From: Armatimonadota bacterium
GTDB taxonomy: Bacteria > Armatimonadota > SYMT01
Direction: 5' to 3'
DNA length: 64,000 nt
NCBI GenBank assembly: GCA_046292385.1
Contig: JBKBRF010000010.1
Coordinates: 64,001 to 128,000, forward strand
Both the position numbers and the translations under genes were made by a program. Below the pieces are notes generated by a model. The model was not told the origin of the DNA, ran no database searches, and saw only the letters and a list, made by a program, of their open reading frames with translations. Shown here in pieces: positions 1 to 64,000 of this stretch (the stretch's first letter is position 1; each line of letters starts with the position of its first letter).

Positions 1-271
1 AGGCCTCGCCGTGGAACGGCATCCCGTGCTTCGCCTCCGCCTCCGTGGGCGGACCCCAGCGATCGAGGCAGAGGAAGTGCCCCATCCCCTGCAGCGGGTT
101 GACCTGGTCGCCTGCCAGGCGGAAGTCGGTGAGCGTGCCGCCCTGGAGCGCCACCGTCAGCGAAGCGGCCCGGCTCTCCAGCCGTATCCCCGGCACTTTC
201 GACGCCCTTGTCGAGCTGGGCACAGCGACGAGACCGAGGAGCAGCAGACCCCCTAACGCGACGTGTTTCAT
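1..271 (-). CDS. Secreted hypothetical protein, possibly galactose-mutarotase-like fold (3' end outside window)
   Basis: Own translation from ATG at 271: MKHVALGGLLLLGLVAVPSSTRASKVPGIRLESRAASLTVALQGG...GHFLCLDRWGPPTEAEAKHGMPFHGEA; signal-peptide-like N-terminus; open to the window edge. Confidence 0.6.
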   Translation of the reverse strand, partial: MKHVALGGLLLLGLVAVPSSTRASKVPGIRLESRAASLTVALQGGTLTDFRLAGDQVNPLQGMGHFLCLDRWGPPTEAEAKHGMPFHGEA

Positions 272-363
272 CCGCCAACACCTTCCCGGCGGCATCCGCA
301 TGCGCCGCTGGCGCTCTGTTCCGGAGTTTCCGGCCAGCCTCCTCCGACCCGTTGCGAACCGAG

Positions 364-633
364 CTATCGTCCAAACCGCTGCAGCGAGCGGGCCTTCGCC
401 TTCGCGGCCTCTTCCTCGCGGCTCTTGGGCGGCGCGGTCGTCTCCAGCGACGCGAGCAGCTCGCGGGAGAGGCGGGCGATCTCGTCGACCGCGCCCCGGA
501 AGGCGGCTTCGTTTGCCTTCGAGGGGGCGTTAAAGCCGGTGATCTTACGGACGAACTGGAGCGAGGCGGCGTGGACCTCGTGGTCGGTCACCGGCGGCTC
601 GAAGTTGAAGAGGGGTTTGATGTTCCTGCACAT
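364..633 (-). CDS. DUF2277 family protein
   Basis: MCRNIKPLFNFEPPVT...AASLQFVRKITGF..PSKANEAAF signature; 89 aa. Confidence 0.9.
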   Translation of the reverse strand: MCRNIKPLFNFEPPVTDHEVHAASLQFVRKITGFNAPSKANEAAFRGAVDEIARLSRELLASLETTAPPKSREEEAAKAKARSLQRFGR

Positions 634-804
634 GTCTCTGCTCCGAAGAATAGGTCGCCGGCGCGCCGGACCGCCGGCTTTCTGACCGGAGGCGGGCGGA
701 GAACGCGGGCGAATAACGAGAGCTCTACGTGCGGGCCTCAATTGCTTGCCGCAGCGCAGCGTCGGTTCCGCGGATCCGCCCCCGCGCCCTAGTCGGCCGA
801 TCCA

Positions 805-992
805 CCGCGTGTGTGGCCCTCCCTCAGCCCTTTCACACTCCGCTTCGCTCCGTTAGCGGGCTGGTCCGGGCGTGCAGCCCGGTTCGCTTGTCCCCGCGTT
901 CGAAAACTGCGTCTCTGACGTGGTGGCGGTTCACGGGCTGAATCGGCCGCCGTCGAGCGACCACCCCCGTCGCCCGGGGGTGGTCACAAGTG
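805..992 (+). repeat. Long (~190 nt) intergenic repeat, family A copy 1
   Basis: Shares ordered blocks (GGCCCTCC, TTTCACrCTCC, CTCCGyTAGC, TCACGGGC, ACCACCCC-loop-GGGGTGGTCACAA) with 8653-8855 and the reverse complement of 9001-9190. Confidence 0.8.
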
Positions 993-1167
993 CTGTCCTC
1001 CGGCGCAGCCTTCGGCTGCCCCTCCGGACGCCCCGGGTGCGAGCTACGCCAAGCCCGGGAGCCTGGAGACCAAGCCGAAGGCTGCGGCAGGCATCGGCAG
1101 TCGCCGCCGGACAGTGCACACGCCGCGGCGCACGCGTGGGACATGCGCCGCGGCTCGTGCGACTGGC

Positions 1168-1629
1168 TTACGCTCCGGGGCAGCCTTCCGCCATCGCGGA
1201 GGCGGCGGCCTGCTGGAGCTCCTCCGGGGAGAGCTGCTTCACGGTGGTGGCGATCGACCACTTGTGGCCGAACGGGTCGACGAGCACGCCGTACCGGTCG
1301 CCCCAGAACTGGTCCGCCAGCGGCATCACCACCTGGCAGCCGGCGTCGACCGCCCGCTGCCAGGCGGCGTCGCAGTCCGCGACGTGGAGGTGGACCGAGA
1401 CGGTGCTGTTCCCGAGCGACTGCGGGCTGAGGGCGCCGAAGTCGGGGAATTCATCGACCAGGAAGACCGGCGAGCCGCCGATCATCACGCAGCCGTGCAT
1501 CACCTTGCCGTCCGGTCCCTTGATGACGTTGGGGTCGCCGTCGCCGAACGCTTTCGCGTAAAACGCGGCGGCCTCCTCGGCGTTGCGGCAGCAGAGATGG
1601 GGGATGATGCGGGTCGTAGCTTCAGACAT
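1168..1629 (-). CDS. VOC/glyoxalase (PhnB-like) family protein
   Basis: IIPHL..AAAFYAKAFG, GKVMH, DQFWGDRYGVLVDPFGHKWSIAT; GGAGGAG RBS before ATG 1629. Confidence 0.92.
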   Translation of the reverse strand: MSEATTRIIPHLCCRNAEEAAAFYAKAFGDGDPNVIKGPDGKVMHGCVMIGGSPVFLVDEFPDFGALSPQSLGNSTVSVHLHVADCDAAWQRAVDAGCQVVMPLADQFWGDRYGVLVDPFGHKWSIATTVKQLSPEELQQAAASAMAEGCPGA

Positions 1630-1812
1630 GAGTTCTCCTCCGTAGCGTGTATCGTTGGTTTGTCGGGTCGCGCTCAACCGCGCGAGGTCTTCGCCGAGCG
1701 GGCGGTGCCTCTGCCGCTCAATAGAGGGTGCGTATCGTTCATCGCTCCGCTCGCGGAGCAGGTCTGACGGGCGTTAAGTGAGTACCGCCGCGTTCCCGGT
1801 CCGGTATGCCTG

Positions 1813-1863
1813 AGCCCGCGCAGGCGGGCTTCGCTCTCTGTAGCCTCGACTTCAGTCCGAGGC
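1813..1863 (+). repeat. REP-like double hairpin, family B copy 1
   Basis: AGCCCGCGCAGGCGGGCTTCG...GTAGCC..TTCA; related copies at 17028-17080 and 19558-19607 (both reverse). Confidence 0.75.
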
Positions 1864-1893
1864 TCGAATCTGGCGTCACTTCACGCCACGGCT

Positions 1894-2256
1894 TCAGCCC
1901 TGCTGCGGGAGCAGGGCGCTGATGTCGAGCACGGGCCGGATCTCGACGGTGCCCTTCTTCGCCATCGGGATCCGCTCGGCGATCGAGATCGCCTCGTCCA
2001 GGTCCTGCGCGTCGATCATGTAGAAGCCGCCAAGCTGCTCGCGGGTCTCCGCGAACGGCCCGTCGGTCACCAGCCGCCGGCCCTCGCGGACACGGACACT
2101 GGTGGCGGTAGCGACCGGGTGCAGCGGCGAGGCGGCGAGGAACTTCCCGGCGCGGTGCAGCTCGTGGGCAAGCTGCGACGACTCCCGGTAGCACGCCTCC
2201 CGCTCCTCCGGGTTCATGGCATCCTCGGCGCCGTAGATCAGCAGTAGGTACTTCAA
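1894..2256 (-). CDS. YciI/DGPF domain protein
   Basis: MKYLLLIY, TDGPFAETREQLGGFY, GTVEIRPV; TTG start with GGAG RBS. Confidence 0.93.
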   Translation of the reverse strand: MKYLLLIYGAEDAMNPEEREACYRESSQLAHELHRAGKFLAASPLHPVATATSVRVREGRRLVTDGPFAETREQLGGFYMIDAQDLDEAISIAERIPMAKKGTVEIRPVLDISALLPQQG

Positions 2257-2275
2257 CGGTTCAACTCCACTCTTC

Positions 2276-2572
2276 TCAGCCGCCGGCGATGGCGCCGACG
2301 ATCATCAGCGGCTCCGTGCCCGCGGCCACCGCCTCCGGCAGCAGCGTCTCCGGCGGCTCGTGGGAGAGGTCTTCCTCGCAGGCGAAGAACCGCACGAAGT
2401 CCCGGCGCCGCTTGGTGACGTGGTCGCGGATCGGACCGCGCAGCACCGGGTACTGCGCCTCCAGCGCGTCCAGCACGGCGCCGAGCGTGACCGGTCCTTC
2501 GACCTGCAGCTCGACCTCCCCGTCGACCCGCGCGAGAGTCCGCAGGTGGTACGGAAGCGTGACCCGGATCAT
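2276..2572 (-). CDS. MoaD/ThiS family (ubiquitin-like) protein
   Basis: [14 protein letters not shown]...IVGAIAGG C-terminal diglycine; ATGA overlap with the upstream gene. Confidence 0.9.
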
Positions 2573-3687
2573 GGCAGGGTCTGGACCTCCACGGAGAGCA
2601 CCGCCGGCAGGTCGCGCACGATCGGGGCCCAGTTGTCGCCGCCGTCCGGAGAGCAGTAGACCTGGCCGCCGGTGGTGCCGAAGTAGACGCCGCCGGAATC
2701 GAGCGAGTCGACCGCCATCGCGTCCCGCAGCACGTTGACGTAGCAGTCCTTCTGCGGCAGCCCCTTGGTCAGCGGCTCCCACTCGTGGCCGCCGCTCCGG
2801 CTGCGGTAGACGCGCAGCTTGCCGTCCGGCGGGAAGTGGTGGGAGTCGCTGGTGATCGGCACCACGTAGATCGTCTCCGGCTCGTGCGCGTGGACGTCGA
2901 TCGGGAAGCCGAAGTCAGTCGGCAGGTCGCCGCTCACCTCGCTCCAGGAGTCGCCGGCGTTGTCGCTGCGCATCACGTCCCAGTGCTTCTGCATGTAGAG
3001 CACGTCCGGCCGGGACGGATGGAGGGCGATCCGGTGGACGCAGTGTCCCACCTCGGCGTTCGGATCCGGGATGTACTCGGACTGCAGGCCGCGGTTGATC
3101 GGCTTCCAGGTCTGCCCGCCGTCATCGGTCCGGAAGGCGCCGGCCGCGGAGATGGCGATGTAGATCCGGTCCGAGTTGGTCGGGTCCTGGATGATGGTGT
3201 GGAGGCACATCCCGCCCGCGCCCGGCTGCCACTTGGGGCCGGTGCCGTGGTTGCGCAGGCCGGAAAGCTCCTGCCAGCTCTTGCCGCCGTCGGTGGTGCG
3301 GAACAGCGAGGCGTCTTCCGCCCCCGCCAGCACCGTGTCCGGATCGGTGAGCGACGGCTCCAGGTGCCAGACCCGCTTGAACTCCCACGGGTGCTGCGTG
3401 CCGTCATACCACTGGTGCGTGCCGGGCACGCCGTCGTAGACGAACTCGTTGCCGACCGCCTCCCACGTCTTGCCGCCGTCATCCGACCGCTGGATCATCT
3501 GCCCGAACCAGCCGCTCGACTGGGAGGCGTAGATCCGGTTCGGATCGACGGGCGAGCCCTTCAGGTGGTAGATCTCCCAACCCGCAAAGTGGGGACCGCT
3601 CACTTCCCACTGCTCGCGCTTCCCATCCGAGGTCAGGATGAAGGCGCCTTTCCTCGTGCCGACCAGTACCCTAACTCCGCTCATCAC
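2569..3687 (-). CDS. BNR/Asp-box beta-propeller protein (exo-alpha-sialidase-like, function unknown)
   Basis: [11 protein letters not shown]-terminus; repeated SxDGGxTW boxes; no signal peptide. Confidence 0.88.
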
Positions 3688-3774
3688 ACCCTCCTTCCGC
3701 AGCGCGGCCCGCCCTTCCGGAGCGATCGCCGCCGACTCCTGGCGGTTACCCGCCGATTAAGCAAGCACCGTCCG

Positions 3775-4257
3775 TTACTTCACGCGATAGTAGTTCGCCC
3801 ACATGAAGGCATGCCAGTCGCCGTCCTCCCCCTGGAGCTGGGAGGTGAGCGTGCGGTGGTCCGGCCCCTTGAGCTGGATCACGTCACGGTACTTCGCCAT
3901 CTGGCCCGGGCGCGCGAAGTCCGGCCCCTCGGCCTCCAGGGTGAGCACCGTCTCGCTCTCGTCCAGCGTCCCCTCGTAGACCCAGAGGTGGGTCATCATG
4001 GAGCCGATCCAGGTGCCGACGAACTTCTGCCGCTGCGGGTCGTACCCCAGCGTCATCTGCATCGTGGCCGCGCCGCCGCCCGGCATCTCGCCCCGCCCCT
4101 CGCACTGGACCCAGAGCCCGCCGAGGGAGCGGACGCTCTCCCGGCCTTCCGTCTTCGTCTGCGACTGATCCGGGCCACAGTCCGCCACCGCCTCCATCGT
4201 CCAGTCGCCCAGCAGCGCCTCCAGCCAGCGGTGCTCCTTCTGCGGTTCTGCCTGCAT
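3775..4257 (-). CDS. DUF1579 domain protein
   Basis: PQKEHRWLEALLGDW, GYDPQRQKFVGTWIGSMMTHLWVYEG. Confidence 0.9.
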   Translation of the reverse strand: MQAEPQKEHRWLEALLGDWTMEAVADCGPDQSQTKTEGRESVRSLGGLWVQCEGRGEMPGGGAATMQMTLGYDPQRQKFVGTWIGSMMTHLWVYEGTLDESETVLTLEAEGPDFARPGQMAKYRDVIQLKGPDHRTLTSQLQGEDGDWHAFMWANYYRVK

Positions 4258-4315
4258 CGCTCTCTCCTCGCTTTCGTCCCGCCCCGCTCCGCCCGAACCG
4301 GGGTACTTCACTTGC

Positions 4316-4344
4316 TAGTCGAAGGGCGGAGCGCCGGATCGACA
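4316..4344 (-). promoter_or_regulatory. ECF42-type promoter
   Basis: TGTCGATCC-N12-TTCGACTA on the minus strand; fits the reported ECF42 consensus (-35 TGTCGA, -10 CGA/TC). Confidence 0.8.
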
Positions 4345-4379
4345 CTCCGCCGGAAAAACTTTCTGCGGCAGGAGCGCCG

Positions 4380-4793
4380 CTACTTCTGCTCCGCCGCCGC
4401 ATGCTCGCGCATCCGCTCGATCGCCTCGCTCGGCCCGAAGTCCTCCAGCTCGAAGTACTGCCGGAGCTCCAGCTCCACCTCGCCGTCCCCGTCCAGGGCC
4501 GGCCACCGCCGCGCCCACTCGATCGCCTCTTCCTTCGAGTTGACCTGGATGACGGTGTAGCCGGCGATCAGCTCCTTCGTCTCCGCAAACGGACCGTCGG
4601 TCACCGTGGGGACGCCGCCGGAGAACTTGATCCGGGCGCCCCTGGAGCTGGGATGCAGGCCATCGCCATCCAGCATCACCCCGGCCTTCATCAACTCCTC
4701 GTTGTACGCCAGCATCGCCGAGAGAAGCTCCTCGCTCGGGAGCTCCCCCGCCTCCGTCTTCGCGTCCGCCTTACGGATGATCATGAACCGCAT
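4380..4793 (-). CDS. YciI/DGPF domain protein
   Basis: MRFMIIRKA, GLHPSSRGARI, TDGPFAETKELIAGY. Confidence 0.93.
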   Translation of the reverse strand: MRFMIIRKADAKTEAGELPSEELLSAMLAYNEELMKAGVMLDGDGLHPSSRGARIKFSGGVPTVTDGPFAETKELIAGYTVIQVNSKEEAIEWARRWPALDGDGEVELELRQYFELEDFGPSEAIERMREHAAAEQK

Positions 4794-4885
4794 CGTCGCC
4801 CCTCTCTCTCCTCGAACGCCTGGCAATCAAACTTGTGTTTGCTCTCAGGCGATATTATAGACGAGCGGATCGCTCGTCCGTTACG

Positions 4886-4914
4886 TAGTCGAAGAAAAAC
4901 CCGTCGGATCGACA
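4886..4914 (-). promoter_or_regulatory. ECF42-type promoter
   Basis: Second TGTCGATCC-N12-TTCGACTA with identical spacing, upstream of the DGPF gene. Confidence 0.8.
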
Positions 4915-4957
4915 AGCAGCGAGTTTTTTTCTCGCCGGAGGCAGCTTGGTTGGTAGG

Positions 4958-6211
4958 CTAGCGCCCGTCCAGCTCCCGGAGACGCGCCTCCAGGAAGCGG
5001 CGCTCCGGCTCCTGGCGGGCCAGGGCGAGCGCGGTCCGGTAGGCGGCCGCCGCATCTCCGGTCCGGCCGAGGCGCCGGAGGAGATCCGCGCGGGCGGAAT
5101 GCGCAAGGTGATAGTCGGCCAGATCACCCTGTGAGAGGAGGGAATCGATCAGGGACAGGCCTGCTTGTGGACCGTCCCGCATGGCAACCGCCACGGCGCG
5201 GTTCAGCTCCACCACGGGCGAGGGTACCGCCCGCGCGAGGAGCCCGTAGAGGCCGGCGATCTGCGCCCAGTCGGTCTCCTCCGCGGAGGGGGCCGAGGCG
5301 TGAACCGCGCCGATCGCGGCCTGGAGCGAGTAGGGCCCGAGGGTCGGCGCGGAGAGCGCCCGCTCCGCGAGGGCGGTGCCTTCCGCAATCTGCTCCCGAT
5401 TCCAGAGGGAGCGGTCCTGGTCCGCCAGCAGCACCAGGTCCCCTTCCGGCGTGGTGCGGGCGGCCCGGCGGGAGTCGTGGAGCAGCATCAGCGCCAGGAG
5501 CCCGATCGCCTCCGGGTCCGGCAGCAGCTCCACCAGCAGCCGGCCCAGCCGGATCGCCTCGGCGGAGAGGTCGTGGCGGACCACCGCCTCCCCGGACGAG
5601 GCGGAGTAGCCCTCGTTGAAGACGAGGTAGACCACGTGGAGCACGGCGTCGAGCCGGTCCGGCAGGTCGGCGCGGGTGGGAATCTCGTAGGGGATGCGCG
5701 CGACCCGGATCTTGTTCTTGGCGCGCACGATCCGCTGCGCCAGGGTGGCGGTCTGCGTGAGGAAGGCGCGGGCGATCTCCTCCGTGGTGAGGCCGCAGAC
5801 GGTCCGCAGCGTCAGCGCGATCTGCGCGTCCGGAGAGAGCGCCGGGTGGCAGCAGGTGAAGATCAGGCGGAGGCGGTCGTCCGCCACGCCCTCTTCCTCT
5901 TCCCACGGCGCGGGGTCCTCCGTAAAGGTCTCCGCCTGCTCCGTGAGCTCTGCGAGCTTGGTATCGAGCCGCGCCCGCCGCCGGGCCGCGTCGATCCCCC
6001 GGAAGCGCCCCGCGGAGATCAGCCACGCCCGGGGATTGGCCGGCACGCCGGAGCGGGTCCACGCGTCGAGCGCCGCCATGAAGGCGTCCTGCATCGCCTC
6101 CTCGGCAAGATCGAAGTCGCCGAGGAGGCGGATCAGCGTGGCGAGGATCCGGCGCGACTCCGCCCGGTAGACGCTGTCCAGAACCCCCCGAACCCGCTCT
6201 GCCGCCGCCAC
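4958..6211 (-). CDS. ECF sigma factor, group ECF42 (C-terminal TPR-like extension)
   Basis: Sigma2/sigma4 (DLAEEAMQDAF, DDRLRLIFTCCHPALS, AQRIVRAK), YLVFNEGY, long helical C-terminus; DGPF neighbours. Confidence 0.93.
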   Translation of the reverse strand: MAAAERVRGVLDSVYRAESRRILATLIRLLGDFDLAEEAMQDAFMAALDAWTRSGVPANPRAWLISAGRFRGIDAARRRARLDTKLAELTEQAETFTEDPAPWEEEEGVADDRLRLIFTCCHPALSPDAQIALTLRTVCGLTTEEIARAFLTQTATLAQRIVRAKNKIRVARIPYEIPTRADLPDRLDAVLHVVYLVFNEGYSASSGEAVVRHDLSAEAIRLGRLLVELLPDPEAIGLLALMLLHDSRRAARTTPEGDLVLLADQDRSLWNREQIAEGTALAERALSAPTLGPYSLQAAIGAVHASAPSAEETDWAQIAGLYGLLARAVPSPVVELNRAVAVAMRDGPQAGLSLIDSLLSQGDLADYHLAHSARADLLRRLGRTGDAAAAYRTALALARQEPERRFLEARLRELDGR

Positions 6212-6267
6212 GAGCGCTTACCTCTTACGAAGCCGAAAGCGTGAACCCGAAGCTCTCCGTGGCGAGG

Positions 6268-6307
6268 ACGTGCCGGAAGCACCAGGTCGCCAGCGAGCAG
6301 GAGCAAG
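6268..6307 (+). repeat. 40-nt dispersed repeat, family C copy 1
   Basis: ACGTGCCGGAAGCACCAGGTCGCCAGCGAGCAGGAGCAAG is the exact reverse complement of 41298-41337. Confidence 0.9.
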
Positions 6308-6379
6308 AGTAAGAGCAGGAGCAGGACCTCCCGCTCCCGGAGGGTTCGGCTTTAGCCTTTAGCCTTCTGCCTTTAGCCT

Positions 6380-6679
6380 TTAAAAGCCCATCTTGTCCGC
6401 GAAGAGGTCGTCTTCCGAGAGGTCGCCCGGCTCGAGGGGGCGCCAGTTGCCGTTGCCGAGGTAGACCAGGATGGTGCCGCAGCCGCCGCACTTGGCGCGG
6501 CTCTCGTAGCCGGTGCCGACCGGCGGGCACTTCGGCTCTCCGGTGACCTTGCAGCGCGGCCGGAGCGGCTTCTGGCACACGGGGCAGCGGCCGAAGATGG
6601 GGGGCGCGTCGCCCAGCATCTCACTCGGCTTCTGCTCCTGGATCTCTTCGATCAACGGCTTCTCGATCACGGTGCTCAT
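6380..6679 (-). CDS. Small hypothetical protein with two CxxC pairs (zinc-ribbon-like)
   Basis: 99 aa; CPVC...CGGC; purine-rich RBS; GC-rich third codon positions. Confidence 0.7.
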   Translation of the reverse strand: MSTVIEKPLIEEIQEQKPSEMLGDAPPIFGRCPVCQKPLRPRCKVTGEPKCPPVGTGYESRAKCGGCGTILVYLGNGNWRPLEPGDLSEDDLFADKMGF

Positions 6680-6908
6680 GCGCGACTTCTCCCTCACTGC
6701 GAGCCAATCGGGCTTCGACTTTCCCATCTTACCATTTGGGCCGGACAGGCGGGAGCGCCCTTCCTCAATCTCACCTCTCCCGCCGGTTTGCGCGGGCTCT
6801 GCCGCCGGGAACATCCCCAGTTCGGGCGACAGATCGAGGCGCTCGGGCGAATGATAGAACAGATCGACCAGAGAGCCGCGGCCGGCGCGGCAGCAGAGCG
6901 GGGACGGC

Positions 6909-8510
6909 ATGGACAGACTCCGGCGGCAGATTCACGAGGCTGAGTTCACCAATTCGTTTGTCGACGAGCTTCCGGGCGAAGAGTCCGGCAGCAAGCTGCC
7001 GCGCCAGGTGCCCGGCGCCTGCTACTCCCGCGTGAGCCCGACGCCGGTCGCCGACCCGCGCCTGCTCGCCTGGTCCCGGGATCTCGGCGACTACCTCGGC
7101 CTGGAGCAGCCGGCGGAGCGCGGACCCAGCGTCGACGTCCTGGGCGGGAACCTGGTGACGCCTTCGATGAAGCCGTATGCCGCGCGGTACGGCGGTCACC
7201 AGTTCGGCTCCTGGGCGGGACAGCTCGGCGACGGCCGCGCGATCACGCTGGGAGAGGTGGAGGCGACCGACGGCTCCCGCTGGGAGATCCAGCTCAAGGG
7301 CGCCGGCATGACCCCCTACTCCCGGCACGCGGACGGGCGCGCGGTGCTGCGGTCGTCGCTCCGGGAGTTTCTCTGCAGCGAGGCGATGCACTGGCTCGGC
7401 GTGCCGACCACCCGCGCGCTCAGCCTGGTAGCGACCGGCGACACGGTGATCCGCGACATGTTCTACATGGGCGACCCGCGCCCGGAGCCGGGCGCCATCA
7501 CCGCCCGGGTGGCCCCCACCTTCATCCGCTTCGGCAACTTTGAGATCATGACCGCGCGGGAGGAGCTGGAGAACCTCCGGCTGCTGGCGGACTACGTGCT
7601 GCGCCACTTCTACCCGGAGCTGGGGGAGCCGTCCGAGGAGAGCTACGTCGCCTGGTTCACGGAGGTAAGCCGGCGCACCGCCGTGATGATCGCCCACTGG
7701 ATGACGGTCGGCTTCGTCCACGGCGTGATGAACACCGACAACATGTCGATCCTCGGCGTCACGATCGACTACGGCCCCTACGGCTGGATGGAGCCGTACG
7801 AGCCGGGGTGGACGCCGAACACCACCGACTTCGCCACCCACCGCTACGCCTTCGGGCAGCAGCCGCAGATCGCGCTCTGGAACCTCTGGATGCTGGCGCG
7901 CGCCCTCACCCCGCTGGTGAGCGACGTCGCCGGCCTGGAGGCGGGGCTGGAGACCTACCGCTCCACCCTGGCAGAGACGCACCGCGCGATGCTGCTGCGG
8001 AAGCTGGGGCTGCAGCCGACCACGGTCGAGACGGACGACGCGCTCCTGGAAGCGCTGGAGGCGGGGCTGGTCGCCGCCGGAGTCGACATGACCCTCTTCT
8101 TCCGCACCCTCTCCCACGCCGCGCCGGCCGCGCTTGCCGATCCCGGTGCCCAGCAGGCGGAGTTGGAGCGGGTGCTCGAGGCGAGCGCTTACCCCGAATC
8201 GCCCGGCGGACCCGATCGCCTGCGGGAGTGGCTGCGGGGCTACACGGAGCGACTCCGGAGCGAAGGCCGCTCGCCGGAGAGCGTCCGCGAGGGGATGCTG
8301 GCGGCCAACCCGAAGTACGTGCTCCGCAACTACCTGGCGCAGAACGCCATCGACGCCGCCACCGCCGGCGACCTGGCCCCGCTGCACCGCCTGCTGGAAG
8401 TGCTCCGCCGCCCCTTCGACGAGCAGCCCGAGCACGACGACCTCGCCGCCCGCCGCCCGGAGTGGGCTCGCACCAAGCCCGGCTGCGCCACGCTCTCCTG
8501 CAGCTCTTGA
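6909..8510 (+). CDS. selO: Protein adenylyltransferase SelO (YdiU/UPF0061)
   Basis: YGGHQFG.WAGQLGDGRA, QLKGAG.TPYSR.ADGRAVLRSS, GFVHGVMNTDN, IDYGPYG, NPKYVLRNY, terminal SCSS. Confidence 0.96.
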   Translation: MDRLRRQIHEAEFTNSFVDELPGEESGSKLPRQVPGACYSRVSPTPVADPRLLAWSRDLGDYLGLEQPAERGPSVDVLGGNLVTPSMKPYAARYGGHQFGSWAGQLGDGRAITLGEVEATDGSRWEIQLKGAGMTPYSRHADGRAVLRSSLREFLCSEAMHWLGVPTTRALSLVATGDTVIRDMFYMGDPRPEPGAITARVAPTFIRFGNFEIMTAREELENLRLLADYVLRHFYPELGEPSEESYVAWFTEVSRRTAVMIAHWMTVGFVHGVMNTDNMSILGVTIDYGPYGWMEPYEPGWTPNTTDFATHRYAFGQQPQIALWNLWMLARALTPLVSDVAGLEAGLETYRSTLAETHRAMLLRKLGLQPTTVETDDALLEALEAGLVAAGVDMTLFFRTLSHAAPAALADPGAQQAELERVLEASAYPESPGGPDRLREWLRGYTERLRSEGRSPESVREGMLAANPKYVLRNYLAQNAIDAATAGDLAPLHRLLEVLRRPFDEQPEHDDLAARRPEWARTKPGCATLSCSS

Positions 8511-8652
8511 GACCTATTCTTTTTCGACACAGAGGGACACAGCGCGGCTGATGCCGCAACCAAACTCGAGGCGGCGGAGGAATGCTCGGTTAGTCGAGAC
8601 CGTCATCGCTCCGGGAGTCCACCCCGCGCCCTCCCCACCCGGAGCGGCCCTC

Positions 8653-8855
8653 CCGCGTGGGTGGCCCTCCGCGGCTCCCCCGTTCGGGGGACAAGCCTTT
8701 CACGCTCCGGCCTCCCCTCCGCTAGCGGGCGCTCCGGGCGTGCTCCCCGGCGCGCTGCGTTCCGCGTCCAAGAGGGGCGTCTGCAGCGAGACGACGGTTC
8801 ACGGGCCGCTCCAGGCGGCTCAAGCGACCACCCCTCGCAGGGGTGGTCACAAGTG
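8653..8855 (+). repeat. Family A repeat copy 2
   Basis: Colinear similarity to 805-992, with an extra CCCCCGTTCGGGGG hairpin. Confidence 0.8.
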
Positions 8856-9000
8856 AACCCCTCCAGCCCTGCCTCCGGCAGTGCTTCCGAGCTTCGTAGA
8901 TCTCCACGCCCTGGGGGCGCAAAGCTGGTCGTGCTGCACCGGCTCGAGGCAACCCGTCGGCTGCCGACCGTGCCCAGACCGAAGGCGCCCGCAGGGCGCC

Positions 9001-9190
9001 AGTTGTGACCACCCCTGGGCGCAGGGGTGGTAGCTCGAAGAGTCGGGAGGCAGCCCGTGAGCTCCCCTGTCGACGCGGTAACGCTTCCTGGCGCGGGAAG
9101 AGCTACACGGGGCGGACTCCCGCAGCGGCCTGCTAACGGAGCGCAGCGGAGTGTGAAAAGGCCGCGGAGGGCCTTCGTCGCGGGAGGGCT
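9001..9190 (-). repeat. Family A repeat copy 3
   Basis: Reverse complement contains GGCCCTCCGCGGCCTTTTCACACTCCGCTGCGCTCCGTTAGC and ACCACCCC..GGGGTGGTCACAA. Confidence 0.8.
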
Positions 9191-9513
9191 GCCTCCCGGC
9201 ACAAGGGCTCGGGGTCGGGTTACGGGATCGAGGCTGCAGCTCGAAGAGAAGCAAAAACACCACACAACTGGCACCCTCCGGCTCCGCGAGGCCCAGGCGC
9301 GCGATGCCCGCCAGCAAAACCTGCGCATCCCGGCCAGATTCCCGCGGTGAGTAGTGCAGAAGGACCAACAGAGGGAACACAGATCCGGACAGAATTGGGC
9401 CGTCTTCGCGCCCATCCCCAGTCATCCTGAACGAAGGTGAAGGATCTCGGCAGCCGCGCTGAGTAGGGCCTCGTGCTCCCACCCGGGGACCGCCAAACGA
9501 GCGAGCCCCAGCG

Positions 9514-11121
9514 TCAATCCTTTCTGTGCTCCTCTGTCGGTTCTTCTGTGTCCCTCTGTGTCGAAAAACCAAGAGCCGACCGGAGCTTCCAGACCTCCAT
9601 CCGGACCAGCCGCGCCTCCCCACCCCGCGAGTAGACGGAGATCCCCTGGCTCTCCGGGCGGGGGAAGATCAGCTCCGAGAGCACCGTCTCGCCGTCGTTG
9701 CCGAAGACCTCCACGGAGGAGCGGTCGACGAAGAGGTGCAGCTTCACGCGGCGGCCCCGGAGCGGCATCGGACCGCCGCTGCGGCCGGCGAAGCCCTGGT
9801 TGAAGTCGCTCTTTCCGGAGCGGGTGCGGTCGACGAAGAGCTGCTTCGTTCCCGCGTCGTAGCCGACCCGCGTCTCCTCGCCCTCGCCGGCCCGCACGGT
9901 GAGCCCGACTTCCGCTGCGCCGCCCAGCTCGAGCTCCGCCACGATCTCCACGGCGTCGCCCCACGCGGATCGGTCGAGCACGAGCGGCTTCTCCGGGGTG
10001 AGCCCAGTGGAGCGGACGGTGTGCTTCTCCCCGCGGAGCGAGCGGAGCTGCGGCACCGGCTCCTGCACCATGCGCAGGCCCTCCGGCGTGCGGCGGAGCT
10101 TCAGGGCACGCGGCAGGGTGAGCACGTTGCGCCAGGGGTGGGTCGGCACGTCGTTGGCGTACTGCCAGTTGCTCATCCAGCCGATCCAGTAGCGCTCGCC
10201 CCGCTTGCCGGTGATCCCGGACCAGGAGACCGCCGCGTAGTTGTCGCGACCGTAGTCGGCCCAGAGGATCGTGGAAGGCGGGTTGTCGTTCCGGAACGTC
10301 GTGCCGTCGAACTCGCCGATGAAGTACTCCCCGCCGGAGCCGCCGTTCACGTGGCCGTTGCCCATCCCCACGTGGAGCACCCACTTGCTCTTCCCGGGCT
10401 CCCCCTCGATCGGGAGCGGGAAGAGGTCCGGGCACTCCCAGTTCGCCTTCACCGTGTCCGGCACGCCCGCCGGACCGAACTCGCTCAGCAACTCCCAGCG
10501 CTTCAGATCGGGCGAGCCGTAGAAGCGCAGGCGACGGTCCGCCGCCTTCACCACCGCCATCACCCAGCGGCGGGTCGGCGCGTGCCAGAAGACCTTCGGG
10601 TCGCGGAAGTCTTTCTCCCACGGGATTACCGGGTTGCCCGCGTACTTCGTCCAGGTGCGGCCGTTATCCAGGCTGTACGCCAGGCACTGGCTCTGCATCT
10701 CGTCCGCCGGCCGGTGCCCGGTGTAGATGGCGACCATCGGCGGGTTCTCCTTCGTGCCGAACCCGCTGGTGTTCCGCTCGTCCACCACCGCGGAGCCGGA
10801 GAAGATCATCACGCCGTCCGCCTCCTGCAGCGCCACGGGCAGGTGCTCCCAGTGGACCAGGTCCCGGCTCACCGCGTGCCCCCAGCTCATGTGGCCCCAC
10901 TGGTTGCCGAACGGGTTGTACTGGTGGAACAGGTGGTACTCGCCGCGGTGGTAGACCAGCCCGTTCGGGTCGTTCATGAAGTTGCGGACCGGGCTGTAGT
11001 GGTAGCGCGGCCGGTAGGTCTCCCGCATCAGCGGCTCCGCGCCCGGCTCGGCGGGCTGCCCCAGCGAGGCAGCCTGGCACAGGCAACCGAGCAGCAGTCC
11101 CAGGGCGATTATCTTCAACAC
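9514..11121 (-). CDS. Glycoside hydrolase family 32 (levanase/beta-fructosidase), secreted
   Basis: FMNDPNG, WGHAVS.DLVHW, FSGSAV, FRDPKV, WECPDLF, DRSSVEVF; GTG start at 11121 followed by a signal peptide. Confidence 0.95.
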   Translation of the reverse strand: MLKIIALGLLLGCLCQAASLGQPAEPGAEPLMRETYRPRYHYSPVRNFMNDPNGLVYHRGEYHLFHQYNPFGNQWGHMSWGHAVSRDLVHWEHLPVALQEADGVMIFSGSAVVDERNTSGFGTKENPPMVAIYTGHRPADEMQSQCLAYSLDNGRTWTKYAGNPVIPWEKDFRDPKVFWHAPTRRWVMAVVKAADRRLRFYGSPDLKRWELLSEFGPAGVPDTVKANWECPDLFPLPIEGEPGKSKWVLHVGMGNGHVNGGSGGEYFIGEFDGTTFRNDNPPSTILWADYGRDNYAAVSWSGITGKRGERYWIGWMSNWQYANDVPTHPWRNVLTLPRALKLRRTPEGLRMVQEPVPQLRSLRGEKHTVRSTGLTPEKPLVLDRSAWGDAVEIVAELELGGAAEVGLTVRAGEGEETRVGYDAGTKQLFVDRTRSGKSDFNQGFAGRSGGPMPLRGRRVKLHLFVDRSSVEVFGNDGETVLSELIFPRPESQGISVYSRGGEARLVRMEVWKLRSALGFSTQRDTEEPTEEHRKD

Positions 11122-11388
11122 GATAGGGCTTGTCCTTTCCTGACAACCCGATCCAGCAGCACATTTCGGTCGGGAGGGGCTTGAGCCGGCCCGACTGCAC
11201 TCCCGTCGCTCCATCACCGGAGCGGGCCCGCCTATCAACTGGCGCCAGCGATTCCGTGCACGCGATGAATGGATGATCTTCTGCTTTGACAATGGCTAGA
11301 AGGTTGCCCTCGTTCGCTTGGTGAATGAGCGGTTATGAACCGGTGCCAAAGTAGACGCATCCGGTTGCGGTCTCGACTCGGAGGCGCT

Positions 11389-13155
11389 GTGTCTCTCTCG
11401 AAGCTACGCCGTGCGTTCGTCCTACTCCTCGCGCTCTGCACATTCGGGGCTTATCCGCTTCCGGCTCAGGCCGAGATCCGCGAGGCGGAAGATTCACTCG
11501 TGGACCGCCGCGTGGAGCGACTACTCGGCTCCTTCGGCAATTCCAAGCTGGGCCTGCCGGCCAAGCTTCAGGACGACCGCTCAGTGTACTTGCTAATCAC
11601 CGCCGGCGGCGCGTTCGTGGAAGCGCTGGCACTTGCACGTCCCGCCATTCCCCCTCGGGACCTCGCCGCCGCCCTGGTGAGGTCGGCGGGGACTGAAGCG
11701 GGGACGACGCCAGTGGAGTGGTCGGCCGAGGAAGAATACTCCGCGGCCCGGCTGAAGGTGAGCACTGCCGGCTTCGGCAAGACTTCCGGAAGCTCCACGG
11801 CGCCGGTGGGCCGGCTCACGGCAGGTTTCAGAGCGGCGGGTTTCAGCCCGCACGTCCTCTTCCGCACCCCAAAGCACACAGAGGCCGGCGCGCTCGACTT
11901 TCCCTCAGCGGAGACTCGCAGCTTTCGGATGTACAACGCTTCCGCCGCCCGGCCAGATCTTCAATCCAGCGTACATGCGAGAATGTCAGGCGCGGATGTT
12001 CTCTCCATGCTGTTCTTCGTGGGGTTCGTGCCCGTGGTGGGAATCCTCGGCATGGCGACGGCCATCCTTCTTGCGCGGCGGGCAAGCCTTCCGATCGAAA
12101 CGCGGCGAAAGCTTTATCCCAAGCTCGCTGCCTTCCCTACCTTTATCGCCATCCTGCTCCACGCGCCGCTGACGTTCTTCTACCTGCAGTCTTCTTCGCC
12201 GCGCGTCGTGGTAGACCTCTGGTTCGGGACGTCGGGCGTCGTTGCGCTGGCACCTTTCCTGATGCTCCCCATCCTACCGATGGCACTACTTCTGCCGGTG
12301 AGTAATGCGGTAGAGCGAAAGCTGTTCGGCCCTGCCGAGGAGGTGGCTGCGGTTGAGCCGACGGCGGTTGAGAAGGAGACGGCGCGGCGCTTGATGGTCT
12401 GGTCAATCGTCCCCTCAGCTCTCGGGATCGCTCTCCTGTTGGGGCGTCATCTCTTCCTGCCGCGGAACAGTCCGCTGCAGACGGTCTGCATGGTGGCCGC
12501 GTTTGCCATCATCTTTCTCGGTCCACACGTAGTTCGCCGGCTGCTGCGCGTGGAGAACGCCACCGTCGAGGAAGCGGAGCCGGAGCTCCGGGAGCGGGTG
12601 GAGCGTCTCGCGGGGGAGATGGGCGTGCGGGTGCGGCAGGTAGTCGTAGACGTTAGCACTGCGGGGCGGACCTACGTGAGCGCTCTGGTGATGCTCAACG
12701 GGCGTATCGTGCTCTCGCGGAAACTGGTAGAGACGCTGTCTGAATCCGAGCAGGCTTTTATCCTCGCCCACGAGATGGCGCACCTCCGCCGCCAGCACAT
12801 TCCGCGGAGGCTCGCCCTCACTCTGGTCAGCGCGGCGATGTTCGTGCTTCCGATCAGTCTCGGGCTGATTGGCCGCTTCCCGTTGCCGAACGGGCTGATT
12901 CTCGTCAGCGGCCTCGGCGGGATGTTGCTGTACTTCGTCGGGACCCGCTGGCTGAGCCGCCGGCAGGAGCTGGAAGCCGACCGCCTGGCGGTAGAGACCA
13001 CGGGTGATCCCGTCGTGGCGGAGCGTGCCCTGCTCCTGATGATGCAGCACTCCCCACTGCCGTTCGTGCACGAAGTGGAGGATCTCTCCACACACCCGCG
13101 GCTCTCCCGCCGGCTGGAGCTTCTCCGCGCCGCCGGCAGCGCAGCGCCGAGGTAG
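11389..13155 (+). CDS. Membrane M48 family metallopeptidase
   Basis: LAHEMAH, ELEADRLA, STHP; several TM segments; GGAGG before GTG 11389. Confidence 0.85.
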   Translation: MSLSKLRRAFVLLLALCTFGAYPLPAQAEIREAEDSLVDRRVERLLGSFGNSKLGLPAKLQDDRSVYLLITAGGAFVEALALARPAIPPRDLAAALVRSAGTEAGTTPVEWSAEEEYSAARLKVSTAGFGKTSGSSTAPVGRLTAGFRAAGFSPHVLFRTPKHTEAGALDFPSAETRSFRMYNASAARPDLQSSVHARMSGADVLSMLFFVGFVPVVGILGMATAILLARRASLPIETRRKLYPKLAAFPTFIAILLHAPLTFFYLQSSSPRVVVDLWFGTSGVVALAPFLMLPILPMALLLPVSNAVERKLFGPAEEVAAVEPTAVEKETARRLMVWSIVPSALGIALLLGRHLFLPRNSPLQTVCMVAAFAIIFLGPHVVRRLLRVENATVEEAEPELRERVERLAGEMGVRVRQVVVDVSTAGRTYVSALVMLNGRIVLSRKLVETLSESEQAFILAHEMAHLRRQHIPRRLALTLVSAAMFVLPISLGLIGRFPLPNGLILVSGLGGMLLYFVGTRWLSRRQELEADRLAVETTGDPVVAERALLLMMQHSPLPFVHEVEDLSTHPRLSRRLELLRAAGSAAPR

Positions 13156-13176
13156 CAGGCCAATGGTACCCACCCC

Positions 13177-14064
13177 CTACCCCTTCAGCCCGCCGAGGGC
13201 GATGCCGTCTACGAAGTACCGCTGCGCCAGCAGGTAGACCACCAGCACGGGGAGCACCACGAACGAGGCGCCGGCCATCAGGAGCGGCCAGCTCATCACG
13301 TAGTGCCCGGCGGAGAGGGCGGAGATGGCGAGGGGCAGGGTGCGCATCTCGTCGCTCTTCACCACGATCAGCGGCCCGAGGAAGTCGTTCCACGCGCCCA
13401 GGAAGGTGAAGACGGCGAGGGTGGCGACCGCCGGCTTCGCCAGGGGGAGCATCACCTGCCAGAAGACCCGGTACTCGGTGGCGCCGTCGATCCGGGCGGC
13501 GTCGAGGTAGTCGTCCGGGATCGTCAGCATGTACTGCCGGAGAAAGAAGATCCCGAAGGCGCCGGCGAGGCCGGGGACCACCAGCCCGGGGTAGGTATCG
13601 AGCCAGGCGAGCTGCTTCAGGAGCAGGAAGGTGGGGATCATCGTCACCTGGTACGGGATCATCAGCGTCGCCAGGAGCCCCATGAAGAGGACGTTCCGGC
13701 CGCGGAACTCGTACTTGGCGAAGCCGAACGCCGCCAGGGAGTTGAGGAGCAGGCTCCCCACGGTGATGCAGACGCTCACCACCACGCTGTTGAAGAAGAA
13801 GCGGCCGAACGGGGCGATGGTCCACGCCGCCGGGTAGTTCTCCCAGCGCAGCGGCCAGGTGAAGAGCCGCGGCGGGAAGGCGAACGCCTCCGTGTCGGTG
13901 CGGAGCGAGGTGAGCACCATCCAGACGAACGGCAGGATCATCGCCAGGCCGCCGAGCATCAGCACGACCCACAGCACGCCCCGGCCGAGCTTCACCAGCG
14001 GCGAGCCGCCCGTGACGGCTCCCCCCTCGCCGCCGCGGGGCTGCAGGTGCTTCAACGTCTTCAC
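13177..14064 (-). CDS. Carbohydrate ABC transporter permease (MalG-like)
   Basis: DAARIDGA EAA loop, WNDFLGPLI; GTGA overlap with the upstream permease. Confidence 0.93.
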   Translation of the reverse strand: MKTLKHLQPRGGEGGAVTGGSPLVKLGRGVLWVVLMLGGLAMILPFVWMVLTSLRTDTEAFAFPPRLFTWPLRWENYPAAWTIAPFGRFFFNSVVVSVCITVGSLLLNSLAAFGFAKYEFRGRNVLFMGLLATLMIPYQVTMIPTFLLLKQLAWLDTYPGLVVPGLAGAFGIFFLRQYMLTIPDDYLDAARIDGATEYRVFWQVMLPLAKPAVATLAVFTFLGAWNDFLGPLIVVKSDEMRTLPLAISALSAGHYVMSWPLLMAGASFVVLPVLVVYLLAQRYFVDGIALGGLKG

Positions 14065-14942
14065 TGCCACGTCTTCAGCCTCCGCTCGTAGAAGTGTCGC
14101 TGGAGCAGCGTGAGGACCAGGATGATCACGAAGAGGAGCACCGCCATCGCGGAGGCGTAGCCCATCTCCAGGTTCCGGAAGGCGCTCTGCCACAGGTAGA
14201 AGAGGTAGACGCGGGTGCGGTCGAGCGGCCCGCCGTTGGTCATGATGTAAACGCTCTGGAAGACCTGGAACCCGCCGATCATCCCCATCATCGTGAGGAA
14301 CATGGTGGTCGGCGTGAGCAGCGGCCAGGTCACGAATTTGAAGGTCTGCCAGCCGCCGGCGCCGTCGATCTTCGCCGCCTCGTGCACCTCCTCCGGGATC
14401 GAGCGCAGCCCCGCCAGGTAGATCAGCACCCCGAAACCGAGGCCGTGCCACACGCCGACCGCCGCCACGGAGGGCATCGCCAGGTTCGGATCGCTGAGCC
14501 ACCCGGGGCCGGCGAAGCCGAGCCAGCGCAGCCCGGCGTTGATCAGGCCGTACTCCGGATTGAGCAGCCACTCCCAGACGAAGGCGACGGCCGCCAGGCT
14601 GGTGACGTGCGGCAGGAAGTAGATGGCGCGGGCGAAGGAGCGGCCGACAAACCACTTCTGGTGCAGCGTCACCGCGATGGCGAGGGAGAGCGCCAGGCTG
14701 GTCGGCAGCGTGAGCAGCACGTAGATCGCGGTGTTCAGCAGGGTCGACCAGACCAGCGGGTCGTCCTTCAGCCGCGCGTAGTTCTCCACCCCGATGTAGC
14801 GCGGGGAGCCGATCGCGTCGAACTGGGTGAAGCTGAGCGCGATTCCCCAGAGGCACGGGATCACCACGAACATGCCGATGATCAGCAGCGCCGGGGCGAC
14901 GAACTCCCACCCCCACGCCTGCTGCGTGCGCCGCGGCTTCAT
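14061..14942 (-). CDS. Carbohydrate ABC transporter permease (MalF-like)
   Basis: IYLAGLRSIPEEVHEAAKIDGA, MTNGGP, MGYASAMA. Confidence 0.95.
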   Translation of the reverse strand: MKPRRTQQAWGWEFVAPALLIIGMFVVIPCLWGIALSFTQFDAIGSPRYIGVENYARLKDDPLVWSTLLNTAIYVLLTLPTSLALSLAIAVTLHQKWFVGRSFARAIYFLPHVTSLAAVAFVWEWLLNPEYGLINAGLRWLGFAGPGWLSDPNLAMPSVAAVGVWHGLGFGVLIYLAGLRSIPEEVHEAAKIDGAGGWQTFKFVTWPLLTPTTMFLTMMGMIGGFQVFQSVYIMTNGGPLDRTRVYLFYLWQSAFRNLEMGYASAMAVLLFVIILVLTLLQRHFYERRLKTWQ

Positions 14943-16336
14943 TGCGCCTCTCCCTCGGGCGCCTCTCCCGGCGGCGTCTCGCCCCGCGCGATCGCCTCGG
15001 ACCGCTTCATCTTCGCGATCTCCGTATTGATCTTCTCCGCCGCGGTCCGCAGCGCCACGGCGGGGTCGACCTTCTCCAGCAGGGCACGATCGACCGCCTC
15101 CTGCAGGTGGAGCATCATGCGGTCGCTGTACGGGTTACAGAACTCCACCGTCGTCCAGCCCTGCTCCAGCACCTGCGGGATCCAGCCGCACTTCTCCTCG
15201 AACTCCTCCGCGGTGTCGATGCCGGGGATCTTGCCCTCCGCGCCCGTCACCTCCCGGAACTTCGGAGAGCGCAGGGCGGACCACCGCGCGGGCGGCGCCA
15301 CCCACAGGAACTGCCAGTACTTCTCCAGCGCCTCTTTGCTGCTCAGGAACTTCGCGAGCTTCCAGGCCGCCTCCGGGTGCTTCGTGTCGCGGCTCAGCGC
15401 CCAGTAGCAGGAGGTGCTGACCGAGCTGGCGTGCTTCCCCCGCGGCACCGGCGCCACGCCGAAGCGGAGGCGCGGCGCGTTCTTCTTGAGGGAGGGGGTG
15501 CGCCAGCTTCCGTCGATATACATCGCCACCTTGCCGGCCTCGAAGAACTTATCCGGCCCAAGACCGCCGCGTTGGGAGTTGGTCCGCGTCAGCGTGTAGC
15601 TCTGCATCAGGCTGCGGTAGAAGCTCAGCGCCTCCGCCGCCTCCGGGCTATCGAGGGTGGAGCGCTCGCCGTCCTCGGACCAGAACTTGCCGCCGGCCTG
15701 GTAAACGAACGGCCGGAACGTGGCGGCGCCCCAGGCGAAGTCGATCCCCACCACGTCCGCGTGGCCGTCTCCGTCGCGGTCCTTGGTCAGCTTCTTCGCG
15801 GCATCGTGGAGCTGCTTCCAGGTCCAGGTGGAGTCCGGATAGAAGATCCCGGCCTCGTCGAACAGGTCCTTGTTGAAGTAGAGCCCCTGGATGTTGATGT
15901 CCTGGGGAATGCCGTAGGTCTCCCCGTTGTACTTCAGGCTCTCCCAGAGGATCGGGATGAAGTCGCTCCGGTCGACCCCGTCCGGCCCGTCGATGAACCG
16001 GTCGAGCGGCAGGTTCAGCCCCCGCCGGAACCAGCCCATCGTCGACTCGATGTTCAGCCGGATCACGTCCGGCGCGATGCCGCCCGCGTGGGAGAGGAGG
16101 ATGCGGCTGTTGTAGTCCTCGAAGTGGTGGAAGCGGACGCGGAAGCCGGGGTTCTGCCGCTCGAACTCCGGGATGTAGACCTTGGTGTAGAGGTCGTTCT
16201 CCCACGGCATCCCCCAGACGCTCATCTCCAGGTGGATCTCGCGCCCACCGCCCGGCGCGGCCGCGGGAGCATTCCCCGTCAGGAGGAGGCGCAGGATCAG
16301 GAGCGCCAGCGCTCCCAGGGTCAACAGGCGGATCAT
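14939..16336 (-). CDS. Sugar ABC transporter substrate-binding protein
   Basis: APDVI, GETYGIP, LYFNKDLFDEAG, FEAGKVAM.IDGSW; N-terminal hydrophobic segment. Confidence 0.92.
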   Translation of the reverse strand: MIRLLTLGALALLILRLLLTGNAPAAAPGGGREIHLEMSVWGMPWENDLYTKVYIPEFERQNPGFRVRFHHFEDYNSRILLSHAGGIAPDVIRLNIESTMGWFRRGLNLPLDRFIDGPDGVDRSDFIPILWESLKYNGETYGIPQDINIQGLYFNKDLFDEAGIFYPDSTWTWKQLHDAAKKLTKDRDGDGHADVVGIDFAWGAATFRPFVYQAGGKFWSEDGERSTLDSPEAAEALSFYRSLMQSYTLTRTNSQRGGLGPDKFFEAGKVAMYIDGSWRTPSLKKNAPRLRFGVAPVPRGKHASSVSTSCYWALSRDTKHPEAAWKLAKFLSSKEALEKYWQFLWVAPPARWSALRSPKFREVTGAEGKIPGIDTAEEFEEKCGWIPQVLEQGWTTVEFCNPYSDRMMLHLQEAVDRALLEKVDPAVALRTAAEKINTEIAKMKRSEAIARGETPPGEAPEGEAQ

Positions 16337-16565
16337 CGTCCGTTTCTCCGGGCTCCCCTGCCGGACTTCAGCGGAGACAGGCAGCGGGCTGGCGACGCCA
16401 GACCGCCCGGCAGGAGTCCCTCCCTTTTGGCTCTCGATCGATGAGTCTCCTTGTTATCGTGCCTGTACGTGCGCCGCGCGGCCAGTTCGAGGGCAGGAAG
16501 CGCCCCCCTCGGCTCCGAAGCAGGGAGAGAGAGACCGAACGGGATTTGGCAGAGGAGATGACCGG

Positions 16566-17015
16566 ATGGAACCGGATTACGAGGCGATGCTGCAGGTCGC
16601 CATCGAAGAGGCGCGGCTCGGATTGGCGGAAGGCGGTATCCCGATCGGCGCCGCCCTCTTCAAGGCGGACGGCACCCTGCTCGGCCGGGGCCACAACCGC
16701 CGGGTGCAGGAGGGCGACCCCTCCGTCCACGGCGAGACCGACGCCTTCCGCAAGGCGGGTCGCCAGCGGAGCTACCGGGACAAGATCATGGTCACGACGC
16801 TTGCCCCGTGCTGGTACTGCAGCGGCCTGGTACGGCAGTTCGGCATCGGGACGGTGGTGGTCGGCGAGTCGGTCACCTTCCAGGGCGGGATCGACTGGCT
16901 CCGAGAGCTCGGCGTCCGCGTGATCGACCTCCACTCCGAGGAGTGCGTAAGGATGCTCGGCGACTACATCGCCGCCCACCCCGAGGTCTGGAACGAGGAC
17001 ATCGGAGAGGAGTAG
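16566..17015 (+). CDS. Cytosine/nucleoside deaminase (CDA fold)
   Basis: EGGIPIGA, GHNRRVQ, HGETD, TTLAPCWYC, WNEDIGE. Confidence 0.93.
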   Translation: MEPDYEAMLQVAIEEARLGLAEGGIPIGAALFKADGTLLGRGHNRRVQEGDPSVHGETDAFRKAGRQRSYRDKIMVTTLAPCWYCSGLVRQFGIGTVVVGESVTFQGGIDWLRELGVRVIDLHSEECVRMLGDYIAAHPEVWNEDIGEE

Positions 17016-17027
17016 GGGCCCGAGCCA

Positions 17028-17080
17028 CCGGGCGGTTGAAACCACGGCAACAACAGCACGAAGTCCGCCTTCGCGGACTC
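17028..17080 (-). repeat. REP-like family B copy 2
   Basis: Reverse complement AGTCCGCGAAGGCGGACTTCG..., with a compensatory stem change relative to copy 1. Confidence 0.7.
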
Positions 17081-17268
17081 AGGTGGGCTTGAGTCGGGCG
17101 TCCGGAGGACGCGTGGCCGCAGGCCGACGAGCGAGGTATTTTAATGCCTCGCTCGCCCGCCGGATGCGGAACAGCCCTGCGGCGCACCCGAAGAGCCTCC
17201 CGCCCGGCACGATCTACCGCCAGGCGGTACGGGCCCGCCGCTACGCAATACGCAGCACGGAATACGTC

Positions 17269-18375
17269 CTACTGCACCTGCATCGGCATTACGACCATCA
17301 GGTAGTCCTCGCCGTCGACGGGGCGCACCACGGCGGGGCTCAGCGGCTCGCTCAGCTCCAGGAAGACGCCGTGGCTCTCCACCACACCCAGGACGTCGAG
17401 CAGGTAGTTGACGTTGAACGCGATGGCGATCTCGTCGCCCTCGCGCGCCACCTCTACCTCTTCGTGGGCCCGGCCCAGCTCGCCGTCCGCGGTCACCAGC
17501 AGGCTCTCGCCCTCGGCGGCCACCACCACCCGGTCCTTCGCGGCGGCGGCTCGGGCGACGATGCGCGCGCGGCGGAGCGCCGACTGGAAGTCTTCCCGCT
17601 CCACCGTCAGGCGGCGGGTGTAGCCGGAGGGGATCACCCGCTCGTAGCGGGGGAACTGCCCCTCGATCAGGCGGGAGATCAGGATCATCGTCTCGGTGCG
17701 GAACTGGATCTGGTTCTGGTCTACGCGCACGTGGAGCGGCTTCTCGCCGTCGTCCGCCAGCACCCGCATCAGCTCGTTCATCGCGCGGACCGGGACGATC
17801 ACCGTGGTGTCGCCGCTCGCTTCGGTCACCTTCGCGGTCCGCACCGCCAGCCGGTGGGTATCGGTCGCCGCCAGCCGCAGGGTGCCGTCCTGCACGATGA
17901 AGCAGACGCCAGTGAGGATCGGGCGGGTGTCGTCGTCGGAGGCGGCGAGCGCGGTCTGCCGGATCATGTCCTTCATCAGGGGCTGCGGAAGCTGCAGCGT
18001 CACCGCGCCGCCCACCTCCGGCAGCGCGGGGAAGTCCTCCGCGGTCAGGCCGTGGATCCGGTACTCGGAGCGGAGGCAGCAGATCAGCAGGTTGTCCTGG
18101 TCGTCGCCCGCCAGAGAGACGTCCGCCTCCGGCAGCGCGCCCACGATCTCGCCGATCGTCTTCGCCGGGACGGTCAGGGAGCCGGGCTCCTGCACCCGCG
18201 CGGGCACCAGCACCTCCACTCCCAGCTCCAGGTCGGTCGCGGAGAGCTTGATCGAGTCGGTGCCCGCCTCGATCAAGACGTTCTTCAGCACCGGCAGCGT
18301 GGTGTGGGTGGAGACGGCGCGGCTGACGACCTGCAGTCCTTCGAAGAGATCCTTACGCGGGATCGTGAGCTTCAT
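17269..18375 (-). CDS. dnaN: DNA polymerase III subunit beta (sliding clamp)
   Basis: 368 aa; LPVLKNVLI, LSATDLE, DDTRPILTGV, ATDTHRLA, SRLIEGQFPRYERVIP, IAFNVNYLLD, VVMPM; GGAGG RBS. Confidence 0.97.
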   Translation of the reverse strand: MKLTIPRKDLFEGLQVVSRAVSTHTTLPVLKNVLIEAGTDSIKLSATDLELGVEVLVPARVQEPGSLTVPAKTIGEIVGALPEADVSLAGDDQDNLLICCLRSEYRIHGLTAEDFPALPEVGGAVTLQLPQPLMKDMIRQTALAASDDDTRPILTGVCFIVQDGTLRLAATDTHRLAVRTAKVTEASGDTTVIVPVRAMNELMRVLADDGEKPLHVRVDQNQIQFRTETMILISRLIEGQFPRYERVIPSGYTRRLTVEREDFQSALRRARIVARAAAAKDRVVVAAEGESLLVTADGELGRAHEEVEVAREGDEIAIAFNVNYLLDVLGVVESHGVFLELSEPLSPAVVRPVDGEDYLMVVMPMQVQ

Positions 18376-18447
18376 AATCTAACCTCCGTAGAGTGGATGA
18401 CCGGATGAAGGGGCCCTCGGAGAGGGCGGGGTGTGGGGCAGAAGGGG

Positions 18448-18732
18448 CTATTCCCGGATCCCGAGGACCAGCTGTCCCGGCGCTTCCGGCTCCCGCTCCG
18501 AGAGGTCCAGCTCCCGGCGCAGGTGAGCGAAGGCGGCCTGGAGGAACGCCTCACCGGGCTCGGGCTGCGCCTGGGCGGAGGTGAGGAGCTGGAGCGCCAC
18601 GCGGACCGTCTCCACCTCGTCCCGGCACGCAGAGCACCGCAGGAGGTGACGCTGGATGCGGTCGCAGAGCTCCTCCGGGAGCTCGCCGTCCAGGTAGTTC
18701 CCGGCCAGCGCCTGAATATCCGCGCACTTCAT
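18448..18732 (-). CDS. Soluble zinc-binding anti-sigma factor (zf-HC2) with C-terminal clamp-binding-like motif
   Basis: 94 aa; MKC...YLDGEL...HLLRCSAC (HxxxCxxC); no TM segment; ends PGQLVLGIRE; ATGA overlap with the sigma stop. Confidence 0.88.
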   Translation of the reverse strand: MKCADIQALAGNYLDGELPEELCDRIQRHLLRCSACRDEVETVRVALQLLTSAQAQPEPGEAFLQAAFAHLRRELDLSEREPEAPGQLVLGIRE

Positions 18733-19289
18733 GCCTCGTCCTCCTCGTCCGCGCGCTCCAGGCTCTGAAGCGCGTCCCGCAGCGCCCGGCGGGCCCGCTG
18801 GTGGAGGGAGCGGAAAGCGGTTTCCCCCTTTCCCACCACCTCCGCGGCCTCTCTGGCGGAGAGGCCCTGCACGTCCCGCAGGATCAGCGCCACGCGGTAC
18901 TCCTCCGGCAGCCGGTCCAGCGCCTGCTCCACCAGGATCCGCACGGAAGTGCGGTCCATCTGGTCCGCCGGCGTCAGGAGCGCGGAGGCGTCTCCCACTT
19001 CGTCCAGCGGCAGCGTCAGCACGCGGGGCCGGCGCAGCCGGTCCAGGCACAGGTTCCGGGCAATGCGGAGCAGCCAGGTCTCGAAGCCGCCCTGGAGGTC
19101 CGGCGCGAAGCGGAAGGCGCGCAGGAACGTGTCCGTCACCACCTCTTCCGCTTCTTCCCGGCTCCGGAGCAGCGCGTAGGCGAGTCCGAAGACCCGGTTC
19201 ACGTACCTCCGGAACAGCAGCTCCAGCGCCGCCGCGTCCCCCTGCCGGATCCGCTCGACCCAGTACTCCTCACCACAGCCGGGGATCAT
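18729..19289 (-). CDS. ECF sigma-70 family RNA polymerase sigma factor
   Basis: GDAAALELLFRRY, EAEEVVTDTFLRAF, FETWLLRIARNLCLD, ALDRLPEEYRVALILRDVQGLS. Confidence 0.95.
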   Translation of the reverse strand: MIPGCGEEYWVERIRQGDAAALELLFRRYVNRVFGLAYALLRSREEAEEVVTDTFLRAFRFAPDLQGGFETWLLRIARNLCLDRLRRPRVLTLPLDEVGDASALLTPADQMDRTSVRILVEQALDRLPEEYRVALILRDVQGLSAREAAEVVGKGETAFRSLHQRARRALRDALQSLERADEEDEA

Positions 19290-19313
19290 CGGTCCCCTGC
19301 CCTACACCAGGCC

Positions 19314-19341
19314 AGACGTACGTGGAGCTGGAAATGCATCG
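19314..19341 (-). promoter_or_regulatory. Possible ECF-type autoregulatory promoter
   Basis: GATGCA-N16-CGTC about 25 nt upstream of the sigma ATG. Confidence 0.35.
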
Positions 19342-19491
19342 CGACTTTCGGAGACTCTTTTCCCAGGAGGGAAGCGCCGCCGGAGAGGGGTGCCGGGGGC
19401 GAGGGAATCCTACCCCACCCGAGGGAGACTCGCCAAACGCGGTGGAGGAGGAAGAAGGGGCAACCGGTGCCAGTCCGTTGAGCGGCGGTTT

Positions 19492-19694
19492 CCGAACGAA
19501 CGGGAAGGCGCGAACAAAGGGGAGGACGCGAAGCTCGGATGGGGAAGCGGTGGCCCGCGCGCGAGTGAACTCGGCGCTACACAAAGCGAAGCCCGCCTGC
19601 GCGGGCTGGGAACCCGGTACCCGACGCTCCTCAGTTCCCCGGTCAGGTTCCCTTCGCGTCCTTCGCGTGACTTCGCGCCTTCGCGTTCGTTCGG
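19492..19694. repeat. Inverted pair of ACGCGAAG-type arms enclosing family B copy 3 (19558-19607)
   Basis: CCGAACGAACGGGAAGGCGCGAA at 19492 versus the reverse complement of 19651-19694, CCGAACGAACGCGAAGGCGCGAA. Confidence 0.7.
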
Positions 19695-19710
19695 ATTCGT
19701 CCCCAGCGTG

Positions 19711-20163
19711 CTACTTCGGCCGGGCGAGCTGGAAGGTGCCGACGTACCCCTCGCTGGTATAGAAGCCGAGGAACTCTTTCTCGTTGGCGCGGCCGATCCA
19801 GTCGTAAACGCCGCCGTCCTTCGGGCCGAGGTCGACCGTCCCCTTGAAGAGCACCGCGCCCCCGGCCTGGCGGCCGGCCATCTTGATGCGGTACTTGTAC
19901 GGCTGCCCGGCCTCGCCTTCGAAGGTCGCATCCCACTCGCCTGGCTTCGACTCTTCGACCTTGCAGGTGAGCGGCAGGCGGATCGCGGCTTCGGGGCGCT
20001 TGGGGGCGCCCTCGGGCGCGTAGAGACCCCAGGTGCCGGTCCAGTCGCCGGCGATGGCGGGCGCCTTCGGCTGCGGCTTCTCCTGGCCGAGCCCGTAGGC
20101 GGCGGCTCCGGCCGCGGTGCTCAACGCGACGGCCGCCAGCAAGATCGTTCGACGCATCGTCAT
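19711..20163 (-). CDS. Secreted hypothetical protein
   Basis: Signal peptide; GDWTGTW and beta-rich body; strong RBS. Confidence 0.8.
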   Translation of the reverse strand: MTMRRTILLAAVALSTAAGAAAYGLGQEKPQPKAPAIAGDWTGTWGLYAPEGAPKRPEAAIRLPLTCKVEESKPGEWDATFEGEAGQPYKYRIKMAGRQAGGAVLFKGTVDLGPKDGGVYDWIGRANEKEFLGFYTSEGYVGTFQLARPK

Positions 20164-20294
20164 CCCCCTCTCTTACCCCGCCGCTGCAGGCTGTTTTCAG
20201 AACCCCACGTCGAAGGGACGGAGCCTGGAAAAGTCCGGCCCCGTCCCCACGAGACCTACACCCTACCCCCTAAACCCTACGCCCTCGCGAAGCG

Positions 20295-21563
20295 TCAGCG
20301 AGCCTTCACGTCGTAGCAGAGCATGAAGTCCTGGTCGCGCAGGAGCAGCTTGCCGCCGGCGATCACCGGGTGAGCCCAGGCGTTCTTGTTCGACCGCTGC
20401 GGCTCGAAGCGGCCCTTCTCCACATACTGGCTCGGGTTCGCCTCCACCAGCGCCACCGGGCCGCTCTGGCTGCGGCAGTAGAGGTTACCGTCCGCGTAGA
20501 CCACGGAGCCGTTCCCGCCGACGCTGCGGTTCTGCCACTTCGTCTCGCCGGTCTTGAACTCCACACACGTCAGGGTGCCGGGATCGTCGAAGCCGTAGAG
20601 GTATCCGTCGACCAGCACCATGCCGCCGTGCTTGTTCTTCATGTCGCGGGTGAAGTAGACCTCTTCCGCGGAGACCCCATTCGGGGTGCGCGCCAGCTTC
20701 ACCAGCCCGCCCCCCACGTTGTACGCGGCGGCGGCGAAGAGCATGTTGTCCTGGAAGACCGGCGTGGCGATGTTCGCCGTACCGCTGGCCGGGCGGTTGT
20801 AGCGCCAGAGGAAGCGGCCGTCCTCCGCGGCCACGCCCACCACGCCGCCGTGCAGGAACTGGATGTACTGCCGCACGCCGTCCACCTCGGCCGCAATGGC
20901 GGAGGCGTAGTGGGCGGGGTCGCCCTGGGGCACCTGCGACCGCCAGATCACGTTCCCGCTGTTGCGGTCGAGCGCCACCAGGGTCGCCTGCGGGCCGCCC
21001 GGGGTGACGATCACCTTCTGACCGTCGACCAGCGGCGACTCGCTGTAGCCCCAGTTGGGCACCGCGCCGCCGAATTCTCGCACCAGGTTCTTCTGCCAGA
21101 CCGGCTTGCCGTCGGCGGTATTCAGACAGACGACGTCGCCGCTCACCCCGAGGACGTAGAGGCGGTTGCCGACGACGGTGGGAGTGGAGCGAGAGCCTTC
21201 GCCATAGCCGACGTCGTGGTTCGCGGCGGCAATGCGGGTGCTCCAGACCGGCTGCCCGGTGCGCTCGTCCAGCGCCCACACCACCTCGTCATCGCCGCGG
21301 TAGCCCATGCCGTAGATCCGGCCGCCGGCCACCGAGGGGGTCGCGTAGCCGCCGCCGAGACCCTCGGACTTCCAGAGCAGTCGAGGGCCGCCCTGCGGCC
21401 AGCTCTTCAGGAGACCGGTCTCCCGGGAGATCCCGTCGCGGTTGGGGCCGCGCCACTGTGCCCATTCTCCGCCGCGCTCCTGGGCAGAGACGGCGACGGC
21501 GGCGGCGCTGAGGGCCGTGAGCAGAAGGACCCGGCGGGTCAGGGGCGCAGAGCGGAGGGTCAT
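20295..21563 (-). CDS. PQQ-binding-like beta-propeller repeat protein
   Basis: WAQWRGPNRDGIS, WGYSESPLVDG, AWAHPVIAGGKLLLRDQD; export signal. Confidence 0.92.
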   Translation of the reverse strand: MTLRSAPLTRRVLLLTALSAAAVAVSAQERGGEWAQWRGPNRDGISRETGLLKSWPQGGPRLLWKSEGLGGGYATPSVAGGRIYGMGYRGDDEVVWALDERTGQPVWSTRIAAANHDVGYGEGSRSTPTVVGNRLYVLGVSGDVVCLNTADGKPVWQKNLVREFGGAVPNWGYSESPLVDGQKVIVTPGGPQATLVALDRNSGNVIWRSQVPQGDPAHYASAIAAEVDGVRQYIQFLHGGVVGVAAEDGRFLWRYNRPASGTANIATPVFQDNMLFAAAAYNVGGGLVKLARTPNGVSAEEVYFTRDMKNKHGGMVLVDGYLYGFDDPGTLTCVEFKTGETKWQNRSVGGNGSVVYADGNLYCRSQSGPVALVEANPSQYVEKGRFEPQRSNKNAWAHPVIAGGKLLLRDQDFMLCYDVKAR

Positions 21564-21659
21564 GAGGTTCTCTCTCCTGAGGAGTGTTAGAGGTGGGACG
21601 CGTGCGGCTTCTCCGTCGTTCGGTCGTCCGGCGGGCCGTCCGGTTGCAGGAATCTTTTG

Positions 21660-24600
21660 TTACTCGCTGCGAAGGGCGCTCATCAGCGGCCCACGCAAGG
21701 CCAGGGCGGTGGCGAGCCAGGTCCACAACAGGCCGGTGAGCAGCACGGCAGCGAGCGTGAGCGAGAGCGACACGTACGGCACTTCCGCACCCGGGGACCG
21801 GAGCGCCGGGAGCACGGCGAGGACTGCCGCGGCGATGCCGACCAGCAGCCCCAGCCCGAGCAGCAGGGAGTGCTCGCTGAAGATGAGCCAGCGCAGCGCC
21901 CGCCCGCGGAACCCGACCGCCCGCAGCACTGCCAGCTCGCTCCGGCGCTCCAGCACGTTCCGCAGCACGATGACGCCGAGACCCAGGCTGCCGAGCAGCA
22001 GGCCCAGCCCGCCGAGCGCCGCGAAGATCGAGAGATAGGTGTTCTCGACGGTGCCGAACAGCGCCAGTCGCTCCGGGGCGGGGGTCAGGTCGAGCCCTGC
22101 GTCGGTCAGCCCGTAGGCCAGCTCTTCCGCCACCGCCGGAGCCTGCTCGCGCGGCGCGTCGACCAGGAAGACCCGGTAGCCGCCGGACGACGGAAACGCC
22201 TCCGTAAAGTGAGCCTCGGAGATGAGGAGCCCGCCCTGCAGGATCGAGTTGGAGAGCACCCCGACGATCCGCAGCGTCCGCGGCTGCCCGCGGTCGTCGA
22301 GCATCACCACCGTGCCGCCGAGCCCCTTGCCGAGCGACCAGACGACGGTATTCACGTCGCCCACCGCCGGGATCTCGCCGTCCGGAAGCGTCCGCTCCAG
22401 CACGCGCCACGGGTCGCGCGGGTTGCCGTCGACCTGCGAGAAGGTAAACGCCTTCCGCTCCGCCAGCGCCGCCGGCTGCACGCCCAGGATGCGCGGGGTC
22501 TGGGCGCGGTTCAGGTTGAGGCAGGTCGCCTCGTCCCCCTCCCGCATCCGGAGCTGCACCAGCTGCGCGCCGGCCAGCTCCTCGCCGTCCAGCCCGAACT
22601 CGTCCCGGCCCGCCGCGCTGCCGAGGTCGTGGTAGACCGGCAGCGCCGTCTCTCCGTAGAAGGCAAAGCCGCCAGTCCCGGACGACCGCTCCTCCGCGTG
22701 GGCGAACGGGTCGTGCCGGTTCGCACCGACCGCGATCACGAGGAAGCTCCCGCAGGCGAGCAGCCCCACCGCCGCGAGGCTGCGGCCCCGGCGCCGGACG
22801 GTGTTGCGGATCCCGAGCCCGGAGAGCGAGAGCCCGCCGGGGTTCGCCCGCTGCTCCAGCCGCGCGAAGAGGGTGCGGCACACCGCGATCCCCGCGATCA
22901 GGAGCAGCCCGCCCGCCCCGAAGAAGTAGCCGGCGGCGCTCTGCGGCGTCGCTCCGAGCGCGAGCCCCGAGAGCGCGGCGGCGCCGAGGACGCAGACGAC
23001 CGCCGTCGGCACTCCGGGAGCGCCTCGTCTTGATCCGGGCTTCTTCGCGGGCTCCGGCTCCAGCTCCGCGCCGGACGCCAGCAGCGCCCGCGCGGGAACC
23101 TGCGCCTGGCGCCGGGAGACGAGCCAGATCGTGAGGAGCGAGACCAGGAACCCGGCCGCGGCCCCGCCCACCAGCGTGAGCGGCTCCACGTGGAAGCGCA
23201 GCGGCGACTCCGCCACCGCCCCGCGCCAGACGGTCGAGAGCCCCAGGATCACCGCCTGCGTGTAGAGGACCCCCAGCGGCGCGCCGAGGACCGCCGCCAG
23301 CAGGGCGATCCCCGCCCCCTCCGCGAGGAGCAGGCGCCGCACGCGGGCCGGGGTGAACCCGAGGGCCAGGAGCACGCCGACCTCCTCGGAGCGCTGCTCC
23401 ACGCCGAGGCCGAAGAGCAGCGCCGCCAGGATGAGCGCCGCCGCGATCAGGAAGAAGCTAAAGCCGAGGAAGAGCTGGCCGAAGTCGAGCGCCTGGCTCG
23501 CGGCGTTCAGCGCGTACTGCCGCACCGGCGTAAAGAAGAGCCCCAGCGTGGAAGGCCCAAGCTCCTGCCGCAGGCGGTCCCGCGCCGCGTCGAGGCCGCC
23601 GCCGGCCGGGTCGAACCGCAGCGCCGTCAGGCTGCCAAACCGGTTCTTCCACATTTCCTGCCCCGCGGCGAGCGTGACGAACGCCTTCGGCGTGCCGCGG
23701 TAGCGGTCCCAGTAGGTCTCGTCCTTGTCCCGGATGCGGTCGAGGTTCACCGGGATCCCGGGCTCCCAGTCCCGGCAGTTCTCCGCGTCCGAGACGCCGG
23801 GGAAGTCCGGCATCAGCGTGCGGTCCGCCGCCGCCCCCGCGATCGGCACTACCTCCCGCACGCGGAAGGTCTTCGCGCGCTCCTCGAGCTGCCGCATCGG
23901 CCCCACCACGAAGTAGCGCAGCGTCACCTCGTCGCCCGCGCGGGCCTGGAGGTCGTCAGCGAGCCATTCGTTCAGGACGATCTCGTCGTCGCGGAGGTCC
24001 GCCGGTCCCGGCGGTGCTTCCATCGCGGCGACCATCGAGTACGGCGTCGCCCGGCCGCCGGCACGCAGCTCGTTCACGAAGTACGTAAGCACGCCGCGCG
24101 CATCCGGCACCGCCTCGCGGGCGATCTGCCCCACCGAGTCATCCAGGAAGACGCGGTCGGTCCGCAGCTCGGCCCGCTGCGTGCCGGAGACGCTGCGCAC
24201 CTCCAGACTGCCGTCCGCCAGCTCCCAGTGACGCGCCAGCGCCTGCCGCGCCTTCTCGCTCGCCGCGGTGGAGACCTCCGCGCCCCCGACCAGCAGCACG
24301 TTGGCGCGGCCTTCCAGCTCGATCTCCCGCTGCAGCCGCTCCAGCGGCACGAAGGCGCTGTACGGCGGGATCTGGTTCGCCTCCAGGCTGAAGCGCCCGA
24401 ACTCCGCGTCGCTCGCGATGGCGGAAACCGGCAGCCGGATCGCGATGGCGGCATCGTCGGTCTTGGAGAGCGGCGCGTCGCGGGAGAGCAGGCTCGGCTT
24501 CTCCACCCGAAGCAGCACCTCGCTGCCGACCTTCGCGCCGAGCTTCCACGCGAGCCGCTCGTTCAGCACCACGCTGTCCGGCTCCGCGCCCGCCGGGGCG

Positions 24601-24965
24601 CGCCCGCCCGGAGCGAGCGCCCAGAACCGCTCGTCCACCCCCGCCACCTGCACCTGGGCGGCGCGCCTCTCGCCCTCGCCGGAAGCGGTCCCCCGCAGCA
24701 GTACCACCGGCGCGGGCGTGGCCCCCAGCTCCGCCGACAGCTCGTCCGCCAGCACCGCCCGGAAGAAGCGGTCGCCGCCCGCCAGCACCTGCGAGACCCC
24801 GCCAATGCGAGAAAGCGCCAGCTCCGTCAGCGAGTGGCGAACCGAGTCCCCCACGGCCAGCGCGCCCACCAGAATGGCGGTGCTCAGGATCGCGCCGAGC
24901 AGCACGCCGAGGTGAGAGCGCCAGTGGAAGCGGAGACCGCGCAGGACGAGCGTTCGAAAAGTCAT
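21660..24965 (-). CDS. FtsX/MacB-like ABC transporter permease (duplicated)
   Basis: 1101 aa; EQRSEEVGVLLALGF and ERRSELAVLRAVGF; two permease halves. Confidence 0.9.
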   Translation of the reverse strand: MTFRTLVLRGLRFHWRSHLGVLLGAILSTAILVGALAVGDSVRHSLTELALSRIGGVSQVLAGGDRFFRAVLADELSAELGATPAPVVLLRGTASGEGERRAAQVQVAGVDERFWALAPGGRAPAGAEPDSVVLNERLAWKLGAKVGSEVLLRVEKPSLLSRDAPLSKTDDAAIAIRLPVSAIASDAEFGRFSLEANQIPPYSAFVPLERLQREIELEGRANVLLVGGAEVSTAASEKARQALARHWELADGSLEVRSVSGTQRAELRTDRVFLDDSVGQIAREAVPDARGVLTYFVNELRAGGRATPYSMVAAMEAPPGPADLRDDEIVLNEWLADDLQARAGDEVTLRYFVVGPMRQLEERAKTFRVREVVPIAGAAADRTLMPDFPGVSDAENCRDWEPGIPVNLDRIRDKDETYWDRYRGTPKAFVTLAAGQEMWKNRFGSLTALRFDPAGGGLDAARDRLRQELGPSTLGLFFTPVRQYALNAASQALDFGQLFLGFSFFLIAAALILAALLFGLGVEQRSEEVGVLLALGFTPARVRRLLLAEGAGIALLAAVLGAPLGVLYTQAVILGLSTVWRGAVAESPLRFHVEPLTLVGGAAAGFLVSLLTIWLVSRRQAQVPARALLASGAELEPEPAKKPGSRRGAPGVPTAVVCVLGAAALSGLALGATPQSAAGYFFGAGGLLLIAGIAVCRTLFARLEQRANPGGLSLSGLGIRNTVRRRGRSLAAVGLLACGSFLVIAVGANRHDPFAHAEERSSGTGGFAFYGETALPVYHDLGSAAGRDEFGLDGEELAGAQLVQLRMREGDEATCLNLNRAQTPRILGVQPAALAERKAFTFSQVDGNPRDPWRVLERTLPDGEIPAVGDVNTVVWSLGKGLGGTVVMLDDRGQPRTLRIVGVLSNSILQGGLLISEAHFTEAFPSSGGYRVFLVDAPREQAPAVAEELAYGLTDAGLDLTPAPERLALFGTVENTYLSIFAALGGLGLLLGSLGLGVIVLRNVLERRSELAVLRAVGFRGRALRWLIFSEHSLLLGLGLLVGIAAAVLAVLPALRSPGAEVPYVSLSLTLAAVLLTGLLWTWLATALALRGPLMSALRSE

Positions 24966-24973
24966 GCTGGAAA

Positions 24974-25192
24974 TCAGGCGTTCTGCGACAGGTGCCCCAG
25001 GAACTCGTCCAGCGTCGCCGCGGTGGCAGCCACGCGCTGAAGCTCCCGAAGCCGCTCCTGATCTCTGATCTGGTCGAGCCGATCGGAAACGGTAGCAGGG
25101 AGTGTTCCAAAGCGGGCCGTCAAAGTCTCAACCAGAGCATCGCGGAATCCACGCATGACACCGATTCGCTCTACACTTGTGACGTAAGGCAT
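24974..25192 (-). CDS. Putative in-frame small protein (RpnS-like) from an internal start
   Basis: GAGGAGGAGCAGGTG directly before in-frame ATG 25192; 72 aa. Confidence 0.55.
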   Translation of the reverse strand: MPYVTSVERIGVMRGFRDALVETLTARFGTLPATVSDRLDQIRDQERLRELQRVAATAATLDEFLGHLSQNA

Positions 25193-25915
25193 CACCTGCT
25201 CCTCCTCGTACTCCGCGATCTCGGTTTCGAACCCGAGCTCCAGCTCCTCCGGCAGCGCCATCATCCAATCGATGAAACGGAAGACCTCGATGATCTGTTC
25301 CCGGGTGAAGCCGCGGTGGTACAGTCCTTTTACGATCCGCAGCTTCCACTGAAGCCTCGATTGGGGGTCGTTTCGGGTCGACTGCGTGCGCAGGTGCGCC
25401 ATCACCACGGCAGCAAACAGGTTCCGGCTGCTCTCCAACTCCGCCCAGCGAGCCTCCCAATCGAGCAGCTTCACGACCGGGAACTGCAATCCGGCGCGGC
25501 AGCCCCAGAGGTGGTGCTCGAACCGATCCGGACGCCAATCCGGCTGTGTGTCGCCAAGAACCCCGATGCTCACGACCGGGCGCTGGTACCGGTCGAACAG
25601 CCGGTAGTTGTAAACATACATCCGCCGGGCGAAGCCGGCGTCGGGCTGGCTCTGGACCTCGACGTGGATCAGGACCCACGCTTCCTCGCCTGAGAGCAGC
25701 CAGACCTTCGCGAGCTTGTCGACCACGCGCGGGCCCACCTTGGCGCGACGGACGACCCTCTCCAGCTCCTTGTCCAGAAAGGTATACCCGCGCACCCAGT
25801 CGACTTCTGCGGCGGCTTCCGGAAAGAAGAGCCGGAAGAAGCCGGGGAACTCCAGCTCCAGAGCCTCTTTCCAGGGTCCGTCCAGCTCGTCCGCACGCAC
25901 GCGTTGCCGGGCCAT
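24974..25915 (-). CDS. Rpn/YhgA-like PD-(D/E)XK nuclease family protein
   Basis: DGPWKEAL, FLDKEL, VDKLAKV, LIHVEVQSQ, FARRMYVYNYRLFDRY, MPYVTSVERIG, short helical C-terminal domain. Confidence 0.9.
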   Translation of the reverse strand: MARQRVRADELDGPWKEALELEFPGFFRLFFPEAAAEVDWVRGYTFLDKELERVVRRAKVGPRVVDKLAKVWLLSGEEAWVLIHVEVQSQPDAGFARRMYVYNYRLFDRYQRPVVSIGVLGDTQPDWRPDRFEHHLWGCRAGLQFPVVKLLDWEARWAELESSRNLFAAVVMAHLRTQSTRNDPQSRLQWKLRIVKGLYHRGFTREQIIEVFRFIDWMMALPEELELGFETEIAEYEEEQVMPYVTSVERIGVMRGFRDALVETLTARFGTLPATVSDRLDQIRDQERLRELQRVAATAATLDEFLGHLSQNA

Positions 25916-25933
25916 CTCGTCTCCTCGCTCCGG

Positions 25934-26707
25934 CTACGACGGCTCACTCGGCGCCGGCACCAGTCTCCCATTCTCCAGGGCGAGCACGCGCGACATGCGG
26001 CGGGCCAGGCTCATGGCGTGGGTGATGACGACGAGCGCCACGCCTTCCTCGCGGTTCAGCTCGACCAGGAGGTCGGCGAGGTTTTCCGCGGACGCGCGGT
26101 CGAGCGCGCCGGTCGGCTCGTCGGCGAGGAGCAGCGGCGGCTCGTTGATCAGCGCGCGCACCACGGCCGCCCGCTGGCGCTCGCCGCCGGAGAGTTGGCC
26201 GGGGCGGTGGTCCAGCCGCGCTCCGAGGCCGACCCGCTCCAGCAGGCGCCGCGCGCGGGCTTCCGCCGGCTCCCGCCGCTTCTCCGCGCCGCCCGCCAGG
26301 GTCGGTACGAGCACGTTCTCCAGCACGGTGCACTGCGGCAGCAGGTGGTGGAGCTGGAAGATGAAGCCGATCTCGCGGTTGCGCAGCGCCGCCAGTGCCT
26401 GTTCGTCGAGCGAGGTCACGTCCCGGCCCCCCAACCGCACGGTGCCGGCGGTGGGACGGTCGAGCGTGCCGATGATGTTCAGCAGCGTGCTCTTGCCGGA
26501 GCCGGACGGCCCCACGATCGCCACCGACTCGCCCGGCGCGACACGGAGGTCGACTCCGGCCAGCACCCGGGTCGCGTCGCCCGACGCGGCGGTGTAGCTC
26601 TTCTCGACCCCGGCCAGCACCCGGGTCGCGTCGCCCGACGCGGCGGTGTAGCTCTTCTCGACCCCGGCCAGCTCGACCAGTGAACTCCCGCTCGAGGCGT
26701 CACTCAC
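25934..26707 (-). CDS. ABC transporter ATP-binding protein (LolD/MacB-like)
   Basis: GPSGSGKST, LSGGERQR, LLADEPTGALD, ITH. Confidence 0.96.
   Translation of the reverse strand: MSDASSGSSLVELAGVEKSYTAASGDATRVLAGVEKSYTAASGDATRVLAGVDLRVAPGESVAIVGPSGSGKSTLLNIIGTLDRPTAGTVRLGGRDVTSLDEQALAALRNREIGFIFQLHHLLPQCTVLENVLVPTLAGGAEKRREPAEARARRLLERVGLGARLDHRPGQLSGGERQRAAVVRALINEPPLLLADEPTGALDRASAENLADLLVELNREEGVALVVITHAMSLARRMSRVLALENGRLVPAPSEPS
26556..26672. repeat. Perfect 54-nt in-frame tandem duplication
   Basis: Period 54 (26556, 26610, 26664); encodes LAGVEKSYTAASGDATRV twice. Confidence 0.95.
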
Positions 26708-28019
26708 GTCCGTACCCCGTTTCTTCCTGAACTGTATCCAGCCGGACCCAGCGCCGCGACTTCAGCTCGAACCGGGGAAGTGTGCCGGGCGGGACCAGCT
26801 CCACCGGCACCCGCAGGTTGAACGCGGCCCGCAGCGCCGCCTCCACCTCCCGGGCGAGCTGCGCGGGGGCCTCGCAGCCGGGTGCCGGCTCCAGGTGCAT
26901 CCGCACTTCCGCCATCGCCTCCCGCGTGTAGACCTCCACGCGGTACTCCGCCACCAGGTCGAAGCGCCGCACCGTCTCCTCGAACGCGCTGGGGAAGAGG
27001 TTGACGCCGCGCACCACCACCATCTCGTCGGTGCGGCCGCGGATGCCGCTCTCCAGCGCCAGGTCGTACCGCCCGCAGGCACACGGCACGGTGTCCGACC
27101 GGCGGACGCGGTCGCCGGTCCGGTACCGGAGCAGCGGGGACCCCTTGCGGCCGAGGTTGGTGAGCACCAGCTCGCCTTCCTCGCCGGGGCCGGCATGGGC
27201 GCCGGTCTCGGGGTCGATCACCTCCGCGATGTAGCCCGACTCCAGCACGTGGAGCACCCCCTCGCGGGCAGGACACTCGTAGGTGACCGGGCCGACCTCG
27301 GTCATCCCGTGGTGGTCCTTCAGCCGCGCGCCGGGCCAGAGCGCTTCGATCCGGCGGCGCGTCGAAGGGATGCCGGCCCCCGGCTCCCCGGCCACGACGA
27401 TTGTCCGGACCGAGCTCTCGGAGAGGTCGATCCCCTCCTCCCGCGCCGCCTCGCCCATGCGGAGCGCGTAGGTCGGCGTGCAGCAGAGCGCCGTGACCCG
27501 GTTGTCCAGGATCGCCTTCAGCCGGGCGCCGGTGCTCATGCCGCCGCCCGGCAGGCAGAGGCAGTTCAGCCGGGTGCCGGCTTCGAAGGCGGTCCAGAAG
27601 CCGAGGAACGGCCCGAACGAGAAGGCGAAGAAGATCCGGTCTTCCGCGGTGAGGCCGGACGCGCGGAAGACCTCCACCCAGTTCTCCACCATCCAGCCCC
27701 AGCAGTCGTTCGTATCGAGCCACCGCATCGGGGTGCCGGTGGTGCCGCTGGTCTGGCTGAAGCGGGTGTACCGCTCCAGCGGGTAGGTCAGGTTGCTCCC
27801 GTAGGGCGGATGAGCGCGCTGGTCGTCGACCAGCTCCGCCTTGGTGGTGAACGGCGCGCGCGCGAAGAACGCCGCCAGGTCCGGAACCCCGCCCGCCAGG
27901 CCGGCCGGCTCCAGCTTGCGCGTATAGAAGCGGTTGGACGGTACCAGCTCCGCGACCAGCTCCTGCAAGAGCAGGAGCTGCCGCGCCTCGATCTGCTCCC
28001 GGTCCGGGAACCCCGTCAT
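26700..28019 (-). CDS. Phenylacetate-CoA ligase/coenzyme F390 synthetase family AMP-binding enzyme
   Basis: TSGTTGTP, AGEPG, GMTEVGP, PLLRYRTGD, GRTDEMVVVRGVNLFP. Confidence 0.92.
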   Translation of the reverse strand: MTGFPDREQIEARQLLLLQELVAELVPSNRFYTRKLEPAGLAGGVPDLAAFFARAPFTTKAELVDDQRAHPPYGSNLTYPLERYTRFSQTSGTTGTPMRWLDTNDCWGWMVENWVEVFRASGLTAEDRIFFAFSFGPFLGFWTAFEAGTRLNCLCLPGGGMSTGARLKAILDNRVTALCCTPTYALRMGEAAREEGIDLSESSVRTIVVAGEPGAGIPSTRRRIEALWPGARLKDHHGMTEVGPVTYECPAREGVLHVLESGYIAEVIDPETGAHAGPGEEGELVLTNLGRKGSPLLRYRTGDRVRRSDTVPCACGRYDLALESGIRGRTDEMVVVRGVNLFPSAFEETVRRFDLVAEYRVEVYTREAMAEVRMHLEPAPGCEAPAQLAREVEAALRAAFNLRVPVELVPPGTLPRFELKSRRWVRLDTVQEETGYGRE

Positions 28020-28588
28020 TGCGTCTTCGGCTCTCCCACCGGGGCGGCGTGGGCGCTCTTCGCGGGCGCGTGCGCCCCCGGTGGCGGCGGCATCGGCCGG
28101 TAGCGCGTCACCAGGAAGCCGCCCATCGCCGCCAGCCCCAGACCCAGGAAGAACGGCCAGCGGATGGCGGAGACGCCGCCGGCCGGCGGATGCATCGCCA
28201 TGGCGACAATCGCGTTTACGATCGGCGCGCCGGCGAAGACGATCGCCATCACGACCGCCGGCGAGCCTTTGGCTCCAAAGGCGAGGAGCACGCAGAACGC
28301 GCCGATCGCCCCGACGATCCCGGCGATGAGCGACCAGGTCATCCCGCGCATCGGCATCTGCCAGGACGCACCGTTGATCAGCAGCACCACCAGCGGCGCC
28401 AGCACCGCGGTGAGGAAGTAGGCGATCCCCACGAAGAGGAACGCCTTGTAGCGTCCGTTCACCGGGTCGCCCATCGCGGTCTGCCCCGTGTGCAGGAAGA
28501 CTCCGTAGACGCCCCAGGAGGCGACGGTCATCAGGGCGAAGATCAGCCAGGTCATCCCCGGCTGTGAAGATTGCTCGGTCGGCGGCAT
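28016..28588 (-). CDS. Small integral membrane protein (EamA/DMT-like half)
   Basis: About five hydrophobic helices; GAIGAFCVLLAF, IVFAGAPIVNA. Confidence 0.8.
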   Translation of the reverse strand: MPPTEQSSQPGMTWLIFALMTVASWGVYGVFLHTGQTAMGDPVNGRYKAFLFVGIAYFLTAVLAPLVVLLINGASWQMPMRGMTWSLIAGIVGAIGAFCVLLAFGAKGSPAVVMAIVFAGAPIVNAIVAMAMHPPAGGVSAIRWPFFLGLGLAAMGGFLVTRYRPMPPPPGAHAPAKSAHAAPVGEPKTQ

Positions 28589-28640
28589 GGAAACTCCTTC
28601 GGACTCTCGATCTTTCGCGCCGCGGCGGGCGCGCTCCGGC

Positions 28641-29102
28641 TCAGGCGCGGACGCCTTCCCCCTCGCTCTCCGGCGGCGCCGTCTCGATCTGTTCGGCGAA
28701 GACGGGCGGGATCGGCACCGCCTTCATGGTGCGGGTCTCCGGATCGAGACAGACGCAGACGGCGGTCACCGACCCGCGCGCCACCTCGAGCGGCGCGTCC
28801 CCGCTCAGCTTGCGGAAGCGGAACTCGTAAGTTAGCGACTTCTCCCGCTTCTCCCGCACCCGGAGGTGGACCTCCACCCGGTCCTCGAAGCGCAGCGGCG
28901 CGCGGTAGTCGCAGCTGACGTTCACGCGCGGCCAGCCGAGGGTGCGCCCCTCGTGCTCGAAGTGGACAGAGAGCCCCAGCGAGCGGAGGAAGGCGTGCTC
29001 CGTGACCTCCATATAGCGGAAGAAGTTGGCGAAGTGCATGATCCCGGCCATGTCGGTCTCCGAGAACTCCACCGTCCGGACCAGCCGGAACTCATGCGCC
29101 AT
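28641..29102 (-). CDS. Acyl-CoA thioesterase (4HBT/YbgC hotdog fold)
   Basis: VEFSETDMAGIMHFANFFRYME, DYRAPLRFED. Confidence 0.93.
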   Translation of the reverse strand: MAHEFRLVRTVEFSETDMAGIMHFANFFRYMEVTEHAFLRSLGLSVHFEHEGRTLGWPRVNVSCDYRAPLRFEDRVEVHLRVREKREKSLTYEFRFRKLSGDAPLEVARGSVTAVCVCLDPETRTMKAVPIPPVFAEQIETAPPESEGEGVRA

Positions 29103-29261
29103 CCCTGCCTCTTTCTACTCTCCGCCGCCGAGCCATTCCGCAGGGAGGTTGGGCACGCGCGCGCCGCCCCCCTGCCCGGAGTGGGTTGAGACTGGATTGA
29201 GCGAAGGAGCGGAGGCCCCGCGGCGAGAAGTGCTCTCCAGTATCTCTCCCCGGAGCTCCCG

Positions 29262-30404
29262 ATGCCGACCTCTCACCCCCCGATCTCCCGCCGCGGCGTC
29301 CTCGGCGGCCTGGCCGGCCTGGCGGCCCTTGCCACGCCCTCTCCCGCCGCGGCCCAGCGCGGCCGGTCCGGGCGCCACGCCTTTCTCGTCCTGATCGACG
29401 GGCTGCGCTGGCAGGAGGTGTTCCGCGGCGCCGACGAGACGCTCCTCTCCAAGGAGGCGGGAGGCGTGGGCGATCCGGACGCACTGCGGCGGGAGTTCTG
29501 GCGCCCCACCGCGGCCGAGCGGCGTCAGGTGCTGATGCCGTTCCTCTGGAGCACGGTCGCCTCCCGCGGGCAGATCCTCGGCAACCGGGACCGCGGCAGC
29601 CAGGCGCGGGTGACCAACGGCTTCCACTTCTCCTACCCCGGCTACAGCGAGATGATCGTGGGGTACCAGGACCCGCGCATCGACAGCAACGACAAGCGCC
29701 CCAACCCCAACGTGACGGTATTCGAGTGGCTGCACGGCAAGCCCGGCTTCCGGAACCGGGTGGCGGCGTTCGGGATGTGGGACGTGGTGCCCTACATCGT
29801 CAACCAGGAGCGCGCCGGCTTCTACGTCAACGCCGGCTGGGACCCGGTCACCGTGGGCAAGCTCTCCGAGGAGCAGAAGCTGATCAACCGCCTCAAGGCG
29901 GAGCTGCCCCGCCACCCGTGGCGCGACTACCCGTACGACGCGCTCCCCTTCCGAGCGATGATGGAGTACGTCAAGGCGAACCGCCCGCGCGCGGCGTGGC
30001 TCACGCTGGGCGAGACCGACGAGTGGGCGCACTCGCGGCGGTACGACCTCTACCTCGACGCCGCTCGCCGCACCGACGGCTTCCTGAAAACGCTCTGGGA
30101 GACGCTGCAGTCGATGCCGGAGTACCGGGACCGCACCACGCTGCTGGTCGCCGTCGACCACGGCCGCGGCCGCACCGGCAAGGACTGGACCTCCCACGGC
30201 AACGACATCCCCGGCGCCGACGAGATCTGGCTCGCCGCGCTCGGCCCGGAGATCGCCCCGCTCGGTGAGCGCGCCCACATCGGAGAAGTCACCCAGGCCC
30301 AGATCGCCGCCACCCTCGCCGCCGCCCTCGGCCACGACTACCATGCCGAGATCCCCAAAGCCGCCCCACCCATCGCGGAGCTGTTCAAAACTGGAACGGG
30401 ATAG
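29262..30404 (+). CDS. Tat-exported alkaline phosphatase superfamily protein
   Basis: SRRGVL Tat motif; IDGLRWQE, FSYPGY, GETDEWAH, DHGRG. Confidence 0.88.
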   Translation: MPTSHPPISRRGVLGGLAGLAALATPSPAAAQRGRSGRHAFLVLIDGLRWQEVFRGADETLLSKEAGGVGDPDALRREFWRPTAAERRQVLMPFLWSTVASRGQILGNRDRGSQARVTNGFHFSYPGYSEMIVGYQDPRIDSNDKRPNPNVTVFEWLHGKPGFRNRVAAFGMWDVVPYIVNQERAGFYVNAGWDPVTVGKLSEEQKLINRLKAELPRHPWRDYPYDALPFRAMMEYVKANRPRAAWLTLGETDEWAHSRRYDLYLDAARRTDGFLKTLWETLQSMPEYRDRTTLLVAVDHGRGRTGKDWTSHGNDIPGADEIWLAALGPEIAPLGERAHIGEVTQAQIAATLAAALGHDYHAEIPKAAPPIAELFKTGTG

Positions 30405-30472
30405 AAGCCAAAGCCCGGGAGCCCGGAGACGACAGCGGCGACCGAGCACTCCAGCGAGGTTCCCCTGGCGGG

Positions 30473-30590
30473 GAAGCGGTGGCGAGCCACCGCACTCCAC
30501 AGACTTCACCGAGGCAGTCTCCCTTTCGGCCAGAGGGAGTGCCTCCCGGGCCGGCTTGTGGAGTGCGAATGCTTGTCCCCCGAACGGGGG
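30473..30590. repeat. Inverted pair of GGAGTGCG-type REP-like hairpins
   Basis: GAAGCGGTGGCGAGCCACCGCACTCCAC and GTGGAGTGCG...GCTTGTCCCCCGAACGGGGG. Confidence 0.6.
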
Positions 30591-30775
30591 GCTTGCTTTC
30601 GCGCCCCGCGCCAGCGGGGCATCCGGAGCCGGCTCCTGATTTCGCCAACAGGCTCTGGCGAGGGGTGGCCACTGGAGCGGCCAGTGAATCGCCGCGACGC
30701 AGAAGCCGTTCTCGACAAGCGAGAGAACCTCACTAGACAGCAGGACCCAACCCATCCCACCGCCAACGGGTCCCC

Positions 30776-32179
30776 ATGCGCCCGCTTCTCCTCCTCGCCT
30801 TCCTCTGCGCCGCCATCCTCGGCGGCGGTGCGGCTGCCCAGCGAGAGCGGCCTGCCCGCCCGAACCTGCTCGTCATCCTGGCAGACGACCTGGGCTACGG
30901 CGATCTCTCCAGCTACGGCGCGGCCGACCTGAAGACGCCGCACCTCGACGCGCTGGTGGCAGACGGGATGCGGTTCGACCGCTTCTACGCCAACTCGCCG
31001 GTCTGCTCGCCCACCCGCGCCTCGCTCCTCACCGGCCGGTATCCGGACCTGGTCGGCGTGCCGGGGGTGATCCGCACGCACGCGGAGAATAGCTGGGGTT
31101 ACCTGTCTCCGGAGGCGGAACTGCTCCCCAAGAGCCTGAAGCGCGCCGGCTACCACACGGCGCTGGTCGGCAAGTGGCACCTGGGGCTCACCCCGCCGAA
31201 CACGCCGACGGACCGGGGATTCGACCACTTCCACGGCTTCCTGGGCGACATGATGGACGACTACCTGGACCATCGCCGCCACGGGATCAACTACATGCGC
31301 CTGGGCCGCCGCGAAATCGACCCGCCGGGGCACGCGACCGACCTCTTCACCACCTGGGCGATCGACTACCTCCGCACCCGCGCCGGCACCCGGCAGCCGT
31401 TCTTCCTCTATCTCGCTTACAACGCGCCGCACGTGCCGATCCAGCCGCCGGACGCCTGGGTCGACCGCGTGAAGGCGCGGAACCCGGGGATCGACGATCG
31501 GCGCGCTCGCCTCGCCGCGCTGGTGGAGCAGATGGACGACGGCATCGGGAAGGTGATCGACGCGCTGAAGCAGTCGGGCGACTACGAGAACACGCTGATC
31601 GTCTTCACCAGCGACAACGGCGGCCAGCTCAGTGCCGGGGCCTCGAACGGGCCGCTCCGCGGCGCGAAGGAAGACGTCTACGAGGGCGGCATCCGCGTGC
31701 CGGCGTGCGCCGTCTGGCCCGGGAAGATCCGGCGCGGCAGCCGCTCGGACCGCGTGGCGCTCACGATGGACCTCTTCCCCACGCTCTGCGAGGCCGCCGG
31801 TGTGAAGCCGCCCGCCCCGGTCGACGGCGTCTCCCTGATCCCGGAGTTGACCGGCACCGGCGTCCCAGCCGCGGAGCGGACGCTCTTCTGGGTCCGGCGG
31901 GAGGGCGGAGCCCGCTACGAGGGGAAGACGATCCACGCCGTCCGCCGCGGCGATTGGAAGCTGGTCCACAACAGCCCGTTCGAGCCGATGCAGCTCTTCA
32001 ACCTGGCCGCGGACCCGAAGGAGCAGACCGACGTGTCGGCTCGGAACCGCCCGGTCTTCGACGAGCTGAGCGCCGCCCTGCGAGAGCAGATCCGCCGCGC
32101 CGGCCGCGTGCCGTGGGTGGAGCCGGAAGCGCCGCGGCGCCGCCGGACCGCGGCTACCGGCGCCCCAGCGCGGCCGTGA
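30776..32179 (+). CDS. Sulfatase (FGly-type, arylsulfatase A-like), secreted
   Basis: PNLLVILADDLGYGD, CSPTRASLLTGR, GKWHLG, FTSDNG. Confidence 0.96.
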   Translation: MRPLLLLAFLCAAILGGGAAAQRERPARPNLLVILADDLGYGDLSSYGAADLKTPHLDALVADGMRFDRFYANSPVCSPTRASLLTGRYPDLVGVPGVIRTHAENSWGYLSPEAELLPKSLKRAGYHTALVGKWHLGLTPPNTPTDRGFDHFHGFLGDMMDDYLDHRRHGINYMRLGRREIDPPGHATDLFTTWAIDYLRTRAGTRQPFFLYLAYNAPHVPIQPPDAWVDRVKARNPGIDDRRARLAALVEQMDDGIGKVIDALKQSGDYENTLIVFTSDNGGQLSAGASNGPLRGAKEDVYEGGIRVPACAVWPGKIRRGSRSDRVALTMDLFPTLCEAAGVKPPAPVDGVSLIPELTGTGVPAAERTLFWVRREGGARYEGKTIHAVRRGDWKLVHNSPFEPMQLFNLAADPKEQTDVSARNRPVFDELSAALREQIRRAGRVPWVEPEAPRRRRTAATGAPARP

Positions 32180-33692
32180 TCGCCTGCTCCAGCTCGGCCC
32201 GGCTCTCCGGCCGACCGGCCCAGCCGAGGAAATGGTCCGGCCGGACCACGAGCACCTGACATTCGCCGAACCGGTAGGCCAGCAGTCCCGACGGATCGAT
32301 CCAGCCGTCCCGCCCGATCGGGATCGTGGGTATGCCGAATGCGGGGTCGACTTCTACGGGCGGATGGTCGAGGAAGAGGAGGGCGGGACCGAGGCCGAGG
32401 AGGGGGTGCAGCCGGCTCGAGCCCCGCAGCCCCTGCAGCTCCACGTCCGGAACGCGCTCGCCGGCCGGACCGCCTCTCGCCGGAAACAGCGGAGACTGCC
32501 GGTAGCTCCCGGCGAGCATCGTGAGCCGGCGCATCAGCGGTCGTCGGAGGGGCCGCACGCCAGCCGCGGTCCGCGCCAGCCCCAGGGCGAGCAGTCGCAG
32601 AAGGCGGGGAGCGAAGACGGCGCGAGTGGCGCGGTCCGTAAACGAGTTCACCTCGCGCGTGACCAGGTCGTGGCGCTCCTGATGGTACGACTCCAGCAGC
32701 CGCTCCTCGTCCCCACCCGCCAGGATCGCCGCCAGCTTCCACGCCAGGTTGTGGACGTCGTGGATGCCGGCGTTCATGCCCTGCGCTCCGACCGGGCTGT
32801 TCAGGTGCGCCGCGTCGCCCGCCAGCAGCACGCGCCCCCGGCGGAAACGTGGGGCGCAGCGGCAGTGGAGGCGGAAATGGCTCGACCAGACACACTCGTA
32901 ATCGCCCGGACCCCAGATCAACCGCACGAGACGGTCGACCAGCTCCCGCGGGACGGGGCTCCCGGCTTCCACCCGATCCGGGTTGGCGGGCACGCCGCTC
33001 ACGATCCGCCAGTTGCCGCTCTCCAGCTTGAGGCCGAACGCGACCCGCTCTTCGTCTGCGGCCAGGCGGGGAAACGGGAGGTCGGCACGGCCATCTCCGA
33101 AGCGGACGTCGGCGAGGATTGCCTCCAGCGGGTAGGTAATCCCCTCGAGCGAGAGCCCCAACCGGTGCCGGACCGTGCTGTCCGCCCCGTCGCAGCCCAC
33201 CAGGTACCGCGCGCGGTGCGCGTATTCCCGATCGCCGCTGCGGATCGTGGCCAGAACGCCGGTATCGTCCTGCTGCAGGTCGAGCAGCACCTGGCCGAAG
33301 CGGACGTCGCAAAGGCCGGTAGCGCGAACCTCCTCCAGCAGCAGGCGCTCCGTCTGTCCCTGCTCCAGGATACAGAGGCCGGCGAACCGGCACTCGTCAT
33401 TCAGCTCTTCCACCGGCATCGTGAGCACCGGCTCGCCGGTCCGGGCGGAGTACGCCGTCAGGGACCGCAGGAAGAGCGCCTCTTCCAGCACCCGCTCGGC
33501 GATCCCCCACTGGCTGAAGATCTCCAGCGTCCGCGCGTGGATCCCCGGCGCCTTGGAATACTCACTGGTGGACGAGTGCTTTTCCACCAGCACCGAGTGG
33601 ACGCCGCGGCGGGCCAACCCGAGGGCCAGCGAGAGCCCGACCGGTCCCGCACCCACGATCAGCACAGGGCTATCGAAGTGGGAGCTCGACAT
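32154..33692 (-). CDS. FAD-dependent monooxygenase (aromatic hydroxylase family)
   Basis: IVGAGPVG, GCDGADS, LAGDAAH..SPVGAQGMNAGIHD, VRPDHF. Confidence 0.93.
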   Translation of the reverse strand: MSSSHFDSPVLIVGAGPVGLSLALGLARRGVHSVLVEKHSSTSEYSKAPGIHARTLEIFSQWGIAERVLEEALFLRSLTAYSARTGEPVLTMPVEELNDECRFAGLCILEQGQTERLLLEEVRATGLCDVRFGQVLLDLQQDDTGVLATIRSGDREYAHRARYLVGCDGADSTVRHRLGLSLEGITYPLEAILADVRFGDGRADLPFPRLAADEERVAFGLKLESGNWRIVSGVPANPDRVEAGSPVPRELVDRLVRLIWGPGDYECVWSSHFRLHCRCAPRFRRGRVLLAGDAAHLNSPVGAQGMNAGIHDVHNLAWKLAAILAGGDEERLLESYHQERHDLVTREVNSFTDRATRAVFAPRLLRLLALGLARTAAGVRPLRRPLMRRLTMLAGSYRQSPLFPARGGPAGERVPDVELQGLRGSSRLHPLLGLGPALLFLDHPPVEVDPAFGIPTIPIGRDGWIDPSGLLAYRFGECQVLVVRPDHFLGWAGRPESRAELEQAITAALGRR

Positions 33693-33739
33693 CACGGCCT
33701 CTGGCGCCACCCACCGGCCGGCCTGGCGCCGACCGCGCT

Positions 33740-34333
33740 CTAGCGCCCTACTCGGCCACTTCCCACAAACGGGGTCGCGCCACGCACGTCTTCCAGCCGC
33801 AGAACTCCCAGGACTGCCTCGCAGCTCCCGCTCTGGCCGATGCGCCACGGGTCCCAGGGCCTCCGGGGCAGCTCCGGATCGAAGAGCCGGCTCCAGCTTA
33901 CCCGGAGCTCGGACTTCCACGGATCGGGGAAATCGCGGGGGTGGGCGTTCGGGTCAGTGTCGGGAAGCGCAGCGCTCCACCGGGCGTGCTCCCCCGCGGT
34001 GACAGCGAGATAGAGACCGCAGTAGACGGTGTCCCACGCCCAGATCGGAAACGTGACGAAGCTTCCGGCGGCGGGCTCCAGCTCGATCCGCAACTCCCGC
34101 TGGCCCGCCGGCCGGCTGTGCCGGAACAGGCGGAGATCCGGCTTCTGGCAGTAGGCCCACCAGGGCAAGGTGCCGGGATAGCCGGACACGCGGCGCCCCA
34201 GCTCCCCTGCCAGCCAGCGATAGGCGGGCGGAACGTAGGCGTCGTCAGATAGGCGTACCTCATCCACCAGCAGCTCGCCGGAGCGCTCCAGTTGCTCCCA
34301 GACCTCAAACGGTTGGATGGTCCAGAGTCGCAC
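33740..34333 (-). CDS. DUF3841-like protein
   Basis: MRLWTIQP..VW..L...G, AYRWL, PWWAY, KPDLR, SWSRLFD. Confidence 0.75.
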   Translation of the reverse strand: MRLWTIQPFEVWEQLERSGELLVDEVRLSDDAYVPPAYRWLAGELGRRVSGYPGTLPWWAYCQKPDLRLFRHSRPAGQRELRIELEPAAGSFVTFPIWAWDTVYCGLYLAVTAGEHARWSAALPDTDPNAHPRDFPDPWKSELRVSWSRLFDPELPRRPWDPWRIGQSGSCEAVLGVLRLEDVRGATPFVGSGRVGR

Positions 34334-34372
34334 GGAGCTCGACTAAAGAAAAACTTGGCGCAACCCGCCATA

Positions 34373-34388
34373 TGGCACGGTTCTTGCT
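34373..34388 (+). promoter_or_regulatory. Sigma54 (-24/-12) promoter
   Basis: TGGCACGGTTCTTGCT is an exact match to TGGCAC-N5-TTGCW. Confidence 0.75.
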
Positions 34389-34398
34389 AGAGCCTGAA

Positions 34399-34457
34399 GA
34401 GGCTCATTGACTGTATAGTGCTTACGCTCGCCGGCGCCAAAACGCCGGCGATTTTTT
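34399..34457 (+). ncRNA. Candidate sigma54-dependent small RNA
   Basis: Lies between the promoter and terminator on the strand opposite both flanking genes; no ORF fits inside. Confidence 0.5.
34429..34457 (+). terminator. Intrinsic terminator
   Basis: CGCCGGCG-CCAAAA-CGCCGGCG followed by ATTTTTT. Confidence 0.75.
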
Positions 34458-34465
34458 CGTCAGCG

Positions 34466-35311
34466 CTATCCCAGCTCGAAGGTGGTGACGCCGAAGACGC
34501 GGCGGAGGTCGAAGTCGGGGGCGCCGCGGGTGTACATCCGGGCGGTGTCGAAGACCGGGACCATGCCGTGGGCCTCGGCGAGGCGGACTGCCTCCCGGTG
34601 CGGCGCGGGGACATCCAGGAAGATTGGCTGGTCCGGCGCCTGTGCAGCGAGGCCGCTGAAGAGCCCCTGCGCTGTATCCTCGTCTTCCGCAAAGAGGGGG
34701 CCGATCTTGCAGCCGCTGCGGCACGGACGGATCATCCCGTAGCCGCACAGGCTGCCGTCCCGGATGAGCCCCAGCGCGGTCGCGCCGGGCTGGGCCAGCC
34801 AGCGCTGGAGGAAGCGGCGGCGGGGGACCGGAAACGCGGTGCGGTCGAACGCCTCGACCGCCTCCCACGGCACTTCCGAGAGGTCGGCCAGGCCCTCCGG
34901 GACGCTGCCGCCGCCGGTGCCCTGGTAGCGCACGTTCGGGTATTCCAGGCGGAACCCGGACTTGCGGTAGTTCTCCTGCTGGGCGGGCACGCCGTCCAGC
35001 CCCACGTTGCGGCCGTCCAGGTACTCCACCGCCGCGTTCCACACGCGCAGGCCGTAGCCGCGCCCGCGCTGGCCCGGCCGCACGATGTAGAAGCCGATGA
35101 AGCCGAAGGTGTCGTCGTAGGCAACGGCGGAGATGCAGGCGACCGGCTCGCCGTGGAGCGTCCCGACGAGGAAGCCCTGGGGGTCGGTGGCATGGAACGC
35201 CTCCGCGTCGTGAAGGCCGGGGTTCCATCCCTCCGCCGCGGCCCACTCGACGGCGATCGCCTCCAGCTCGCGCCGGCTCATGCGGCGGATCTCGAAGCCG
35301 GCTTGCGTCAT
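34466..35311 (-). CDS. GNAT family N-acetyltransferase (tandem GNAT, YitH-like)
   Basis: WAAAEGWNPGLHD, FYIVRPGQRGRGYG, KIGPLFA, FGVTTFELG. Confidence 0.92.
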   Translation of the reverse strand: MTQAGFEIRRMSRRELEAIAVEWAAAEGWNPGLHDAEAFHATDPQGFLVGTLHGEPVACISAVAYDDTFGFIGFYIVRPGQRGRGYGLRVWNAAVEYLDGRNVGLDGVPAQQENYRKSGFRLEYPNVRYQGTGGGSVPEGLADLSEVPWEAVEAFDRTAFPVPRRRFLQRWLAQPGATALGLIRDGSLCGYGMIRPCRSGCKIGPLFAEDEDTAQGLFSGLAAQAPDQPIFLDVPAPHREAVRLAEAHGMVPVFDTARMYTRGAPDFDLRRVFGVTTFELG

Positions 35312-35324
35312 CGGCTGCGGTTCC

Positions 35325-36791
<1,467 letters not shown>

Positions 36792-36873
36792 TACGGTTGC
36801 AGGTGAGCAGGCTCGCAGGTTGCAGGTTCTGAACCGGGAACCTGCCCACTGGCCAACCGGTAACCCCGGCAGG

Positions 36874-38511
36874 CTATCCGCTGATCGCCGGGGTGCGGCT
36901 GGGAGCGTAGAAGCACTTCTCGCCCTCGCCGCGGGCGCACTCCCGCGCGAACTCGATCATGTGGTGTGACACCACGCCGACGTGGATCACTTCCTCAATT
37001 TTCAGCCGGCGCAGGTTCGGCTTCGCCATCTGCCAGAAGCGCTGCCGGTAATCCGCCTTGCGCCCCACCTGCCAGACCAGCCGGGAGAGGATGCCGGCGC
37101 CGCGCGCAATGCTGCGCGGATTCACGCGGGCCCGGGTGGGGGGCGGCACCTTGCGGTTCGGGTAGGTGTGGCGGAGCTGGTGGTCGAAGCGCGCGTAGAT
37201 CGCCTCCGGCGAGTAGGCGCGGGTGACGCACTCCTGCCACATCGAGACGACCGTCTCGTACGGCAGGCGGAAGTCGACGTTCGACTCTCGCCCGGCGCCG
37301 TCGAGCAACCGCCCCTCCGCCTCCAGCCGGCGCCAGAGCGGCGTCCGCGGGAGCGCGTGGAGGATGTTGATGGTGAGCATCGGGATCCCGGAGAGCTCGA
37401 TGAACTGCACGATCCGCTCGCCGGTGGTCGGGGTGTCGGTATCCAGGCCGATGATGATGCCGGAGACCACTTCCATCCCGTAGCTGTTGAGGGTCCGGAC
37501 CGCCTCCAGGATCGGCTGGCGCAGGTTCTGCTTCTTCATCATCGCCTGGAGCGCGTGCTCCTCCGGCGTCTCGATGCCGCAGAAGACGGTGTAGAAGCAG
37601 GCCTCCCGCATCAGCTCCAGGACGTCCGGCGCCTGCGCCAGGTTCAGGGTCGCCTCGCAGGCGAACTGGATCGGGTAGCCGCGCTCCTCCTGCCACTTCA
37701 CCAGCGCCTGCAGCAGCTCGACCGCCGCCTTCTTGTTGCCGATGAAGTTGTCGTCCACGAAGTAGACGCACCCCGGGTTGCCGCGCGCCAGCATCGCGTC
37801 GAGCTCCGCGGTCACCTGCTCCGGCGTCTTCAGGCGCGGGTTGCGGCCGTACAGCTCCGGGATGTCGCAGAACTCGCAGCGATAGGGGCAGCCGCTGGAG
37901 AACTGGACGCTCGCCAGGAAGTAGTCGGTCAGGTTGAGCAGGTGGTAGGCCGGCAGCGGGAAATCGGCCAGCGGCAGCCGCTCCTCGGTGGTGTAGACCT
38001 CCTGCCGCTCCGGCCGCTCGACGCTCCGGTCGAGCCGCTCGATGATCCGGTCGGTGGCGTCCCCCATCTCGCCGAGGTGGAGGAGGTCGACGTCGACGTA
38101 CCACTCCGCGCTGCTGGAGACGGAGGGGCCGCCCAGGACGGTGATCTTGCCGAAGGAGTGCGCTCGCTCGTTGATCTCCCGGATCCGGTCCCGCTGGACG
38201 TGCATGCCGCTGATGAAGACCACGTCTGCCCAGCGGTAGTCGGCCTCGGTCGCGCGGGAGATGTTCTCGTCCACAAAGCGCACCTCCCACTCCCGCGGCA
38301 TGTAGGCGGCGATGAGCAGGATGCCCTGCGGCGGCATAAAGGCCCGCACCCGCATCAGCGGGAAGGCGTGGTCGAACGTGCCGAACGAGTGGGTGTACCG
38401 CGGAAACACGCAGAGCACGCGGCGCCGGTGCTGCGGCTGGTAGTCCGGGCCGCGCGGCGGCACGGGGGCGGGCTTAGGGATGGTAAGCTCGACGAGCGAA
38501 GATCCTGACAT
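36874..38511 (-). CDS. hpnP: B12-binding radical SAM methyltransferase, probable hopanoid C-2 methylase
   Basis: RVLCVFPRY..SFGTF, AFMPPQG, SGMHVQ, CPYRCEFC-DIP.LYGRNPRLKTPEQ, ACEATLN, GIETP, RESNVDF; motifs follow HpnP as I recall it from Rhodopseudomonas. Confidence 0.85.
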   Translation of the reverse strand: MSGSSLVELTIPKPAPVPPRGPDYQPQHRRRVLCVFPRYTHSFGTFDHAFPLMRVRAFMPPQGILLIAAYMPREWEVRFVDENISRATEADYRWADVVFISGMHVQRDRIREINERAHSFGKITVLGGPSVSSSAEWYVDVDLLHLGEMGDATDRIIERLDRSVERPERQEVYTTEERLPLADFPLPAYHLLNLTDYFLASVQFSSGCPYRCEFCDIPELYGRNPRLKTPEQVTAELDAMLARGNPGCVYFVDDNFIGNKKAAVELLQALVKWQEERGYPIQFACEATLNLAQAPDVLELMREACFYTVFCGIETPEEHALQAMMKKQNLRQPILEAVRTLNSYGMEVVSGIIIGLDTDTPTTGERIVQFIELSGIPMLTINILHALPRTPLWRRLEAEGRLLDGAGRESNVDFRLPYETVVSMWQECVTRAYSPEAIYARFDHQLRHTYPNRKVPPPTRARVNPRSIARGAGILSRLVWQVGRKADYRQRFWQMAKPNLRRLKIEEVIHVGVVSHHMIEFARECARGEGEKCFYAPSRTPAISG

Positions 38512-38629
38512 GCGGGTGGGTCTTCCCCAGCGCCGGCACTCCCCCGGCGCGACACTGTTCTTCCCGCGTACACTCTACCACGCTGGCTCCATCACCCGCT
38601 GTTCTGACCGCCCTCCAGCCAGGCGACAC

Positions 38630-38900
38630 CGATTTCACCGCCGAGATCCGAACCTGTTTCACCACAGAGACGCGGAGAGCGCAGAGAGAACACAGACCAG
38701 GCGCCGAGAGGGAGGGGCCCGTTCCGCCTGTCGAGTACCGTACAGCGGCCCCGGAGCTGCTCCTTCTGGTCTTCTTCTTTGCGTCCTTTGCGCTCTTGGC
38801 GGTTAGTCCGGTTCGGATCCTGGTTCGGGTTCTCTCCGCGTCCTCTGCGTCTCTGCGGTGAATAAAAGTTCGGATTCGGTCCGCGCCTCGGCGGTGAATC
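38630..38900. repeat. CAC(A/C)GCAGAG-type inverted repeat cluster with 47-nt core (38708-38754)
   Basis: TTCACCACAGAGACGCGGAGAGCGCAGAG ... CTCCGCGTCCTCTGCGTCTCTGCGGTGAA. Confidence 0.7.
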
Positions 38901-38912
38901 CGGGTCTGGAGC

Positions 38913-40175
38913 TCAGAGGTCCGTGCGTTCCAGGACGTCGTCGCGGACCCGGAAGATGTACGGGGTGAGCGGGTGGTTCATCCGCTGGAAGTCCTGCTTC
39001 ACCTGGCGGATGATGCTGGCGCAGACTTCCGGGTCCCGCTCGGAGAAGGCGATGAGGAAGTCGCGGTTCGGGAGGCCGACCAGGTACTCGTCGCCCAGCT
39101 CCGCCGCGAACGAGTCGCGGAGGCCGGGGAGCACCAGGCGGGCCGCGTCGTAGCCGTCCTGCGTGTTCACCACCATGGCGATGGTGCCGCCGTCGCGCGC
39201 GGGGAGCACGGTGACCGGCAGCTCTCCAGAGCGCTCCGCCAGGTTGTCGACCGCCACCTCCTGCACCCGCTCCAGCGGCACGCCCCACTCATCCAGGATC
39301 GTCTCGGTAGCGTAGGCGAGCCGGGTGGGTGAGTCGATGGCGAAGCAGAGCAGCAGCCCGGGCGCGAACTCCACGCTCACCAGCGGCAGCTCGCGGCGGA
39401 TCTCGCGGACCCAGTCGTGCGACTTCAACATCGGCAGCAGCCGGCCGCGGACGGCCGCGTAGTCGTGGTACTCGTCGTGCTCCAGCTCCGCGGTCAGCAT
39501 CTGGTCCAGGTGCTCCCGGATCAGCACCCCGGCCGACTCCGGAGTGAGCAGGCAGCTCCGGTAGAGGTTCTCCAACCCGAGAGAGGTGTTCAGCTCCCCC
39601 TCGGTGTCGCTCAGCTCGATCGTCCAGGCATCGCCGGCGGTCGCCTGGAATCGCGGGTACTCCCGCTGCAGCACCTCCAGCACGCGCTCCCGGAACTGTT
39701 CCGGCGACGGCGGCTGCACCTCCGGCAGCCGGAGGGACGCCAGCAGCTCGTCGGCGGCACGGCGCTGCGACTCGGAGGCGGCGCCGGGGCCAAGCTGCGT
39801 GGCGTAGAGCGCCAGGGAGCCGGCCCGCACCAGCCACATGCGGATGCGCGTGCCGGAGGGGGCGAGGTCGGCCCGGGCGCTTTCCCCTTCCCCGTAGGCG
39901 ACGGTCCGCTCCCCCTGGCGCAGGAGCGTGACCTCCTCCGGAGCGAGGGGAATGTCGAGCCGGTGCGCCGTCTTGACGAGCTGCATCCGCAGCTCCTCGT
40001 CTCCCGGCTGCGACTCGTCGGCGCCCATCACCACCGGCGAAAAGCTGACCGCCGTCGGGTCTACCCGGCCGCTGTAGACGAAGGTGACGCTATTGCTCTC
40101 CTCCTGGAAATGCGGCTCCCACTCGGACGGGTGCTCCACGGAAAAAAGCTGGCGCGGGTGCTCGTAAGTCGGCAT
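38913..40175 (-). CDS. DUF1444-like domain protein
   Basis: LGLENLYR, RLLPMLK, FAIDSP, AVDNL, DGYDAARL, VGLPNRDFLI, PLTPYIF. Confidence 0.75.
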   Translation of the reverse strand: MPTYEHPRQLFSVEHPSEWEPHFQEESNSVTFVYSGRVDPTAVSFSPVVMGADESQPGDEELRMQLVKTAHRLDIPLAPEEVTLLRQGERTVAYGEGESARADLAPSGTRIRMWLVRAGSLALYATQLGPGAASESQRRAADELLASLRLPEVQPPSPEQFRERVLEVLQREYPRFQATAGDAWTIELSDTEGELNTSLGLENLYRSCLLTPESAGVLIREHLDQMLTAELEHDEYHDYAAVRGRLLPMLKSHDWVREIRRELPLVSVEFAPGLLLCFAIDSPTRLAYATETILDEWGVPLERVQEVAVDNLAERSGELPVTVLPARDGGTIAMVVNTQDGYDAARLVLPGLRDSFAAELGDEYLVGLPNRDFLIAFSERDPEVCASIIRQVKQDFQRMNHPLTPYIFRVRDDVLERTDL

Positions 40176-40198
40176 CAGTCCTTCCAATCGGGGTGTGG

Positions 40199-40420
40199 TC
40201 TCACCGCAGAGACGCAAAGGACGCGGAGAGAACCCGAACCACCTAGAACCGCCAAGAACACCAAGCTAGCCAAGAGCTATTAGACCAGGAAGCTTTCCCG
40301 GATCGAGAACGCCGTGCGTCTACGGGCCGCACTGATACTCTTGGCGTTCTTGGCGTCTTGGCGGTTAAGCCTTCTTGCTGACTGGTTCTCTCTGTGCCCT
40401 CTGCGTCTCTGCGGTAAAAC
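40199..40420. repeat. Nested inverted repeat cluster (CACCGCAGAG and CGCCAAG arms)
   Basis: CACCGCAGAGACGC / GCGTCTCTGCGGT outer arms; AACCGCCAAGA / TCTTGGCGGTT inner arms. Confidence 0.7.
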
Positions 40421-40433
40421 CCGGTTCGGGAGA

Positions 40434-41189
40434 CTATCGCGGAGGAATCCCCAGCCAGCCGGCGGCCGCCTCCGCCAGCTCTTTCACGAGCGGGTCGACC
40501 GCCCACGGGTCGGCGTTTTCCAGGCGCAGGCAGACCGGGCCGTCGTAGCCCGCCAGGCGGAGGCGCTCTCCGAAGAGCGGTAGATCGAGCTCGCCTTCTC
40601 CGGGCGGCACCACCCGTCCGCGGAGCGCGTCGTTCAGGTAGACGCAGCGCGGCAGCTCCGGCAGGGCTTCCAGCTCCAGCGGGTCCCAGCCCGCGAGCAG
40701 CGCCTGGCCCGGGTCGAGCGCGATCCCGAACCGCCGTCTCCCGGCCGCGCGCAGGATCTCCGCCAGCGCCCCCGGGTCGGCGGCCACGGTGCCGGCACGG
40801 TTTACCAGGCAGACGTCGACCGGCAGCGCGCCGAGCGCGCGGTCGAGCAGCCGCAGCCCCGCCGCCACCGCTTCCGGGGTGCCCTCGAAGGGGGCTTCGG
40901 TAATCAGCAGAGCGCTGTCCAGCTCCCGGGCATAGGAGGCAGCCCGGCCAATCGCCGCCAGGGCGGCTTCCCACTCCGGCCCCTCGGCCACCCTGGGCAG
41001 GGGCCCCGTGCGGACCGCCGCCAGCTCCAGCTCTTCGGCCCGCAGGCGCGCCCGCATCGCCTCGACATCCGGGAACGGCTCTTCCGGCAGGTAGAGCTCC
41101 ACGCCCGCGTACCCCGCCCATCCAGCCTTGGAGACGGCGGTCTCAATACGGTCCTCTGGGAAACAGGCGGTGGAACAGACAAGGCGCAC
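40434..41189 (-). CDS. Sugar phosphate isomerase/epimerase (xylose-isomerase-like TIM barrel)
   Basis: AGYAGVEL, IALDPGQ, VYLND, PPGEGELD, GYDGPVCLRLE; metal ligands look degenerate. Confidence 0.75.
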   Translation of the reverse strand: MRLVCSTACFPEDRIETAVSKAGWAGYAGVELYLPEEPFPDVEAMRARLRAEELELAAVRTGPLPRVAEGPEWEAALAAIGRAASYARELDSALLITEAPFEGTPEAVAAGLRLLDRALGALPVDVCLVNRAGTVAADPGALAEILRAAGRRRFGIALDPGQALLAGWDPLELEALPELPRCVYLNDALRGRVVPPGEGELDLPLFGERLRLAGYDGPVCLRLENADPWAVDPLVKELAEAAAGWLGIPPR

Positions 41190-41297
41190 GCAGGATCTCC
41201 GAATCTCCGGTAAAAGGTTCCCTCAGCATACCATGGCCTCTGAGGGCGGGGTGCAGAGGACGGAGTGCGGAATTCGGATCTGCCGTGAACGAGATCG

Positions 41298-41337
41298 CTT
41301 GCTCCTGCTCGCTGGCGACCTGGTGCTTCCGGCACGT
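41298..41337 (-). repeat. 40-nt dispersed repeat, family C copy 2
   Basis: Exact reverse complement of 6268-6307. Confidence 0.9.
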
Positions 41338-41380
41338 TTTAGCTACGGGTGGCCATTGCCGGCCCGGACACCGGGCCGTG

Positions 41381-41500
41381 TCTGTCCCTCTGTCCCTCTG
41401 TCCCTCTGTCCCTCTGTCCCTCTGTCCCTCTGTCCCTCTGTCCCTCTGTCCCTCTGTCCCTCTGTCCCTCTGTCCCTCTGTCCCTCTGCCCCTCTGTCTC
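41381..41500. repeat. Octamer tandem repeat (TCTGTCCC)n
   Basis: 13 perfect and 2 imperfect units, abutting the fhs stop codon. Confidence 0.95.
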
Positions 41501-43163
41501 AGAACAGCCCGGACATCGTGCCGTCCGGCAGCAGGTCCATCTCCACGGCGCTGGGCTGGCGGGGAAGGCCGGGCATCGTGAGGATCTCTCCGGCATAGAC
41601 CACCACGAAGCCGGCCCCGGCCGAGAGGTGGAGGTCGCGGACGGTCAGGGCGTGGCCCTCGGGGGCGCCGTGGAGGGCGGGGTCGTCCGAGAAGGAGTAC
41701 TGCGTCTTGGCGATGCAGACCGGGAGGCGGTCGTAGTGGTGCTCCTTCAGCCAGGCGAGGCGCTTGACGGCGGGAGGCAGAAAGCGGACCGAGCCGGCAC
41801 GGTAGACTTCGCGCGCTACCGTCTCGATCTTCTCCGCCACCGGCGCGTCGTCGCGGTAGATCGCGTGGTACCCGGAGGGCGTCTGCAGCGTCTCCAGCAG
41901 CAGGTGCGCCACCTCTTCGCCGCCGGCGCCGCCGCGGCGCCAGACGTCGGCGACTCCCACCGGCAGATCGTGCTGCCGGCAGAGGTGCCGCAGGTGCTCC
42001 AGCTCCGCTTCGGTATCCGAGGGGAAGCGGTTCACCGCCACCAGGATCGGCAGGCCAAACTTCCGCAGGTTCTCGGCATGCCGCTGCAAGTTGGCGAAGC
42101 CGGCGTCGATCGCCTTCAGGTCCTCCTGGTCCAGCTCGTCCAGCGGCACGCCCCCGTGCATCTTGAGCGCGCGGACTGTCGCCACCAGCACGGCGGCATC
42201 CGGGTTCAGGCCCGCCTGGCGGCACTTGATGTCGAGAAACTTCTCCGCGCCCAGGTCGGCCCCGAAGCCCGCTTCGGTGAGGCAGATCTCGCCGAGCTTC
42301 AGCGCCATCCGCGTGGCGAGCACCGAGCTGCAGCCGTGGGCGATGTTGCCGAACGGGCCGCCGTGAACCAGCGCGGGGGTCCCCTCCACCGTCTGCACCA
42401 GGTTCGGCTTCAGCGCGTCCCGCAGCAGCACGGTCATCGCGCCGGAGGCCTTCAACTCCCCGGCGGTCACCGGGCGGCCGGAGCGGTCCGAGCCGACGAC
42501 GATGCGCGCCACCCGCGCGCGGAGGTCCTCCGCGGACTGCGCCAGGGAGAGCACCGCCATCACTTCGGAGGCGGCGGTGATCTCGAAGCCGGTCTCCCGC
42601 GGGTCGCCGTTCGCGCGCCCCAGGCCCACCACCACCTGCCGGAGGGAGCGGTCGTTCATGTCGAGGCACCGCTTCCAGGTGACGGTGCGCGGGTCGAGCT
42701 CCGGCTTCAGCCGCCAGTGGAGGTGGTTCTCCACCATCGAGGCGAGCAGGTTGTTGGCGGCGGTGATGGCGTGGAGGTCGCCGGTAAAGTGGAGGTTGAT
42801 CTCCTCCATCGGCATCACCTGGGAGTAGCCGCCGCCGGTCGCCCCGCCCTTCATCCCGAAGATCGGCCCGAGCGACGGCTCTCGCGTGGCGGAGACGGCG
42901 CGGCTCCCGATCCGCTGCAGCGCCTGGGTGAGCCCCACCGTCATGGTGCTCTTCCCCTCGCCCGCGGGGGTGGGGGTGATCGCGGTCACCAGCACCAGCT
43001 TGCCGTCCGGCCGCTCCGCCCGCGCCTCCAGCGCTTCCAGCCGCACCTTCGCCTTGTGGCGGCCGTACAGCTCCAGCTCTTCCTCGTCCAGGCCGGCGGC
43101 GGTGGCGACCTCCAGGATCGGGCGCAGCTTCACGGAACGGGCGATCTCCAGGTTTCCACGCAT
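41499..43163 (-). CDS. fhs: Formate--tetrahydrofolate ligase
   Basis: TAITPTPAGEGKST, REPSLGP.FG.KGGATGGGY, HGGPFGNIAHG, TEAGFGADLGAEKF, CIAKTQYS, MPGLP. Confidence 0.97.
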   Translation of the reverse strand: MRGNLEIARSVKLRPILEVATAAGLDEEELELYGRHKAKVRLEALEARAERPDGKLVLVTAITPTPAGEGKSTMTVGLTQALQRIGSRAVSATREPSLGPIFGMKGGATGGGYSQVMPMEEINLHFTGDLHAITAANNLLASMVENHLHWRLKPELDPRTVTWKRCLDMNDRSLRQVVVGLGRANGDPRETGFEITAASEVMAVLSLAQSAEDLRARVARIVVGSDRSGRPVTAGELKASGAMTVLLRDALKPNLVQTVEGTPALVHGGPFGNIAHGCSSVLATRMALKLGEICLTEAGFGADLGAEKFLDIKCRQAGLNPDAAVLVATVRALKMHGGVPLDELDQEDLKAIDAGFANLQRHAENLRKFGLPILVAVNRFPSDTEAELEHLRHLCRQHDLPVGVADVWRRGGAGGEEVAHLLLETLQTPSGYHAIYRDDAPVAEKIETVAREVYRAGSVRFLPPAVKRLAWLKEHHYDRLPVCIAKTQYSFSDDPALHGAPEGHALTVRDLHLSAGAGFVVVYAGEILTMPGLPRQPSAVEMDLLPDGTMSGLF

Positions 43164-43336
43164 AAAGCTCTCCACGGGACGGATCGACGGCCTCCGTAAC
43201 CTTACCTCCCGCGTCCCGCCCGAGACCGGTCTTCGTGGGCCTTCCAGGCGCCAGACGGGCTCTCGAGAGCCCGGCGGTGAAGAACAGGTTTGCCCGCTCG
43301 CCGAGGGGCCGATAATCCCCTCGGGAGACAGCCAGC

Positions 43337-43555
43337 ATGAAAACGCTAGCAGAGCCTCGGGCCAGAGCGTCAGCGCCTCAACGGGCGGAGAGCTTTCCGG
43401 AATGGGCCGCCGCCGAAGTAGGCCGGCTGATCGACGCGCGCGCGCAGGCGACCACCACCGCGGAGCAGGCGGAGCTGGAGCTGCGCATCGCGATGGTCTA
43501 CGACGCGGCCCAACGCTACGGCCGCTCTCTCGCAGACAGCGCGGAGCTTCCTTGA
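43337..43555 (+). CDS. Small hypothetical protein
   Basis: 72 aa; GGGAGA RBS; helical character. Confidence 0.5.
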   Translation: MKTLAEPRARASAPQRAESFPEWAAAEVGRLIDARAQATTTAEQAELELRIAMVYDAAQRYGRSLADSAELP

Positions 43556-43580
43556 GGGATGAGGGATGAGGGATGAATCC
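43554..43580. repeat. GGATGAR heptamer array, downstream arm
   Basis: GAGGGATGAGGGATGAGGGATGAATCC. Confidence 0.8.
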
Positions 43581-43581
43581 T

Positions 43582-43997
43582 TCATCGCTTCGCCTTGGCT
43601 GACTTTACGCTGGCGACAAAGATGGCGATGAGCTCATCCGACTCTCGAAGCAGCGGCGCGATGCTCTCGGCAGAGGTGATCTCTGCGGCTGCAGCAGCTC
43701 CAGCCAGTAATGAGTCTCCTCCAACTCCTGTAAGGCGCCTTCCATCTTGCTGATCAGGTCCGCGGTCGACTTGGCTCGGAAGGCTTCCCGATACTGCGCA
43801 CCTGGAGAAGTGCCGGCACGCAGCAGTTGCCGACCCAGCACCTGGGCTTCCGCCGTCCGTGGTAGTTGTCCGTAGAAGCGCACCACGGCCAGTGCGAACT
43901 GCTGCGTACGCGCGCGAAGATCCTGCCGGCCCCGCTCCGGCACGGCCTTGAATGTGAATTGCTCCCCTCCGGGGGTGGGTTCGGATTCATCCTTCAT
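43582..43997 (-). pseudogene. Four-helix-bundle protein (TIGR02436/23S-IVP-like), frameshifted
   Basis: DLRARTQQFAL, QLLRAGTSPGAQYREA.RAKS.AD.ISK, ELEETHYWLELL; the expected tail (ESDELIAIFVASVKSAK) is in another frame after ~43690. Confidence 0.8.
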
Positions 43998-44014
43998 CCC
44001 TCATCCTTCATCCC
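43983..44014. repeat. GGATGAR heptamer array, upstream arm (inverted)
   Basis: GGATTCATCCTTCATCCCTCATCCTTCATCCC. Confidence 0.8.
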
Positions 44015-44578
44015 TGTCCCGGAGAGCCACGGTGGGTTCAGCTCCACGATCCGGGCGTAGACGGGGCAGCTCTCTCGGTGAGCGCCGGGCAGGTAGCCGG
44101 TGCTGAGGAGGAACTCGTTTACGATCTCCCCGCCGGTGAAGACGAAGGTCCGCTTGAAGAGCTTCCGCCACTCGTCGCGGGAGCGGGGATGATGGGCGTC
44201 GAGCCAGGCGGCGAAGGAGCCGTGCTCCTCCCGCAGCGCCAGGATGCGCCGGGCGTTCTCGATCGCGGCGTTCACCTTCAGCCGGTTGCGGATGATTCCC
44301 GCGTCCGCCAGCAGCCGGGCGCGCTCCTCGTCGCCGTAGGCCGCCACCCGCTCCACGCAAAAGCCGTCGTACGCGCGGCGGAAGCCCTCCCGCTTCTTCA
44401 GGATCGTCAGCCAGGAGAGTCCCGCCTGGTTGATCTCCAGGCAGAGCCGCTCGAAAAGGGCGTCATCGTCCCGGACCGGGAAGCCGTACTCCTCGTCGTG
44501 GTAGGGACCGTGGAATGGCGTCCCCGCCGCGTCGCAGTAACTCGGTGCCGACCCCTCCAGCTCTCTCGTGACTTCCAT
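43994..44578 (-). CDS. tag: DNA-3-methyladenine glycosylase I
   Basis: YHDEEYGFP, LFERLCLEINQAGLSWLTILKKR, GIIRNRLKV.AAI.NA, GAHRESC. Confidence 0.93.
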   Translation of the reverse strand: MEVTRELEGSAPSYCDAAGTPFHGPYHDEEYGFPVRDDDALFERLCLEINQAGLSWLTILKKREGFRRAYDGFCVERVAAYGDEERARLLADAGIIRNRLKVNAAIENARRILALREEHGSFAAWLDAHHPRSRDEWRKLFKRTFVFTGGEIVNEFLLSTGYLPGAHRESCPVYARIVELNPPWLSGTGMKDEG

Positions 44579-44779
44579 GCTCCTGCTCCCTCTTGAACCC
44601 GGTTGACCGCCCAGCATATAGAGTAGCGGTAGAAGTCGCAACGACCAAATTGCCGCAGGGGAGAGTGTGGCGTTGTAAGGATTTTCCTCGTTGCGTGCGG
44701 AATGGTCTCTCGTCCGGGAAGCGAGCGGGCATGCAGCAGCGCTCCGAGCCGGGCCCCGGATTGAAAGGAAGCAACCTGA

Positions 44780-45502
44780 ATGAACCGAGGACTCTACCTG
44801 GTAGGGATGGGGGCGCTCGCCGCGCTGCTGACGCTCTCGGGCGGCGGCGCCCGGGACGTCGTCGCCGCGCCGGCCGCCGAGCCAATCCGGGACGCGCAGG
44901 GCAACGAGATCGGCGGGTTTGAGAACTGGGGCACCGGCAATGCCCGGCCCCCAGGTGTTCCCCAGATCGTCGCTCTGGAGCCGGTGGGCTGGACCGCCAA
45001 GTACAACGGGTACACCGAGATCTCCGGAGTAGCCGATCCGGTCACCCAGACGAAAGGGAAGAACGGCGCGGGCGTGCGCGGGCAGGTGCTCCAGTGGGTC
45101 GATCAGAACCAGCAGAAGTGGATTCTCCGGCCGGAGCTCTCCGCGGGACCCTACCTGGAGGAGGGGCTGAACTGGGGGGCGGGCGTGCCGGTGAGCAAGC
45201 GGCACGCGCAGGTCACCGGCATGTACCAGTTCAAGCCGAAGAAAGGCGACGGGGTCTCGATCTACGTCGAGATGTACCGGAACGGGCAGATGATCGGACA
45301 GGGCGGCGCTACCAGCCGCAAGGCCCAGAAGAAGTGGAAGAAGTTCAAGGCGCCGATCTTCTACTTCGGCTCCGGAAACCCGGACACGGCCCGGATCCTG
45401 ATCCAGATCGTGGGGAAGGAGACTCGCCAGGGGTTCAAAGAGCCGACTCCGGGCTCCTACTATCTCGTGGACGAAGTGAAGTTCGCCGGCGTGGCGCGCT
45501 GA
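44780..45502 (+). CDS. Secreted protein with a carbohydrate-binding-like (PCMD-like) beta-sandwich
   Basis: Signal peptide; GGFENW, P.GW, TGMYQF.P..GD, WKKF.API.Y, GSYYLVDEV.F. Confidence 0.65.
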   Translation: MNRGLYLVGMGALAALLTLSGGGARDVVAAPAAEPIRDAQGNEIGGFENWGTGNARPPGVPQIVALEPVGWTAKYNGYTEISGVADPVTQTKGKNGAGVRGQVLQWVDQNQQKWILRPELSAGPYLEEGLNWGAGVPVSKRHAQVTGMYQFKPKKGDGVSIYVEMYRNGQMIGQGGATSRKAQKKWKKFKAPIFYFGSGNPDTARILIQIVGKETRQGFKEPTPGSYYLVDEVKFAGVAR

Positions 45503-45524
45503 TCCGCCCACCCCTCCCAATCCG

Positions 45525-45575
45525 GCACCGTCCGGAAACCACTCGGCGCTCGCCCGCGTAGATTCCGGACGGTGC
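45525..45575. terminator. 13-bp stem hairpin downstream of the CDS
   Basis: GCACCGTCCGGAA ... TTCCGGACGGTGC; no U-tract. Confidence 0.35.
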
Positions 45576-45778
45576 AGTCTCCTAAATGGCTGCGGGCCAG
45601 GCGACTGGCCGCTATACTGCAGTGTCCGACTTCGAGCCTCCCCTCTGGGGCTCGTCGGCCCGTCGCCCGGCAGCCGGCGCTACGACGCAGGTCCCGCTGA
45701 GCGGAGGCGGGCTCTTCATCCCTCCGCTTCTCTCCGGCGCGCCGTATCCCCGGGGATAAGCCCGGTCAGGATCTATCC

Positions 45779-48280
45779 ATGCGCACTCCTACGTCTGTCT
45801 CACTCGGCCTGCTGCTGGCGGCCGCGGTGGGAACGCTGCCGGCCGCGGCGGGAGCCCCCTCCCCGGTCCAGGCGCCTACCCCGGCTCCGACTCCCCCCAC
45901 GCCGGAGATGCCGAAGGCCGGCATGCCGGTGCCGGGAACGCCCGGCGGGGCCGCGGCGGCACGCAAGAAGCCGAACGAGCCGAAGCCGTACGAAGAGGTG
46001 ATCACCAAGGAGGCGAAGTCGGACGACGGCCTCTTCAAGGTGCACCAGGTCGACGACAAGATCTATTTCGAGATTCCCACCTCGCAGCTCAAGAAGGAGC
46101 TGCTCTGGGTGAGCACCTTCGTGCGGACCCAGGTCGGCTTCGGCCTCGGCGGCACGGAGGTGCAGGACCGCGTGATCCGCTTCGAGCAGCGGGACGACAA
46201 GGTGCTGCTGCGAGGAGTCGACTATCAGATGCGCGCCGGGACCGAAGAGGGCCAGCGGCTGATCGACCTCGCCAACCTGGAGCCGATCATCCGCGTCTTC
46301 GACGTGGCGGCGTACGGCCCGGACAAGGCGCCGGTGATCGACGTCAGCGCCCTCTATCTGCAGGAAGTGCCGGAGCTCTCCGCCCGCGAGGCAGTGGGAG
46401 CCAGCCGGATGGACCCGTCGCGCACCTTCCTGGAGAAGATCAAGTCGTTCCCGCGCAACATCGAGACCGTCGTCCTCGCGACGTTCGTCCCCACCGCTTC
46501 CACCGGCTTCCGGTTCGGGATCCCGTCCGGCGGTCCGCGGCGGGACAGCAGCCTGCAGAGTGTCTCCGCGGTGGTGCGGCACAGCCTGGTCGCCCTGCCG
46601 GACGATCCGATGAAGCCGCGGCTCGCGGACTCGCGGGTCGGCTACTTCTCCGGGCAGCACTACGAGTTCGACCGGCCGGACCACCGGGTGGCGGAGCGGA
46701 CCTACATCCGCCGCTGGCGCCTGGAGAAGAAGGACCCGGCCGCGGAGCTCTCCGAGCCGGTGAAGCCGATCGTCTACTACATCGGCCGGGAGATCCCGAG
46801 CCGCTGGCGCGAGTACGTGAAGAAGGGCGTGGAGGACTGGCAGGTAGCGTTCGAGGCGGCCGGCTTCAAGAACGCGATTATCGCCAAGGAGCCGCCGACC
46901 CCCGAAGAGGATCCGGACTGGGATCCGGAAGACGTCCGCTACTCCACCATCCGCTGGCTGCCGTCGACCACGGAGAACGCCTACGGGCCCCACGTGGCGG
47001 ACCCGCGCACCGGCGAGATCCTCGAGTCGGACATCAAGTTTTTCCACAACATCCTGAAGCTGAACTCGGAGTGGTACTTCACCCAGGCCTCTCCGAACGA
47101 CCCCCGCGCCCAGCGGCTGCCGCTGCCGGACGACCTGATGGGCGAGCTGGTGCGCTACGTCACCGCGCACGAGGTGGGCCACACGCTGGGGCTGCAGCAC
47201 AACATGAAGGCGAGCTCCGCCTACACCGCCGCGCAGCTCCGCGACCCGAAGTTCACGAACGAGTTCGGCACCGAAGCCTCGATCATGGACTACGGCCGCT
47301 TCAACTACGTGGCGCAGCCCGGAGACGGCGCGCGGCTGATCCCGATGATCGGACCGTACGACAAGTTCGCCATCGAGTGGGGCTACAAGCCGATTCCGAG
47401 CGCGGAGACTCCGGATGACGAGAAGAGCACGCTCGACGCCATCGCGGCGCGACAGCTCTCCAACCCGCACCTCCGCTTCGGCCACGAGGCGTCTTCCGAG
47501 GACCCGGGCCGGCAGACCGAAGACCTGGGCGCCGACCCGGTCGAGGCGACCGAGCTGGGGCTGAAGAACCTGAGCCGGGTGCTCGACTACCTGATCCCGG
47601 CTACCACAAAGCTGGGCGAGAACTACGACGATCTGGACCAGATGTACTCCGCGGTAGTCAGCCAGCGGAACCAGGAGCTGATGCACGTGGTGGCGGTCGT
47701 CGGCGGCGTCACCGAGACCAACTACCACGCCGGCCGCGGCGGGCTGGTCTACGTGCCGGTCGACGCCTCCCAGCAGCGGCGTGCCGTGCAGTTCCTGCTC
47801 AAGAGCGGCTTCTCCACCCCGTGGGACCTGCTCCGCAAGGAGATCCTCGGCCGCATCGAGGCGTCCGGAGCCACCGACCGGGTGATCGTCTCCCAGAACC
47901 GCCTGCTCTCCGCGCTCCTGAGCGAGAGCCGGATCAAGCGGATGACGGAGCAGCTCAGCCTGAACGGCGGGAAGGGCTATACCCCGCTGCAGCTCATCGA
48001 AGATCTGCGCGGCGGCCTCTGGAGCGAGCTGGGAGAGGCGAAGGTCGCCATCGATCCGTACCGCCGGAATCTGCAGCGCACCTTCATCCAGCTCCTCACC
48101 GCCCAGGCGGCGCCGGGCACCGCGGCCACCCGCTCGGACCTGCGGTCGCTCTCCCGCGGCTCTCTGGTGAGCACGAAGACGGCGATCCAGGCGGCGCTCA
48201 AGAAGCCGATGGACACCACCACGCGGCTGCACCTGGAGGACATGCTGTCCGTGATCGACCAGGCGCTCAACCCGAAGTAG
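45779..48280 (+). CDS. Secreted zinc metalloprotease (DUF5117/DUF4953, EcxA-like metzincin)
   Basis: HEVGHTLGLQHN, SIMDY Met-turn, DPRTGEI, RVGYF. Confidence 0.93.
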   Translation: MRTPTSVSLGLLLAAAVGTLPAAAGAPSPVQAPTPAPTPPTPEMPKAGMPVPGTPGGAAAARKKPNEPKPYEEVITKEAKSDDGLFKVHQVDDKIYFEIPTSQLKKELLWVSTFVRTQVGFGLGGTEVQDRVIRFEQRDDKVLLRGVDYQMRAGTEEGQRLIDLANLEPIIRVFDVAAYGPDKAPVIDVSALYLQEVPELSAREAVGASRMDPSRTFLEKIKSFPRNIETVVLATFVPTASTGFRFGIPSGGPRRDSSLQSVSAVVRHSLVALPDDPMKPRLADSRVGYFSGQHYEFDRPDHRVAERTYIRRWRLEKKDPAAELSEPVKPIVYYIGREIPSRWREYVKKGVEDWQVAFEAAGFKNAIIAKEPPTPEEDPDWDPEDVRYSTIRWLPSTTENAYGPHVADPRTGEILESDIKFFHNILKLNSEWYFTQASPNDPRAQRLPLPDDLMGELVRYVTAHEVGHTLGLQHNMKASSAYTAAQLRDPKFTNEFGTEASIMDYGRFNYVAQPGDGARLIPMIGPYDKFAIEWGYKPIPSAETPDDEKSTLDAIAARQLSNPHLRFGHEASSEDPGRQTEDLGADPVEATELGLKNLSRVLDYLIPATTKLGENYDDLDQMYSAVVSQRNQELMHVVAVVGGVTETNYHAGRGGLVYVPVDASQQRRAVQFLLKSGFSTPWDLLRKEILGRIEASGATDRVIVSQNRLLSALLSESRIKRMTEQLSLNGGKGYTPLQLIEDLRGGLWSELGEAKVAIDPYRRNLQRTFIQLLTAQAAPGTAATRSDLRSLSRGSLVSTKTAIQAALKKPMDTTTRLHLEDMLSVIDQALNPK

Positions 48281-48405
48281 CCGGCGATTCGTGATACCAA
48301 AACGGGTGGCGCGCGATCTCCGGGCTCCCGGGGGCCGGCTGCGCCGCCCGTTCCCTCTTTTTTCCGGCCGTTGCGCCGCTGCCCCGTCTCCGTGCCGACC
48401 TGCCG

Positions 48406-48804
48406 ATGAGCTACTCCCTGATGTTACTCGCCGACCCCGGCACCGAGCGCCCGCGGGTGCTGCGCGTGCTCTCCGGCGCTCCGGACGTGCGGCCGGACTC
48501 CGGCGTGGAGACCCGGTTCTGGCTCACCACGCCCCACGGCGAGGCCCAGATCAACATCGGGAGCAAGGATCCCGTGGAGTCGGTCCACCTGGAGCTGCCT
48601 CGCATCGAGGCGCCGCTGATCGAGGCGGCGACCCGGCGCGCGCTGGAGCTCGGCGCGCAGCTCGAGATGCGGGTGGAAGACGTGCAGTGGGGCCACGAGA
48701 TCACCGCGGAGCGCCTTCCGGAGCTCCGGAGCTACTGGGCGTCCCTCAAGCCGCCGACCCTGGAGCCCCCGACCCGGTCTCGCGCCTGGTGGAAGCCGTG
48801 GTAG
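48406..48804 (+). CDS. Hypothetical protein with C-terminal WWKPW motif
   Basis: 132 aa; MSYSLML start, ends RSRAWWKPW; coding-like codon usage. Confidence 0.7.
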   Translation: MSYSLMLLADPGTERPRVLRVLSGAPDVRPDSGVETRFWLTTPHGEAQINIGSKDPVESVHLELPRIEAPLIEAATRRALELGAQLEMRVEDVQWGHEITAERLPELRSYWASLKPPTLEPPTRSRAWWKPW

Positions 48805-48851
48805 CCCCGTTCTCCGCTCCCGATCCCTCCCGCCGACCCGAATCCTGGCTC

Positions 48852-49553
48852 ATGCAAGACGAAGGCCACCCTATCACCGACGAGGTGATCGAGCTCAGCT
48901 TCCACTTCCTGCCGCCCGCGCGCCAGGGGGAAGTCGACAGCGTGATCCGCGCCCTCCAGGCGGATCCGCAGTTCGAGTTCATGCTCACCGTGCTGGAGAT
49001 CGAGGTGAACGGCCGCCGTCTCTCGCCGGAGACTCCCCCCAGCCAGGCGCTGATGCGCAAGCTGCTGGAGGCGCTGGACGAGGAAGACGGCGAGGTGATG
49101 CTCTACGGAAGCCCTTACAACCAGCTGGGCGACCCGGCGCGCGCGGAGCTGAACGAAGAGCTGCAGCGGATCGAGTGGTGGTCGTTCGAAGTGGCGGACC
49201 GCCTCTGCCGCTTTCCGGAGCTCCGCTCACTCCGGATGTTCCTGGAGCACGGCACCGGCCGCGGCGCCGGCCGCTCCGCCCAGGAGGCCCGGGAGCTGCA
49301 CGACCGCCTGCTGCATGGGCTGGTCGGCGACTCCCAGAGCTTCGGCATCTGGGGCTGCACCAACGTGCGCGGCTTCGATCCCCCGCGCGATCCCGCCGCC
49401 GAGCCGGAGCAGTCAAGCTGCGGCCTCTGGCCCGCCGCCGACGTCTCCCCCTGGTTCCACGGCGTCTTCTGGGACGACCTGCTCTTCGTCCTGAACCCGC
49501 CGGAGAGCACCCTGGCGGTGCTCGCCATCACCTCCAACTGGAGCCGGATCTGA
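48852..49553 (+). CDS. Hypothetical protein
   Basis: Coding-like codon usage from ATG 48852; ends SPWFHGVFWDDLLFVLNP...LAVLAITS. Confidence 0.7.
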   Translation: MQDEGHPITDEVIELSFHFLPPARQGEVDSVIRALQADPQFEFMLTVLEIEVNGRRLSPETPPSQALMRKLLEALDEEDGEVMLYGSPYNQLGDPARAELNEELQRIEWWSFEVADRLCRFPELRSLRMFLEHGTGRGAGRSAQEARELHDRLLHGLVGDSQSFGIWGCTNVRGFDPPRDPAAEPEQSSCGLWPAADVSPWFHGVFWDDLLFVLNPPESTLAVLAITSNWSRI

Positions 49554-49560
49554 TCAGGGG

Positions 49561-49700
49561 CCAGGGTTTAGGGTCTAGGGTAGAGGGTGTGCTTTCCGGA
49601 TGCGGCTACTCTTCTTCGGAGCCTCACGGGATGTGAAGGCGGATTCGTCTAGCCTGAGCGACCCCAACGGGGTACCTAGACCCTAAACCCTAAACCCTGG
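49561..49700. repeat. Inverted AGGGTYT heptamer arms between convergent genes
   Basis: CCAGGGTTTAGGGTCTAGG versus CCTAGACCCTAAACCCTAAACCCTGG. Confidence 0.75.
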
Positions 49701-49712
49701 GCCGAAGGCCCA

Positions 49713-50228
49713 TCAGTCGACCCGGATCTTCTCTCGGCGGTCCCAGACGCCGCGCCACTTCTCGATCTCGGCCAGCAGCTCTGCGGATGCGCCGCCGCGG
49801 CGGGCATGCTCCTCCACGGAGACCCTGGCGGCATCCACCGCCTTGGGGCTCGCTCCCCGGCCCAGCAGGAGCGAGGCGATCTCCTTCGCATTCTTCTGCT
49901 CCGGGGCGGATACAGCGGCCATCAGAGGAGTCTGCTGGTCGGGTCCGGCGCCGTCCGGAAAGGCGCCGTTATCGACCAGCAGGCGGACCATCTCCAGGTC
50001 GCCGCGGCCGGCGGCGATAAAGAGCGGCGAGCGGCCCTGGGCGTCGAGAACGTTGGTGCTCGCGCCCCGCTGGATGAGCCGCTGCGCGCTTTCCCGATCC
50101 CCTGCTTCCACCGCCTGCAGCAGCTGCGCGCCGAGCCCCTGTCGCTCCAACCGGAGCTGCACCAACCGCGCGCCCCCAACCAGCGCGATCGCGATCAGGA
50201 TCAGCGCTACCCACCGTCCACCGTTCAA
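49713..50228 (-). CDS. Membrane-anchored ankyrin repeat protein
   Basis: N-terminal hydrophobic helix; GRSPLFIAA.RG.LEMVRLLVDNGA, TPLMAA. Confidence 0.88.
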   Translation of the reverse strand: MNGGRWVALILIAIALVGGARLVQLRLERQGLGAQLLQAVEAGDRESAQRLIQRGASTNVLDAQGRSPLFIAAGRGDLEMVRLLVDNGAFPDGAGPDQQTPLMAAVSAPEQKNAKEIASLLLGRGASPKAVDAARVSVEEHARRGGASAELLAEIEKWRGVWDRREKIRVD

Positions 50229-50437
50229 GAACGCCTCCCGGACGCGCCTACCGCGTCCTCTCTCGCAATTATGGCGCTAATCCGGCGGGCGCGGGCCGTT
50301 CCGGTAGGGGCCCGATCTCGCCAGCGTTTGACGGCGAGGCTCCCGCGGTAAATGAGGCCGGTCACAACTCCATAGCGGTATCTGGAGGACCGGACGCAGC
50401 AGGCGTTCGGTCCTCTTTGTCTAAGAAGGGAGCAGCA

Positions 50438-50947
50438 ATGGCGACGATCCGGCACTGGCTGACGGGAGAGGTCCTGGCAGAGACCCGGGGCGAGACCCTG
50501 GAAGGGGCGGACCTCTCCGGCCGTGATCTCTGCGACGCGGAGCTGGGCCGCGCCGACCTTCGCGGCGCCAACCTGCGGGAGACGCTGCTGGAACGGGCCC
50601 GCATGGTGATGGCGAACCTGAGCGGCGCTCAACTGGTAGGCGCCCGCCTCTGCGACGCGCTGATGCGCGGGGCCATTCTGGCCCGGGCCGTGCTCGACCG
50701 GGCCGACCTGAGCCGCGCACGCCTGAGCCTGGCCGACCTCTTCCGGGCGCGTCTCCGCGGGGCCCGGCTGCGAGAGAGCGTGCTCCAGGGCGCGGACCTC
50801 CGGGAAGCGGAGCTGGAAGGGGCCGACTTCCGAGGCGCGCGGCTCTTCGGAGCGAAGCTAAGCCGAGCTTCCTATGACGAGGACACGCGCTGGCCGGACG
50901 GTTTCGATCCGGAGGAGCACGGCGCCAGGAAGTCGGACGGCGACTAA
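50438..50947 (+). CDS. Pentapeptide repeat protein
   Basis: A(D/N)LxG repeats; C-terminal YDEDTRWPDGFDP. Confidence 0.92.
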   Translation: MATIRHWLTGEVLAETRGETLEGADLSGRDLCDAELGRADLRGANLRETLLERARMVMANLSGAQLVGARLCDALMRGAILARAVLDRADLSRARLSLADLFRARLRGARLRESVLQGADLREAELEGADFRGARLFGAKLSRASYDEDTRWPDGFDPEEHGARKSDGD

Positions 50948-50964
50948 CCGGGAGCGCACGCGGA

Positions 50965-51082
50965 ACAGGTTGGCAGGTTGCAGGTTGACCGGCCGGCAAG
51001 CTGGCAGGTTGCAGGTTAAGACCCGTCGGAGGTGGGGTTCGGAACCTGGAACCTGAAACCTGAAACCTGAAACCTGAAACCC
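50965..51082. repeat. GCAGGTT and GAAACCT heptamer arrays
   Basis: Six GRAACCT-type units at 51041-51082 facing GCAGGTT units at 50965-51017; similar units at ~36795-36850. Confidence 0.75.
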
Positions 51083-51101
51083 GAATCCTTCCAACTCCCG
51101 A

Positions 51102-51329
51102 TTAGGAGTCGCGGAGCCGTACGCTGCCCGGAAGCGCTCCCTGCGAGTGCACGATCGTACGGACCTCGTCCGGGGTGAGATAGCCGAGGCTGAGGCAGAT
51201 GGTGCCGAGCGGGCGGTGGGGCAGCAGCTCCCGGTCTTCCTGCCGCTGCACCGTCAGCGCGCGGTCGAGCTGGTCCTGCGTCAGGTAGCCGAGCCTCACT
51301 GCCAGCTCTCCAAACCGGTCTGCCCGCAT
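51102..51329 (-). CDS. Stand-alone MshEN-like small protein
   Basis: 75 aa; RFGELAVRLGYLTQDQLDRALTVQ and PLGTICLSLGYLTPDEV...Q; GGAG RBS. Confidence 0.75.
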   Translation of the reverse strand: MRADRFGELAVRLGYLTQDQLDRALTVQRQEDRELLPHRPLGTICLSLGYLTPDEVRTIVHSQGALPGSVRLRDS

Positions 51330-51377
51330 CCCGTCTCCCCTTCCGCTGCGCCCGTCGCACGCCGGCCCTACGCACGC

Positions 51378-51394
51378 TCCAAGCTCCGTGCCAA
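51378..51394 (-). promoter_or_regulatory. Sigma54-like promoter (one mismatch at -12)
   Basis: TTGGCACGGAGCTTGGA about 50 nt upstream of ATG 51329. Confidence 0.45.
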
Positions 51395-51518
51395 CCACGC
51401 AGGGCCACACAGGGCAAAGAAGCAGGCGCGTGGAACCTTTAGTCAGACTCCACCCAGCACTCCTGCTCGCGCCTCGCCTTCTCCGGCAGCGGCAGGCTGC
51501 TCCTCTTATTCTCTCCCG

Positions 51519-52520
51519 ATGTCGAACAAGATCGCCATTACACCCGTTGCCCTTCGCGAACCGCAGAATCCGATCGCGGTGACCCTGCGGGAGCGGGGCT
51601 TCACCGTGGCGCAGCACCCGGAAATGACGCCTCCCAGCCCGGAAGAGCAGCGGGCGCTGCTGGACGGCGCGATCGGTTTCATCGCCGGACCGGAGCCGGT
51701 CGGCCGCGAGGCGCTGGCAGCGGCGGGATCGCTGCGCGTCGTGTCCCGCTTTGGAGTGGGGTACGACAACATCGACCTCCAGGCGGCGACCGACCTCGGC
51801 ATCATCGTCACCTACGTGCCGGACGCGATGGTGGAAGCGGTGGCCGACCTCACCCTCGGGCTGCTGATCACTGCCGCGCGGCGCATCTCGGAGCTCGACG
51901 CCGCCGCCAAGCGGGGAGATTGGGTGCGGGTGATCGCGGCCGACGTCTCCGGCGCCACGCTGGGTCTGGTCGGCACCGGCCGGATCGGCCTGGCGGTGGC
52001 GCGCCGGGCGAAAGCGTTCGGGATGCGGCTCCTCGGCTGCGATCCGTATCCCAACCGCACCTTTACGGAAGAGCTGGGCGGCCGGTACGTGCCGCTGGAA
52101 GAGCTGGCCGCCGGCTCCGACTTCCTGAGCCTGCACATGCCGGCCACGTCGGAGACCCGGAACCTGATCGGCCCGGAGCTGCTCGCGCGGATGAGGCCCA
52201 CGGCGTTCCTGGTGAACGCGGCGCGCGGGTCGGTAGTCGACGAGCCCGCCCTCCTGGTGGCACTCGACGAGGGGCGGCTCGCCGGGGCCGCGCTCGACGT
52301 CTTCAGCGTGGAGCCGCCCGCGCCCGATTCCGCCGCCGCCCGGCTGATGCGCCATCCGAGGGTGGTCGCCACCCCGCACGTCGCCTCGTTTACGCCGGCT
52401 ACGGTAGCGCGGATGGGACAGTGCGCGCTCGAGAACCTGCTGACGGTGCTGGACGGCCGCCGGCCGGAGCACGTCGCCAACCCGGAGGTCTACGAGCGCG
52501 GGCTGCGGTTCGGAGCGTGA
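51519..52520 (+). CDS. D-2-hydroxyacid/phosphoglycerate dehydrogenase family protein
   Basis: GVGYDNID, GLVGTGRIG, VNAARG, ALDVF..EP, TPHVA. Confidence 0.93.
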   Translation: MSNKIAITPVALREPQNPIAVTLRERGFTVAQHPEMTPPSPEEQRALLDGAIGFIAGPEPVGREALAAAGSLRVVSRFGVGYDNIDLQAATDLGIIVTYVPDAMVEAVADLTLGLLITAARRISELDAAAKRGDWVRVIAADVSGATLGLVGTGRIGLAVARRAKAFGMRLLGCDPYPNRTFTEELGGRYVPLEELAAGSDFLSLHMPATSETRNLIGPELLARMRPTAFLVNAARGSVVDEPALLVALDEGRLAGAALDVFSVEPPAPDSAAARLMRHPRVVATPHVASFTPATVARMGQCALENLLTVLDGRRPEHVANPEVYERGLRFGA

Positions 52521-52560
52521 CGAGCAGAGACGAGACCCTGGACACGGAGGAGCGGAAAGC

Positions 52561-53010
52561 ATGTTCGGAGAGACGGCGGTGGGGCAGTTCGGGCGGGTGA
52601 TCCTGTTCACGGGGCAGCAGCGGGGCGGCCGCGACGGCGGGCCGGTCTGCCGGTTCGTGCTGGACGGCCGCTCCGGCGTGCTCCTCGACCTCGGGCGGAT
52701 CGACTGCTTCGCGGTGGAGCCGCACCACCACACGCAGACGCCGCGGATGAACGAGGAGATGGAGTACCCGGTCGAGATCCGCACCGACCTGGCGGAGATG
52801 GGAAAGCGGCTCACACTGGACGAGTGGCAGGAGTGCGCACGGCGGGCCGTCGGCTGGCTGCGGAACGACTTCACCCGGGAACTCCAGGAATCGGGCTGGG
52901 GCGCCTGGGTGATCAACGCGGTGGAGCGGGAAAAGCCGGCGCTGGCCGACGCCGCCGAGCGGTTCCTGCTGGAGAACCCGCCGACCGGACTGGCCGATGC
53001 AGAGTCGTAG
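52561..53010 (+). CDS. Hypothetical protein
   Basis: 149 aa; GGAGG RBS; RIDCF..EPHHH motif; operonic position. Confidence 0.7.
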   Translation: MFGETAVGQFGRVILFTGQQRGGRDGGPVCRFVLDGRSGVLLDLGRIDCFAVEPHHHTQTPRMNEEMEYPVEIRTDLAEMGKRLTLDEWQECARRAVGWLRNDFTRELQESGWGAWVINAVEREKPALADAAERFLLENPPTGLADAES

Positions 53011-54097
53011 CGGTTTCCGCCCCCTCGCCGCGGCGGCGCTGCTCCTGGCGGCGGGCGCGGCGCTGGCGGCGCCGGGAGTGATGCGCTCCGCCGCCGGCAC
53101 CGGGCAGCAGGGCTACTCCGGCGACGGCGGCCCCGCCGCGCAGGCGCGGCTGGACCAGCCGTTCCACTGCAGCATGGACCGCCGCGGCAACCTCTACGTC
53201 GCGGACACCTTCAACCACTGCATCCGCAAGGTGGAGGCCGACACCGGAGTCATCACGACGGTCGCCGGCACCGGTCAGAAGGGCTATTCCGGCGACGGCG
53301 GGCCGGCCACCCGCGCTACGCTGAACGAGCCGTACGGCGTGCTGCCGGACCGGGCGGGCAACCTCTTCATCGTCGACCGGCTCAACCGCGTGGTCCGGCG
53401 GGTCGACGCGCGAACCGGCATGATCAGCACCTACGCCGGCAGCGGGGAGAACGGCTACTCCGGCGATGGCGGCCCCGCCGCCCGCGCGGCGATGAAGGAG
53501 CCGAACGCCCTCGACTTCGACCCGAGCGGCAACCTCTACGTCGCCGACGTCAGCGATAACCGCATTCGCCGGGTCGACGCGAAGACCGGGATCATCACCA
53601 CCGCGGCAGGCACTGGGCGGCGGGAGTTTACCGGCGACGGCGGTCCCGCCGCCCAGGCGAGTATCCAGGGCGCCCGCGGCGTGGCATTCGCCCGCGACGG
53701 CACCATGTTCATCTGCGAGCGGGAAGGGAACCGCCTCCGCCGGGTCGATCCGAAGACCGGGGTCATCACCACGGTCGCCGGGACCGGCCGGACCGGCTAC
53801 TCCGGCGACGGCGGACCGGCGCTGCAGGCGACCTTCAACGGTCCCAAGTGGATCCACGTCGGCGCGGACGGTCACCTCTACGTGGTCGACACGGAAAACC
53901 ACTGTGTCCGGCAGATCGACACCCGCCGCTGGACCATCCGCACGGTGGCAGGCGGCCGGCGCAGCCCCGGCGGCGACGGAGGCCCCGCGCTGGAAGCCGG
54001 CATGGACCGACCCCACGGCTGCTGGGTCGACGCGAAGGGCGACCTCTACACCGGCGACACCAACAACCACCGCATCCGCGTCAATTCCGTTCGTTAA
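52997..54097 (+). CDS. Secreted NHL-repeat beta-propeller protein
   Basis: Six AGTG..GYSGDGGPA-type repeats; signal peptide. Confidence 0.92.
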   Translation: MQSRSGFRPLAAAALLLAAGAALAAPGVMRSAAGTGQQGYSGDGGPAAQARLDQPFHCSMDRRGNLYVADTFNHCIRKVEADTGVITTVAGTGQKGYSGDGGPATRATLNEPYGVLPDRAGNLFIVDRLNRVVRRVDARTGMISTYAGSGENGYSGDGGPAARAAMKEPNALDFDPSGNLYVADVSDNRIRRVDAKTGIITTAAGTGRREFTGDGGPAAQASIQGARGVAFARDGTMFICEREGNRLRRVDPKTGVITTVAGTGRTGYSGDGGPALQATFNGPKWIHVGADGHLYVVDTENHCVRQIDTRRWTIRTVAGGRRSPGGDGGPALEAGMDRPHGCWVDAKGDLYTGDTNNHRIRVNSVR

Positions 54098-54115
54098 CCC
54101 AAGGAGCACACCCCG

Positions 54116-54502
54116 ATGTCCGACACGCCCCGGTTCGCCCCCGGCACCATCTGCTGGCAGGACCTGACGGTCCCCAACGCCGAGGAAGTGCGCGACTTCT
54201 ATGCCGCCGTGGTCGGCTGGACCTGGCTCGGCGAGGACATGGGCGGCTACGAAGACTACCACATGCTGCCGCCCGGCAGCGACAAGAGCGCGGCCGGGGT
54301 CTGCCACGCCCGGGGCTGCAATGCCGACGTGCCGCCGCAGTGGCTGGTCTATATCAACGTCGCCGACATGGCGCAGAGCGTGGCGAAGGTCCGGGAGCTC
54401 GGCGGCGAGGTGGTGGTGGAGCCGCGCGGGATGGGCCCGGGCCTCTTCGCCGTGATCCGCGATCCCGCCGGGGCGATGTGCGCGCTCTACCAACCCTCGT
54501 AG
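54116..54502 (+). CDS. VOC/glyoxalase family protein
   Basis: W.DLTVPNAEEVRDFY..VVGW, PPQWLVYINV, IRDPAGA. Confidence 0.92.
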   Translation: MSDTPRFAPGTICWQDLTVPNAEEVRDFYAAVVGWTWLGEDMGGYEDYHMLPPGSDKSAAGVCHARGCNADVPPQWLVYINVADMAQSVAKVRELGGEVVVEPRGMGPGLFAVIRDPAGAMCALYQPS

Positions 54503-54614
54503 GTCCGGTACCTGCCGGACCGGCGATGGAAACATCGCGGTGCGGTCCACAGTCTGATACCTCGGCTGCGGCTCTGAAGCGGCTTCGCTTCGGATTTGAA
54601 GGAGGTGGCGCTCC

Positions 54615-56381
54615 ATGCACTCCTGGCGCCGGGTCATCTTCGTGCCGGTCTTGCTGCTCGGCGCGCTTCTTCCAGCTGCCCTGGAGAGCGCCGAGCAGCC
54701 AAAAGCTGCTGGAGAGCGCGCCCGGGCGATTGCCCGGGCCCTGGAAGCGCGGCGGCTGCCGGAAGCGCTCGCCGCCGCGGAGCGGGCGGCCCGCGAGCTT
54801 CCCGATAATCCGCAGATCCGCCTCCGCTGCGCACAGGCGCAAATCGCTCGCGCCCTTACCACGAACCTGCGGGTGCAGGTGGCGCTCCGCGATGCTCTCC
54901 TTGAGAAGCAGCTCTCCGTCACGGTGCGGTGGCTGGCGACGTTCACTCCGGACCAGTTCGAGCAGCACCGGCTCGACGCCGTCCGGTTGGAAGAGCTCGC
55001 GGCGGTCGCCCGCAGTCCGCAGGTCGAGGCGTTCCGTCAGGCCGCCCGGCGCGGCGCCGCCGAGTGCCGGCCGTCGCTGGGGGAGACGGCGGCAGCTCTG
55101 AAAGCGTCTCAGGCGGCGCTGCGAGAAGCGCGGGCACTCGGCGCGTCCGGCGCGGAGCTGGAGCTGACGGAGCTGTGGGCGTGGTTTCTGGCGCTCCTCT
55201 GGCGCGACGACCTGAGCCGGCTGGAGCAGTCGGTAAGACTCAGCGAGCCGGAGTCCGACCTGCTGCCGGACCTGGCCTCGCTCGCGAAGGTGTTTACCAC
55301 TTTCGGTGCGCTGACGCCTGACGTGGTACTGGACCGCTGCGCCGAGGTGATACGGCGTTACCCCGAGGACGCGGGCGCGCTGGCGGGCGCTGCCGATCTG
55401 GTTGGGCTGGTCTGTGTGCTGGCGGAGAAGCCGGATCCGCTGCGAAAGCACCTGATGGGGGTGCTCGAGCCGCGCTACCTTCCGAACGGAGGACGGTTCA
55501 GCCGGGAGCGCACTCCGGAGGCGCGGACGGCGGCGCGGGAGTTGTTCACGCGTACCACCACGCCGCGTGAGCCGAACCTGAACGTCGCTCCGGCCGAGGC
55601 GGTCTGGATTCTCTACCGGCGGGCGCACGAGATCGGGGCGCGGGAGAGTTCCGTCCTCCCGTACCTACCTCTCCGGCGTTACCTGCTGGAGCTCGCCTTC
55701 AATCCCGAGAGCGCGGAGGCCCTCCTCAAGGAGGCGGCGCGACTCGATCCGCGCAACGCGGCGGTTCCCCTGGAGCGGGCGCGGGCACGGATGCTCGTCA
55801 GTGATAGAGCGAGCGAGGCGTTGGCGGAGCTTCGCGCTGCGGGACGGCTGCCAAGGCTCTCGCGCTCCTACCTCACGGCCGCGCCGTCGACGCTCCGACC
55901 GTTCCTGAACCTCGACCTCCGTCTGCGGTCGCTGATCAAAAGGGCATGGCCGAGCTACGAGGGGATCTTCACCACACTCCTGGACTCCCAACTCCAGGCC
56001 GGCGATGAGAAGGTACGGATGGAGTTTAGACTGCTCCGGCTGCGTCTGGCGGAGCTGCTCTGCTCGGCCGAAGATGCCGCGGATCAGGCGCAGGGGATTG
56101 ATTACCGCGGCTCGATCCTGCGAGAGTTGATCGGGTTACAGGAGCAGTTGTCGCCGGAGCAGATCGCCCGACTGCGAGAGCAGCTCGTGCACCACGAACG
56201 GGCCGCGTCCGAGTTTCCGACGGAGCGCACGAGTGTGGTCCTGAGCTCCTCCGGCCTGGGCTTTTCGGAGTACCCGAGGATCGCCTCGGATCGTTCCGGG
56301 GCGGAAGGGATGCAGCTACTCGTGCGGGAGAACGCGTACATGATCTTCCCGAACGTCACCTACGGCCGCAGTCCCAGGTAG
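54615..56381 (+). CDS. Secreted all-helical (TPR-like) hypothetical protein
   Basis: 588-aa ORF; GGAGGT RBS; signal peptide; AARLDPRNA. Confidence 0.7.
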   Translation: MHSWRRVIFVPVLLLGALLPAALESAEQPKAAGERARAIARALEARRLPEALAAAERAARELPDNPQIRLRCAQAQIARALTTNLRVQVALRDALLEKQLSVTVRWLATFTPDQFEQHRLDAVRLEELAAVARSPQVEAFRQAARRGAAECRPSLGETAAALKASQAALREARALGASGAELELTELWAWFLALLWRDDLSRLEQSVRLSEPESDLLPDLASLAKVFTTFGALTPDVVLDRCAEVIRRYPEDAGALAGAADLVGLVCVLAEKPDPLRKHLMGVLEPRYLPNGGRFSRERTPEARTAARELFTRTTTPREPNLNVAPAEAVWILYRRAHEIGARESSVLPYLPLRRYLLELAFNPESAEALLKEAARLDPRNAAVPLERARARMLVSDRASEALAELRAAGRLPRLSRSYLTAAPSTLRPFLNLDLRLRSLIKRAWPSYEGIFTTLLDSQLQAGDEKVRMEFRLLRLRLAELLCSAEDAADQAQGIDYRGSILRELIGLQEQLSPEQIARLREQLVHHERAASEFPTERTSVVLSSSGLGFSEYPRIASDRSGAEGMQLLVRENAYMIFPNVTYGRSPR

Positions 56382-56393
56382 AGCGACCGCGGC

Positions 56394-57275
56394 CTATCCG
56401 CCGAGGGCGCCGTAGCCGACTGCTTCGACGTGGGTCGGCGCGCGGAACGCTTCCTCCCACGTGACCCCGTCCGGGGAGCGGAGGAGGCGGCCTTTCCAGG
56501 CGGCGCCGACGAACGTTCCGGCGCCGTAGGCGGCGGTGAGCGGCGGGTTCCGGTTGGGGCGCCGCTCCCACTGGACCCCGTCCGCGCTGAAGTAGCTGGC
56601 GCCGAGCCCGATGGCGGCGAACTGCTTGCCGGTCCAGAGCACGGAGTTCAGGTGCTCGCCTTCGGGACCGGTCACGCGGTGCTCCCACTGCAGCCCGTCT
56701 CGGCTTACCATGCGGAGGCCGTGCAGTCCCACGCCGACGAAGACGCCGGCGCCGAACGCGACGTCGACCAGCGTGTCGACCGCCTTCGGCTCCGGCACGT
56801 CCTGCCAGGTGAGGCCGTCCGTCGAGACGGCGCGGCGGCCGCGGTCCCCCACCGCCACGATGCGGCCGCTGCCCCAGGCGAGGCGGCGCAGGACGTTCTT
56901 GCCGGAGATCTCCTGCCGCTCGCTCCAGCTCTCGCCGTCCGGAGAATGCACCACGAACGGCTGGGACGCGCCGACGGCGCCCGGATCGCCGCCGACCCCC
57001 AGGAACCGCCCGGCGGCGTGGCAGAGGCCGAGGAGATAGAGGGCATAGCGAGCGTCCTGGAGCTGGTTCTTCCAGGTGCGGCCATCTGCCGTGACGGAGA
57101 GCAGGTTGCTTCCGCCGAAGCGTCCCGCGGCGACGCACCGTCCACCGCCGAAGCAGACCGAGAGAAAGGTCTCGCCCTCGCGGCCGCTCTGCGCGTGCTC
57201 CCACCGGATCCCGTCCCGGGAGACGATGCGGAGCCCGTCGTGGCCCGCCGCGACGAAGAGGCTCTCCCCCGCCAT
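56394..57275 (-). CDS. BNR-like repeat beta-propeller protein
   Basis: Repeated VAVG..G....S.DG..W; TGATG coupling to the DUF1552 gene. Confidence 0.82.
   Translation of the reverse strand: MAGESLFVAAGHDGLRIVSRDGIRWEHAQSGREGETFLSVCFGGGRCVAAGRFGGSNLLSVTADGRTWKNQLQDARYALYLLGLCHAAGRFLGVGGDPGAVGASQPFVVHSPDGESWSERQEISGKNVLRRLAWGSGRIVAVGDRGRRAVSTDGLTWQDVPEPKAVDTLVDVAFGAGVFVGVGLHGLRMVSRDGLQWEHRVTGPEGEHLNSVLWTGKQFAAIGLGASYFSADGVQWERRPNRNPPLTAAYGAGTFVGAAWKGRLLRSPDGVTWEEAFRAPTHVEAVGYGALGG

Positions 57276-64000: not shown

Follow-up and report, generated by a model that had tools for sequence, protein, structure and literature searches.

In the late transcription of phage T4, the clamp gp45 is bound by the sigma-like gp55 and the co-activator gp33, both through their C-terminal tails. 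In Escherichia coli, Hda acts in the regulatory inactivation of DnaA. The peptides by which proteins bind the bacterial clamp follow the consensus Q-phi-x-L-F or Q-phi-x-L-x-L, and as examples of the latter the available text of one study (bioRxiv 10.64898/2026.05.27.728225) gives QLSLPL in Hda and QLVLGL in Pol IV. The same text reports positions 1, 4 and 5 of the pentapeptide motif as the most important, and puts the binding of hexapeptides at 10-20 times weaker on the clamp of B. subtilis than on that of E. coli. The Gly of the Pol IV peptide lets the flanking Leu residues into the clamp pocket, according to the accessible part of PMC3716654. Among the ECF sigma factors, an Armatimonadetes subgroup of ECF14 has a zinc anti-sigma at position +1 (PMC7826278, in the portion available), and the Streptomyces ECF sigma ShbA transcribes hrdB, the gene of the principal sigma (PMC12019637, also available in part). 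The control of the sliding-clamp level is poorly understood outside the dnaA-dnaN operon, and in the phylum studied here dnaN is often apart from dnaA. Our search of the literature for an anti-sigma with a clamp-binding motif, or one connected to the sliding clamp or DnaN, returned nothing relevant, and we found no clamp-dedicated ECF circuit in print. The main text of the ECF re-classification (PMC7826278) mentions neither DnaN nor the sliding clamp nor replication, and in the accessible part of its supplement the sole such mention is of the DNA polymerase III delta subunit, a neighbour of ECF30.

We have analyzed a locus of an Armatimonadota bacterium, within a window that is the whole 64,000-nucleotide stretch examined, where the genes of an ECF sigma, a small soluble anti-sigma and the beta sliding clamp follow each other on the same strand (Table 1). 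On balance we lean towards reading them as a clamp-dedicated ECF circuit, a three-gene operon transcribed from the sigma's own promoter, with the clamp as its output and probably also its ligand.

Table 1. Features of the sigma, anti-sigma and dnaN locus, in window coordinates.
Feature	Position	Strand	Basis
Predicted ECF-type operon promoter	19315-19343	-	-35-like GATGCATTT 19332-19340; -10-like CGTC 19315-19318
ECF (group 4) sigma, 186 aa	18729-19289	-	Pfam Sigma70_r2 7.4e-17 and r4_2 1.3e-13
Class I anti-sigma, soluble and of zinc-finger type, 94 aa	18448-18732	-	Pfam zf-HC2 7.8e-11
C3, likely fourth zinc ligand of the anti-sigma	18724-18726	-	Sequence
HxxxCxxC zinc motif (H29, C33, C36)	18625-18648	-	Sequence
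Disordered C-terminal tail of the anti-sigma, residues 76-94 (acidic/proline linker and motif)	18451-18507	-	Low pLDDT
QLVLGI, clamp-binding-like hexapeptide, anti-sigma residues 87-92	18457-18474	-	Sequence
Anti-sigma/dnaN spacer, 72 nt	18376-18447	-	GGAGG RBS 18383-18387
dnaN (beta sliding clamp), 368 aa	17269-18375	-	Three Pfam clamp domains
Terminator-like hairpin after dnaN, probable operon end	17057-17075	-	Consensus match only

The sigma, the ATGA in which its stop overlaps the start of the anti-sigma, the 94-residue HxxxCxxC anti-sigma and the tail hexapeptide were all found where the preliminary description had placed them. The sigma matches Pfam region 2 at residues 25-87 and region 4 at 119-170, with no match to region 3, and having regions 2 and 4 only, within some 180-200 aa, it belongs to group 4; the adjacent cognate anti-sigma and the predicted autoregulated promoter are likewise those of an ECF sigma. 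Of the NCBIfam models, the one that it passed was TIGR02937, which describes the superfamily (83 bits, with the cut-off at 42.9); all equivalogs stayed below their cut-offs. Its orthologues across families share 40-50% identity. DnaN carries the clamp domains PF00712, PF02767 and PF02768, is close to the norm of about 366 aa for beta clamps, and aligns over its full length with solved clamps, such as 1mmi_A (6.8e-54); its gene was the single match in the 7.04-Mb genome (G000).

A complete dnaN 72 nt downstream with no clear terminator in between, as had been claimed, agrees with the open reading frame, the Pfam domains and a scan of positions 16900-19800, in which no terminator appeared between the three genes and the hairpin after dnaN was the sole terminator-like site. 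The 72-nt spacer contains no second ECF promoter. The three genes are probably co-transcribed. One RNA-library contig spans the sigma and the beginning of the anti-sigma (18620-19284), although such libraries can contain DNA, and others from close relatives cover portions of the window; none of these contigs bridges the anti-sigma to dnaN. An apparent RNA joint at 17770/18223 was discarded, as it rests on sides of 20 letters and probably comes from other organisms.

The AlphaFold2 model of the anti-sigma (mean pLDDT 83.8) has four helices, at residues 3-15, 20-32, 34-53 and 61-75. With its zf-HC2 domain, the residues C3, H29, C33 and C36 and the four predicted helices, the protein has the features of a class I zinc anti-sigma and is predicted to bind the sigma. 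The clusters found for it in the protein atlas were all generic zf-HC2 ones. In the final two blocks of ten residues the modelled pLDDT drops to 55 and then to 47, and residues 76-94, of low pLDDT and modelled with no secondary structure, probably form an exposed flexible end. The sequence terminates in ...EPEAPGQLVLGIRE.

The gene order is conserved well beyond the window. We found the sigma/anti-sigma pair immediately ahead of dnaN, in the same orientation, at 35 of the 147 dnaN loci of the phylum, in eight families, which bears out the arrangement noticed at first in a single locus. The gap between anti-sigma and dnaN was at most 88 nt in 29 of these 35 linked loci, and in G017 the two genes overlap by 4 nt. 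dnaA was upstream of dnaN at 37 of the 147 loci and at none of the 35 linked ones. Two open reading frames of 442 and 480 aa upstream of dnaN (in G001 and G003) match no Pfam family, and neither is DnaA. The order is absent in five of the seven genomes of the window's own family. A search for related loci with the sigma protein gave only two distant ECF loci, in other phyla, at 34% and 31% identity.

The operon is preceded by a conserved predicted promoter of the ECF type, GAC(A/G)CTTTT-N13-CGTC, that ends 25 nt before the sigma ATG and is nearly the same in G005. The core TTT-N13/14-CGTC was present in 16 of 33 regions upstream of orthologous sigma genes, against 0.4 expected from shuffles, and G000 holds exactly two exact copies of the operon promoter motif. 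The most informative case is family f7, in which the pair is unlinked from dnaN. Here 7 of 8 genomes have the motif no more than 400 nt ahead of dnaN; of the 7 genomes examined for the sigma gene, 6 have it upstream of that gene as well (five by regular expression, G076 in a wider upstream region). In the seventh, G144, the upstream stretch is cut by the chosen start inside the -35 element (GACACTTTTTGCGG...), and we read the promoter as probably present there too. In G012 the sigma and dnaN promoters both have TGTC in place of CGTC. As a negative control we took 104 other dnaN loci, and only one had the motif (G162), with the gene of an orthologous anti-sigma located 1.9 kb upstream. The version of the -35 element proper to the lineage has just two occurrences genome-wide in G027 and in G153, one at the sigma gene and the other at dnaN. 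The spacers of the linked loci contain no second copy of the promoter. The same promoter ahead of both the sigma gene and an unlinked dnaN, compared with 1/104 among controls, points to dnaN as the conserved predicted target of the sigma even where the genes are apart, as the first proposal of a regulatory link would have it.

Regulon scans were of less use. The g20 promoter pattern, spacer included, was too strict for a regulon: in 4 of 5 genomes it hit the site of the operon and no other. With two mismatches the f1 pattern gave 8 matches in G000 versus 7 for the reversed control, and 13 versus 5 in G005, and a degenerate f7 pattern matched genome-wide at about the frequency of its reversed control. 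Useful information came from two sources alone, the location of a match with respect to genes and the lineage-specific version of the -35 element.

It could still be argued that there is no functional link at all, that the gene order is historical and the likeness of the tail to a clamp peptide due to chance. The order does occur in only 35 of the 147 loci, and most genomes of the window's family are devoid of it. However, the promoter shared by the sigma gene and the unlinked dnaN in f7, and a tail motif enriched orders of magnitude above background (see below), already make this reading very unlikely.

The tail peptide QLVLGI fits the published clamp-binding consensus, and so has the motif of clamp-interacting proteins. 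The Pol IV peptide with which it had been compared is indeed QLVLGL in the parts at hand of both PMC3716654 and bioRxiv 10.64898/2026.05.27.728225. Elsewhere in this genome canonical clamp motifs are in use, DinB carrying QLSLF and an ImuB-like protein QRSLF. We built a motif score from the published determinants of clamp binding (maximum 8) and applied it to the last 32 residues of each protein. QLVLGI scored 8/8. The maximum was reached in 11 of 22 anti-sigma genera versus 5 of the 8401 long open reading frames of this genome, and scores of at least 7 in 14 of 22 genera versus 42 of the 8401, although the sequences are kin and such counts overstate their independence. The maximal score also appeared in 28 of the 71 small proteins (up to 145 aa) among the 149 listed representatives at 50% identity. 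The motif exceeds what chance would give in these sequence comparisons.

The way in which the tail varies is also suggestive. L90, the Leu at position 4, is invariant in all 28 aligned sequences and one of only two invariant columns, while the linker before the motif changes in length and sequence among orthologues. Gln at position 1 and Leu at position 4 are each conserved in 18 of 19 genera, position 3 is free, position 5 is Pro or Gly and position 6 Phe, Ile, Leu or Met; the family-wide form is Q-(W/Y/F/L)-x-L-P-(F/I/L/M). This pattern of conserved and free positions mirrors the published determinants of the clamp motif. Since the motif is found from 0 to 16 residues before the C-terminus, a linear docking motif fits better than a C-terminal degron. 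Mimicry of the SSB tail, which is acidic and ends in IPF, was rejected, as in most cases the motif lies away from the free C-terminus.

Conservation of the motif among orthologues gave a mixed picture: the score was at least 7 in the 14 genera mentioned, but the motif is lost in most of f29, where g54, g97 and g112 retain the operon with no clear motif, and in genus g20 (12 genomes) the peptide is P(F/L)SLPL, with no Gln. The strict pattern of the literature is satisfied in only 7 of 15 linked genera. Sequences of the f29 type dominate the best 120 clusters at 90% identity, of which 24 agreed with a motif pattern that was defined post hoc. The stronger idea that the motif would be kept only where linked to dnaN failed, since unlinked f7 orthologues keep it and most linked f29 members have lost it. 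The f7 orthologues are unlinked, but their dnaN carries the promoter of the sigma.

A circuit can be drawn from these parts. The sigma would drive the promoter of its own operon and be essentially dedicated to dnaN. The anti-sigma would consist of a four-helix domain that binds the sigma and a disordered tail of about 19 residues with a hexapeptide of the clamp type. As the most likely mechanism, we infer that this tail binds DnaN physically, docking into the pocket with which the beta clamp holds peptides. In this manner the gene product under the control of the sigma would in turn inform the inhibitor of that sigma. More specifically, the sliding clamp may be both product and ligand, the anti-sigma measuring free pockets through its clamp-binding peptide and setting the transcription of dnaN, a proposal that we put forward tentatively and with somewhat more doubt than confidence. 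As for the sign of the loop, we can only guess, and we prefer a homeostatic direction: with plentiful free pockets the anti-sigma would hold the sigma, and when pockets are scarce or occupied, because clamp is short, repair proteins crowd it or blockers fill the pockets, the sigma would be freed and more clamp made. The weaker binding of hexapeptides by the B. subtilis clamp means that affinity in this phylum is not assured.

A different reading accepts that the sigma controls dnaN and lets the tail dock to another partner (a protease or adaptor, for example, or RNA polymerase, or even the sigma); the likeness to clamp peptides would then be convergent and the signal would not be the clamp. 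We regard this as unlikely, though it deserves serious attention. The Pro at position 5, found in 14 of 19 genera, is preferred beyond what the clamp consensus needs and could reflect another partner; g20 does with no Gln and f29 members work with no motif, and regulated proteolysis of soluble anti-sigmas is known, for example in M. tuberculosis RseA (PMC7826278, in the portion available). Against it, the conserved and free positions match the clamp motif one by one, the motif has no set distance from the C-terminus, and the clamp gene is the single conserved target predicted for the sigma.

An ordinary zinc/thiol anti-sigma similar to RsrA, from which oxidative stress frees the sigma and so raises the clamp, while the tail has no role, is in our opinion improbable. 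The protein of the window does have all four ligands, and the RsrA model does match it, but weakly (30.9 bits, below the cut-off of 62.5), which leaves it outside the RsrA-type redox class. Furthermore, HxxxCxxC is missing in the orthologues of f10, f34, f29 (g54 and g97) and two of the four f13 genera (g29 and g38), all of which retain the module and, in most cases, the tail motif. This loss of zinc ligands, in several families with the tail motif still in place, indicates that redox sensing is not the conserved input. Such a mechanism also leaves unexplained the invariant Leu and the conserved Gln of the tail.

Returning to the clamp circuit, an alternative sigma with dnaN as its only conserved target would be a new kind of control of an essential replication protein. 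If the docking is real, this would be the first anti-sigma known to have the clamp as its signal, and a compact and portable sensor of clamp-pocket occupancy that could be put to use in reporting on pocket-targeting compounds. If true, the cell would have a built-in response to the occupation of the pocket, whether by crowding of repair proteins, clamp-targeting antibiotics, toxins or phage proteins.

This locus resembles pairs of the SigR-RsrA type in that the ECF sigma gene is followed by that of a small soluble HxxxCxxC anti-sigma, and in its predicted autoregulation. The -35 motif of ECF14, CTACTGG, is unlike the GAC(A/G)CTTTT found here, and the description of ECF14 in the accessible part of the supplement names neither a dnaN neighbour nor a tail motif (PMC7826278). 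ShbA resembles our sigma in governing an essential housekeeping gene, but its target and input are others, and the available text describes no feedback of the product through an anti-sigma (PMC12019637). The hexapeptide of Pol IV differs from that of the window in the last residue alone; however, Pol IV (DinB) is an enzyme recruited to DNA, whereas the anti-sigma has no catalytic part, and the bacterium's own DinB uses QLSLF. Hda is a regulator and no polymerase, with a terminal hexapeptide, QLSLPL (bioRxiv 10.64898/2026.05.27.728225), that has Pro at position 5, as in the family described here. Hda reads the clamp as a signal of the state of replication, and the tail of the anti-sigma may be likened to it, but Hda is an AAA+ protein with an N-terminal motif that acts on DnaA, while here the motif is C-terminal, on an anti-sigma domain, and the output would be the transcription of dnaN. 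The analogy with phage T4 is that a sliding clamp would contact the sigma apparatus by short terminal peptides, coupling transcription to replication. The clamp of the phage is an activator that tracks along DNA; here it would be the cellular beta clamp, with the peptide on an anti-sigma and the clamp's own gene as the target. If our proposal is true, this would be a cellular counterpart of the clamp-coupled transcription of T4.

The preliminary description had placed an ECF sigma factor gene, an anti-sigma gene and dnaN next to each other, and its coordinates were all correct, with the genes and their Pfam domains found there. The ATGA coupling it had described (the stop of the sigma gene overlaps the start of the anti-sigma gene), the 72 nt between anti-sigma gene and dnaN, which contain a GGAGG ribosome-binding site, and the lack of a terminator between the genes were likewise confirmed from the sequence, the single terminator-like site within 16900-19800 being downstream of dnaN. 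That the three genes form one unit is well supported. Among the RNA-library contigs, derived from close relatives, none spans the anti-sigma/dnaN junction; they cover the sigma gene and the start of the anti-sigma gene (18620-19284) and part of dnaN. In this 7.04-Mb genome dnaN is single-copy and dnaA is located on a different contig. Just upstream of the operon there is an ORF with a signal-peptide-like start that matched no Pfam or NCBIfam family, followed by a PQQ/BamB-like beta-propeller gene.

Coordinates of the operon, its neighbors and its promoter copies
Feature	Position	Strand	Remarks
Terminator-like site	17057-17075		
dnaN, 368 aa	17269-18375	-	all three clamp domains
Anti-sigma, 94 aa	18448-18732	-	zf-HC2 anti-sigma motif
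Tail motif QLVLGI	18457-18474		
ECF sigma, 186 aa	18729-19289	-	Pfam Sigma70_r2 and r4_2
Promoter element pair	19315-19343	-	reads CGCGATGCATTTCCAGCTCCACGTACGTC
ORF, 150 aa	19711-20163	-	
PQQ/BamB-like gene	20295-21563		
Second promoter copy, contig C12 of the same genome (G000)	81199-81227	+	locus L179:2200-3031

We found dnaN in 195 of the 201 genomes of the phylum and examined the DNA preceding it at 147 of 150 listed loci, leaving out three (G011, G083 and G084) in which the contig end adjoins dnaN. All ORFs of these 147 loci were searched with iterated HMMs (jackhmmer), starting from the sigma and anti-sigma of the window, and at 35 loci dnaN was immediately preceded, on the same strand, by an orthologous pair. 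The gap to dnaN was at most 88 nt in 29 of them, with a 4-nt overlap in G017; G005 and G044 have long gaps of 756 and 898 nt. In the G005 spacer (L003/L032) there are two long direct repeats, GGATAAGGATAAAGAG...CCCGTGTAAT.ACAGGTTCCCTGACCA, together with runs of short CCTGACCA/CAACCTT repeats; small repeat elements seem to have been inserted here and to split the operon. A DnaA-like ORF was located upstream of dnaN at 37 of the 147 loci, none of which also carries the module. Two members of the window's family, G001 and G003 (L034, L036), have there an ORF of 442-480 aa with a Pro/Lys-rich end and without Pfam family, neither DnaA nor the sigma pair.

Sigma/anti-sigma pair upstream of dnaN and anti-sigma tail motif by family (f) or genus (g)
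Group	Loci with pair	Tail motif
f1	2/7 (window's genome and G005)	QLVLGI
f10	3/3	QYQLPM, QYRLF
f12	1/1	QLVLAS
f13	5/5	QFTLPI, QYALPI, QYSLPI, RYQLPMPF
f15, genus g20	12/13 (13th contig too short)	P(F/L)SLP(L/F)
f15, two other genera	0/5	
f27	1/8	QRVLPGLL
f29	10/11	
f34	1/1	QPILPM

The promoter elements upstream of the sigma gene are almost identical in G005, and f12, f13, g20 and one f10 genus have the promoter GAC(A/G)/GTGCTTTTT-N13-(A)CGTC with identical spacing. Within the 100 nt preceding the sigma start, TTT-N13/14-CGTC was present at 16 of 33 loci versus 0.4 expected; at two further g20 loci it abuts the ATG, and f29 has a variant with CGACAC or CAACAC at 7 of 9 loci. In g20 (L038-L053) a near-consensus housekeeping promoter, TTGACT-17-TACAAT, stands in tandem with the ECF-type one, about 55 nt farther upstream, and could plausibly sustain basal expression of the essential dnaN. 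No second promoter copy was present in the spacer of the linked loci. In genus g29 of f13 (L080, L083) the ECF-type motif separates the sigma gene from the anti-sigma gene and therefore would drive only the latter and dnaN, the same components being wired differently.

In family f7 the pair is encoded far from dnaN, some 95 kb away in G027. Here the ECF-type motif precedes the sigma gene and is also present within 400 nt upstream of dnaN, in seven of eight genomes by pattern and in the eighth, G117, by eye as CTACTTTTT-N12-CGTC; in G012, TGTC replaces CGTC in both promoters. As a control, the motif was found upstream of dnaN in 1 of 104 loci whose genomes have no linked module, and in this single match (G162) an orthologous anti-sigma is encoded 1.9 kb ahead of dnaN, on its upstream side. 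Genome-wide, the degenerate pattern was not commoner than its reversed control; the lineage-specific -35 version appears exactly twice per genome in G027 and G153, once at the sigma gene and once at dnaN. The exact promoter has two copies in the window's genome, the operon's own and the one on C12 (about 55 nt alike), upstream of a gene for a 211-aa pentapeptide-repeat protein (PF00805, 7.3e-39). This gene, which may be a second regulon member, adjoins a phage-type integrase and unannotated ORFs, and the copy is therefore probably within an integrated element. It is well supported that dnaN is the conserved, nearly sole, predicted target of the sigma.

The window's anti-sigma ends in ...EPEAPGQLVLGIRE, and the QLVLGI tail was as the preliminary description had reported it. 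Aligned anti-sigmas share a common helical domain, followed by a linker variable in length and sequence and then a short hydrophobic motif. Of the columns of the 28-sequence alignment A3 only two are invariant, and residue 4 of this motif (L88 of the window protein in the tool's numbering, residue 90 counted from the sequence) is one of them. In f7, where the anti-sigmas do not adjoin dnaN, the motif is retained (QWTLPF, QWALPF, QWTLPL, QYLLPF, QRLLPF, QRTLRL, QWPLPI), and the g20 version has no Gln. In the f29 genera g54, g97 and g112 most members have a short tail in which no clear motif is seen, though the operon is kept, and this type predominates among the best 120 clusters from a large protein collection; some f29-type proteins nonetheless have Q(Q/H)DLPI.

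Published clamp-binding peptides are, in the text of bioRxiv 10.64898/2026.05.27.728225, the pentapeptide Q-phi-x-L-F (consensus QL[S/D]LF, positions 1, 4 and 5 being the most important) and the hexapeptide Q-phi-x-L-x-L, which binds some clamps weakly; Pol IV QLVLGL and Hda QLSLPL bind the E. coli clamp at sub-micromolar strength. The Gly of QLVLGL allows both Leu residues to enter the pocket (PMC3716654). In the 19 genera with a recognisable motif, position 1 is Q in 18, position 2 hydrophobic or Arg, position 3 any residue, position 4 L in 18, position 5 P in 14 and G in 2, and position 6 F, I, L or M in 16, so that Pro at position 5 is kept more strongly than the clamp consensus requires. 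We scored the motif from the published determinants (maximum 8, with one point for P/G at position 5 that is based on Hda and Pol IV and not on the consensus). The score was 8 in 11 and at least 7 in 14 of the 22 genera of the anti-sigma family; the corresponding numbers were 5 and 42 for the last 32 residues of the 8401 ORFs of at least 150 aa in the window's genome, and 28 and 32 for the 71 small proteins (145 aa or less) among 149 listed 50%-identity representatives. A stricter literature pattern matched 7 of 15 linked genera versus 31 of the 8401 background ORFs, and was absent elsewhere in the anti-sigma proteins outside the motif. The family profile matches 464 representatives at E 1e-10 or better. 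About half of the best 150 matches (P0131, P0135, P0138 and many more) are 260-720 aa long and match the anti-sigma domain profile at two to four separate places each; they seem to be anti-sigma-like proteins with several domains or repeats. Besides, DinB of the window's genome has QLSLF and an ImuB-like protein QRSLF, therefore canonical motifs serve this genome's clamp.

An AlphaFold2 model of the anti-sigma built on 28 relatives (mean pLDDT 83.8) has four helices (3-15, 20-32, 34-53 and 61-75) in the class I anti-sigma fold, while residues 76-94 are without secondary structure and confidence there drops first to 55, then to 47. No hydrophobic span is present, and against the RsrA model the protein scored 30.9 bits, below the cut-off of 62.5. 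Its likely zinc ligands are C3, H29, C33 and C36; since this site has been lost in several lineages that retain the module, it cannot act as the conserved sensor. We infer that the tail would dock on the clamp, because the motif fits the published consensus position by position and sits in a disordered terminal segment, as in known clamp-binding peptides, and because transcription of the clamp gene is what the sigma controlled by this anti-sigma is there for. Points against docking are the f29 operons that lack the motif, the missing Gln in g20, the weak binding of hexapeptides to some clamps, and the strong retention of Pro at position 5. If the anti-sigma needed the clamp to hold the sigma, homeostasis would result; alternatively, DNA-loaded clamps would capture the anti-sigma and couple dnaN expression to replication activity, akin to Hda or T4 late transcription. 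Either direction of the feedback loop would be a guess.

A full-text literature search turned up no paper in which a clamp-binding motif, the sliding clamp or DnaN was connected with an anti-sigma or an ECF sigma. DnaN, sliding clamp and replication go unmentioned in the main text of the ECF re-classification paper (PMC7826278), and the part of its supplement covered contains on this subject only an ECF30 neighborhood with the delta subunit and an ECF14 Armatimonadetes subgroup with a zinc anti-sigma at +1; a note on such a neighborhood may stand in the rest of that supplement. ECF pairs are known and so are clamp-binding peptides; their combination, with the clamp gene as dedicated target, appears to be new.
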